A DNA stretch of 48,514 nt from Promethearchaeota archaeon (lineage in GTDB: Archaea; Asgardarchaeota; Lokiarchaeia; Sigyniarchaeales; SOKP01): contig JBHLNF010000007.1 in NCBI GenBank assembly GCA_048937405.1, positions 185,436-233,949 on the forward strand, written 5' to 3'. The notes under the pieces are model-generated. The model ran no database searches. It had not been told where the DNA came from and saw nothing but the letters and a program-made list of their open reading frames with translations. Shown here one piece after another: positions 1 through 48,514 of this stretch (positions within the stretch are counted from its first letter, which is position 1; each line of letters begins with the position of its first letter). The translations under genes were made by a program, and so were the position numbers.

Positions 1-2
1 TA

Positions 3-3000
3 ATGAATGCTCTTACATTGGTAATGGATATAGGAAACTTAGAGATTAAAGCAACAATTTCGAATAATGTTGGTTGGATTACAAGTAGAGTATTATTAGA
101 AGATAGTCTAAAAGTTTCTATGGAAAAAATTAATGATGCATTAAATATTAGAGATCAAATGGGAGATAAAAGCGGATTGGCAAATTGTTTGCGAAATATT
201 GGAGATTTGAATTTTAACTTTTATAATTACAATCAAGCACTTGAATATTACATAAAAGAATTAGAGGTAAGAACCTCATTAGGCGAAGTAAAAGAAAAGG
301 CCGCAGCTCTTATATCAATTGGTTGGGTTTATTATAGAATGGGAAACCTTAATGAAGCTTTAAAGTCATTTCAAAAAGCATTAGAGATTAATAGGAAATT
401 AAATGATAAACTCCATATTGCCTATAATGCTTCTGCATTAGGATATATTTCATATTTACAAGGTGAGTTAAACACTTCTATTGATTTTTTTAGAGAATCC
501 CAACAAATCTATTCGGATTTAAAAATTGAAGCAAAATTAAAAGAAATTCAATTGTATTTAGATTTCCTAGAATTAAGAACTTCTGAAGTCCAAAAAGACA
601 CTTTAATTAACCTTTTACCTCCCGCTATTAAGGATCTTGAAGATATAAAGGAACAACAAAAGGTTTTAGAAACAGATGTCTGTAAAAAAAGAGGTCCGAT
701 TGATATATTAAACCAATCTCTTTATCTTATTTATCATGGAATACTACATGCATTAAAAGATGACCTTCAAAAAGCTAAGGAAAAGATTGAGGGTGGTTTA
801 TATTCCGCATATATTTCTGGAAACATGGAAGAGGTTTTTGCTTTATATAAAGGAATTATTGATTCTGGTCTATTAATAAGACCTTTAAATCTTGAACGAA
901 CGAGGTTTGATTATGTTTATCGGGATGATAATATAATATCCCCGGAAGAAGCTGAATGGCTCCATAGCAGTTATTCGAGGAAAAAACTAACTGTAGCCCA
1001 TGATTTATTCGAAGAGGCTTACAATGATTCTCAACTCGGTAATAATCAATCTGCTATAGAAAAATTTGAAAAAGCCAGAGAAATATATGAAGAATTCGAT
1101 GAAATTGAACTTATTAGCACCATTGATAATTATATCACTACCATAAAAATGATATCAGGAGAACTTGATGATTCTGTTGAAAGTTTGGATCAACAACTAT
1201 TTAAACAAGTGAAATCAACCATCGATATTGGTAATAAACAAGCTAATGAGGGAAACCTGGTAGGACTAAAGCATAACGTAAAAATTGCTTCTCAAATGAA
1301 AGATAGATTAGAAAACTTAAGACATAAAGATGATACATATAACCAGCTTTATAATATACTTGGAGATTTTATAAATAATAATGAAGCAAAAGTGGCTGAT
1401 GTCGACGAGGAGGATATTTCATATAAGGGAAAACATGAATTTACTAAAGTTGCTGATGATCTAGTTAGACAAGAAGCTATAAGAAAAGATAAAGCTCGAG
1501 AGCTATTTGAATCAATCGGGATTGGTGATAACGAAGATGCTGGAATTGATCTAACTACTATGGGCACGATTATAGACGATAGAGAGAAATTTATTCATGA
1601 ACATTCAGAAGAATGGTTGTTTACACTGAGTAAATTAATAGCCATGGCAGAGTTGGATGGATCGATGGGAAAAATGGAAGATAAAGTTGAAACGATGATA
1701 TTCATTGGTAAATATTTCCAAAGTGCAGGTGAATTAGAAGCAGCCTTATCTAAATACCAAGAATGTCTAAAAAATGCTATAACAATTGGGCATCAAGATT
1801 TTCAAGCAAAAAGTTTAATCCGTATAGGCGATGTACTATTTAATCAAGGAAAATATGAAGACTCTCTTGATAATTGTGAAAAATCATTAAGAATCTTTGA
1901 AGAACTTAAAGAAGAAGAAGAAAAAATTGAACCTCTTAATCTAATTGGAAGGATATATGCTCAGAGAGGTGATTTAGAAAGGGCTTTCAAACGATTAAAT
2001 GAGGCTATAGAAATCGATACTAATGAAAAGGAAATAATTGCTTATAAAGCTGATTCTTATGTACGATTAGGGGAATTACATAAACAAAAAAATAATTTTC
2101 TCGAAGCTTATAATAATTTCTCTGAGGCATTATATATTTATGAAGAATTAGAAGGAAAGGAGCAAATGTTAGCACCCCTTTACTATCATCTGGGTCTTTT
2201 GGATAAAAATATTAACGATGCGGAAAAAGCACTTACTAATTTTGAAGATGCATTGTCTATATATCAAGAAATTAACTTTCTTGATTATGTACCAAAGTTA
2301 CAAGAAGAAATTAATATTTTAAAAGCAAGACTCTCTAATCCAGAAACCAAAGGAGAAGATAAGGCTAAACTTGCATTAAACTGCGCAAAATTATATTTAT
2401 ATGACGATGCTTTGGTAGCCTCTAATGAAGCAATTGAGATTTTTACTTCGATAGGAAAATTGCCAGAAAAAGCACAGATGCTTCAACTTTCGGGAGAACT
2501 TAATGATGCCTTAGGAGAGATTGAAGAAGCTAAATATCTCTTTAATGAAGCTCTAATAGCTTATAATGAAATCGGTAATCATGAAAAGATTGAACAAGTA
2601 AAAGACTTTTTAAATAAAATAAATGAAGCAATGGCAGATCCTGAATATATGATTCAATATCTTAATAAAAAGGCAGAATCACTCCTTAATGATGGTAAAG
2701 AATCTGAAGCACTTTTAAAATATAGTTCTCTGCTGAATTTTTATGAACAAATACAAGACGCAATCGGGAAGGCAACTTGCTTCCGAAACATAGCAGATAT
2801 TCATTACAACAGAAAAGAAGTAACTGAAGCTATGGATAATTACCTGAAATGTATAGAAATATTTGAGAAGAATAATGAGAATTCGGAAATTGTACCTCCA
2901 CTACAAAAAATGGGTTATATTTATGAGCAGCAATTCGAATATGAAAAGGCTCTGGAGTATTTCCAAAAAACTCTAAATATTACTCAAACTTCAGATAATC

Positions 3001-4007
3001 AGCTTGGTATAGGAATAGCTTTAGTAGATATAGCACGGATATTACAAACCCAAAAGAAGTTGGATAAAGCTTTAGATTTATATAAGCAATCCTTGGAGAT
3101 TTTCGAACAATTGGATAATAAAAACAATATGGCTTATATTTTCAAACTGATAAGTTCAGTTTATGATGAACAAGGAAAGTTTAATAAAGCATTAGATGTA
3201 TTGGAACAAACACGCGCTTTATATGAAGAGTTAAATAATAAGGTTGAGCTAGGGGAAGTCTATAATTTGTTGGCAAATATTTATGAAAGTTTGGGGAAGT
3301 TAGATGATGCTCTAAAATATTATAATAACGCCTTGGAACTCTCAGAAGAAGTCAATAACATTTCAGGAAAAGCAGCATACTTATTTAATATAGGCCTTAT
3401 CTATAGTTCAAAAGAAGAATATACCACAGCATCAGAACATTTTGATGAAGCAATGGCCATTGCTGAAGAACTTAATATTCCACAATATAAGGCACCATTC
3501 TTACTTGGGATGGGATTAATTGATAAAAAATTAGGGCACTTAGATACTGCTCTGCAAAAATTCAATAAAAGTCTTGAAATTAATGAACGAATTGGATATT
3601 CCGAGGGAATTATAGAATCTTTAAATAATATTGGAAATATCTTTTTGAAAAAAGGAAACCTAAATTCAGCAGAAGAATCATTCACAAAAGCATTTCAATT
3701 GGCTGAAAAAATAGATAGCATCAAGAAGAAAGCATATTGTCGTAGTGCTATAGGAGATCTATATCGTTATCAAAACGATATACATAAAGCGTTAGAAATG
3801 TATAAAGATGCATTAGAAATTTTCGAACAATTGGAAATTAAGGAAGAAATTGCGTATAATCTCAAAAAACTCGGAAAAACTTATTTCAAACTAGGCGATA
3901 AAACTAAGTATATAGAAGTTATGCAAAAAGCAAGTGATTTATACGCAGAAATAGGATTAGAGAAAAAATTAAAACGTATCCAACAAGAGTTAAATTCTAA
4001 TTCTTAA
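3..4007 (+). CDS. Large tetratricopeptide repeat (TPR) protein, possibly 5'-truncated by the window edge
   Basis: Many ~40-aa helical repeats of type A..L..IG..Y...G....AL..Y..AL.I (e.g. AAALISIGWVYYRMGNLNEALKSFQKALEI; GEVYNLLANIYESLGKLDDALKYYNNALEL). The ATG is at base 3 with no upstream in-frame stop visible. Confidence 0.9.
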   Translation: MNALTLVMDIGNLEIKATISNNVGWITSRVLLEDSLKVSMEKINDALNIRDQMGDKSGLANCLRNIGDLNFNFYNYNQALEYYIKELEVRTSLGEVKEKAAALISIGWVYYRMGNLNEALKSFQKALEINRKLNDKLHIAYNASALGYISYLQGELNTSIDFFRESQQIYSDLKIEAKLKEIQLYLDFLELRTSEVQKDTLINLLPPAIKDLEDIKEQQKVLETDVCKKRGPIDILNQSLYLIYHGILHALKDDLQKAKEKIEGGLYSAYISGNMEEVFALYKGIIDSGLLIRPLNLERTRFDYVYRDDNIISPEEAEWLHSSYSRKKLTVAHDLFEEAYNDSQLGNNQSAIEKFEKAREIYEEFDEIELISTIDNYITTIKMISGELDDSVESLDQQLFKQVKSTIDIGNKQANEGNLVGLKHNVKIASQMKDRLENLRHKDDTYNQLYNILGDFINNNEAKVADVDEEDISYKGKHEFTKVADDLVRQEAIRKDKARELFESIGIGDNEDAGIDLTTMGTIIDDREKFIHEHSEEWLFTLSKLIAMAELDGSMGKMEDKVETMIFIGKYFQSAGELEAALSKYQECLKNAITIGHQDFQAKSLIRIGDVLFNQGKYEDSLDNCEKSLRIFEELKEEEEKIEPLNLIGRIYAQRGDLERAFKRLNEAIEIDTNEKEIIAYKADSYVRLGELHKQKNNFLEAYNNFSEALYIYEELEGKEQMLAPLYYHLGLLDKNINDAEKALTNFEDALSIYQEINFLDYVPKLQEEINILKARLSNPETKGEDKAKLALNCAKLYLYDDALVASNEAIEIFTSIGKLPEKAQMLQLSGELNDALGEIEEAKYLFNEALIAYNEIGNHEKIEQVKDFLNKINEAMADPEYMIQYLNKKAESLLNDGKESEALLKYSSLLNFYEQIQDAIGKATCFRNIADIHYNRKEVTEAMDNYLKCIEIFEKNNENSEIVPPLQKMGYIYEQQFEYEKALEYFQKTLNITQTSDNQLGIGIALVDIARILQTQKKLDKALDLYKQSLEIFEQLDNKNNMAYIFKLISSVYDEQGKFNKALDVLEQTRALYEELNNKVELGEVYNLLANIYESLGKLDDALKYYNNALELSEEVNNISGKAAYLFNIGLIYSSKEEYTTASEHFDEAMAIAEELNIPQYKAPFLLGMGLIDKKLGHLDTALQKFNKSLEINERIGYSEGIIESLNNIGNIFLKKGNLNSAEESFTKAFQLAEKIDSIKKKAYCRSAIGDLYRYQNDIHKALEMYKDALEIFEQLEIKEEIAYNLKKLGKTYFKLGDKTKYIEVMQKASDLYAEIGLEKKLKRIQQELNSNS

Positions 4008-4091
4008 TAGTCTCTTTTTGTGCAGTCTAATTTTTGTAATTAAAGTAAGAAAATTCATAAAAAATTTAACAATCCCTTTATTTTACTTCTT

Positions 4092-4778
4092 ATGGCAGCA
4101 AGTAAAGAAGATCAACTTCGAATGGAGGTTGTTAGAGGAGCAAAAGCAATTTTTACAAAAGGATTAGTAGAAGCTGGAGAAGGAAATGTGAGTGTGAGAA
4201 ATGGAAATAAAGAAGAATTGTTCATCACGCCTTCATTTAATCAATATGAAACACTTAAAAAAGATGAAATTGTTCATTTAAATTTTGAAGGTACTTCCTT
4301 AAGTGCTGGGAAATTACCTTCAACTGAAGCAAAAATGCATATTGAGATCTATAAATCAAGACCAAAAGTTCAATCAATAATTCACACACATTCACCTTTT
4401 GCAACCACACTCTCAATCGTAAGAAAAAGTATCCCAGTCATAATGGAAGAAATGTATATCTTTTTAGGTGGGTCTGTCGATGTTTCGGAATTTGGGGAAG
4501 CTCATACTCTAGAAATTGGTGAAGCTGCATTAAAAGCCCTAGGTACAAAAAATGCAGCTCTATTGGCGAATCATGGTGTAATTGTTTGTGGAAAATCATT
4601 GGATCATGCCGTTAAATTTGCCGAGCTTGTAGAGAAGTTGGCTAATATGTATTCGGAGGCTTTACAAATTGGAACTCCATATACCATTTCTGATGAACAA
4701 CTTGAACCATTTCAAAAACTCTACGAAAGTATGTTTGCCAACTATCCTCGACGTATGCGAAAAAGAATAGAAAAATAA
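4092..4778 (+). CDS. Class II aldolase/adducin family protein (L-fuculose-phosphate aldolase-like)
   Basis: GNVSVR, ITPS, PSTEAKMH, HTHSPFA and LLANHG motifs (catalytic Glu plus three Zn-binding His). Confidence 0.88.
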   Translation: MAASKEDQLRMEVVRGAKAIFTKGLVEAGEGNVSVRNGNKEELFITPSFNQYETLKKDEIVHLNFEGTSLSAGKLPSTEAKMHIEIYKSRPKVQSIIHTHSPFATTLSIVRKSIPVIMEEMYIFLGGSVDVSEFGEAHTLEIGEAALKALGTKNAALLANHGVIVCGKSLDHAVKFAELVEKLANMYSEALQIGTPYTISDEQLEPFQKLYESMFANYPRRMRKRIEK

Positions 4779-4791
4779 CATTCCTGTAAAG

Positions 4792-5631
4792 GTGATATTC
4801 ATGCAATTAGGTATTAGTACGACAGGACATATTCTTGAAATGGGATTGAATGGTAAGTATAAAACTCTTTTTGACCTATATCTTAAAGCTTCAGAAGAAT
4901 GCCTTAATTTTGTAGAAAAATCTGGAATTAATATAATAGAATTACTTATTGAATCTCCAGTTATAGCTAATCATGAAAATAAACAAAAGTTTATTGACCT
5001 TGCAAATTCCTATTCTTTAGAAAAGCAGGTACATGGTCCTTTTATCGACATGAATTTATGTTCTGTTAATAATTATATTTCTAAGGCTTCAATAGAATCA
5101 TGCCTTGAAGCTATAAAATTATGTGATGATATCAACAGTAAGATGATAACAATTCATCCTGGATCTGCGGATTTTCTGGTACCTTCAATTAGAGAATTTA
5201 ATAAAGCACAATTAAAATCTGCTATCCATCAATTATTTAGTGCTAAAATAAATGAGAATTTAATGATTTGTTTAGAAAATATGCCTCAAAATTACCATAT
5301 CATGACAAATAACAAGAATATTGAAGAAGTAGTCGATATTATTGATCATAAAAATCTTTTCCTTACCTATGATACTAGTCATTTTTACACTTGTGATGGT
5401 GACGTGCAGCAGTTCTGGGTAACATTTCACAATATAATAAAAAATATTCATATTGTTGATAATTTCTCTAAATTGACTGATACTCATCCGCCATTAGGAA
5501 CAGGAAAGGTTGATTTTAAAGAAATCTTTGATGTAATTTCAGAATATAATTATAATGGATCGTTAATTCTTGAATTATCCAATGCAAAATCATTAAATCA
5601 AAGTATTAATTTTATTAACAAGTTTTTATAA
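4792..5631 (+). CDS. Sugar phosphate isomerase/epimerase family TIM-barrel protein (xylose isomerase-like/AP endonuclease 2 fold)
   Basis: VHGPFIDMNL, TIHPG, LENMP, YDTSH, IHIVDN..DTHPPLGTGKVDF, LILEL. ATG at 4801 is an alternative start. Confidence 0.85.
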   Translation: MIFMQLGISTTGHILEMGLNGKYKTLFDLYLKASEECLNFVEKSGINIIELLIESPVIANHENKQKFIDLANSYSLEKQVHGPFIDMNLCSVNNYISKASIESCLEAIKLCDDINSKMITIHPGSADFLVPSIREFNKAQLKSAIHQLFSAKINENLMICLENMPQNYHIMTNNKNIEEVVDIIDHKNLFLTYDTSHFYTCDGDVQQFWVTFHNIIKNIHIVDNFSKLTDTHPPLGTGKVDFKEIFDVISEYNYNGSLILELSNAKSLNQSINFINKFL

Positions 5632-5675
5632 ATATTTAATAATTGTGAAAATAAACCCCTTTTTATCGATTTAAG

Positions 5676-6068
5676 ATGCCAATAATATCCTTGCAAATAA
5701 GTGATGATTTGTTAGAAAGATTTGAGCATGTACGAAATGTTAGCGGATTTAGTTCTAAAAGCGAAGCATTAAGAGATTCAATAGTTATCTTCATAGAAAA
5801 ACATGAAAAGTTTGAAAATCTGGAAGGATATAAGTTGATGACAGTTAGTTTAGTATATCCTTTTAAAGATGTTATTATTGATCAAATAACTGAGTTGTAT
5901 TCCCAATATCATCAAATAATTAAAACAGTTACGGATTGGCGTATAGCAGAAAAAAAAATTGAATTACTTTTGCTAGTAGGTGAATTTGGCACTATAAAAG
6001 ATCTTTATAAAGAATTAGCCAAAATAAAGGATGTTTTATGTTCAATTCGAGAAATTGTCATTGATTAA
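5676..6068 (+). CDS. CopG/ribbon-helix-helix transcriptional regulator with NikR-like architecture
   Basis: N-terminal ISLQISDDLLERF...GFSSKSEALRDSI matches the NikR RHH domain. The C-terminal part aligns with the NikR ACT-like domain but lacks its nickel ligands. Confidence 0.75.
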   Translation: MPIISLQISDDLLERFEHVRNVSGFSSKSEALRDSIVIFIEKHEKFENLEGYKLMTVSLVYPFKDVIIDQITELYSQYHQIIKTVTDWRIAEKKIELLLLVGEFGTIKDLYKELAKIKDVLCSIREIVID

Positions 6069-6077
6069 GATATTGCG

Positions 6078-6941
6078 TTAGTCAAAACGAAGTGAAAAAT
6101 CTACATGCTCTGAAGGAAATTGAGTTAATTTCCCTGTGCTTATTACATCTGGTTCTGAAAGTAAATAATCTACAATATTATCTTGAGTAATACCTCCAGA
6201 AATTTCAATAATTACTTTTTCTCTTAGATTATTTTTTTTTAGTAAATTTATTGCATCTTCTACTTGATCCGGGTCCATATTATCTAACATAATAATATCT
6301 GCTCCATTTCTAGCAGCTATAGGGACATCTTCCACTTTTTCTATTTCTATCTCAATTTTTTTCGAGAAACTCTTCATTTTTTTACATTCATTAAGCAATT
6401 TTACTATATCTCCACTGAAATATCTTAAATGAGTATCTTTTAATAGAATCATATCATCCAATGAAAACCTATGTACATCTGCTAATCCTATTTCTGCAGC
6501 TTTTTTCTCAAAAATACGAATCCCTGGAGTTGTTTTACGTGTACAGGCAATTTTAACATTTTTTCCAGACTCTTTAATTAATCTAACATATTTTCTCGCA
6601 GTAGTTGTAATAGCACTCATATGCATGATTAAATTTAATCCCGTTCTCTCTCCTAATAAAATATTTCTCGCATTACCTATTAATTCTACAATTATATCTC
6701 CATTATTAACCTCATCTCCATCCTTCTTTTTAAAAGAAGTAGAGACATTTAAAATATCATATAATATTTTCAATTCATTCAATCCCGATACAAACCCTTT
6801 ACTCTTAGCAAATATTTTTGCCGAAGCATTAGCATTCTCCGGAATTACTTTAGAACTAATATCGATAAACATGCAATCTTCATGTAAAAATTCCTTTATT
6901 TTTTGTTCAATTATAATTCTATTATAACTCATCTTTCGCAC
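6078..6941 (-). CDS. nadC: Nicotinate-nucleotide pyrophosphorylase (quinolinate phosphoribosyltransferase)
   Basis: ERTGLN, CTRKTTPG.R..EK, HRFSLDDMILLKDTH, IEIEIE, IMLDNM, IEISGGI motifs. Confidence 0.95.
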   Translation of the reverse strand: MRKMSYNRIIIEQKIKEFLHEDCMFIDISSKVIPENANASAKIFAKSKGFVSGLNELKILYDILNVSTSFKKKDGDEVNNGDIIVELIGNARNILLGERTGLNLIMHMSAITTTARKYVRLIKESGKNVKIACTRKTTPGIRIFEKKAAEIGLADVHRFSLDDMILLKDTHLRYFSGDIVKLLNECKKMKSFSKKIEIEIEKVEDVPIAARNGADIIMLDNMDPDQVEDAINLLKKNNLREKVIIEISGGITQDNIVDYLLSEPDVISTGKLTQFPSEHVDFSLRFD

Positions 6942-6987
6942 ATTTTTCTATAGTATTATTATTATAGTTTAAAAATTAATTAAAATT

Positions 6988-7626
6988 ATGGTAGAAAAAG
7001 AATTACTATTTATTAAAAACAATGAGATAGAATTAGAAGCTGAATACTTTCGTTCAAAAGGAAGTATAGATCTTCCAGTAGTTTTAATTTGTCACCCACA
7101 TCCGCAATATGGTGGAAATATGTTTAACAATGTCGTATCAGGGGTATTTAATAACATAATAAAAAATGACATTTCATGTCTACGATTTAACTTTAGAGGT
7201 GTAGGAAAATCAACTGGAGTTCATTCAGGAGGATCAGGAGAATTAGATGATGTAAAAGCTTGTATTGATTTTTTAATAAATGAGAAAAATCATGAAAGAA
7301 TTATGATATGTGGATATTCTTATGGAGCTACGATTGGATGCTCTGCAATCAATTATTCAGAAAAGATTATTGGATATGTTTCAATATCATTTCCTTGGGA
7401 TTTTATGGGTAGTAAATATAAAAAATTATCTCAGTCAAGCAAACCAAAGTTATTCATTCAAGGCAATCAAGATAATGTTGCTGTTTATGGTAGATTTCAA
7501 GAAAACATTAATTATTATAAAGATCCAAAAACAAGTAAAATTATCGAAGGAGCAGATCATTTTTATATAGGTTATGAACTTCAGGTTGCTGAAGAGGTAT
7601 TAGCATTTTATAACAGTTTAATTTAA
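6988..7626 (+). CDS. Alpha/beta fold hydrolase
   Basis: CHPHPQYGGNM, LRFNFRGVGKSTG, nucleophile elbow GYSYG, QGNQD and GADHF catalytic triad motifs. Confidence 0.9.
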   Translation: MVEKELLFIKNNEIELEAEYFRSKGSIDLPVVLICHPHPQYGGNMFNNVVSGVFNNIIKNDISCLRFNFRGVGKSTGVHSGGSGELDDVKACIDFLINEKNHERIMICGYSYGATIGCSAINYSEKIIGYVSISFPWDFMGSKYKKLSQSSKPKLFIQGNQDNVAVYGRFQENINYYKDPKTSKIIEGADHFYIGYELQVAEEVLAFYNSLI

Positions 7627-8660
7627 AAAAATTTTAATAAAACCTTACCGAATTGATTACCACTATTTAAATATGTTTCTGCTTCTCCTGTTTGATTAAA
7701 AGGAAAAATTTTATCAATAATTGGATTTAGTTTTTTGTCAAATACCAATTTCATTACCTCTCGAAATTCTCCTTGGGTTCCCATAGATGTTCCTTTTATT
7801 TCTAGATGCTTCCAAAAAAGATTTGCTATGTTTAGTTTTGAAAGTGGTCCTGTTGTAGCACCGCAAGTAATTAATTGACCTCCAGGTCTTAATAAACGAA
7901 TACTATTTTGGAAAGTTGCTTTTCCAATACTATCAATAACAATATCTATACCATGTTTCTCAGTTAATTCCTTGTAGACATATGTCGTGTAATCTTTCAT
8001 TTCATTGTAATTTAAAACATGATCTGCCCCTATATCTATTGCTTTTGCAATTTTTTCAGGTGTACTAGTTGTTGCTATAACTTTTGCTCCAAAATATTTC
8101 GCAATTTGAATTGCAGCGGTAGAAATACCTCCTCCAGCTCCATGTATGAAAACGTAATCTCCTTGCTTCACATTAGCTTGAGTCTTCAACATTCTATAAG
8201 CAGTCAAAAAAGTTAAAGGTGCTGCAGCTGCTTTATCTAAGGGAAACATTGTAGGTACTTTTAGAACATTTATTTCAGGCATTTTAAAATATTCTGCAAA
8301 TGTTCCCCATCTGTGTTCTCCTAAGATTGAAAAATTTTTACAAAATACTTGTTTTCCAGATAAACAGAATTCGCATTTTCCACAAGATATTCCAGGATTT
8401 ATAGTAACTTCCTCACCAACATCTACATTAGTTACTTCAGATCCAACTTCCTTCACAATTCCACTCCCATCAGCTCCAATCACATGAGGTTTATTTATGT
8501 TTAATCCTGGCCATCCATTAATTACAAATATATCTAAATGATTCAATGCAGCAAACCGAGTCTCTATTAATACTTCATTGGGACCTATACTCAAATCATC
8601 TACTTCACCAATAGAGATCTCATCTATTTTACCATGCTTAGAAAAATATGCTGCTTTCAT
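7623..8660 (-). CDS. Zinc-binding dehydrogenase (MDR superfamily, quinone-oxidoreductase-like)
   Basis: ALNHLD, GADGSG, structural-Zn motif CGKCEFC..G....C, IHGAGGG nucleotide-binding loop, C-terminal FGKVLL. Confidence 0.9.
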   Translation of the reverse strand: MKAAYFSKHGKIDEISIGEVDDLSIGPNEVLIETRFAALNHLDIFVINGWPGLNINKPHVIGADGSGIVKEVGSEVTNVDVGEEVTINPGISCGKCEFCLSGKQVFCKNFSILGEHRWGTFAEYFKMPEINVLKVPTMFPLDKAAAAPLTFLTAYRMLKTQANVKQGDYVFIHGAGGGISTAAIQIAKYFGAKVIATTSTPEKIAKAIDIGADHVLNYNEMKDYTTYVYKELTEKHGIDIVIDSIGKATFQNSIRLLRPGGQLITCGATTGPLSKLNIANLFWKHLEIKGTSMGTQGEFREVMKLVFDKKLNPIIDKIFPFNQTGEAETYLNSGNQFGKVLLKFF

Positions 8661-8760
8661 CTTAAGTAATACATTTTCTTTATCCTTTTGAATCTGTTGT
8701 TTATATTTTAAAATGAAACTAAGCTAAATTAGCAAAAAATAAAAAATATGGGAAAAAAAA

Positions 8761-9171
8761 TTATAAACTTGAAAGCTTTTCTAAATCATCTTGGGAGTTT
8801 TCAACAGCCCAATCAAGTAGTTGATCAAAATATCTTTCCACATCATCGCTTTCTGGCGATTTTGTTAAAATAGCTAGTAGGAATTGATTTTTTTCATCGG
8901 GCATAATAATGTTTCGCATCAATATAAAATCTTCCTTGTATTTAATTTTCATACTTTGAATTTCGGAAAGACCTAATTCCTCTGCTGCTTTGTATGCGGA
9001 ATCACTTAATAATGATCCCATCGCTGCTACCACACGTTCATCAATTTTCTCTTCTTTTTGTGATGCTAATACTAGTCCTGTTGATGTAGCGAATAGTGAT
9101 GCTCGAAAATTACCATTTTCATTAAGTTCTTTAAGTACGAGTTCAAGTCTACTTACCAAATTTATACACAC
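8761..9171 (-). CDS. Roadblock/LC7 (LAMTOR2/MglB-like) domain protein
   Basis: L..L....G.RASLFATSTGLVLAS......E.VAAMGS.L...A..A...LG pattern typical of the roadblock fold. Exact start uncertain (TTG). Confidence 0.8.
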   Translation of the reverse strand: MCINLVSRLELVLKELNENGNFRASLFATSTGLVLASQKEEKIDERVVAAMGSLLSDSAYKAAEELGLSEIQSMKIKYKEDFILMRNIIMPDEKNQFLLAILTKSPESDDVERYFDQLLDWAVENSQDDLEKLSSL

Positions 9172-9414
9172 TCAATTGTGATTATTTCAATGATATCTTT
9201 AATAAGACAAAAGATATTTTACTTTAATATGTTATCATCCTAAATGCTTACATAAAATTTCTTTGTATGAATAATATGAGTAATTTAATATTTAAAATTA
9301 TTCAAAAGGGATTTTGAATCTATTTTCTATTATTCTTTTTTATCTTTAAGAAAATAATGATAATGAGTAGAGATTCTAGAATTATATTTAACAATCTAAC
9401 TAATAAATTAATAT

Positions 9415-9933
9415 TTAGATTTTGATGTTAATAATAAATGTTGATAAAATATCATTCTCATCAATACTTAAAGTAATCACACTTGGTCTGGCAATGGGTT
9501 TCATAAATCCAGGTCTTTCGATCGGAGCTTTTGGTTTTGTTGGAGAACCTGGATTTAAAAGAAGAACATTAAAAGATGTACCTTTTATTAAAGGTTGATG
9601 AGTATGCCCAAAAATTAGAATTTGTAAACCATGTTTTTTCGTAAATTCTTCAATATTATCTGGTAAAATATGGATTACTCCGATATTATAGCGCCCAATA
9701 GAGAATTTTAGAAACATTTTTAAATTTTTAATATTATCTAAATTTCCTTGAACACATCTCGTTCTAGCTAATCCTTGTAGTTCTTCTAGAAAAAATTCTT
9801 CACACACATCACCAGCATGAACAATTTCATCAATATCTTTAAATACAATCCTAAGCTGCTCGATTAAAGAAGAAATTTGTTCCTTTGAAGAATTAGTTGT
9901 AATATGAGTGTCAGATAGAATCCCTAACTTCAT
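9415..9933 (-). CDS. YfcE/MJ0936-family metallophosphoesterase (Vps29-like fold)
   Basis: ILSDTH, HAGD, VQGNLD, FGHTH, LNPGS motifs. Confidence 0.9.
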   Translation of the reverse strand: MKLGILSDTHITTNSSKEQISSLIEQLRIVFKDIDEIVHAGDVCEEFFLEELQGLARTRCVQGNLDNIKNLKMFLKFSIGRYNIGVIHILPDNIEEFTKKHGLQILIFGHTHQPLIKGTSFNVLLLNPGSPTKPKAPIERPGFMKPIARPSVITLSIDENDILSTFIINIKI

Positions 9934-9948
9934 TAAAAAAACACTCCT

Positions 9949-11010
9949 CTAAATGGCTATCATAAAACTCATAATGAAGATTAGAAAAGCCATAAGAATA
10001 TCAAAAAAAATACGAAAAACTGTATCACCCTTAGAATCTTCATTTGTTTCATTAATTTTAAAATAAGATTTAAGCATATTGAAACCAGTGGAAACACTTT
10101 CTTTTATTTGAGAAAATTGCCAAATTAATAAGATGCCCCCTATGAACAACAATGGAAAATAAAGATAAAGAGTTAGCACTGAAAAATTTATATCATTGTT
10201 AAAACTCCAAATTGCATGAGCAGAGACAATGTTATTTAACATGTGGGCGAATATTACTGGAAGTATCCACATTTTTCTTAAAACAAATAAGGAAAGAACA
10301 ATTCCAATGATAAACGCTTGTAAAAACCATATTAAAGGATACCAGATAGGGTAGAACCTACTTATAGGATCAAGGAAATAAGCAAAATGTCCAAATCCAA
10401 AATAAAAAGCGGAGATCATTACAGCTGACATTCTAAAGAAATATTCACTCCCTCTTTTAGTTATTAAACCCCTTGTAATAGTCTCTTCAGAAACAGCTAC
10501 AGAAAAATGAATTATTAGAGCAGAAATTAAAAAAACAATGTAAGATGTCCCTGATGCTAAATAGATATCTGTGTTTGGTAAAGCATTGGATTGGTATTCA
10601 AGCATATTTGGCACAAGTAAATAACCAAAAAAATCCATAGGTAAAAAAATTAGAAAAAAAATCAATAGACCGTATAAAATTTGATATTTATAATTCTTTC
10701 GGGTCATTTTATACAATTTTAAGTGACCTTTTGCGGGAGAAATATCTTCTTGTAATATTATATTTCGTTTTTGAGGTTCAAATACGATATTAGAGATTAT
10801 TAAAATAAGTGGTACTCCAATAAATACAAATATTGCCTTTAAACTATAATTTAGTATACCGTAAAGGGGAGAAGATGTTCCAACTAACGTAGGAAGTAAT
10901 AAAGCAGGTATTAATAAAAAAATAAAAATTAGAACAAATCCCAAAGCAACTTCATGCAAAAAAAATCTAAATCTCTTAAGAGCAATTTCTTTCTTACTAT
11001 CTTGGAACAC
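9949..11010 (-). CDS. CPBP (Abi/CAAX type II) intramembrane metalloprotease
   Basis: Multiple hydrophobic helices with EETITRG (EExxxR), FGFGH (FxxxH) and HMLNN (HxxxN) motifs. Confidence 0.88.
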   Translation of the reverse strand: MFQDSKKEIALKRFRFFLHEVALGFVLIFIFLLIPALLLPTLVGTSSPLYGILNYSLKAIFVFIGVPLILIISNIVFEPQKRNIILQEDISPAKGHLKLYKMTRKNYKYQILYGLLIFFLIFLPMDFFGYLLVPNMLEYQSNALPNTDIYLASGTSYIVFLISALIIHFSVAVSEETITRGLITKRGSEYFFRMSAVMISAFYFGFGHFAYFLDPISRFYPIWYPLIWFLQAFIIGIVLSLFVLRKMWILPVIFAHMLNNIVSAHAIWSFNNDINFSVLTLYLYFPLLFIGGILLIWQFSQIKESVSTGFNMLKSYFKINETNEDSKGDTVFRIFFDILMAFLIFIMSFMIAI

Positions 11011-11069
11011 TTTTAATCACATTTATAATTTGAATAAAAAATTATTGAATCAAAAAATTATAAATTTTG

Positions 11070-12035
11070 TTATATGCTAATTTTAAAATTAGAAGTTATC
11101 TCTTCAATACTAGGAATACCATTTCTAGCTCCTAATTCTTGAATACATTTTCCTGCAATATAATTTCCAATCTCTACATTAAATTTTAGGTCTTCAAACT
11201 TAAAACAAAGATTTTTAATAAATCCATATATAAATCCAGCAGAAAATGCATCACCTGCTCCAGTTGTATCAATTATTTTCTTTACCTTAATAGTCTCGAT
11301 TAATTCAGCTTCTTCAGATGTTATCAGCCAAGCACCTTTTTTTCCCATAGTAATCACAATTACTTTAATCCCTAATTTGAATAGATTTGAAATTTTTTCT
11401 TCAATTATTTCTTTCTTTAATTTTTTTTCTTCAACTTGAAAGAGATAAAGAAATTCCCTTTCTGAAATAATCAATATATCTATATCACTTAATAATTCTT
11501 GAATAATTCCATATCCTTGTTCAATAACCAACATTCCCGGATTTAAAATTATTGGTATGTTATGTTTTTTTGCAATTTTAGCAGCTTTTTCGAAGGGTTC
11601 TAAATTTTTTAAACTACTTAAAAATATTATTTTTGCTCTAAGAATTTCTTCAGAATTAATATCCTTCGATGAAAGCAAATTTGCTGCTCCACTATATGCA
11701 TAAATCCTTCGATCTCCACTTCTATCTATAGCCACATACGCCAATCCTGTTGCGTCTTCTCGTGAGTACTTAATTAGAGTTGTATTAAGCGAAATTTCTT
11801 CGAAGTCTTTAATGATCTTATTTCCAAATTCATCTTTATATCCTATCTTTCCTATAAATGCGGTTTTTAATCCTAATAACTTACATACATAAGCAGTATT
11901 AGCTGCAGCTCCCCCAGACATTATCTGTAAATTTGGTACGAATACCTCATCATCTTCAATTGGATGTCTTTCGATTTTAGCGATTATATCAATAAGAGCT
12001 GCACCAATACATATTACATCAAAATCTTTTTTCAT
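11070..12035 (-). CDS. PfkB-family carbohydrate/nucleoside kinase
   Basis: GGAAANTA, IGKIG.KDEFG, ITMGKKGA, DTTGAGDAFSAGF signature. Confidence 0.92.
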   Translation of the reverse strand: MKKDFDVICIGAALIDIIAKIERHPIEDDEVFVPNLQIMSGGAAANTAYVCKLLGLKTAFIGKIGYKDEFGNKIIKDFEEISLNTTLIKYSREDATGLAYVAIDRSGDRRIYAYSGAANLLSSKDINSEEILRAKIIFLSSLKNLEPFEKAAKIAKKHNIPIILNPGMLVIEQGYGIIQELLSDIDILIISEREFLYLFQVEEKKLKKEIIEEKISNLFKLGIKVIVITMGKKGAWLITSEEAELIETIKVKKIIDTTGAGDAFSAGFIYGFIKNLCFKFEDLKFNVEIGNYIAGKCIQELGARNGIPSIEEITSNFKISI

Positions 12036-12047
12036 TAAATAATCTCC

Positions 12048-13229
12048 TTAATCGTAAGTAAAAGAACCAACTTCAGATTTAAGATATAATATGTTTTTAC
12101 CCTTTATTGGAGACTTTTCGCAATATCCAATTATCTTTGAATCAATATTATATTTTTTGGCGATTTTTATAATTTCTGAGGAAAATGATTCATCACATAA
12201 TATTTCTATCCTATGCCCCATATTAAAAACACTATACATCTCCTTCCATTGAGTTGCTGATGAGCTTTGAATTAATTTAAATATATTTGGAATGCTGAAT
12301 AGATTATTCTTTACATATTTTATCCCTTTTCCAAATTTTAGGATTTTGGTTTGACCTCCTCCAGTATTATGAATAATAGCATGAATTTCATTTCTATAAT
12401 CTTTTAAAATATCTTTTATAACTGGAGCATATGTTCTTGTGGGTGATAATAACGCTTTTCCAATAGTTAGATTAGCTTCATCAATCAAATCTGTTAATTT
12501 ATATTTACCAAAAAAAACAAGATTCTCATCGAGGTTTTGATCATAACATTCTGGATATTTTTTATAATATTCATGTGAAAGTATCCCATGCCTTGCTAAT
12601 GTTAATCCATTACTCCCAATCCCACTATTAAATTCATCTTCATAAGATGCTTTTCCAGAACTAGCTAGACCAATTATAATATCAGTAGATTTAATATTAC
12701 TTGCATCAATAACATCTTTTCTTTTTAATCTAGAAAATACGGATGCAAATATAGATATGGTTTTGACTAAATCGCCAATATCTTCAGTTTCACCTCCACA
12801 AGTAATAATATTTAAACCAAATTCCGAAAATTTTTTGCTAAATGACTCATACTCTTTGATAATAGTGGATATTATTTCTCCAGATATAATATTCGCATTT
12901 CTTGTTATGGTATTAGATAAAAAGAGATCCCCTGTTGCACCAATACATAATACATCATCAATATTCATCACAATGGCATCCTGAACTATTCCCTTAAATG
13001 CACCTATATCTCCTGTTTCTTTATAGTACATATATGCTAAACTTGATTTTGTTCCCGCTCCATCTTCATGAAACACTGAACAATAATCCTTATCTCCTGC
13101 AATATCTTTTACTATTTTGCAAAATGCTCCTGGGAATAAACCTTTATTTATAGATTCTATAGCTAAATGAACATCTTCCTTTTTAGAGGAAACACCTAAT
13201 TTTTTGTATATATTATTATTTTCAACCAT
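12048..13229 (-). CDS. purM: Phosphoribosylformylglycinamidine cyclo-ligase (AIR synthase), long form
   Basis: DGAGTKS, MNIDD, GGETED, GLASSG, SNGLTLARH, LLSPTRTY, HNTGGG, FNMGHR; directly downstream of purB. Confidence 0.9.
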   Translation of the reverse strand: MVENNNIYKKLGVSSKKEDVHLAIESINKGLFPGAFCKIVKDIAGDKDYCSVFHEDGAGTKSSLAYMYYKETGDIGAFKGIVQDAIVMNIDDVLCIGATGDLFLSNTITRNANIISGEIISTIIKEYESFSKKFSEFGLNIITCGGETEDIGDLVKTISIFASVFSRLKRKDVIDASNIKSTDIIIGLASSGKASYEDEFNSGIGSNGLTLARHGILSHEYYKKYPECYDQNLDENLVFFGKYKLTDLIDEANLTIGKALLSPTRTYAPVIKDILKDYRNEIHAIIHNTGGGQTKILKFGKGIKYVKNNLFSIPNIFKLIQSSSATQWKEMYSVFNMGHRIEILCDESFSSEIIKIAKKYNIDSKIIGYCEKSPIKGKNILYLKSEVGSFTYD

Positions 13230-13240
13230 TTTATTAAAAT

Positions 13241-14599
13241 TCAGATTTTATATTTATCTTTTAAAAACAATATTAAATTCTCAACTTGTTCAACAGCTTG
13301 ACCAATATATTGATGTGGATCGAAAATATCATCCAATTCTGCTTTTGTGAATTTTTCTTTAATTTGATTATTTTTAATTAGAATATCCTTCAAGTATAAA
13401 TCTTTATTTCTAGCTTCTATTGAGGCTTGTCGCAGGATTTCATGCCCTTCTTGTCTTCCAATCCCCTTTTTTACTAATTGAACCATAAATTTTTCACTAA
13501 GACACGCACCTTTAGTGAGATTTAAGTTTTCCTCAATTTTTTTTTCATTGAATTCAAGCCCTATTAAATTTTCAGTTAATTGTTTAACCATATAATCTAA
13601 TAGAATGAAATTTTCAGCAAAAATAATTCTCTCAGAAGCAGAATTAGTTAAATCTCTTTCATCCTCCAAAATAATATTATCTAAAGCCACTAATACGTTA
13701 GATTTTAGAATTCTAGCTAAACTACATATCCGTTCTGACTTATGAGGGTTCCTTTTATGTGGCATTGTAGAGCTTCCCACTTGCTTTTTTTTAAATGGTT
13801 CAAATATTTCCGCAATTTCATTTCTCTGAAGAATTCTATTTTCTCTGGCAACTTTCGCTAATGTCTGACCAATTAAAGAAGTTAAAAAGATAACTTCCGC
13901 ATGTCTATCTCTTTGGATAATTTGATTTGCAATTAGAACAGGATTTAAATCTAGTTTATTCATCACCCTTTTTTGAATTTCTATTCCTTTGGCTTCAAAA
14001 CTAGCCATTGTTCCTACAGCACCAGAGATTTTACCAAAAGATATCCGATTGATAATTTCAGAAATACGATCTAAATGTCTGTTTATTTCATAAGCCCATA
14101 CTCCAAATCTCATTCCATAAGTAGTAGGAATTGCATGTTGACCATGAGTTCTTCCAATACATACTAAATTTTTCTTCTCTTCCGTAATTTTTAAGAGTTT
14201 TTTTAATAAATCTAATAGAGCTTCTCTTAAGTAATTTAAAGCTTCTTTTAGTTGTAGAGCAATTGCAGTATCTTCAATATCATAACTGGTTGCGCCAAGA
14301 TGAATATATTTACCAGCATCTCCTTCACATTGCTCTGCCAATGCCTTCACCATTGCCATTAAATCATGATGTATCTCTTTATCGATTTCCTTCACTCTCT
14401 CTAATTTTACATGAAATAAATTTGCTTTTTTCTTTATTTCTCTAGCGGCTTCATTAGGAATGTTATTTAATTCTGCATGAACCTCTGCTAAAACACCCTC
14501 TACCTTTAACCAATTCTCTAACTTTTTTTCTTCTGTGAAAATATTTGCTATTTCCGTTCGATACCTTGTTTCTATTGGATGAATAAATTTATGATCCAT
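13241..14599 (-). CDS. purB: Adenylosuccinate lyase
   Basis: HHDLMA, IHLGATSYDI.DT, GRTHGQHA.PTTYG, fumarase-family signature GSSTMPHKRNP. Confidence 0.96.
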   Translation of the reverse strand: MDHKFIHPIETRYRTEIANIFTEEKKLENWLKVEGVLAEVHAELNNIPNEAAREIKKKANLFHVKLERVKEIDKEIHHDLMAMVKALAEQCEGDAGKYIHLGATSYDIEDTAIALQLKEALNYLREALLDLLKKLLKITEEKKNLVCIGRTHGQHAIPTTYGMRFGVWAYEINRHLDRISEIINRISFGKISGAVGTMASFEAKGIEIQKRVMNKLDLNPVLIANQIIQRDRHAEVIFLTSLIGQTLAKVARENRILQRNEIAEIFEPFKKKQVGSSTMPHKRNPHKSERICSLARILKSNVLVALDNIILEDERDLTNSASERIIFAENFILLDYMVKQLTENLIGLEFNEKKIEENLNLTKGACLSEKFMVQLVKKGIGRQEGHEILRQASIEARNKDLYLKDILIKNNQIKEKFTKAELDDIFDPHQYIGQAVEQVENLILFLKDKYKI

Positions 14600-14758
14600 A
14601 TTTCTTCCCTTTTTTTATTTTATCCCAATTAAAGTAATGAATGGTCCCAAAATATATCTTATTTTATTGAAGATATTAATCATAAAATATTTTATAGTAT
14701 AAATTAGAAAATTTTTAAGCTGTAATGAATAAATGAAATGCTATTAATGTAAAGTAAT

Positions 14759-14956
14759 ATGAATAGTGCTAAGAAATTTTTTTTCTTTCGGTGTACTTTT
14801 TGCGGAGAGTGGTATTATTCGAATAGAATTATAAAATTAAAAAAATGTTGGAAATGTAATCGTTCATTTTTGTTCAACAATTCAACTAAATTTACTCGAA
14901 TGTGCTCAATTAAGGATGCTATTTTAATAGTTAAGAAATTGAAAATCAGTAATTAA
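14759..14956 (+). CDS. Small zinc-ribbon protein (DUF1922-like)
   Basis: FRCTFCGEWYY...KKCWKCNRSF: two CxxC knuckles in a 65-aa ORF. Confidence 0.65.
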   Translation: MNSAKKFFFFRCTFCGEWYYSNRIIKLKKCWKCNRSFLFNNSTKFTRMCSIKDAILIVKKLKISN

Positions 14957-15104
14957 AGCTAACTTTTTATACTAATCATTCAAATTAAGAATTTAATTAA
15001 AAAAGAAAGATATTTAAGCAATTCTTCTCTTTTTTTGATGAGAAATAGATAATCATAATACCCAAACTACTTTATAGTTATATTTTAACCTTTTTACGAG
15101 AAAA

Positions 15105-16556
15105 ATGGAAATTTTAGACGAATTAAAAAAAATTGATGAATCCTTAATTAAACAATTAAATCAGATTGCAAGAGAAAAAATTGAATATTGGGATATTAGA
15201 GCTGAAGTAAACAATGGAACAAGGATAGATTTTACTGATCAAAAGAGTAAAGCAATTTCTTCTTTTGAGATTAACGACTGTGGAATTCGAACCTTCAAAA
15301 ATGGAGGTTGGGGTTTTTCAGTTCTAAGAGATTTGAATAGAGAATCCATTAAAATAGGATTTCAAAAAGCTGTTAAATTAGCGTGTCTTTCAGAATCGCT
15401 AAGCAAAGTAAAATTTAAAATTAATCAAACTGATCCAATAAAACAAAAATTCAAGAATAATCAAAAGAAGAAATTAGAAGAGATAGATATTGAAGATAAA
15501 ATAAATCTTGTAAAAGAACATGAAAAAATAGCCTCGGATTATTCTTCACATGTGAAAAATACTCATACTATTTATCTTGATGGTCATTCTCAAAATTTAT
15601 TTTTGAACTCTTTTGGGAGTAATATTATTCAAGATTTATCATTTCTTCGCTTATTTTGTATGGTTTTTACACAAAAAAATGGGATAATTGAAAATTCACT
15701 GAATTCTGTTGCCGGAATTGGTGGATATGAAATTGCTGAGACAGAAAAAGCGATTAATTTAAGTAAGAAATCTGCTAAAGAAGCAGTAGCCTTATTAGAT
15801 GCAAAATCTCCTGTTGGTGGTAAATTTACTATTATCGCAGATTCTACACTGACTGGAACTATAATTCATGAAGCTTTTGGGCATGCATGCGAAGCCGATC
15901 ACGTGCTAAATAATGAAAGTATATTAAAAGATATGATCGGTAAAAATGTTGCATCAGAAAACGTTACTATAATTGATGATCCAACTATGGGTCAAGGAAA
16001 TCAATTTAATTTACCATATGAGTTATTTGGTAGTTACTTTATAGATGATGAGGGAATTCCATCGCAAAAAACTATAATTATTGAAAATGGAATTCTAAGA
16101 AATTATATTCATAATATAGAGACATCATCTAGAATGAATGTTCCTCCAAATGGCCATGGTAGAGCTTCTAGCAGTTCTGAAAGACCTCAAGTACGTATGG
16201 GTTTCACATTTTTAGAACCAAAAGATTGGAATTTAGGTGAAATAATTGAGGATACAAAGGATGGTATCCTATGCGAAGACTTCAAATATGGGTATACTGA
16301 TCCTACAACAGGAAACTTCCAATTTAAATGTAAATTTTCATTTCGAATCAAAAATGGTGAAAAAAAGGAGATCATGAGAGACGTTTCTCTAAGTGGGATG
16401 ATTCTCGAAGCTTTAAATAAAATATCCGCAATTGGAGATAAAAAATCATTTTATTACTCTATTGGTATGTGTGGAAAAGGTGGGCAGAGTGTTAGAGTGT
16501 GTGATGGAGCACCTTATATACGTCTCGAAAATGTAACTGTTGGAGGTCAAGATTAA
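15105..16556 (+). CDS. tldD: TldD-family metalloprotease, catalytic subunit
   Basis: HEAFGH.CEAD zinc motif, IIDDPT, IDDEG, NGHGR, C-terminal MCGKGGQ.V.V.DGAP. Confidence 0.92.
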   Translation: MEILDELKKIDESLIKQLNQIAREKIEYWDIRAEVNNGTRIDFTDQKSKAISSFEINDCGIRTFKNGGWGFSVLRDLNRESIKIGFQKAVKLACLSESLSKVKFKINQTDPIKQKFKNNQKKKLEEIDIEDKINLVKEHEKIASDYSSHVKNTHTIYLDGHSQNLFLNSFGSNIIQDLSFLRLFCMVFTQKNGIIENSLNSVAGIGGYEIAETEKAINLSKKSAKEAVALLDAKSPVGGKFTIIADSTLTGTIIHEAFGHACEADHVLNNESILKDMIGKNVASENVTIIDDPTMGQGNQFNLPYELFGSYFIDDEGIPSQKTIIIENGILRNYIHNIETSSRMNVPPNGHGRASSSSERPQVRMGFTFLEPKDWNLGEIIEDTKDGILCEDFKYGYTDPTTGNFQFKCKFSFRIKNGEKKEIMRDVSLSGMILEALNKISAIGDKKSFYYSIGMCGKGGQSVRVCDGAPYIRLENVTVGGQD

Positions 16557-17930
16557 ATGAATAATATAGACATTCATTCCTTAGCCCATTATTGTTTAAA
16601 TCTAATTGAACTTAGGAACTCAGAGATAAAATGTGCGGACCTCTACTTTGAGAAAAATAAATACATTAATATTGAAATTGAAGAAAATTCGATTAAAAAT
16701 AATGAAGTTGGAGAAGATAATGGTTTTTCAATTAGAGTAATAAATAAAAATGGAGCTCTTGGTTTTACATATGCTAACAAATTAGACAGAAAAACTATCG
16801 AAAAGATTTCTAAAACCGCTATTAAAATGATGAAAGTAGGTACTCCAGATCCCGATTTTAAGAATTTACCAAGTGTCTTTAATAATTATCCTGTCGTCGA
16901 GGATTTATTTGATAAAAATTTAAAAAATTTAGAAATAGAGGACTCTCTGAATATCGTTAACCAAATAATTAAAATTTGCGATAATGACGAAATGGCAATT
17001 TCCCAATCTGGGAATTTTTCATCAGTTTACTCAAAAACATATATATTTAATACTAATGGATTAACAACCTTAAAAAAAGAAACAAGTTGCTCAATCTATT
17101 CTAATATTATCGTTAAGGATAAAATGGGGAATGAAACATCTTCTGGATATGAAAGGCAAGTTGAAAGAAGTCTTAATAAAATAAATTCCACAAATGTCGC
17201 AAATTTAGCTCTAGAAGATGCTAAACGAAATCTTAATAGGAAAAAGATAAGAAGCATGAAAGTACCAGTACTTTTAACCCCAAAAGGTACAATTAGTCTA
17301 ATCTTAAGGTCTCTTGCTGCCGCTGTGAATGCAGAAACTTTTCAATATAAACGAGGATTCCTTGTAGGTAAAAGAGGAAAAATTATAGGGTCAAAACTTT
17401 TAAATATTGAAGATAATGGGCTCATTGATGGCGCTCCAGGATCTCAAATATTTGATGATGAAGGGGTACCCTGTAAGAATAAAAAGATCATAGAAATGGG
17501 TAAATTCCTTAAAACAGGTTTATTACATAATAGTTATACCGCCGGAAAGGATGGAGTTGAAAGCTCAGGAAATGCTTCTAGAAGCTCTTATTCTTCAATA
17601 CCATCAATTGGAATAACTAATTTCATAATGAAACCAGGAGATATGGCACTTAAAGAGATAATTAAAGATATTAAGGATGGTATTATGCTAGATTATACGG
17701 GAGATTCTGTAAATTTATCGACAGGGGATTTTAGTGGCTTAATATTACGTGGAAATTTTATTAATAATGGAGAAATTAGGTATCCATTGAATGAAACAAT
17801 GATTGGTATAAACATAATGGATTTATTTAAAAAGATTGATGCCGTTTCAAAAGAGTATAAGGTTTATGGAGCATTTCAAGCTCCTTATGTAAGAATAGAA
17901 TCAGCAAACATCATAGGGGGCGCTAATTAG
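16557..17930 (+). CDS. pmbA: PmbA/TldE-family partner subunit
   Basis: Abuts tldD. FDDEGVP, SSGNASR, TGDFS, INNGEI..P motifs; no HExxH. Confidence 0.88.
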   Translation: MNNIDIHSLAHYCLNLIELRNSEIKCADLYFEKNKYINIEIEENSIKNNEVGEDNGFSIRVINKNGALGFTYANKLDRKTIEKISKTAIKMMKVGTPDPDFKNLPSVFNNYPVVEDLFDKNLKNLEIEDSLNIVNQIIKICDNDEMAISQSGNFSSVYSKTYIFNTNGLTTLKKETSCSIYSNIIVKDKMGNETSSGYERQVERSLNKINSTNVANLALEDAKRNLNRKKIRSMKVPVLLTPKGTISLILRSLAAAVNAETFQYKRGFLVGKRGKIIGSKLLNIEDNGLIDGAPGSQIFDDEGVPCKNKKIIEMGKFLKTGLLHNSYTAGKDGVESSGNASRSSYSSIPSIGITNFIMKPGDMALKEIIKDIKDGIMLDYTGDSVNLSTGDFSGLILRGNFINNGEIRYPLNETMIGINIMDLFKKIDAVSKEYKVYGAFQAPYVRIESANIIGGAN

Positions 17931-18445
17931 GTAGTAATATTTAATCGTAAATATACTACATTATAAAATTCTTCAACCTCATTCTTTATTTGCCATAATT
18001 CAGCAATGATTATTTGATTTTCTCCAACATCCGAAAAACTAATGTTATAACCACCATATATTCTTTCAATATTATTTTCTAAGGTAAAGTCTCCCACTGT
18101 AAGATATAATGTTCCATTCGAAGGAAATGAACCAATAACAGTATCATTATTGCCTTTTAATATTTTGAATCTGAATTCGAATTCTCTTTTTAAATAATTT
18201 CCAATAGACAAATAAAATGTGATAGTCTCATTAATAGATGCTTCAGTCGGATATCCTTCTGCATCTTGGTCTTCATCTAAAATTCCAAATGTTATATAAC
18301 CAGGTTCAGGAGTTAAGATATAATAAATAATAAAGCCTGAAACAATAACGATTCCAATGATAAGACAGATTTTTAGTAATTTTTCAAAAATTTTATTACT
18401 CTCAGTTAAATCGTTTTTTCTATTCTTTTTATTATTTTCATTCAT
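17927..18445 (-). CDS. DUF1616-like membrane-anchored protein
   Basis: One N-terminal TM helix followed by F.ILDEDQDAEGYPT....NETI.FYL.IGN. ATG at 18445 overlaps the end of the upstream gene and is preferred over the TTG at 18463. Confidence 0.65.
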   Translation of the reverse strand: MNENNKKNRKNDLTESNKIFEKLLKICLIIGIVIVSGFIIYYILTPEPGYITFGILDEDQDAEGYPTEASINETITFYLSIGNYLKREFEFRFKILKGNNDTVIGSFPSNGTLYLTVGDFTLENNIERIYGGYNISFSDVGENQIIIAELWQIKNEVEEFYNVVYLRLNITT

Positions 18446-19499
18446 TATTTTTAAACCAAGCAATAGTCTTTTTTAGACACTCTTCTAATGATGTTGTTGG
18501 CTCCCAATTTAGAATTTTTTTTGCTTTATTTAAATCTGCACATCTATATAAAGGATCATCAATAGGCAATGGTTTAAAGACTATTTTCGAATTGGAATTA
18601 GTTAAATCTTTTATAAGTTTTGCTAACTCTAATATAGTAAATTCCTTATCATTACCTAAGTTAATTACTTCTCCAATTGCTTTATCTTCATGTACCATTT
18701 TAAGTAAACCCTCGATTTCATCAACTACATATATAAATGATCTAGTCTGGGATCCATCTCCAAATACTGTTATATCCTCATTATTTAAAGCTTGATGTAT
18801 GAAGTTAGGAACAACTCTTCCAAATTCCGGACCATATCGTATCCTTGGCCCTGAAGTGTTAAATATCCTTACAATTTTCGCTCTCATCTTATGTTGGAGT
18901 TCATAAGCCTTAATAAACGCTTCCCCTGCTCTCTTAGATTCATCATAACAACTACGAGGTCCAACGGGATTTACATGTCCAAAATAACTTTCCGGGGTCG
19001 GAATAGCTTCTTTTGGTGGATTTCCATAGATTTCAGAAGTGCTTGTATAAAAGAAAATTGCATTGTGGAATTTTGCAATTCCCAGAGTATTTAATGTTCC
19101 TAGTGTATTACTTCTAAGAATTGAGATTGGCTCTTGCTTAAATTCAAATGGAGATGCTCTACTTGCCATATGCATTACAATGTCAATTTTTTTAATATCA
19201 GCAATACATATTCCTAAGGGATGGAATGAAAAACCAAAGTAAATAGGATAAGAAATATCGTGATTTATAAAGCGAAAATTATCCTTTTCCATGAGATGGT
19301 GAATATTTTCAGGACGTCCCGAGGATAAATTATCTAAACATATGCAATATGCTCCCTGTGCAACCAAAACATCACATATCCAAGATCCTAGAAAACCAGC
19401 ACCACCAGTAACTAAAATGGTTTTACCTTCAAATGAAATATTCTCTTTTTTAAGCCTACTTATTATTTCTTGAATGTCCTCGTTTATGTTATAGTTCAA
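18438..19499 (-). CDS. UDP-glucuronate decarboxylase-like NAD-dependent epimerase/dehydratase
   Basis: LVTGGAGFLGS, MASRASP, TSTSEIYG, GPRSCYDESKR (YxxxK), GRVVPNFI.QAL, GDGSQTRSF.YV.D. Confidence 0.9.
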   Translation of the reverse strand: MNYNINEDIQEIISRLKKENISFEGKTILVTGGAGFLGSWICDVLVAQGAYCICLDNLSSGRPENIHHLMEKDNFRFINHDISYPIYFGFSFHPLGICIADIKKIDIVMHMASRASPFEFKQEPISILRSNTLGTLNTLGIAKFHNAIFFYTSTSEIYGNPPKEAIPTPESYFGHVNPVGPRSCYDESKRAGEAFIKAYELQHKMRAKIVRIFNTSGPRIRYGPEFGRVVPNFIHQALNNEDITVFGDGSQTRSFIYVVDEIEGLLKMVHEDKAIGEVINLGNDKEFTILELAKLIKDLTNSNSKIVFKPLPIDDPLYRCADLNKAKKILNWEPTTSLEECLKKTIAWFKNNE

Positions 19500-19801
19500 T
19501 TTTTATTACCTTCTTACATATTAATATACTTGTTTTTATTTATTGTAGTAAATAAATTTTTCTTTAAGAAAAAAGCAGATCTATCAAATCTAATTTAGAT
19601 AATAAGACTCAATAAGCTTATTTTTAAGGTTGAGGTTGGATCAATAATTTTTAAGGTTAAAAAAAGTACAGAATTTTTGGAGTGAAAAAAGTGTTAAATT
19701 TTTTAATCACATATAAAATTTAGTAATTCTAAATAAGAATATGGATATCACATTAATATAAGATTAATTTGTTTTGAGTTTTAGGAATTTATTTAAAAGG
19801 T

Positions 19802-20386
19802 TTAAGACGTTTTCGCACCACAATATTGACAAAATTTTAATTCTTGTGGATACATCTTTCCACAATTAGGACATTTCTTTAGAGAATTTTTAAGAATTTC
19901 TCTTCCTAACATTTCAAAAGCTTTCTCAACATTTTCACCTGTTTTAGAAGAAGTACTAAGCATTTCGCCAGAAAATTTATATTTTTTAAATATATTTAAA
20001 GCATCTTCTCTCTTTACTTTTCGTTTTAAATCAATTTTAGCCTCGATTAATATCTTTGTTTTAGGTGGATTAGGAACAGAGGAAATAACATTAATCCAAT
20101 CATGAAGATCATTTAGAGATTCTTTATTAGTTATATCGTATAGCATTAAAGCACCAGAAGCGCCAGAAACATAAGAAGGGAAGAGGAGACGAAACTTTTT
20201 CTCTCCAGCAAAATCCCAGATATTCAGAAGTATTTCTGTATCATCAACAATTACTTTTTTAGTTTCAAAATCGACACCAATCGTAGATAATGTAGATTTT
20301 TCGAATTTCCCTGTAGCAAAACGACGAAGTAAACTAGTCTTTCCAACATTTTTAGCCCCAGCAACAACCACTTTAAATTTTATCAT
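19802..20386 (-). CDS. Rab-like small GTPase with C-terminal zinc ribbon
   Basis: G1 GAKNVGKTS, G2/RabF1 STIGVDF, G3 IWDFAGE, G4 AKID, G5 TSSKTG.NV..AF; C-terminal CPNCG...FCQYCG. Confidence 0.9.
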   Translation of the reverse strand: MIKFKVVVAGAKNVGKTSLLRRFATGKFEKSTLSTIGVDFETKKVIVDDTEILLNIWDFAGEKKFRLLFPSYVSGASGALMLYDITNKESLNDLHDWINVISSVPNPPKTKILIEAKIDLKRKVKREDALNIFKKYKFSGEMLSTSSKTGENVEKAFEMLGREILKNSLKKCPNCGKMYPQELKFCQYCGAKTS

Positions 20387-20523
20387 TACTCTCTTTGCTC
20401 AGCTTATTTTTAACCTAGTTTCTTTACTCAATAAAAAAAACACTATTACTTTAAATTAATATTGAAGTTATAAAAAATATATTTATTGTTTTAATAATTT
20501 GGAGATATTGTCAATTCCCAGAT

Positions 20524-22872
20524 TTAGGAATTGTTTTTATATTTATATCTGCTAATTCTATAAATTTCTTGAGCAATCTTTTTTCCAATATTTTCAATTT
20601 TTGTTAAGTCTGGAATATCAGACAAAAAAATATTTTGTAAAGTTTTTAATTCTTTCAATAGACTTTTTGCCCGAAAAGTATTTACTCCTGGTATTCCTGC
20701 GACTATGTATTCTAATAAACGTGAAGTCTCTAACGGTGCTTTATCAAATCTTAATTTTAAACTTGAATTTGAAATTGATTGTTCCTTTTTTGCTAACTGA
20801 TATAAGAACTGAGCAGTTTCTTCAACATTTTTCGTTTTATAAATTGTAACCCCCAAATTAAGAATAATCGCAGTAATTGCACCATAAAGGGCATTTTGAC
20901 TGATGTTAGATTCCATAAATGGATCTCCCTCTAAAATTAAAATTGGTCTTAAAAAGTTTTCTCGGAGTTTGCTTAATTCAGTAAATAACCTGCCATCTAT
21001 AATAGAATCATTAAAATCTTTGGCGGACTTACGTTCAATCCCGACTCTTTCTGAAATAATATAATCTGCGACCTGTAATTGTTCTAATTTCAGAGTAAGT
21101 CCCATTAAAGAAAGAGTTCTAACAACAGAGGATGCCGTTTCTCGATTATCACAGATAATTGTAAAATTCTCTGCACCCTCAATCCTATTAGTAGAGTTCT
21201 GTTCAGTGTTTTCTTTTTCATTTATTTCATTATTTTCTTCTTTTTCAGATAAAATAAAATTTAATATGTTCGATTGTCCTGAATTTAATTGAGTCTCATT
21301 TTTTTTAATTTTATCTAAACTTATTTTCATAGATTTTTCTTTTGCCTTTTCCGCCCAATAGTATCCTTCATCACGTGTATTCTCTGCCATCAGAACAAAT
21401 ACTTTTCCTTCCTTCTTTCTACCAGTTCTACCTCGACGTTGAATAGATCGAATAGCACTAGGAACAACATCATAAAATATTACCAAATCACATTCTTCAA
21501 TATCTAAACCCTCTTCTGCAACACTTGTCCCTACTAAAGTATTAAATATACCTTCTTTAAATTCTTTCAACAGCCTAATCTGCTCTTTTTGAGTTAAACC
21601 TTTATCTGAGCCTCTAGAGGCTTGTCCAACAAATTTGTGCATTTTTATAATTTCATTGTCCTCAAAAAATTTCACTATATTATTCACAGAATCTCTAAAA
21701 TGGCAAAAAACGAGAATTCTCGAATTTGGATTTTCATTTATTTGATTTATCAATAATTCCCTTAATTTTTCTATTTTCGGATGAACAATTCCCTTGGAAT
21801 ACAGATCATATGTTAAATTTTTTGCTTGTTTTAGATCTTTGTTACTAAATAATTCTTTTAATGATTTATTTGCAGTATTTTTTTCTATTTTCTCTTCATT
21901 TTTTCTGAAATAATCTCTAAGAGAACTAATTCCTTGTGTTTCTAACAATTCTGTCATATGAGATAATCTAATTGCATTAGCCGTTATCTTTTTTGCGTTA
22001 AACATTAGGAATTTTTCATCAGTATTTCTAGCAGTAGATATTTTTTGGTTAATTATTTGGTTTAATTTTAATAGATCCTTTCTAGTTATTTTTGATATGT
22101 CATATGAACTAATTAGGTCATTTTCTTTTAGGATTTTATAACTAGTTCTTAATTTCTCCTCTAATAATCTTTTAATTTCTAAAAATTCGGTTGGAAGTTT
22201 AATTTTTATCCATTCATTATCTACTTGATGGATATAAGGTTTCACATCTGAATCTTTTTCGGTTCTTATTTCAATGTGATCAATTATTAAATTCTCTTTA
22301 ATTTCCTTTATTTTACCCTCAGTTGAACCAGGACTAGCGGTAAGCCCTAATATTTGAGCATTATTTGAAATTTCTATGTATTTTTTCGCGATAAAACAAT
22401 ATGCATAATCGCCAACAGCTCTATGACATTCATCAAAAATTATCAGAGAAACATCTTCAATTGAATATAATCTTGAAATTAAATCATTTTGGAGTACTTG
22501 AGGGGTCATAAAAGCAATCTTTATATCTTTCCATAATGATTTTCTTTTTTCGGGAGTAATCGCCCCTGTAAGAGTAATAAGTGTTTCTTCAGAGAGTTCA
22601 GTTAAATCTGAAAAGGATTTATAATGTTGTTCTACTAAAGGTTTTGTTGGAGCTAAAAGTATTACTTTTGAATTTTCAATTTCCGTTAATCTTTGTATAG
22701 CCAGCATAAGGGCTATAATCGTTTTTCCTAGTCCTGTAGGAATTACTACAAGACAATTTCGATTTATACAATTTATGAAAATATTCTCTTGATAATCTCG
22801 TCTAGATATTAAATTCTTCTTAATTAATGGGTGAGATAAAAAATCTTCCTTGGTTTTTACAAATATCACCAA
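20524..22872 (-). CDS. hef: Hef helicase/nuclease (FANCM/Mph1-like DEAH helicase + ERCC4/XPF nuclease + HhH)
   Basis: PTGLGKT, LAPTKPLVEQH, FDECHRAVGDYAY, GLTASPG, TSVAEEGLDI, QRRGRTGR, ERCC4 ERKS..D, HhH IPGV and NIGKKIA. Confidence 0.95.
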   Translation of the reverse strand: MVIFVKTKEDFLSHPLIKKNLISRRDYQENIFINCINRNCLVVIPTGLGKTIIALMLAIQRLTEIENSKVILLAPTKPLVEQHYKSFSDLTELSEETLITLTGAITPEKRKSLWKDIKIAFMTPQVLQNDLISRLYSIEDVSLIIFDECHRAVGDYAYCFIAKKYIEISNNAQILGLTASPGSTEGKIKEIKENLIIDHIEIRTEKDSDVKPYIHQVDNEWIKIKLPTEFLEIKRLLEEKLRTSYKILKENDLISSYDISKITRKDLLKLNQIINQKISTARNTDEKFLMFNAKKITANAIRLSHMTELLETQGISSLRDYFRKNEEKIEKNTANKSLKELFSNKDLKQAKNLTYDLYSKGIVHPKIEKLRELLINQINENPNSRILVFCHFRDSVNNIVKFFEDNEIIKMHKFVGQASRGSDKGLTQKEQIRLLKEFKEGIFNTLVGTSVAEEGLDIEECDLVIFYDVVPSAIRSIQRRGRTGRKKEGKVFVLMAENTRDEGYYWAEKAKEKSMKISLDKIKKNETQLNSGQSNILNFILSEKEENNEINEKENTEQNSTNRIEGAENFTIICDNRETASSVVRTLSLMGLTLKLEQLQVADYIISERVGIERKSAKDFNDSIIDGRLFTELSKLRENFLRPILILEGDPFMESNISQNALYGAITAIILNLGVTIYKTKNVEETAQFLYQLAKKEQSISNSSLKLRFDKAPLETSRLLEYIVAGIPGVNTFRAKSLLKELKTLQNIFLSDIPDLTKIENIGKKIAQEIYRISRYKYKNNS

Positions 22873-23061
22873 TAAATGTACGAATGCTTTAGCTTTTGAA
22901 TATTATATTTTGTTGAAATATTTAAACTAACAGACTTTGTAAGATCTTTAAAAAATATTAAAATTCTTAAATCGATTTACTAATAATTTAATAAATAACA
23001 TAATAATTCAAAGTAAAGTAATATTTAATTCATATAACTCATTTATTACAAATCAAATCAC

Positions 23062-23165
23062 GCGCGAGTGGTCTAGTGGTATGACGACATTTATAATGTA
23101 AATAGCATATAATACGTTAAACGCTCACACCGTGTAAATCAGGGGTTCAATTCCCCTCTCGCGCA
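23062..23165 (+). tRNA. tRNA-Val(CAC) with a 32-nt intron (23089-23120) at position 28/29
   Basis: Acceptor GCGCGAG/CTCGCGC+A, D-arm GTCTAGTGGTATGAC, T-arm AGGGG-TTCAATT-CCCCT. Removing 23089-23120 gives the anticodon arm ACACG-CTCACAC-CGTGT. No encoded CCA. Confidence 0.9.
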
Positions 23166-23291
23166 TTATCTAAGATCCTTTTTATCGTTTCTCTAAAGAC
23201 TATAAAATAATTTTAAATGAGTGAAAAACACAAAAGTTATATGAAATCCTACATTTTAAAATTTTAAATTACTCTTTTTTTAGGTTAGAAT

Positions 23292-23594
23292 ATGTCTAGT
23301 TTTTTGGAATCTCGCGATTTACGCAAACAATATAAAAAAGTCAGACAATATGTAAAAATAGGACCTATCTTTTTAACTAGATACGAAAAAGCCAGAATCG
23401 TTGGTGCAAGAGCACTTCAGATCAGCTTTGGAGCCCCAATTCTGGTTGAAAAACCTAAAAATATGATAGATCCAATAAAAATTGCGCAATTAGAATTAAG
23501 ATCACGAATTTTACCTTTAACAATAAGACGTGAATATCCTTCAGGGGAGAACCAAGATATTCCGATAAGTAAATTGATTTTAAAGAAAGATTAA
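23292..23594 (+). CDS. rpoK: DNA-directed RNA polymerase subunit K/Rpo6 (Rpb6/omega family)
   Basis: LTRYEKARIVGARALQISFGAPILV...DPIKIAQLEL...LPLTIRR. Confidence 0.95.
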   Translation: MSSFLESRDLRKQYKKVRQYVKIGPIFLTRYEKARIVGARALQISFGAPILVEKPKNMIDPIKIAQLELRSRILPLTIRREYPSGENQDIPISKLILKKD

Positions 23595-23706
23595 TCCCTT
23601 TCTTAAATTCCGTGAAGATAAAATTATCACTACTATATAGGATTTATTTTTAAGAAAATAATTTTAGAAAAAAAATAAGGAAATTAAGTGAAAAATTAAA
23701 AGATAA

Positions 23707-24801
23707 TCATTTTATGAAATTTCTAACTTTGAGTAATTCAGCAGTTAAAATCGAACCTCCTGCAGCACCTCTTATGGTATTGTGACTTAATGATATGAAT
23801 TTATAATCAAATACATTGTCTTTCCTTAATCTTCCCACAGTTAAAGCCATACCCTTATCGTTATCTCTGTCTTTTTTAGGTTGAGGCCTGTTCTCATTTT
23901 CCAAATAAATAATAGGACTTTTCGGAGCAAATGGTAAATCTAATTCTTGAGGTAATGATCTAAAATTATTCCAAATATCTCTTATTTCCTGCGTTGTAGG
24001 AATTTTATCTTTAAATTTAAGGTTTACACAAGCAGTATGACCATCAACTATTGGAACTCTTATGCTTGTAACACTTACCTTCAAGGAATTATCATTAATA
24101 ATCCCATTTTCTCCAACAGAACCAAGAATTTTTGCGGGTTCAGTTTCCGTTTTTTCTTCTTCTCCTCCTCCAATATAAGGGACGATATTATCAATCATAT
24201 CTAAAGAGGCTACTCCAGGATATCCTGCTCCAGAAACTGCGTTTAATGTGGTTATTATTAATTTTTCAATTTTATAGCCTGCTTTTTCTAAAGCATATAT
24301 AGCAGTAAGATAACTTTGAACTGTACAATTTGGTTTGACAACTACAAATCCATTTTTAAAATTTCTATTTTTTTGTTGAATCGGGATCACATTCATATGA
24401 TCATGGTTGATTTCACCAATAATCATTGGAACATCAGAAGTTGTTCTATGTGCAGAATTATTACTAATAACTGGTAATCCTCTTTTAGCATATTCAAATT
24501 CTGCTTTCTTAATTAGATCTTTTGTAGGCATATTTATCGCTGAAAACATAAAATGAACATCCGATGGAATTGAGTCCAAATCCTGAACATCTCTTACAAT
24601 TATATTTCTTAAATCTTCAGGAATCGGAACAGGCATCTGCCATTTTGCTTTAACTGCTTCCTCATATGTTTTACCTGCTGAACGTGGAGAGGCAGCAACA
24701 TCCACAATTTCAAACCAAGGATGATTTTGTAATAATTGAATATAATTCTGTCCTACAATTCCTGTGGCACCAAGAATCGAAATTTTTAATTTCTCTTTCA
24801 A
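23707..24801 (-). CDS. asd: Aspartate-semialdehyde dehydrogenase (archaeal/fungal-type)
   Basis: ILGATG.VGQ....LL..HPWF, SNNSAHR, KPNCT catalytic Cys, AVSGAGYPG, RVPIVDGH, HNTIRGAAG. Confidence 0.95.
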   Translation of the reverse strand: MKEKLKISILGATGIVGQNYIQLLQNHPWFEIVDVAASPRSAGKTYEEAVKAKWQMPVPIPEDLRNIIVRDVQDLDSIPSDVHFMFSAINMPTKDLIKKAEFEYAKRGLPVISNNSAHRTTSDVPMIIGEINHDHMNVIPIQQKNRNFKNGFVVVKPNCTVQSYLTAIYALEKAGYKIEKLIITTLNAVSGAGYPGVASLDMIDNIVPYIGGGEEEKTETEPAKILGSVGENGIINDNSLKVSVTSIRVPIVDGHTACVNLKFKDKIPTTQEIRDIWNNFRSLPQELDLPFAPKSPIIYLENENRPQPKKDRDNDKGMALTVGRLRKDNVFDYKFISLSHNTIRGAAGGSILTAELLKVRNFIK

Positions 24802-24835
24802 TTAAATCATCTCAATATTATTTATGTTCAATTCG

Positions 24836-25735
24836 TTAATTAATATTCAAATCATGTAAAGTATTTATAATTCTATTTTGATTTTGCTCCGTTGGAAGTA
24901 CGAGTGGTGGTCGCATGTACCAATTTGAAATTCCAGCAATTTTTAATTTTGATGCAATATATTTTACTGGACCTGGATTGGTTTCATAAGCTAATGCTTC
25001 AAAAAATGGATAGAGTTCTAAATGAATATTATTTGCCTGTTTATAACCATTTTTTAAACAAAATTCAATAAATTTCACCATCCGATCTGGAATAATATTC
25101 GCTGCGACACTTATTATTCCTACACCTCCGAGGGCACAAATGTGTAATGTCAATTCATCATCACCAGATATTACATGGAAATTTGTGTTATTTCTTGTAG
25201 CTAGAATGATTTCAGTTATTTGATGGATATTACCACTCGCTTCTTTAATACCAACAATATTATCAATTTTACTTAACTCAATGATTGTCTTTGGGTCCAT
25301 ATTCCGGCCAGTTCGATTTGGACAGTTATACATTATTATTGGTATGTCCACTTTCTCTGCTATTGTTGTAAAATGTTTTATTAATCCTTCCTGAGTTGGT
25401 TTATTATAATATGGTGTTATTGACAGAACAGCATCAGCACCAACGTCTTTAGCATATTTGGTCAATACTATTGCCTCTGCTGTAGAATTACTTCCAGCAC
25501 CAGCAATAATAGGAATTCGCCCATTTGCGTGATCTGTTACAATTTCCATTACTCTAAGGTGTTCAGAATGGGTCATTGTTGGTGATTCACCAGTCGTTCC
25601 ACATGGAACTAATCCATGCGAACCTTTTTCTATTTGATAATCTACAAAAATTTTTAGAGATTCTTCATCTATTTCTAGATTTGAATCAAAAGGTGTTATT
25701 AACGCCGTTATACTTCCTCCAAATTTGTAACCCAT
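24836..25735 (-). CDS. dapA: 4-hydroxy-tetrahydrodipicolinate synthase
   Basis: ALITPF, CGTTGESPT, TPYYNKPTQEG, MYNCPNRTG, GIKEASG (Schiff-base Lys), ETNPGPVK; upstream of asd. Confidence 0.93.
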   Translation of the reverse strand: MGYKFGGSITALITPFDSNLEIDEESLKIFVDYQIEKGSHGLVPCGTTGESPTMTHSEHLRVMEIVTDHANGRIPIIAGAGSNSTAEAIVLTKYAKDVGADAVLSITPYYNKPTQEGLIKHFTTIAEKVDIPIIMYNCPNRTGRNMDPKTIIELSKIDNIVGIKEASGNIHQITEIILATRNNTNFHVISGDDELTLHICALGGVGIISVAANIIPDRMVKFIEFCLKNGYKQANNIHLELYPFFEALAYETNPGPVKYIASKLKIAGISNWYMRPPLVLPTEQNQNRIINTLHDLNIN

Positions 25736-26123
25736 TTTAATATCACTATACTTTTTACTATTGTGCTTATATATAATCAGAATACTAATTATAATACATT
25801 ATATTTAAATCTTCCGAATATAACGCAGATCTAATTCACCTAAACTGAACTAACCAAGAATAAGTTAACATATTAACTTAATTGGTATTTGAATTTCAAT
25901 ATAACTTATAAAATATTTCCATCTAAAAGTCATCTCTAGTATTAAGAAGCGAGTCATAAAAAGAGATGATATAAGAATTAGAGAACAACAGAGACGATTT
26001 TTAGGAGGATTATTTTATTTAGTACTTGCTATAATACTTCCCCTTCTCGGAGAACTTATCCTTCGTTTGAGTTTTCAAACGATATATTCGTCTCGTAAAC
26101 ATAATTATATGAAATAAAACTGT

Positions 26124-26300
26124 TATAATATTAATAGTTTATTGTGAACCACACACAGCCTAAAGACTGTGGCTTCCTACGAGTACACAACCGCTTCTAG
26201 TATGGGTTGGTCTGTATGTCGTAGAAAACCATTCCATTGTGTTAGGAATGATTCCTCGTTCACAGAGGGTTCATGCGATAGGAAGTCATATTTCTGCTTA
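26124..26300 (-). ncRNA. Predicted TnpB omegaRNA (reRNA): scaffold overlaps the tnpB 3' end and ends at 26144; guide region starts at 26143
   Basis: Right-end hairpin CACAGTC-TTTA-GGCTGTG and terminal TTCAC are seen directly. Existence and the 5' boundary are inferred from known TnpB locus architecture (5' end approximate). Confidence 0.55.
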
Positions 26301-27475
26301 GATGTTAAAAACCGCGTCATGATATTGATTGCAGAGTTGAGATCGCGGTCAATATGATTTCCACAATTGCAAATAATATTCCTTTCAAAAATTGATCTTT
26401 TTTTAAGCTTTCCACATTTACAGCAGGCTTTTGTGGTCATGGATTCATCAATTCTTATTACTCTTTTACCTATTTTTTCCGCTTTGTAGGTTAAGAATTC
26501 GACAAACCTTGACATATAGCCTGTGTTGTGAACTGAATGATTAAGCGTTTTGTTTACTTTATTCTTTTTCGTGTTATCTGCTGCTTTTTTCTTTTGAGCT
26601 ATCTTTTTTACTTTTAATTTTCCTACTATAATAGTATTTGCTTTCGTGTGAGATAGTATCTGTTTTGAGAGCCAATGTTGGAAATCTTTAAGTTGATGAG
26701 TACATTTCCTTATCATCTTTTTCCTTTTTTCATTGTACCAATACCATTTCTTACTGTATTTTTTACAATGATCTCGTTTCGACTGTACTTCCTCTATTTT
26801 CTTTTTCCAGTAGATGTCCGCTCTTTTATGGTTGAATTGTACTGATTTTCCAAAAATATTAACCCCTACAGTCTGATTTATTCCCAAATCAAATGCCTGA
26901 TAGAAGTGATTGTCGCTATATTCAGGGACTTCGACCTCATAGCTGAGGGAAACAAACCACTGGTTATTATCAAAGATAATCTCAACCTGCTTAATTATCC
27001 CTTCTGGAATGAGATGAGGGGGAATCTCAAAGTTAAGAACTGTTTTCGAAGGATGCTTATGAGAGAATATAATTGAGTTCCCTTGTAGTTTAAACCCAGA
27101 TTGACTATAACAGAGCGTAGTGAAATGCTTCTTGCCTCTAAATCGTGGTGGTCTCGCTTTCTTATCTCCTTTTTTCCACAGAGAAAAAAATGATTTGTAA
27201 TTAGAATCCAGTTTTTTAAGCATTGTTTGCAGAACCTTTGAATATACCCATTTATACTCAGGATAATTCTCTTTTAATGAGGGTAGGGCTCTCGATTGGT
27301 CTACATATCCTATATATTGTCGCTCTTCCTTTTGTTTATCCCTGTTTTGTCGCCAATTTTCTATTCGTTCAGCTAACGCAAAATTATATAAAAGCCGACA
27401 CTTCTCGGATATTATTCTGAGAATATGTATCTGCTCCTCAGTTGGAAAAAACCGAATCTTTTGCGTTAGTTTCAT
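26144..27475 (-). mobile_element. IS200/IS605-family (IS1341-like) element carrying tnpB only; right end mapped, left end not mapped
   Basis: tnpB is followed on the minus strand by GAAGCCACAGTCTTTAGGCTGTGTGTGGTTCAC, a typical right-end hairpin ending in TCAC. No tnpA in the window. Confidence 0.8.
26177..27475 (-). CDS. tnpB: RNA-guided endonuclease TnpB
   Basis: N-terminal K.RFFPT.EQ...L......CR.LYN.AL.ER, PPRFRGK, RuvC-I AFDLG, FLTYKAE..G, DESMTTK.CCKCG...CNCG zinc finger, RuvC-III DRDLNSAINI. Confidence 0.93.
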   Translation of the reverse strand: MKLTQKIRFFPTEEQIHILRIISEKCRLLYNFALAERIENWRQNRDKQKEERQYIGYVDQSRALPSLKENYPEYKWVYSKVLQTMLKKLDSNYKSFFSLWKKGDKKARPPRFRGKKHFTTLCYSQSGFKLQGNSIIFSHKHPSKTVLNFEIPPHLIPEGIIKQVEIIFDNNQWFVSLSYEVEVPEYSDNHFYQAFDLGINQTVGVNIFGKSVQFNHKRADIYWKKKIEEVQSKRDHCKKYSKKWYWYNEKRKKMIRKCTHQLKDFQHWLSKQILSHTKANTIIVGKLKVKKIAQKKKAADNTKKNKVNKTLNHSVHNTGYMSRFVEFLTYKAEKIGKRVIRIDESMTTKACCKCGKLKKRSIFERNIICNCGNHIDRDLNSAINIMTRFLTSKQKYDFLSHEPSVNEESFLTQWNGFLRHTDQPILEAVVYS

Positions 27476-27633
27476 TAATTAAATAGAGAGCAAAATAACT
27501 TTAAAAGGAGTAGTGCCTGACAATTTAATGATTCTCCTCTTTTACTCAATTCATTAACAATATAAATAGGGTTATTTTTTTGAATAAAAATGATAAACAA
27601 ATTAATTTTGAACAGTATTATATATGTTTTGGA

Positions 27634-28092
27634 TTATTGAACACGGTATTCTCCCCGCTCAGTGAGAAAATAAACATTTTTATCTTCAACCAATTCAGAT
27701 TGTATATAGCCTTTAGAAATTAAATCTTCGAGAATCTTTTCTAATTCTGCTTTTTTAAATCCAGGAATCCCCAATGGAATTCTAGATTGATTAGCAATAA
27801 TAGCAATTCGTTCTAAAAATAATCTTTTTCCCATGAATGTTTCTAGAATCGTGATCTCATCATTTGAAAGTCTTTCAAATTGATCGTGCTCTATATATCG
27901 TTCTTTTAGAGTTTGTGCAAGTGTTTTAGTTTCTGGACTAATTTCTTGTTTTTTCACTTCAACATGCTTTAAAGTAACTAAATCCTTAGCAACTTGTTGC
28001 TTTTTTTTTTTAGATGATGATTTTAATTGAGTCTCTAAATTCCCTTTTTCTTCATTTTCTTTTTCAGGGGACTCATTATTTTTATTTTCCAT
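27634..28092 (-). CDS. Hypothetical protein with charged N-terminus and C-terminal winged-helix-like domain
   Basis: LEKILEDLISKGYIQ.......VYFLTERG is a typical wHTH wing ending. Confidence 0.6.
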   Translation of the reverse strand: MENKNNESPEKENEEKGNLETQLKSSSKKKKQQVAKDLVTLKHVEVKKQEISPETKTLAQTLKERYIEHDQFERLSNDEITILETFMGKRLFLERIAIIANQSRIPLGIPGFKKAELEKILEDLISKGYIQSELVEDKNVYFLTERGEYRVQ

Positions 28093-28137
28093 AATGTTAC
28101 CATAAGGAATTTAATTATAAAAACTTATATTTAAGTA

Positions 28138-28704
28138 ATGAAAAAGGTCTTAGAGTTAAAAAATGGAGACATCCTTATTATACGACATTTAACTAAATCA
28201 GATGTTGATGGTGTTTGGTTTAATTTCAATGAAGTTATAGACGAAGGTCTCTATTTACCCGTTTTTCTTCCCGTTAAAAGTCAGATAGAAAAAGATACAT
28301 GGTATATTAATGTTAAAAGAGAAAAAGAAATTTGTATTATAGCAGAACATAAGGATTTAGAAAAGCCTTACAACATAGTTGGACAGTGCGAAATCTCTAA
28401 TGTTGAATGGGATGCTGCGGCTCATGTAGGTGTTTTAGGTATTATTATAAGAAAAAAGTATAGAGACAACCTTATTGGGAGATCACTCATTGATTTTGCT
28501 ATTCATGCTGCTAAAAAGTTAAATAATAAACAAAAAATTATTCTCAGCAGTTTCTCAACCAATGAAAGAGCACTCCATCTTTTCAGAAAACTAGGTTTTA
28601 GAGAAATAGGTGTAAGAAAAAAGCAATTTCTAATGAATTCACATTACATTGATGAGATTTTAATGGAACTATGGATTGATGACTATATTAAAGAACATTC
28701 TTAG
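28138..28704 (+). CDS. GNAT family N-acetyltransferase
   Basis: IIRH....D, IVGQCEI, HVGVLGI.I.KKYRDNLIGRSLI (motif A), NERALHLFRKLGF. Confidence 0.9.
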   Translation: MKKVLELKNGDILIIRHLTKSDVDGVWFNFNEVIDEGLYLPVFLPVKSQIEKDTWYINVKREKEICIIAEHKDLEKPYNIVGQCEISNVEWDAAAHVGVLGIIIRKKYRDNLIGRSLIDFAIHAAKKLNNKQKIILSSFSTNERALHLFRKLGFREIGVRKKQFLMNSHYIDEILMELWIDDYIKEHS

Positions 28705-28868
28705 ATCTTCATATTTTCTTAAATAATAAGACAGAATGCAATAACATAACTATTTAATGTAAGTATTATCTGTAGGATTTATAAGATTGTTAATTTTCTA
28801 ATACTTTTAATAGATATTAATTTAGTCATTTTCTTCTGAATTTTAATAGGAATTTTTAAGTCTACAAC

Positions 28869-30311
28869 TCATGGAAATTTAAATCTCTCTTTAAAATGTT
28901 CCCAACTTTTTTTATCTAAAGGATTTTCATTTAAAAATAAGAAATTAAGACCTTTCAAGCTTTTTATGCTCTCATTGTTGAATTGTGATATTTGATTTCT
29001 ACCTATATGTAAAATGATTAGATTATTCAAACCTTCAAACCCCTCTAATTCCTCTATACTATTGTTATCCAAATATAATTCTTGTAGATTTTTTAGATTT
29101 GTTAAACATTTAATTTTTTTAATCTTATTGTTAGACAATTCCATTTTTTTTAAGTTCACCTGATTTTCAAGACATCCGATATCAGATATAAAATTATTTG
29201 AGAGGTATAATCCTTTAAGCTGATGAAGAGTTGATAGATCACTAATTTGAGTTAATTTATTATCATTAAGGTGTAGCCACATCAAATTTCTTAGATTTCT
29301 AAGACCTTTCATATGTTCGATTTGATTATATGCAAGATTTAATCTATTCAACTTCTCCAAATTATCTAGATTTTTAATTTCTGAAATTTGATTATGACTC
29401 AAATTTAACTCTTCTAAATTCACTAAATTAGTTAAATTGGTAATTTCTTCTATGAGATTATTATTTAAATACAATTTTTTTAAGTGACGTAAAGAATCTA
29501 AGTTATCTATTTTATGGATCTTGTTATTTGACAAATTTAATTCTTCTAGATTGATTAAATCATCTAAATTCTCAATTTTTTTTAATTTATTATTTGCTAA
29601 ATCAAGTTTTCTTAATTTATTTAAGATTTGGATTCCTTCTATACTTTCAAGTTTATTTCGCGCTAATTGAAGATACTCTAGTTCAATCAAGTTTTGTATT
29701 CCGAGAATATCTGAAATTCTTTTTAGATTGGAACTCTCACAATTTATAGAAATTATTTTACCACCTCTTATTGTCACAAGATATCCACATTTCTTAGTGT
29801 AAAAGTTGTGTAGAATTATATTATTGCAAATGTCGAGATATACTTTAGGGATGGGTTCATTAGGATCAAATTCATTGATTTCTTTTAGATCCCGTCTTTT
29901 TTTATCATGAATGTAATTCTTATTTATATTATTAAGGAATTCTATTATTAATTTCCGCGTTTTTATATTATTGATTGAATTCAATGTTCTTAAAGCAAAA
30001 AGCTTCAATTCTACATTATCAATCATTTTTAGTGAATATTCTAACAATTGAATTAGCTTCTTATTTTTCGAATACTTTTCTCTTAAAATTTGTCCCGCAA
30101 TTAATCTAATTTGAAGATTCTCGTCAGAAAGAAATAATTGTTCAAAAAATTTAAAATTTTTACCTTCTTCGAGCAAACCATAGATTTTCAATGCTTTCTG
30201 ACGTAATGTTATATCATTTGAACTATCAATCCACTCTCTTAAAAAAGCTAAACTTTCTCTTTTTCCAATTTGCTCTAAATTATCTTTTATGAAATCGGGA
30301 TCTAATTCCAT
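28869..30311 (-). CDS. Leucine-rich repeat protein (SDS22-like 22-aa repeats) with HEAT-like N-terminus
   Basis: About 12 repeats of L..L.L..N.I..I..L..L (e.g. LEELNLSNNKIHKIDNLDSLRH). Helical N-terminal part with LR.KAL / IR..A..IL motifs. Confidence 0.92.
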   Translation of the reverse strand: MELDPDFIKDNLEQIGKRESLAFLREWIDSSNDITLRQKALKIYGLLEEGKNFKFFEQLFLSDENLQIRLIAGQILREKYSKNKKLIQLLEYSLKMIDNVELKLFALRTLNSINNIKTRKLIIEFLNNINKNYIHDKKRRDLKEINEFDPNEPIPKVYLDICNNIILHNFYTKKCGYLVTIRGGKIISINCESSNLKRISDILGIQNLIELEYLQLARNKLESIEGIQILNKLRKLDLANNKLKKIENLDDLINLEELNLSNNKIHKIDNLDSLRHLKKLYLNNNLIEEITNLTNLVNLEELNLSHNQISEIKNLDNLEKLNRLNLAYNQIEHMKGLRNLRNLMWLHLNDNKLTQISDLSTLHQLKGLYLSNNFISDIGCLENQVNLKKMELSNNKIKKIKCLTNLKNLQELYLDNNSIEELEGFEGLNNLIILHIGRNQISQFNNESIKSLKGLNFLFLNENPLDKKSWEHFKERFKFP

Positions 30312-30464
30312 GTTAAGTATTTACCAATCTAAAATATTCGATCTTAGTTCAATACTATATATATGTTCGAAAGAGTAAAAATCTGTTTAGTAAGAAATAC
30401 AATAAAAAAGAAAAAAAGAAAAAAGACTAATATTACAATTTCCCTATACTTGGAGGAGCTTAAT

Positions 30465-30514
30465 TTAAAAGTATTGATGGATAACCTGTGGACTCACCTC
30501 ATTATACTCCCTTC
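30465..30514 (-). pseudogene. Remnant copy of the actin gene 3' end (RREYNEVSPQVIHQYF*)
   Basis: 43/50 nt identical, ungapped, to 33634-33683 (actin [16 protein letters not shown]), including the stop codon. No start codon or further actin similarity upstream. Confidence 0.85.
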
Positions 30515-30700
30515 TAAAATAATATCTTTCCTTAAAAATAATAATATGTAATCTTAAAAAAAGAAAATGAAAAATCTAATATCTAAAGACAAAGATAATC
30601 CTCATCGTTATCCTTATTAAAATCTTAATTTACTTTATAGCAATCCACACAAAACCATCTCTTTTCCACGGGATTGTAATAGCCCAAGTGTAAAAACCTT

Positions 30701-30851
30701 AAATCTGGATTTAATAAAAAACAAAGAAATTTATTAAAATAAAAAAATAAGCAAAATTATGCCATTATATAGATACAAAATCTGGATTTAAGAAAAAACA
30801 ATAAAATTTATTAAAATATAAAAATAAGCAAAATTATGTAAACGTATAGAT
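30701..30851. repeat. Two-copy tandem repeat, period 77 bp
   Basis: AAATCTGGATTTAA...AAGCAAAATTATG...TATAGAT starts at 30701 and again at 30778; 4 mismatches over the first 61 nt. Confidence 0.9.
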
Positions 30852-30929
30852 GTAATCGATGTTCAAAAAAAATGTTTGAATTTTTAGAAAAGGATTAAAT
30901 CTGTAAAAATTCAAAAATTCGGTGAGATT

Positions 30930-32252
30930 ATGCAAAATTCCACCAAAAGAATTATAATTTTATTAATTTATTTTTCAAGTCCTTTAATTGTTATTCTCCT
31001 ATTCTATGCTTTAAATCCCACAGAATTAATTCAACCTCTTTTAAGACAACTGGCAGATATATTAGGTATTACAGCCTATATACTACTGGTTTATGAATTT
31101 GTGTTAACCTCTAGATTAAAGTTCATCGATAAGATCTTTGGAATGGATCGGATTATTTTATTTCACATAATTATATCCGGTATTGCTATTCAGTTAGTAA
31201 TAACACATGGGATTATCATGTTTTATATAAGTGGAAAAACTCTAATTCTGATCGGATCGGGAATTAATTCCTTAGTACAATTTATTCTCTTAATGGCAGT
31301 AGGAGTGATCTTTTTACATGGGTCTGGAAAAAAACTGAAAAAACTAAAGTATAATGTAGCTAAGACAATACACAATTTAGTGATTATTACTGCATCTTTC
31401 TTATTTCTACATGCGTTAATCACTAATCTAAATTATCCGTCTCCAATTATACTTATCATATTTACCTATTTTTATCTATTCGCATTAGTTTCTTGGCTAA
31501 ATCTTAAAGTAATTCGAATAAGAAAAGTGAAAAATAATCCTTATGAAATTATTCGAGTTAAAAATGAAGCAATTTCTTATTGGACTCTAGAATTAAAACC
31601 GAAGAATAGAAAAATTTTCGATTATGCACCTGGCCAATATGGCTATCTCTCTATTAAATCTCAGGAAGTATCAAAAGAATTTCATCCCTTTTCATTTACA
31701 TCAAGTCCCGTTAATAAGGACTGCATTAGTTTTATAATAAAAGAATTAGGAGATTATACGAATCAAATAGGGACAGTTAAAGTTGGAGATACTGCCTATA
31801 TTGAGGGTCCTTACGGAATTTTTAATGCTCATAAATCTAAATCGAATCAACTAGTTTTGATCGCTGGAGGATCTGGTATTACTCCATTTCTTAGTCTGTT
31901 GCGTTATATGGAAGACTCTAAGAATACTAGGAAAATAACTCTAATCTGGGGTATAAGATATCCTTATGAATTATTCCTGAACGAGGAATTCGAAAAAATG
32001 AAGATAAAAAATCCAAACCTAACCATTATTCCCATAGTTTCTGATGATGATAGTTGGGAAGGTGAATGTGGATTTATTGATCGTGAGAAACTAGAGCGTC
32101 TTGCCCCCTGTGTCGATCCTGGAAAAAAGATCCAAAAAAATGATTATTACCTTTGCGGACCTCCAGCTATGGTGAAGAGTGTTCGACCTGCATTGAAATT
32201 AATGGGCGTAAATAAGAGGAAATATCTTCACACTGAAAAATTTTATCGCTAA
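30930..32252 (+). CDS. Ferric reductase-like/NOX-like transmembrane flavocytochrome (TM haem domain + FAD/NAD(P)H-binding domain)
   Basis: Six hydrophobic helices with paired His (LFHII..ITHG; TIHNL..FLHA), PGQY, EFHPFS.TSSP, IEGPYG, IAGGSGITPF, YLCGPP.M, C-terminal EKF. Confidence 0.88.
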   Translation: MQNSTKRIIILLIYFSSPLIVILLFYALNPTELIQPLLRQLADILGITAYILLVYEFVLTSRLKFIDKIFGMDRIILFHIIISGIAIQLVITHGIIMFYISGKTLILIGSGINSLVQFILLMAVGVIFLHGSGKKLKKLKYNVAKTIHNLVIITASFLFLHALITNLNYPSPIILIIFTYFYLFALVSWLNLKVIRIRKVKNNPYEIIRVKNEAISYWTLELKPKNRKIFDYAPGQYGYLSIKSQEVSKEFHPFSFTSSPVNKDCISFIIKELGDYTNQIGTVKVGDTAYIEGPYGIFNAHKSKSNQLVLIAGGSGITPFLSLLRYMEDSKNTRKITLIWGIRYPYELFLNEEFEKMKIKNPNLTIIPIVSDDDSWEGECGFIDREKLERLAPCVDPGKKIQKNDYYLCGPPAMVKSVRPALKLMGVNKRKYLHTEKFYR

Positions 32253-32294
32253 ATCTTATTATCCCTCTTTTAATTTTTTCAGAATATGCTCTGA

Positions 32295-32501
32295 ATATGC
32301 TCTATTATTAGTTTGAAGAATCTAAGAGAATTTGTAATTAATAGTAAAATACTTGAAAGTATTTCTAACAATATTCTTAATTTTATGAATCTAGAGAAAT
32401 TAATTGTTAGGAGCCCTCTCCTAAATTCAAACCCTAAAAAACTAGAAGCTTTAAAAAAAATTAACCTTCTTTCTAAGAAATTTAATTCACTGAGTCCATG
32501 A
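32295..32501 (+). pseudogene. Probable degenerate leucine-rich-repeat gene fragment
   Basis: SIISLKNLREFVINSKILESISNNILNFMNLEKLIVRSPLLNSNPKKLEALKKINL follows an LxxLxxLxL..L..IxxxIxxLxxLxxL periodicity. Preceded by an 11-bp tandem duplication (GAATATGCTCT x2, 32282-32303) that contains the in-frame stop. Confidence 0.45.
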
Positions 32502-33050
32502 AAACCGGATTGTAGTCCAACCTTCTCCTTTCCATGATTTATTAATATAGGAATAATTAATTTTTTTGTCAAGGCATAATTGAAAAAAACACATTGCCCA
32601 TCCAACTGCTGAGTGATAATAATTTGGCCAATTATGAGGTGTATCTTTGTAAGTGATTTCTAATTCTGTGTCAGAGAAAGAATTTAGTATAACTTCACCA
32701 AAGTTATAAACCTTTCTGTGAAAACGACTATATTTTTCAAAAGCAATTTGAAGATCCCCTTTAAAAACAGTAGATTGGTAAATCGTCGTAAACCAACGTT
32801 TTGCTTCATCAAAACCCCATTGGAGTAGAGTATTTGGATTATTTCGTGCTTCTACATAACATAAAGCATCAAAAAGCTCCCGAAATTCTTCACAAGGATA
32901 CCAAGATGCAGATAGAATCCTTTGATTAAGTAATTCCTTTGCCTTATCTGAGAGCATTACATCATATTCATGTCTTTTTCTATGATTTATTTTGATTGAC
33001 TTCACAATCGTCAATACTAACGTTCCTTTAACTTGTTTAAAAAAAAACAC
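32487..33050 (-). CDS. Hypothetical protein resembling DUF2378/TIGR02265 (H-NOX/V4R-like ligand-binding fold)
   Basis: VKGT.V....., ILSASWYP, C-terminal GW..... and W.G...T.IRFSW pattern. Start uncertain: the GTG lies inside an SD-like GAGGTG followed by a T run. Confidence 0.5.
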   Translation of the reverse strand: MFFFKQVKGTLVLTIVKSIKINHRKRHEYDVMLSDKAKELLNQRILSASWYPCEEFRELFDALCYVEARNNPNTLLQWGFDEAKRWFTTIYQSTVFKGDLQIAFEKYSRFHRKVYNFGEVILNSFSDTELEITYKDTPHNWPNYYHSAVGWAMCFFQLCLDKKINYSYINKSWKGEGWTTIRFSWTQ

Positions 33051-33633
33051 CTCATTTATCCTAATTATAACTTACTTAATATTAACTAAATAAATCTAAA
33101 TTAAAAAGAATCTTTAGAAGGTCTTTCAAAAATATAATAGAATTATAATTATAAAAATCTTTTTTGAACTCTATTATTTAATGTTATTTCAGCAAAACAT
33201 CTTTTCACTTTATTATTAATTAGTTATAGAGAGATTTAATATCAGAAGTATATAAAGAAACTCCTAAAAATAGACCTTTTTCTAGTTATAACCTCATTAT
33301 TCTAATCAAAATTATCAATTTTGCAATAATCCTTTCAATAGATATAAGAGATTAATAAGCTCAAGTCCTTAAATGTTTCTCTAATAAATATGTGTATAGA
33401 TCCTTTGCAAAATAATGAAAGTAATATTTAGTTGCTTAAATTAACTTAAATTTAAATTGATTAGATAATAATTTTTTAATTTATTGAATCTTAACTTCTT
33501 TGGGGAACTAAATTGAATATTCTCTTAACTGCAATAAAGAAATATTTCTCAAAATAGACACAATAAAAAAAAGAAAAATAAAAAAACTTATGAAATTTAT
33601 TCCCATTCGATTTTTATAAATATATTTCTCGGA

Positions 33634-34779
33634 TTAGAAGCATCGATGGATAACCTGTGGTCCCATCTCTTTATACTCCCTTCGAGTTACCCACATTCTA
33701 TGGAATGTTTTCAAGGAGCTTAAGATTGAACCACCAATCCATACTGAGTACATACGCTCTGGAGGTGCGATAATCTTTACATCAACACTTTCAGGAATCT
33801 GCTCCTTAATTTCTTTGGTTAACCTTTCTTTGATACCAGGGAACATAGTGGAACCACCAGAAAGTACAATATTACTATATAAATCCCTTCTAAGATCTAC
33901 ATCACATTCTGAAATGGCGCCAACAATTACATCATCAAGGGGTTCTAATTCTTTACCGATTACACTCGGATTAAAGAAACACTCAGGAGCAAGGAATCTT
34001 TCTACACCAACATTGATTGTCTCTCCATCAGGAAGCATGTAGCTCTTTTCCATCCCAGCTACTTTCTTTGAAAGCATCATTTCTTTTTCAGGATCGATTG
34101 CTACATAGCACAATTTTTCTTTGATATCTCGAACAATTTCTTTTTCTGCAGATGTTGTAAAAGAGTATCCCTTTTGTCGAAGAAGTCTCTGTAAGTAAGT
34201 TGTAATATCCCGACCTGCTAGATCGATTCTCTGGATAGCATGGCTTAAGGCGAATCCCTCAAAAATTGGAACTACGTGGGAAACTCCGTCACCAATATCT
34301 ATAACACATCCGGTAGTACGACCAGAAGCATAAAGGCTCAATACTGCTTGCATTGCTACATAAAGAGCAGGAGTATTGAAAGTCTCAAACATAATTTCAG
34401 CCATCTTTTCACGATTTGGTCGTGGATTTAATGGTGCTTCAGTCAAAAGAACAGGATGTTCACTTGGATCGATACGCAGATCAGTATAAAATGTATAATG
34501 CCAGATTTTCTCCATTGCTGTCCAGTCTTCAATGATACCATGTTCAACAGGGAACATTAACTTTAAAACGCCTTTTAATTGCATAGCTTCCTCACCAATA
34601 TAATATTCCCGAGTATAATGTTCAACATCAGTCATGATGCTTTCATACTTAGGATAACCAATTAGTGTTGGGAATACTGACCTCGGTTGATCCTCACCGG
34701 CAAAGCCATTCTTGGAGATACCAGTACCATTGTCAACAACCAAGGCTTTTGCGTTCAAAAAGCTTTCTTCCTCTGCCAT
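33634..34779 (-). CDS. Actin (Lokiactin-type, eukaryote-like)
   Basis: [117 protein letters not shown]-terminal IHRCF. Confidence 0.98.
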
Positions 34780-35243
34780 ATTTCTAATTCAGCTCTTAAT
34801 TTTAATTATTTTTTAAATTGGTTAATTTCTTCGATTATATTTTTTAAATTATTTTTTTGAAAATATCTTATTTCTATTTTTTTCTTATTATTTATCCTTT
34901 AAATTGATAAATTGTAAGATTAAAATTAAAATAATAATAATGCACGCATTTATAAATTTTTTGAATACAAAACAAAAAATCATTATAAATGTATGTAAAA
35001 TCATATTTAATTATATGCACAGATATTACTCTATTTTAAACTTTTAGGACAACAAATTTCATATGTAATTTCGAATAAGATATTTTGTCTTCATAATATT
35101 GAATGCAAAAAAAATAGAATAAAAAGAATTGTACTAACCAAAATCTATAAAAAACTTATTACAAATGATGAATTAAATATAATATAATAAGAAAGAGGGG
35201 CTTCCCTATATTGTATAAATTTATAGTAAAAGGAGTGTAAAAT

Positions 35244-36218
35244 ATGCCAGAAAGCAATCCAATATTATATGATTTAAATAAAGTCTTTATACCATGTCGA
35301 ACCGTTTTAGAGATGGAGGCACTAACTTCATTATTTCTTGAGTATTATAATTATGATGAAATTAAAGAATTACCACAGAGTCAACCTACTAGTGAAAAAT
35401 TAATAGATAAATTTCATGTATTAGATTGCGAACCTCTTGAACATATCATTGAATATTTTATTGAAGTAATAGTCAGTAAATTAAAGCCTATTGTTATGTA
35501 TGAGAGGAATCACCATGATAGGTTTAGGATGGGAAATGTAGATGCATATGCCAAAACAAGATTATGCTTATTTTTCGCTTTACATCGATTAAAGTTAAAA
35601 TTTTTAGTTATTAAAAACTTTATGGATAAATTTAAAGGGAATAATTATAGGTTGGATACTTCTGAAAATCAGGAATCTTTGGGAGCTCACTCGTTTCTTT
35701 CTGCATTTTACCAGGATTATCATAAGAAAAACAAAATGAATCTAAAATTGATGTTATCATCAAAGAGGATGTCAGATAGGGTTAGCGAATTAATGGATAC
35801 ATCTAAAACTATCACCAATGAGGATATTATTAATGCAATTACTTTCAGAAAATTCCTAGATGATAAAAATAGAATTAAATTTATTATGAAAGAAATAAAA
35901 GCATCTTTATTTGTATGTAGGGTAATGTTTGCACAGATGGACGTCGGAAAACCATTTACGACAGCAAATGAAATGGATGTAGATGCAGAAGAGATGATGA
36001 TAAGCCAAGATTTCATTCCAGAACTAATCCCTGCTATCTCACAATATTATGCTGAAAGACAAATGCCTCAACTCGAAGATTGTTTTAGAGCGTATGACTT
36101 CATGATGCATAGAGCTTTAGAAGGTATAAATCATGCGGTAGAATTAGCTTCTGGAGGTCAAATTGTTTTAGATTTGGATAGTACAATCTATAATACAGGA
36201 AATATTTTTGCAATTTAA
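35244..36218 (+). CDS. Hypothetical protein, 324 aa, divergent from actin
   Basis: Long ORF with protein-like composition and SD-like AAGGAG upstream of the ATG. No motif recognised. Confidence 0.8.
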   Translation: MPESNPILYDLNKVFIPCRTVLEMEALTSLFLEYYNYDEIKELPQSQPTSEKLIDKFHVLDCEPLEHIIEYFIEVIVSKLKPIVMYERNHHDRFRMGNVDAYAKTRLCLFFALHRLKLKFLVIKNFMDKFKGNNYRLDTSENQESLGAHSFLSAFYQDYHKKNKMNLKLMLSSKRMSDRVSELMDTSKTITNEDIINAITFRKFLDDKNRIKFIMKEIKASLFVCRVMFAQMDVGKPFTTANEMDVDAEEMMISQDFIPELIPAISQYYAERQMPQLEDCFRAYDFMMHRALEGINHAVELASGGQIVLDLDSTIYNTGNIFAI

Positions 36219-36314
36219 GTATAAAGTATATGCTTAAAAATTGGGCTCATTAAATATTATATAATTTCACTATTTTCTTCTATTCAAGAAGAAAATAACA
36301 TAAAACCGTTAAAA

Positions 36315-36470
36315 ATGAAGAATGAAAAATTAGAAATGAAACGTGAAGTTTGGAAATATTTCAGACTTTATAGGCAAGCTCCAATAAAAAAGAAATACTT
36401 GGAAAAATTAGCGGAAGAAGAAATAAATCAACCAACAAAACACTATAGAAAAATTATTTTTAATCAATAA
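36315..36470 (+). CDS. Small hypothetical protein, 51 aa (not in the ORF track)
   Basis: ATG...TAA ORF MKNEKLEMKREVWKYFRLYRQAPIKKKYLEKLAEEEINQPTKHYRKIIFNQ with purine-rich coding-like composition, co-oriented with both neighbours. Confidence 0.45.
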   Translation: MKNEKLEMKREVWKYFRLYRQAPIKKKYLEKLAEEEINQPTKHYRKIIFNQ

Positions 36471-36609
36471 GGGTTGCAAATCAATAAATATGAAATAATA
36501 TATGGGGCTTCTACAAAGATATGATTGACAAAAGAATATATAATTTCTGATATAAAACAATTTATTTTGCCAATTATTTCCGATTTTATATTATTTTCTG
36601 TTTCTTTAA

Positions 36610-37902
36610 ATGATGAAATTATTCAAGCCTGATGAGGAACGTTTTACCTTAGATTTCAATGATATGCTTAAAATTGTGCTATTGAATAGTTTAGGCTTTT
36701 TTTTCATTGGTTTTTGGACGCCGGTAATTGCTCGTACTAATATGGGAGCAACAGGTATTCAGTTAAGTTTAATAGTCTCAGTACAAGTATTAGGTCGCAT
36801 GATCAGTGCTTTTATTACTGGATTTATAACAGATCGGATAAATTCTAGAACATTTTTAGTGTTAATAGGCTCATATGGACGTGCATTTAGCTATTTCATA
36901 ATATATGCGGCTATAATTATTAATAACCTTATCTTATTAGGAGTAGGTACATTTACATTAGGTTTTATGGCAGGTGTCTTTTGGGTTCCTTTTAACACAT
37001 TTGTTGCTGAAAAATCTAATAAAGATAATCGCTCTCAAGCATATGGTAAAGTTAATTCATCGAACGCTATAGGACAAATAATTGGATCTCTTTTTGGTTT
37101 CAATCTTGTAATGATAGCAGGCTCACTAACTAATAATCCATTCATTATATATGCCGCAATTCCAGTATACGGAATTGCAAATTTCATTGCTGGTGTAAGA
37201 TTTCATTTAAATGTAGATGAATCAGTTAGGTTTTCAGAATATCCTTCTGACAATAACACTTCAATTGATAAAACAATAAATAAATCAAAAATCTTCTATT
37301 CTAAGGCAACAATTATCGGAGTATTCTTCTTAATGACTGTGCTTTTCTTAGGTAGTATCAATAGTTCTATAGCTAGACCATTTTTAAACATTTATTTATT
37401 AGAAAATATTGAAAGTAATATTAATTTAGTAATTTGGGCATATCTACCAGCCGGAATATTAGCTACGCTCTTCGCTCCAAAATTAGGTGCTATTGTTGAT
37501 AAGCTTCGGCCTTCAATCGGAATAACAATTGTAAGTATCTTAGGTGCTATAGTTACATGGCTATTAATTAATTCTGAGAATATTTGGATTTTTGCAATAC
37601 TATTACTCTTTGATATGACAATTATGATTGCTGCAGGTCTAATATTTCAAAATCTTGTAAGTCGAATCACAGTAGAACATCGAGGCAAACTCTTAGGTAT
37701 AGGAGATTTCTTTACGTATTTAGGGAGTGTTATCGGGCCAATACTAGGTGGAATTGTATGGGATTTTTTTGGTCCTAAATTTCCATTTATTATCTCAATT
37801 TTTGTTGAATTATCATTAATTCCATTCTATCTTTTGGTAGTATATTTCCTATTACCATCTTTGGCAGAAGCTTATGATATAAAAGGAGAAAAAGAATGCT
37901 AA
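36610..37902 (+). CDS. Major facilitator superfamily transporter
   Basis: About 12 hydrophobic helices; motif A-like GFITDRINSR and GAIVDKLRP; RSQAYG, HRGKLLG, GPILGGIVWD. Confidence 0.92.
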   Translation: MMKLFKPDEERFTLDFNDMLKIVLLNSLGFFFIGFWTPVIARTNMGATGIQLSLIVSVQVLGRMISAFITGFITDRINSRTFLVLIGSYGRAFSYFIIYAAIIINNLILLGVGTFTLGFMAGVFWVPFNTFVAEKSNKDNRSQAYGKVNSSNAIGQIIGSLFGFNLVMIAGSLTNNPFIIYAAIPVYGIANFIAGVRFHLNVDESVRFSEYPSDNNTSIDKTINKSKIFYSKATIIGVFFLMTVLFLGSINSSIARPFLNIYLLENIESNINLVIWAYLPAGILATLFAPKLGAIVDKLRPSIGITIVSILGAIVTWLLINSENIWIFAILLLFDMTIMIAAGLIFQNLVSRITVEHRGKLLGIGDFFTYLGSVIGPILGGIVWDFFGPKFPFIISIFVELSLIPFYLLVVYFLLPSLAEAYDIKGEKEC

Positions 37903-37926
37903 CTAACTAAATTTTAATTTGACTTT

Positions 37927-39036
37927 CTATTTATTTTTTAAAGTTTCTTCTGCTCTTTTGATTTTTTTACTGCTCCATTCCTTTATTTTAGCCAATAATT
38001 CCATTTTATTATTTGGCCTATTAAATTCAATTGGTTCTTTAATGTATCCTTTATTTAGAGCATTATTATAGATTTTTTCACCAATTTTTGTTCTAATTAT
38101 TGCAGTTGTTAATTTTTCTGGTGAACCAAGACCACCAAAAGATATATCAGCATAAATATTGGAAAAATCTGAACATGCATAACAAGCGGGGCGTCCAATA
38201 TCATGTAAATCCTTAAATGGGATTTTTTTACTATTTCCATTTTTAAAGTATAATATCAATTCTTCTCGCACGTTCATGCTTTCAACATCTTCAAATGAAA
38301 AATTAAACTTTTCTTCTAATTTTTTCCTATCTTCATCATCGAATGAGAAGTTTAGATAACAAAATAATCCTAAGGTATACTTGACTATATGTGCGGGTAA
38401 AATACTTAATTCCTGCATTTTTCTAATTGAATTAATTTGACAAGGAGTACCAACAACAGCTATATTTAACAAATCGGAACTCGCGACTTTTTTCAATGCT
38501 ATATTTGCCGCTATAAAAGTATTATATTTTTCTAATCCAATTACTTGGCTAGTAAAATCAAAATGAGATCCTGCAGCTTTAATGAGATCTTCTTTACTTG
38601 TGGCTAAAAATGAATTTCGGTTAAATGGACCTTTCCTTTTACATACAATTGCTCCATTAATTAACTTGTTATCTAATAAATAATTTAAAATTGCTGTAAC
38701 CGCACCACCATCTGTTCCTTTATTTCTAATATCTTCTGAACTAGCATGACATGAAGCTATTTTTAACTGATTTCCTATTGGTGGATCATAATTGAACTTT
38801 TTATTTAACTGATCATTTAATACATGAGTTTGAGGACATACAAAATAACATATCCCACATTTAAGACATTTGTCTTTATTTATGTATTTTGGGGGACCTG
38901 ACTCTGACATTTCGATTGCTTTAATTTCACCAGCAGAACAAAAACTAACACAACCACCACACTCTCCACATAATCCTTTTTCATGAACCTCAATTATTAA
39001 ATCTTCAAATGTTTTTGTAACTGCACTAGCAGTCAT
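37927..39036 (-). CDS. FrhB/FdhB-family (coenzyme F420-interacting) flavoprotein with N-terminal 2x[4Fe-4S] ferredoxin
   Basis: CGECGGCVSFC, CLKCGICYFVCP, GTDGGAVT, VVGTPCQI, LGLFC, C..CSDF....ADISFG. Confidence 0.88.
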   Translation of the reverse strand: MTASAVTKTFEDLIIEVHEKGLCGECGGCVSFCSAGEIKAIEMSESGPPKYINKDKCLKCGICYFVCPQTHVLNDQLNKKFNYDPPIGNQLKIASCHASSEDIRNKGTDGGAVTAILNYLLDNKLINGAIVCKRKGPFNRNSFLATSKEDLIKAAGSHFDFTSQVIGLEKYNTFIAANIALKKVASSDLLNIAVVGTPCQINSIRKMQELSILPAHIVKYTLGLFCYLNFSFDDEDRKKLEEKFNFSFEDVESMNVREELILYFKNGNSKKIPFKDLHDIGRPACYACSDFSNIYADISFGGLGSPEKLTTAIIRTKIGEKIYNNALNKGYIKEPIEFNRPNNKMELLAKIKEWSSKKIKRAEETLKNK

Positions 39037-39083
39037 TTTTTTTCACCTATTTTTTAATTAATTTTATAATTTAAAATATTAAT

Positions 39084-39923
39084 TTAATATTCGTTTGGCA
39101 TTTTTTTAAGCTCAGCAAGAGAAAAGACTGGTCCATCAACACATACAAATTTATTACCAATATTACATCTTCCACATTTGCCAATACCACATTTCATCCG
39201 CATCTCTAAACTGTTTAAGATTTGCTCATCTTTCCAATTTAACTCTTCCATAACTGCAATTGAAGTTTTAATCATTATTGGTGGTCCACAGATAACTGCA
39301 ACAGCATTGTCAGAACTTGGAGCAACTTTTTTAACGATTGGTGCAACAAATCCAACTTCTTCTGTCCATCCTTCTGCTTCACGATCAATAGTTAAAACTA
39401 CTTTAATATCATCTCGTTTTTTCCATTCATCTAATACATCTCTATATAATACTTCTCCAGGGTCACGATTTCCATAAATAACAGTTATATTACCATAGTC
39501 TTTTCGATGTTTTTCATCTAATAAATAAAGCACAAGTGATCGAAGTGTTGAGAATGCAAATCCTCCGCCAATTACAACTATATTTTTACCTTTCATTTCT
39601 TCCACAGGCCAACCGTTTCCACAAGGACCTCTTACTCCAACTATGTCACCTACTTCACAAGTATGAAATCCTGAAGTAACAGTACCCATTTTCTTAATTG
39701 TGAATTTAATAGTTCCTTCTTCAGTAGGAGATGACGCTATCCCTATAGGACATTCACCTTTTCCAATTAAGCTAATTTCCGCAAATTGTCCTGGGATATA
39801 GTTAAATTTTTTGTAATCTTCTTCATTTTTAAATTCTAATTCGATAGTTTTAATATCATTAACCTTATTTTCTGATACTATCGATTTTACTCTTGTAAGA
39901 TAAGGAATATAAGGATTAGGCAT
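39084..39923 (-). CDS. FAD/NAD(P)H-binding [2Fe-2S] oxidoreductase (FlxA/AsrB/HydG-like)
   Basis: PGQF, GECPIGIASSP, RGPCGNGWP, IGGGFAF..LRS, CGPP.M, MKCGIGKCGRC......CVDGPVF. ATG 39923 (after SD-like AAGGAG) is preferred over TTG 39950. Confidence 0.88.
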   Translation of the reverse strand: MPNPYIPYLTRVKSIVSENKVNDIKTIELEFKNEEDYKKFNYIPGQFAEISLIGKGECPIGIASSPTEEGTIKFTIKKMGTVTSGFHTCEVGDIVGVRGPCGNGWPVEEMKGKNIVVIGGGFAFSTLRSLVLYLLDEKHRKDYGNITVIYGNRDPGEVLYRDVLDEWKKRDDIKVVLTIDREAEGWTEEVGFVAPIVKKVAPSSDNAVAVICGPPIMIKTSIAVMEELNWKDEQILNSLEMRMKCGIGKCGRCNIGNKFVCVDGPVFSLAELKKMPNEY

Positions 39924-40977
39924 TAATTTTCTCACTCTCCTTTTTTTCAATATTTTGTATTTTATTCAATATAACTCGAAGGTCATTATTGGCAGGGCAC
40001 ACAGAAACACATCTGCCACATCCAACACAACCCAGTAAATCATAATTTGTAGGATAATAGCTAAACTTATGCATAATTCGGTTTCGACAGCGTTGGATTT
40101 TAGTATCTCGAGGATTGTGACCGCTTGTTTCCATTGTATAAAGACAAGATTGACAAGTATCCCAGATTCTAATTCTTCTCCCTCGATTATTATATTGATC
40201 TGTCTCGTCAATGACATCAAAACATGTACAGGTGGGACATAAATATGCACATGAACCACATCCTATGCATGATTCACTGATTTCATCCCATACAGGATGT
40301 TCAAAGCAAGTTTCCAGGTTCTTTACAATCGTATCAACATCTATTTTTGTTACTATCATTTCTTCAGCCTTTTTTGCCAACTCTTCGGCTTTTTTCAAAT
40401 CATCCTTAGATGCATCCGAAAGCCATGATAACTTTCTAATTATCTCTTTACCTTTATCACTAATAGCTTCAACTAAATATTTATCTCCTAAATCAGTAAG
40501 GAAAATATCCATATCTTCTTTTTTAAACGGATTTCCCCCAACAGAGGTACAAAAACAAGTACTTTTTGGAGTATTACAACCCATTCCGATAATAGTTGTA
40601 TTTTCTTTTTTCTTCAGATAAATTTCATCTTCCCAATTTCCATGAAATGAAAAGAAAGTTGCCATCAATTCAAAACTGTAAGCATCGCACGGTCGAACTC
40701 CAAAAATTAAGATTTTTTGATCTAGATTCTGCCTATCAGTTATTTCTACATCTTTTTCATCTAATGAATATTCAAATAACACTTCCTCTTGAGGAAATAA
40801 GACAGATTTAGGTGGAACCTTTGAATTTAGGTAATCTAATACAATATCCTCTGGATTTTCAATCTTTTCGAATACTATACTTCCCTTTTTATTTATGGGA
40901 GCATAAAAATCATACTCTCCAGCGAATTCATTATAAAATTTTCCAATTTGATCTTTTTTCAATATTTTTTGATCCAT
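39916..40977 (-). CDS. [4Fe-4S] protein (FlxB/AsrA/HydB-like)
   Basis: PPKSVLFPQ.E, FGVRPCD, C....TCFCTSVG, CIGCGSC...CPTC.CF, R.WDTC, CVGCGRC...CP. Confidence 0.88.
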   Translation of the reverse strand: MDQKILKKDQIGKFYNEFAGEYDFYAPINKKGSIVFEKIENPEDIVLDYLNSKVPPKSVLFPQEEVLFEYSLDEKDVEITDRQNLDQKILIFGVRPCDAYSFELMATFFSFHGNWEDEIYLKKKENTTIIGMGCNTPKSTCFCTSVGGNPFKKEDMDIFLTDLGDKYLVEAISDKGKEIIRKLSWLSDASKDDLKKAEELAKKAEEMIVTKIDVDTIVKNLETCFEHPVWDEISESCIGCGSCAYLCPTCTCFDVIDETDQYNNRGRRIRIWDTCQSCLYTMETSGHNPRDTKIQRCRNRIMHKFSYYPTNYDLLGCVGCGRCVSVCPANNDLRVILNKIQNIEKKESEKINA

Positions 40978-40993
40978 TTTTCAGCTCACCTTT

Positions 40994-42004
40994 TTAATCC
41001 TCCTCTAACATAAATTCTTGTGCGTCCTCCATTTTAAAATCCATCATTGGAGGAACTTTTTCAGCATTAAGCCCAGAAGTATAATTATATCGTTCTTTAA
41101 CGATTTTCTCTAATTTCCTAGTGATAAAATTCAAATCTATACCAACTGGACATACTGATGAACATGCTCCACATGCTACGCATCTACCTGCTAAATGCTG
41201 TGCTCGAACTAAGTGAAATGTAAATATATCTTGGTACTCAGTAGTTTTCCCAAACCATATGGGCTTATTTTGATCAACAAAACAAAGATTGCAATAGCAC
41301 ACAGGACATGCTTGGCGACAACTATAACATAGAGTGCATACTTGCAAAATTTCTTTAAAATAATCCCATTTTTCACCCGCAGATTTAGCTTCAAACTCAA
41401 CAATATCTGAAAATTCATCATTTATGGTTTTAAGTTCTTGACATTCACCTACACAATTAGCCTCAGTACTTGAAGGAGATTTTACTTGACACACTTTACA
41501 TAGTTCATTAATATATTGATCATAGGGAAATTTCTTTTCCCAATCTCTCCCTTTTACAATAATTTCATCACCAGATATATTTACTTCAAGAATCTCCTTT
41601 TCTCCAATTTCCAAAGTGATTTTGCTTCTGTTTACAATCCCATTACAATTAAATCCAATCATCTTAATTTTATCCAGATCAACTTGTTTCTCCACAGCTA
41701 AAAGGTTTATTGCTCGACCTACACACCCTTTAGCTACTATTCCGATTCTCAGTGATTTACCTTCTGAATCACAAAGTTGGGGCATTAATGGAGCTAAATA
41801 TCTAGCTAAATTCATATAGCACAAATTATTCCATGTTAATTTTTCTACATCTTTAACTTTTCTAATAATAATTGGGGTAGAACTTAAAGGTACAGTACCT
41901 TCAGAATAGCCAATTATTACATCAACTTGATTTTCACTAAGTAATTTCTTAGCATTTTCTTTTATTGAACTTATAATTTCCTTATTATCTTGTTCTATTC
42001 CCAT
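40994..42004 (-). CDS. [4Fe-4S] protein (FlxC-like)
   Basis: IVAKGC, CKVC, CTLCYSCRQACPVCYC.LC, FHLVRA.HLAGRCVACGAC..VCP.GI. ATG 42004 is preferred as start. Confidence 0.85.
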   Translation of the reverse strand: MGIEQDNKEIISSIKENAKKLLSENQVDVIIGYSEGTVPLSSTPIIIRKVKDVEKLTWNNLCYMNLARYLAPLMPQLCDSEGKSLRIGIVAKGCVGRAINLLAVEKQVDLDKIKMIGFNCNGIVNRSKITLEIGEKEILEVNISGDEIIVKGRDWEKKFPYDQYINELCKVCQVKSPSSTEANCVGECQELKTINDEFSDIVEFEAKSAGEKWDYFKEILQVCTLCYSCRQACPVCYCNLCFVDQNKPIWFGKTTEYQDIFTFHLVRAQHLAGRCVACGACSSVCPVGIDLNFITRKLEKIVKERYNYTSGLNAEKVPPMMDFKMEDAQEFMLEED

Positions 42005-42006
42005 TC

Positions 42007-42462
42007 TTAACACCACTCCCTCTGGAATTTTGTATTTGGACCTAATTCTTTAACTATTTTTGTCGCTTTTCTAATAAGTACAGCAAATCGCTCTCCTTCA
42101 GCGGCAGAAGCCCACATAAAATTAACCCTGCCTGGTTCAATCCCAAAAAATTCAAGAAGTTCCTTCAATATTGCAAAACGTCTCCTAGCTACGAGATTTC
42201 CACTAATATAATGACAATCTCCGGGATGACATCCACTTATGACAACCCCATCCCATCCATCTGTTAAACTTTTTATAATAAAATAGGGATTAACCCGTCC
42301 AGAACAAGGAACTCTTACAATTCTTATATTTGGAGGATACTGGATCCTACTTACTCCTGCCAAATCTGCTCCTGCATAGGAACACCAATTACATAAAAAT
42401 GCAATAATCTTTGGTTCCCAATTCTTATCAACTTTCTTTTCTTCTAAAACTGTTTCAGTCAT
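42007..42462 (-). CDS. mvhD: MvhD/FlxD-type [2Fe-2S] subunit
   Basis: EPKIIAFLCNWCSYAGADLAG.SR.QYPPN.R..RVPCSGRV, GCHPGDCHY..GN, WASAAEG. Confidence 0.92.
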   Translation of the reverse strand: MTETVLEEKKVDKNWEPKIIAFLCNWCSYAGADLAGVSRIQYPPNIRIVRVPCSGRVNPYFIIKSLTDGWDGVVISGCHPGDCHYISGNLVARRRFAILKELLEFFGIEPGRVNFMWASAAEGERFAVLIRKATKIVKELGPNTKFQREWC

Positions 42463-42465
42463 TTT

Positions 42466-45400
42466 TTATAACCTTCCTGTTATCATAGCATATATTTGTT
42501 CGGCTGTAAAGCCTAATATATCGATGGCACTACATCGACAGTTCCCACTACAAGCTCCACATCCCTTACATAAAGCCTGATTGATTGATGCTACTAATCC
42601 AAATCGTCTATCTTCAATTAGCTCTATTGCATTGTAAGCGCAATTTTCTACACACATCCCACACCCTATACAACGAGCCAAATCAATAACTGCCGTTTTC
42701 CCTTCCGCTTCAATTTCATCTTTAGAAAGAATGGTACATGCTCTTGAAACAGCAGCATTCGCCTGTGAAATTGAATCTTCTATGGTTTTTGGACAGTGAG
42801 CTAATCCCGCAACAAAAACTCCTTCTGTTGCGAAGTCAACTGGGCGAAGCTTAACATGGGCTTCCAAATAAAAATTATCATCATTTAAAGGTACTTTTAA
42901 CATTTTAGCAAGTTCTTCATTATCTTCATGAGATGCAACTATCCCAGCACTTAATACTAATAAATCTGCGGGTATTGATAAGTTTCCCGCTTTTACAGAT
43001 TTAACATTAACATTTAATGAAGAATTTTCAGTCTTTATTTCTGGAGGAGAATTTTCATCATATCGAATAAAAATTATGCCCTCTTCTCTTGCTTTTCTAT
43101 AGTATTTTTCCTTAAAACCGTAGGTTCTAATATCTCGAAATAGAATAGTCACTTCAGTTGATGGATTTAATTTTTTAACTAATAAGGCGTTCTTAATAGC
43201 TTCTGCGCAACACATTTTACTACAATAAGGATGTTCCTCATTTCGTGAACCAACACATTGAATCATAACTACTGATTTTTTATTCTTAATAACACTATCA
43301 GTGTTTAACATCTCTTCAAATTCGGATTGTAAAATAACATTTTCATTCTGACCATAGAGATATTCCTTTGGTTTATATTCATTCGCACCGGTAGCTACAA
43401 CAACAACGCCATGATCAAATTCAGCTCTTTCATTCTTCTCACCATAAATCACTGTTGATTTAAAGTTTCCAATATATCCATTAAGCTCTTCTAATTCAGC
43501 ATTAGTATAAACATGAATAAAATTATTAGATTTAACCTGATTAATAAGATCTTTCAAATATGCTTGAACGTCTCCTCCTTCAAGAGTGTGATATATATAT
43601 TTAGCAAAACCTCCTAATTCAGCTTCCCTTTCCACTAAATAAGTTTCAATTTGCTGACTGGCAAAATTAAGTGCAGCGACCATACCAGTTATACCTCCAC
43701 CAATTACTAGTGCCTTTTTAGTTACTGAAAGCTTTATTCTTTCAATTGGAGCTATCTGCCTTGCTTTATTTACTGCCATTCTCACGAGATCTTTCGCCTT
43801 CTGAGTAGCTTCTTCTGGTTGTTTCATATGAACCCAGCTACATTGATCACGGATATTTGCCATTTGAAATAAATATCTATTTAATCCCGCTTCCCTAATA
43901 GTTTCTTGGAATAACGGCTCGTGAGTTCGCGGAGTACATGATGCGACTATAACCCGATTAAGATGATATTCTTCTATTTTTTCTTTTATTATTCCCTGTG
44001 TATCAGCAGAACATGTATATAAATTGCGATCTGACATAACCACATTCGGCAGTGTTTTTGCATATCTCGTTACTTCTGGAACATCTACATAACCACCAAT
44101 ATTAATTCCGCAATGGCAGATAAATACACCTATACGTGGTGGTTGTCCAGCGACAAAAATTTCTGGTGGTAGACTCTTTTCTGTAATTAATGTTCCTCTT
44201 TTCTCATATAGCAATTGGTTTACACATCCCGCAGCAGCACTTGCTTGAGTTACTGTTTCAGGGATATCTTTAGGCTGAGAAAAAGCACCACATGTAAAAA
44301 TTCCTGCCTTCGTAGTTTGAACTGGATTAAAAATATCTGTTTTTGCGAAATTATATTCATTCAATTCAATTCCAAATTTCTCAGCAAGATACTTGGCATC
44401 ATTAGGAGGATTTAATCCAACACTTAGAACTACCATATTAAAATCTTCTTCTATAACTTTTCCATCCTCCGTCTCATAGCGAAGTCTTAAATCTTTTGTC
44501 TCAGGGACTTCAGTTACAGAAGATATTCTACTTCTAATATAACGAACTCCATATTCTTCTTGAGCTTTAATAATATATTTATCAAAATCTTTTCCATAAG
44601 CTCGAATATCCATACTAAAAATGGTAGGTTTTACTTCATGTTGATGTTCATGGGCGATTACAGCCTCTTTAGCAGTATACATGCAACATACTGAAGAACA
44701 ATAAGGTTGTCCTTCTCCTGTATAGTCTCGAGACCCTATACACTGAAGAAAAGCAACTTTTTCAGGTATATCACCATCAGAAGGTCTAAGCACTTTTCCA
44801 GCATAAGGTCCTGAAGCAGATAAGATACGTTCAAATTCAATACTTGTAACCACATTTTTAAATTTCCCATAGCCATACTTATTAGCTGCTTGAGGAACAA
44901 ATTCATCAAATCCAGGTGCTAAAATTACAGCCCCTACATTGATATCGACAATCTCATCATCTCGATCATACTCAACTGCTTTAGCTTTACACACCCCAGC
45001 ACATACTCCACATCCTATACAATATTCCTTATTAATTGCATATACTAGTGGTACTGCTTGAGGAAATTTCACAGAAGTTGCGTGATATTTTGCTAATCCT
45101 TCATTGAATAAATCTATTGCCTCAACTGGACAATTGCGACCACATACTCCACAACCTGTACATATATCTGGATTAATATATAGTGAATTTTTCTTTACTT
45201 TGACAGTAAAATTACCAGCTTCTCCCGAAACATCAAGAATTTCGCAGTTAATGCTCAAATCAATGTTCTGATGTCTACCTGTTTCTACCAACTTAGGGCT
45301 GACGATACACATTGCACAGTCATTTGTGGGAAAAGTTTTATCCAATTGGGCCATTACACCACCAATACTAGTGGTAGATTCAATCAAGTATACTTTATAG

Positions 45401-45480
45401 CCTGAATCACCTAAATCAAGCGCTGATTGGGATCCCCCTATTCCAGCGCCAACAACCATTACAGCTCCTACTTTTTCCAT
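42466..45480 (-). CDS. hdrA: HdrA-like flavoprotein with two FAD modules (fused form)
   Basis: VVGAGIGG, LDKTFPTNDCAMC, ferredoxin motifs, LQCIGSR...YCSSVCC; then GVFICHCG.NI, ASCTPRTHEPLF, NIRDQCSWVH, VIGGGITG, IQCVGSR...YCS.MCC, EAHVKLRPVDF, C-terminal 2x[4Fe-4S]. ATG 45480 follows SD-like GAGGAG. Confidence 0.9.
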   Translation of the reverse strand: MEKVGAVMVVGAGIGGSQSALDLGDSGYKVYLIESTTSIGGVMAQLDKTFPTNDCAMCIVSPKLVETGRHQNIDLSINCEILDVSGEAGNFTVKVKKNSLYINPDICTGCGVCGRNCPVEAIDLFNEGLAKYHATSVKFPQAVPLVYAINKEYCIGCGVCAGVCKAKAVEYDRDDEIVDINVGAVILAPGFDEFVPQAANKYGYGKFKNVVTSIEFERILSASGPYAGKVLRPSDGDIPEKVAFLQCIGSRDYTGEGQPYCSSVCCMYTAKEAVIAHEHQHEVKPTIFSMDIRAYGKDFDKYIIKAQEEYGVRYIRSRISSVTEVPETKDLRLRYETEDGKVIEEDFNMVVLSVGLNPPNDAKYLAEKFGIELNEYNFAKTDIFNPVQTTKAGIFTCGAFSQPKDIPETVTQASAAAGCVNQLLYEKRGTLITEKSLPPEIFVAGQPPRIGVFICHCGINIGGYVDVPEVTRYAKTLPNVVMSDRNLYTCSADTQGIIKEKIEEYHLNRVIVASCTPRTHEPLFQETIREAGLNRYLFQMANIRDQCSWVHMKQPEEATQKAKDLVRMAVNKARQIAPIERIKLSVTKKALVIGGGITGMVAALNFASQQIETYLVEREAELGGFAKYIYHTLEGGDVQAYLKDLINQVKSNNFIHVYTNAELEELNGYIGNFKSTVIYGEKNERAEFDHGVVVVATGANEYKPKEYLYGQNENVILQSEFEEMLNTDSVIKNKKSVVMIQCVGSRNEEHPYCSKMCCAEAIKNALLVKKLNPSTEVTILFRDIRTYGFKEKYYRKAREEGIIFIRYDENSPPEIKTENSSLNVNVKSVKAGNLSIPADLLVLSAGIVASHEDNEELAKMLKVPLNDDNFYLEAHVKLRPVDFATEGVFVAGLAHCPKTIEDSISQANAAVSRACTILSKDEIEAEGKTAVIDLARCIGCGMCVENCAYNAIELIEDRRFGLVASINQALCKGCGACSGNCRCSAIDILGFTAEQIYAMITGRL

Positions 45481-45491
45481 TTTTCCTCTCC

Positions 45492-46253
45492 TCACATTTT
45501 AAAAAACATTGGAGTAATTCCCATAAATTCTCCGAAGTCAATTTGACCTCGACTCTTTAAACATACAATATGTTGTAATACAACACTTGGATCAATTTCT
45601 AATTCAGCAGCAAGACTTTTAATAGATTTTGTATCTTCTTCTAATGAAACTAAAATTCTATGTCGTTGATATTCTTCCACAATAGCTGAATCAAAAATTT
45701 TATTAAATTTATCCAAGTTAACTTGTTCTCCATATACATTTTCTTGTTCTGTAATCTTTCTTTCTCTTCCTACAAGTGATCTCATTCGATCACCTGCAGC
45801 GGCATCTTCAATAGCCTTTAAATTATTAAGCATTTTTTTATCAGGATTATCTCCTCCAATTGGAGATGGTCCTAATGCTTTAATATGATCTGTAAATTCT
45901 GTAATGACCTGAGCATATCTAGCACCTTCAGAAGCAGAAACCCAATCTAATCTTACTCTATCATCAAAATTAATAAGTTTTAGGAAACGTTTCACCATAT
46001 CAAATTTTTTCTCAGCTTCATAATTCCCTTCTAAATAATGGCAATCGCCTAAATGGCATCCTAAAACAATAACTCCATCAGCACCAACTCGAAGTGCTTC
46101 AAAAATAAATTGGGGATCTATTCGACCACTACACATAACCCTTATTACTCGTATATTTGGGGGATATTGCATTCTACTAACTCCCGCTAAATCTGCTCCT
46201 GCATAAGAACACCAATTACATAAAAATCCTAATATTTTCGGTTCGAAATCCAT
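45492..46253 (-). CDS. mvhD: MvhD-type [2Fe-2S] subunit with C-terminal HTH-like extension
   Basis: EPKILGFLCNWCSYAGADLAG, CSGRIDP, GCHLGDCHY; extension SIKSLAAELEIDPSVVLQHIVCL...G. ATG 46253 follows GGAGGT. Confidence 0.88.
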   Translation of the reverse strand: MDFEPKILGFLCNWCSYAGADLAGVSRMQYPPNIRVIRVMCSGRIDPQFIFEALRVGADGVIVLGCHLGDCHYLEGNYEAEKKFDMVKRFLKLINFDDRVRLDWVSASEGARYAQVITEFTDHIKALGPSPIGGDNPDKKMLNNLKAIEDAAAGDRMRSLVGRERKITEQENVYGEQVNLDKFNKIFDSAIVEEYQRHRILVSLEEDTKSIKSLAAELEIDPSVVLQHIVCLKSRGQIDFGEFMGITPMFFKM

Positions 46254-46257
46254 AATC

Positions 46258-47940
46258 TTAAATACCTCCAAATGCATAAATTTCAGATAAAATTTGCTCA
46301 TCTGTAAAATGTCTTATTATTATAGCATGATTAGTACACGTAGCTCCGCAAACTCCGCATCCTTTACAAAGTACTTGAGTAATTACAATCTCATCATCTT
46401 CATTCTTACTTATTGCTTTATAGGGACAAACATTAATACATACTTCGCATCCAGAACATAAATCTTTATTATATTCAGGAAGGAATGATGTTGCTCCCTC
46501 TACTTCGATAGTATCATGGGATATAATTGTACTCGCTCTTCCTGCTGCAGCATAACCTTGAGTTATTGATTCTGTAATATCTACTGGCCATTTTGCGGCA
46601 CCACATATAAAAACACCATCAGTTGCAAAGTCCATTGGTCTTAATTTTACATGAGCTTCTAAAAAGAATTTATTTTCTTCTAATGGTACCTTAAGCATTT
46701 GAGCAAGCTCTTTATTATCATCATTTGCGATCAATGGTGTTGATAATACCAATAAATCGTAGGGTACACTTATTTCTTCTCCAATATATTCATTATATAC
46801 TTTTATGATGTTTTCCTCTACAACAGGTTCCTTTTCGAGTTTATAACTTAGAAATATAACTCCCGCTTCCCTTGCTCTTCTATAATACTCTTCATAAAGA
46901 GTTCCAGGAGTATACAAATCTCTAAATAAAATTGTGATATTTGCATTAGGATTTTTTTCTTTAAGTAATAAAGCATTTTTCAAAGCGCTCATACAACAAA
47001 CATTAGAGCAGTATTTTCTTTCATCATTACGAGCTCCTACACATTGTATCATTATAATATTATTAGCTTTAACGTCATTATTCTTAAGTTTCTCCTCTAG
47101 TTCATACTGGGTGATTCTTTTCTTCCCATCATAACCAAATTTTCCGGTAGGTGTTAGTAAAGACGCTCCAACAGCAACAACGATGACGCCTATCTTTAGG
47201 TTAGTAGTTTTACTACTTTGTTGGACTTCTACTTCATAATTTCCCACAAAACCCTCAATATTCGTAACTTTTGCAGAAGTATAAACAGTTAAATTCGAGT
47301 TATTTTTAACCCTTTCTTTTAAGCTTTCTAAAAGTTCACTGGCATCTTGACCTGTAGGAAATAATTTATTTAGAACATTCAATTTTCCTCCTAATTGAGC
47401 ATCTTTTTCTACTAAATGAGTCTCAAATCCTTGATTGGCTAGGCTAAGAGCAGCAGTTATTCCTGAAACACCCCCTCCAATGACCATAGCAGTAGGAGTT
47501 GCATCAACCACAATATTTTCAAGAGCTTCCAGTTTAGATGCTTTTGCTACTCCCATTCGAATAACTTCTTTAGCTTTTTCAAGAGCTTCGTGAGGATATT
47601 TCATATGAACCCAGGTGCATTGATCGCGAATATTTACAAATTGAAATAGATACTCGTTAAGGCCTACATCTTTGATAGTTTCACGAAAGAGAGGTTCATG
47701 AGTCCTCGGTGTGCATGAAGCAACAACTACCCGATTTAAGTTATGTTCAGTTACTCCTTTTTTGATTTGGGCTAATCCTGTTTCTGAGCAAGTATATAAA
47801 TTATCTTGAGTAAATACAACATTGGGTAAAGTTTTCGCATATTCTGCCACTTCTTTAACATCTATTAAACCTCCTATATTTGAACCACAACTACAAACGA
47901 AAACCCCAATTCGAACATCTTCCTCTTTTTTTTCACTCAT
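46258..47940 (-). CDS. hdrA: HdrA-like flavoprotein (corresponds to the C-terminal module of the fused HdrA)
   Basis: IGVFVCSCG.NI, ASCTPRTHEPLF, NIRDQCTWVH, VIGGGVSG, IQCVGAR...YCSNVCC, EAHVKLRPMDF, two C-terminal CxxCxxC motifs. Confidence 0.9.
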   Translation of the reverse strand: MSEKKEEDVRIGVFVCSCGSNIGGLIDVKEVAEYAKTLPNVVFTQDNLYTCSETGLAQIKKGVTEHNLNRVVVASCTPRTHEPLFRETIKDVGLNEYLFQFVNIRDQCTWVHMKYPHEALEKAKEVIRMGVAKASKLEALENIVVDATPTAMVIGGGVSGITAALSLANQGFETHLVEKDAQLGGKLNVLNKLFPTGQDASELLESLKERVKNNSNLTVYTSAKVTNIEGFVGNYEVEVQQSSKTTNLKIGVIVVAVGASLLTPTGKFGYDGKKRITQYELEEKLKNNDVKANNIIMIQCVGARNDERKYCSNVCCMSALKNALLLKEKNPNANITILFRDLYTPGTLYEEYYRRAREAGVIFLSYKLEKEPVVEENIIKVYNEYIGEEISVPYDLLVLSTPLIANDDNKELAQMLKVPLEENKFFLEAHVKLRPMDFATDGVFICGAAKWPVDITESITQGYAAAGRASTIISHDTIEVEGATSFLPEYNKDLCSGCEVCINVCPYKAISKNEDDEIVITQVLCKGCGVCGATCTNHAIIIRHFTDEQILSEIYAFGGI

Positions 47941-47947
47941 AATCGTT

Positions 47948-48514
47948 TTAACCTCCTTTAATTACTTCCGCTGCTCGTGCTGCTGCCCCACTAGCCTCAG
48001 CAACAGAACGAGGGATATCCATCGGTTCACGAGCACAACCACATGTGAAGATACCTTCTACACTCGTTTCTACCGGTAAAAATGGATCTGTTTTTATAAA
48101 TTTATAATTATTTAATTCAATTCCTAATACATCTGCTAACTTTTCAATCCCAGGGGATGGAATAATACAGGTTGCTAAAATTACTAAATCTACTTTCATC
48201 TGCTTTATTTCAGATGTATCATAATCTTCATATGTTATAATAGGACTTTCTTCCTCGTCAACCTCAATATGAGATATCTTACTTTTAATATATTTAATAT
48301 CATATTCATTTGCTCCTCTACGGAGAAAATTTTGAAATCCTTTTCCTCCTGCCCTCATATCAATATAAAACACATACGATTCTAAATCATTATTGTGTTC
48401 ATATGCAATCATTGCGGCTTTAGTTGTATACATACAACATATAGAAGAACAATATTTCTGATCTCTATCTGAACGGGATCCTATACATTGCAGAAAAGCA
48501 AGCTTCTTAGGTTC
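47948..48514 (-). CDS. hdrA: HdrA-like flavoprotein, 3' part (5' end beyond the window)
   Basis: Frame is open to the window edge: EPKKLAFLQCIGSRSDRDQKYCSSICCMYTTK...GIFTCG....P.DIP.SVAEASGAA. Confidence 0.88.
   Translation of the reverse strand, partial: EPKKLAFLQCIGSRSDRDQKYCSSICCMYTTKAAMIAYEHNNDLESYVFYIDMRAGGKGFQNFLRRGANEYDIKYIKSKISHIEVDEEESPIITYEDYDTSEIKQMKVDLVILATCIIPSPGIEKLADVLGIELNNYKFIKTDPFLPVETSVEGIFTCGCAREPMDIPRSVAEASGAAARAAEVIKGG

Follow-up and report, generated by a model that had tools for sequence, protein, structure and literature searches.

A stranded actin 3' end behind the Lokiactin gene of a Promethearchaeota archaeon, probably a scar of homologous recombination with the DNA of a relative

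Results

The actin locus and its cargo

The window, which is the whole 48,514-nt stretch of DNA analysed here, comes from a contig of a Promethearchaeota archaeon. It contains an intact Lokiactin gene and a conserved LRR gene, which are separated by cargo genes and by a displaced copy of the actin 3' end. The features are as follows:

28869-30311, minus strand: conserved LRR gene, 480 aa, directly behind actin in nine relatives (Pfam, neighbourhood comparison)
30390-30464, minus strand: second actin trailer with an oligo-T tract, of the G010/G023/G070 type and unlike the trailer of the intact gene
30465-30514, minus strand: stranded, decaying copy of the final 50-52 nt of actin (repeat alignment, codon comparison, G070 copy)
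30515-30678, minus strand: 3' remnant (30592-30678) and trailer of F14, a helical-hairpin/C4 zinc-finger-like, 128-aa gene (shared with G070)
30701-30851, no strand: two 77-bp tandem copies, 87% alike (TRF)
30930-32252, plus strand: NOX/ferric-reductase-like oxidoreductase, 440 aa, cargo (Pfam)
32313-32501, plus strand: possible LRR-like remnant, weak (tblastn E 0.08, 36% over 53 aa)
32487-33050, minus strand: 187-aa protein, cargo, sharing 52-62% identity with seven tandem genes of one family on contig C7
33560-33633, minus strand: 3' trailer of the intact actin with an oligo-T tract, G036-type (trailer alignment)
33634-34779, minus strand: intact Lokiactin gene, 381 aa (Pfam Actin, E 1.5e-132)

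The cargo consists of ordinary chromosomal genes from several loci. An earlier reading made from the sequence alone (the sequence-only reading) had called the 187-aa protein DUF2378-like; its Atlas look-alikes include a DUF2378 cluster, but a Pfam search gave no match, and a DUF2378/V4R-like nature is a lead only. The NOX-like oxidoreductase and the 77-bp tandem repeat of that reading were both confirmed, by Pfam and TRF, respectively, and three close homologues of the NOX-like gene (61-82%) sit in a redox cluster away from actin. The LRR remnant fared less well; an LRR-like remnant is possible, but the adjoining LRR gene gave no match to it, and a derivation from that gene was rejected. What had been described as a Cys-motif remnant is indeed a remnant, which we now recognise as the 3' end of a member of the F14 gene family and which is most likely earlier cargo. 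This family is multicopy (1-9 copies), is often found directly behind actin and, among the genomes searched, is confined to the family of the host. Because F14 is a multicopy family with no Pfam match and only weak helical-hairpin/zinc-finger look-alikes, it was treated as cargo and rejected as a mobilising enzyme. It shows no nuclease fold.

The stranded actin tail is real and decaying

The last 50 nt of actin (33634-33683) recur at 30465-30514 as an ungapped direct repeat in the same orientation, with 43 of the 50 positions identical, as had been seen in the sequence-only reading. The BLASTN search of the 50-nt copy against the whole 4.47-Mb assembly gave an E of 5e-9, the repeat alignment scored 72 against a shuffle maximum of 27, and no other stranded actin tail is present in the genome. 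Including the trailer, the direct repeat spans about 125 nt. The best match of the stranded copy was the actin of its own genome (43/51; next best, 41). Codon comparison with the intact gene revealed 2 silent and 5 replacement changes, in agreement with the five amino-acid changes read from the translation, and the neutral decay proposed at that time was borne out by comparison with the relative G070, in which the orthologous tail has a premature stop. The T-rich trailers had been regarded as similar; their positions, 66 and 74 nt past the respective stops, are correct, but the trailers belong to two different allele types. This allele-type difference is seen in the trailers only, the changes in the coding part being mostly replacements. 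The oligo-T tract behind the intact gene is likely a terminator. The fragment itself is an old scar without function.

The suspicion of an assembly artefact was dispelled by contigs of three runs that cross the junction. Logan contigs from runs X1 (30123-31929) and X2 (30123-31086), which may represent the source sample of the assembly, match without any difference, and a Logan contig from X4, another study, bridges the junction (30476-30658). A second actin paralogue on contig C7 (85% aa identity) was ruled out as the source.

The actin 3' end is a mosaic with variable neighbours

The Lokiactin protein is 99-100% identical throughout the genus. In the intact gene, the last ~100 nt are of an allele type unlike that of the closest relatives, G036 and G064, with a breakpoint at gene nt 1035-1050. 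The likeness of actin alleles to near kin falls toward the 3' end (excess third-position identity of 0.16, 0.08, 0.05 and 0.03), and breakpoints were found in actin alleles using max-chi triplets that were picked after inspection and contain kin that are not independent; the 3' end is a between-species mosaic. An apparent actin disruption in G023 proved to be a scaffold gap.

Nine relatives have an empty site, in which actin lies directly before the LRR gene and the stranded tail is missing, and the enclosed segment varies widely, with unrelated cargo in other relatives. Behind actin, we counted 72 different first-neighbour families in 206 partly redundant loci. Stranded tails are spread over four or more distinct branches of the LRR tree, interspersed with empty sites; metagenome loci carry them as well, with three in a row in L200. 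The stranded copies start from -26 to about -133 nt before the gene end, up to a whole second gene, and in undecayed copies the starts are sharp but differ among copies. Whole tandem actins are present in G076, L160 and L162, and the L162 copies are only 77-89% alike in DNA. The earlier interpretation is thus supported in part: the fragment is an insertion scar, relatives include empty sites and differ widely in the enclosed segment, and the 3' end of actin is a hotspot of recombination.

Young fragments differ from the actin of their own genome almost only at silent sites (silent/replacement, 9/0 in L423 after the junction codon, 6/0 in G022, 12/2 in G063 and 4/1 in G027), and they are therefore a different functional allele from the own gene, two alleles having met. 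The G027 fragment best matches G018 (28/30).

Search for integrases, nucleases and element forms

In a search run with a positive control, no tyrosine or serine recombinase was found in or beside the insert; no resolvase was found near actin, and no tyrosine recombinase lies within 100 kb of actin in the 54 genus genomes whose contig permits this test. The 135 distinct regions behind Loki actin (575 kb, young cases included) contained no integrase or LAGLIDADG gene or remnant, and no nuclease was among the top Pfam families listed for 73 cargo representatives, although such searches could miss highly diverged nuclease families. A Hermodarchaeia actin-linked nuclease was likewise absent from the 1.5-kb flanks searched in five genomes of unknown class. 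The insert carries neither a casposase nor PolB-type casposon ORFs, and no Cas1 was found in this genome. Two IMG/VR scans for an actin-tail attP or contig match, a check proposed earlier, were empty. Contigs from four runs contained no joint across the repeats, as in an excised form, but rare forms are lost from such contigs. The earlier statement that the interval lacks an integrase holds for the interval and for the surroundings of actin in all genomes searched, and gene capture at actin appears to have occurred repeatedly in relatives without an integrase nearby.

Gene-end scars across the genome

The layout is not special to actin. This genome contains 33 polarised gene-end scars, at actin and 32 other genes (about 7 per Mb). 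Copies of a gene's own 3' end lie downstream of the gene in 18 cases and upstream in 1, while copies of the own 5' end lie upstream in 15 and downstream in 0. Among the changed codons in scars, 38% are silent, versus 18% in a simulation. The neutral value varies with the mutation spectrum that is assumed, and would be about 25% under a flat one. A cargo paralogue is located just outside seven of the 33 scars, and these seven may be tandem duplications. Control scans of low power revealed 2 polarised scars in 400 kb of G077, 2 scars without clear polarity in 400 kb of G055 and icdC only in an 800-kb part of E. coli K-12 selected so as to contain icd, which suggests that gene-end scars are commoner here than in bacteria.

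Discussion

Origin of the stranded tail

We consider it probable (about 0.6) that the scar arose by one-sided homologous recombination with the DNA of a relative, anchored in actin, and not at a site-specific att site. DNA of a related Lokiarchaeia species would have brought in the 3' part of actin together with the terminator and the next gene, which in this case would first have been F14, as donor-type loci suggest. Pairing would have taken place in actin, as no other available sequence is so conserved, and would have restored the complete gene, which is now a mosaic. The far end would then have joined, presumably by an illegitimate reaction, inside the other actin tail, which would yield the order found in the window: gene, terminator, cargo, stranded tail, terminator and LRR gene. 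Comparison with G070 shows that later exchanges brought in the NOX gene and the 187-aa gene and cut F14 short, and that the stranded tail decayed neutrally. Host recombination enzymes would be enough. A homologous anchor with mosaic alleles is present on the actin side, and a variable illegitimate junction is present on the other; in particular, five different right junctions were found for one captured donor module, which consists of F14 followed by a 380-aa LRR gene. A 4-5 nt microhomology is a candidate at the illegitimate joint, where the donor proxies are only about 75% alike. A point against this reading is that such capture occurs at frequencies orders of magnitude below those of normal recombination (PMC5361080).

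The main rival agent is a homing endonuclease, lost or acting in trans, which is possible but rather unlikely. It would cut intron-less actin near its end, donor repair would bring in the tail, terminator and neighbours, and the cut-off tail would be left stranded; mini-introns would shield alleles from cutting. The stranded starts form three groups (-26 to -28, -45 to -52 and -61 to -69), two of them near positions -42 and -64, where other Loki actins carry BHB-type inserts; this clustering has a P of 0.003-0.025 against a uniform 22-140 null but loses significance against nulls of shorter length (P 0.06-0.21). About seven LAGLIDADG-like ORFs are present in the genome, and the infB scar contains one of them. 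An equal layout is seen in the mORF gene hybrids that fungal mitochondria carry (Allomyces atp6; Glomus atp6, atp9, cox2 and nad3), in which a gene has a foreign 3' end, DNA is inserted behind it, and its native 3' end lies displaced downstream (PMC3630166). In contrast to the locus studied here, those inserts encode a LAGLIDADG or GIY-YIG endonuclease, and none was found behind Loki actin in the regions and Pfam families described above; moreover, the actin of this genome has no intron, and F14 has no nuclease fold. We regard a preferred break site at the Lokiactin 3' end, cut by a nuclease near the BHB mini-intron positions, as similarly doubtful; if true, one process would link actin-tail allele replacement, mRNA mini-intron spread and integrase-free gene capture in Asgard archaea.

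Local duplication, in which the tail and terminator were copied in place (tandem or by template switching) and cargo was inserted between or along with them, is improbable. As an explanation of this copy alone it could serve, as the sequence-only reading had considered: the copies here and in G070 and G028 best match the actin of their own lineage with mostly replacement changes, tandem whole actins exist, and tandem duplication is common in Asgard genomes (PMC13247210). However, it cannot explain the relatives with two different alleles; the young fragments of other genomes are foreign alleles, whole actins in tandem are alleles that have diverged, the two trailers here differ in allele type, and the cargo is not copied from flanking genes here or in 26 of the 33 scars. 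Even less credible, and largely refuted, is a role of the actin tail, which had earlier been proposed as an attachment site, as the att site of a virus, plasmid or casposon with its integrase lost or in trans. The intact gene, insert and displaced fragment do equal the layout of icd, prophage e14 and icdC in E. coli; fourteen thaumarchaeal elements use protein-gene 3' ends, with a median att of 17 bp (PMC6563490), and five events here start within -45 to -52. Moreover, icdC, left by e14, also differs mainly at silent sites (9/2 silent/replacement), so that a silent-site excess is compatible with an element, which counts against the recombination reading. Nevertheless, the left and right junctions vary, the cargo is chromosomal, and the searches for a tyrosine recombinase, Cas1, an IMG/VR match and a joint across the repeats gave nothing within the scope stated above. 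In the e14 prophage, the thaumarchaeal elements and the casposons, the insert encodes an integrase or casposase and its boundary is fixed; neither was seen at Loki actin. Casposons at aEF-2 have a TSD of 1-27 bp with TIRs (PMC4046053), unlike the far longer repeat here. That the fragment is kept as a regulatory RNA, or as the antisense RNA to the end of the actin mRNA that had been suggested earlier, is very unlikely; if the plus strand were transcribed, the product would be 86% complementary to the mRNA end, but the likeness of the fragment to G070 (46/52) is no better than that of the pseudogene flank (121/140), trailer (65/76) or promoter (66/79), and the fragment is missing at the nine empty sites.

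Implications and closest known systems

Asgard genomes, which are large, contain many transferred genes, whose acquisition is mostly credited to mobile elements. The scars point to frequent DNA exchange among related species of Lokiarchaeia, in which housekeeping genes serve as landing pads, and provide countable, orientable markers of gene gain. Since Lokiactin DNA sequences and gene neighbourhoods are mosaics, the downstream neighbours of actin should not be read as functional partners.

No description of stranded-tail gene capture at Lokiactin was found in the literature searched. Homology-facilitated illegitimate recombination (HFIR) has been proposed to explain the orphaned 3' ends that occur in Vibrio at T6SS effector loci and Rhs loci (PMC5361080). 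Those loci share with ours a conserved anchor on one side, an illegitimate joint on the other, an old 3' end displaced downstream, a foreign allele, arrays from successive events and the lack of an integrase. The anchor there is a toxin scaffold with a variable tip, whereas here it is an invariant housekeeping gene with an unchanged protein, the cargo is unrelated, and the scars are genome-wide in an archaeon. HGT hotspots that lack MGEs and lie beside recombining core genes (PMC5635113) are also similar in their high cargo turnover without integrases and in the raised recombination of the flanking core gene; double-crossover leaves no duplicated gene end, however, and explains the spread of filled sites rather than the origin of the tail.

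Displaced actin end and comparable scars in the same genome

The features at the actin locus of the window were as follows:
33634-34779, minus strand: intact Lokiactin, 381 aa (Pfam Actin)
30465-30514, same orientation as actin: stranded copy of the last 50 nt of the actin 3' end (43/50 identical, ungapped)
30592-30678, beside the stranded tail: 3' remnant of F14, a 128-aa zinc-finger-like gene

As the sequence-only reading had claimed, the fragment matched the actin tail in the same orientation (E value of 5e-9 in a search of the whole assembly), and it was the only stranded actin tail in the assembly. The five amino-acid changes reported earlier were recovered as five replacement codons, accompanied by two silent ones. 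The best match of the fragment was its own genome's actin (43/51), and the next reached 41. An assembly artefact had also been considered; contigs of three public runs from two studies covered the fragment junction with zero differences. Past the fragment lay a second T-rich trailer and then a 480-aa LRR gene (LRR480). The trailers of intact actin and fragment were clearly different in type, which was the sole clear difference of type between the window's two copies; judged from these sequences, either copy may be the donor or the resident one.

We scanned all 3,522 ORFs of at least 100 codons in this genome (G000) and found that the scar layout, with cargo between an intact gene and a displaced gene end, is shared by other genes and not peculiar to actin. 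For 3' ends, a displaced copy of the gene's own end lay downstream and in the same strand in 18 genes, against 1 upstream and 2 on the opposite strand; for 5' ends, such a copy lay upstream in 15 genes, against 0 downstream and 1 on the opposite strand. The stranded ends were 28-248 nt long, with 38% silent changes versus 18% in simulations, and the targets included, by inspection, uS8, IF-2, HisRS, S-adenosylhomocysteinase and DinB. Seven scars had a cargo paralogue just outside and, from this arrangement, may be tandem duplications. Among the scars, a single locus was marked by one pair of convergent genes, and one enclosed a LAGLIDADG-like gene; the two tyrosine recombinases of the genome were both far from every scar. 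In an 800-kb E. coli comparison, which is a weak control, icd/icdC was the sole case.

Overall, 33 loci carried polarised stranded gene ends, with cargo of 1-21 genes and many housekeeping targets; examples are C7:199724-215133 and C28:480461-492364. A 15-kb insert in the ribosomal protein operon at uS8 is among the 33.

Actin loci in relatives

Empty sites, which the earlier reading had proposed to look for, were present in nine genus genomes, where the LRR gene directly followed actin (141-163 nt), and eight other genomes carried cargo but no tail copy behind actin. The stranded tail of G070 represented the same event as that of the window, with 140 nt of left flank common to both. Further stranded tails were found in G028, G064, G027, G063 (two) and G022 (inverted context). 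Additional loci had them too, among them L200 with three in series and L160, L162 and G076 with entire second actins. In the LRR-gene tree, the stranded-tail genomes fell in at least four branches, interspersed with empty sites. The tails started 26 to about 133 nt upstream of the end of the stop codon.

Several of these loci had additional peculiarities. In the three-tail array (L200:2602-5896, Ga0299912_10016057; about 120-133 nt each), the tails separated cassettes, whose genes included one resembling RHH antitoxins and one of the TumE toxin family. Tandem complete actins flanked a 183-185-aa HTH-like gene (L160:8001-11344 and L162:7259-10589), those of L162 being just 77-89% alike in DNA and nearly identical in protein. 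The second actin of G076 (L079:4334-5494) was a 386-aa chimera whose N-terminus is foreign, and it lay 1.6 kb beyond the normal actin. Across the genus, one pair of flanking genes (LRR480 and a 324-aa gene) enclosed actin in either of two opposite orientations; therefore, the actin gene itself was inverted in part of the genus.

Evidence that two alleles met

Young fragments differed from their own actins mainly silently (silent/replacement: L423, 9/0 after the junction codon; G022, 6/0; G063, 12/2; G027, 4/1), a pattern that points to the meeting of two alleles. The actin gene itself is also a patchwork. The excess third-position identity of the nearest allele was 0.16, 0.08, 0.05 and 0.03 in successive bins, and the allele nearest over the first 300 nt was barely above average likeness over the last 100 nt. 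The likeness of G000 actin to G036 and G064 ended at nt 1035-1050, beyond which it resembled the distant G028 (max-chi P of 0.0005, with triplets picked after inspection).

A module of F14 and a 380-aa LRR gene (LRR380) sat behind actin in several donor-type loci and was captured with five differing right-hand junctions.

Right junctions of the F14-LRR380 module
G028: at the F14 stop
G023: 15 nt past the F14 stop
G000 (window) and G070: about 55 nt past the F14 stop
L418: about 95 nt past the F14 stop
L422: after the entire LRR380 gene

One-sided homologous recombination predicts a fixed homologous side and a variable other side (PMC5361080), and this is what was found at actin.

Mode of capture and alternatives

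The window fragment is a real scar, most probably left by integrase-free capture of genes, which recurs at the 3' end of actin. The locus operates like displacement by homology-facilitated illegitimate recombination at Rhs/T6SS loci, with a conserved anchor on one side and an illegitimate joint on the other, and it is consistent with MGE-less hotspots (PMC5635113). The sequence-only reading suggested a possible attachment site for an integrating element, and the locus does look like icd-e14-icdC and the thaumarchaeal elements in protein-gene ends (PMC6563490); however, it showed neither the recombinase nor the fixed boundary that define those elements. The reported absence of an integrase from the interval extended to 54 genus genomes: on the contig that carries actin, neither a tyrosine recombinase nor a LAGLIDADG gene lay within 50 kb of it. 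The 6 kb that follow actin, searched with seeds and profiles at 206 loci (135 distinct regions), revealed neither gene, Pfam scans of cargo representatives gave no such enzyme among the matches listed, and the search for an attP yielded zero IMG/VR matches. An antisense RNA had been offered as another explanation, but the fragment was no better conserved against G070 than the adjoining pseudogene, which counts against a regulatory RNA.

The main rival is a nuclease-initiated break at the actin tail, which would share the repair step with the capture described here. The stranded-tail starts fell in three groups (-26 to -28, -45 to -52 and -61 to -69), other Loki actins carried hairpin inserts of 30-31 nt at -42 and -64, and fungal mORF hybrids share the gene-insert-displaced-end layout (PMC3630166). 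The clustering gave P values of 0.003-0.025 against a uniform 22-140 null; however, it was not significant against shorter-length nulls (P of 0.06-0.21). We found no published account of such scars at Lokiactin in a literature search.

Composition of the insert

The window insert is a layered mixture of ordinary chromosomal genes rather than a single element. A tandem family of seven genes on another contig is related to its 187-aa gene (52-62%), and the three checked homologues of its NOX-like oxidoreductase all lay apart from actin, in a redox cluster. The accessory-looking island described earlier did contain this oxidoreductase and the 77-bp tandem repeat, while its Cys-motif item proved to be the F14 3' remnant.

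The seven tandem paralogues lie at C7:841485-847033 (L088) and have Myxococcota look-alikes in Atlas. The F14 family (L074:2971-3357; 128 aa, helical-hairpin/C4 zinc-finger-like, zero Pfam matches) had 1-9 copies per genome and, in a search of 150 genomes, turned up only in this family of Lokiarchaeia; in more than 10 genomes it was the immediate neighbour behind actin, and both orientations occurred there. A 4,151-aa ORF followed actin and F14 in G003 (L036), and a related ORF followed the second actin of G076. Outside the insert, a stand-alone TnpB/Cas12f-like gene (window 26177-27475) had at least three full-length copies elsewhere in the genome (73-74% identical) and was not found at the equivalent position in the relatives examined.

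Mini-introns in Lokiactin

Mini-introns of the bulge-helix-bulge (BHB) type, 30-31 nt long, were present in Lokiactin at L197:2071-2101 (Ga0114923_10071780), L285:5903-5932, L198, L340 and L345. Counted from the gene end, L197, L198, L340 and L345 were interrupted at -42 and L340 also at -64; the insert of L285, with in-frame stops, lay close to codon 88. The L197 insert folded as a complete BHB motif, and excision at the BHB cut sites restored the frame in both L197 and L285 (shuffle null of 0.3%).
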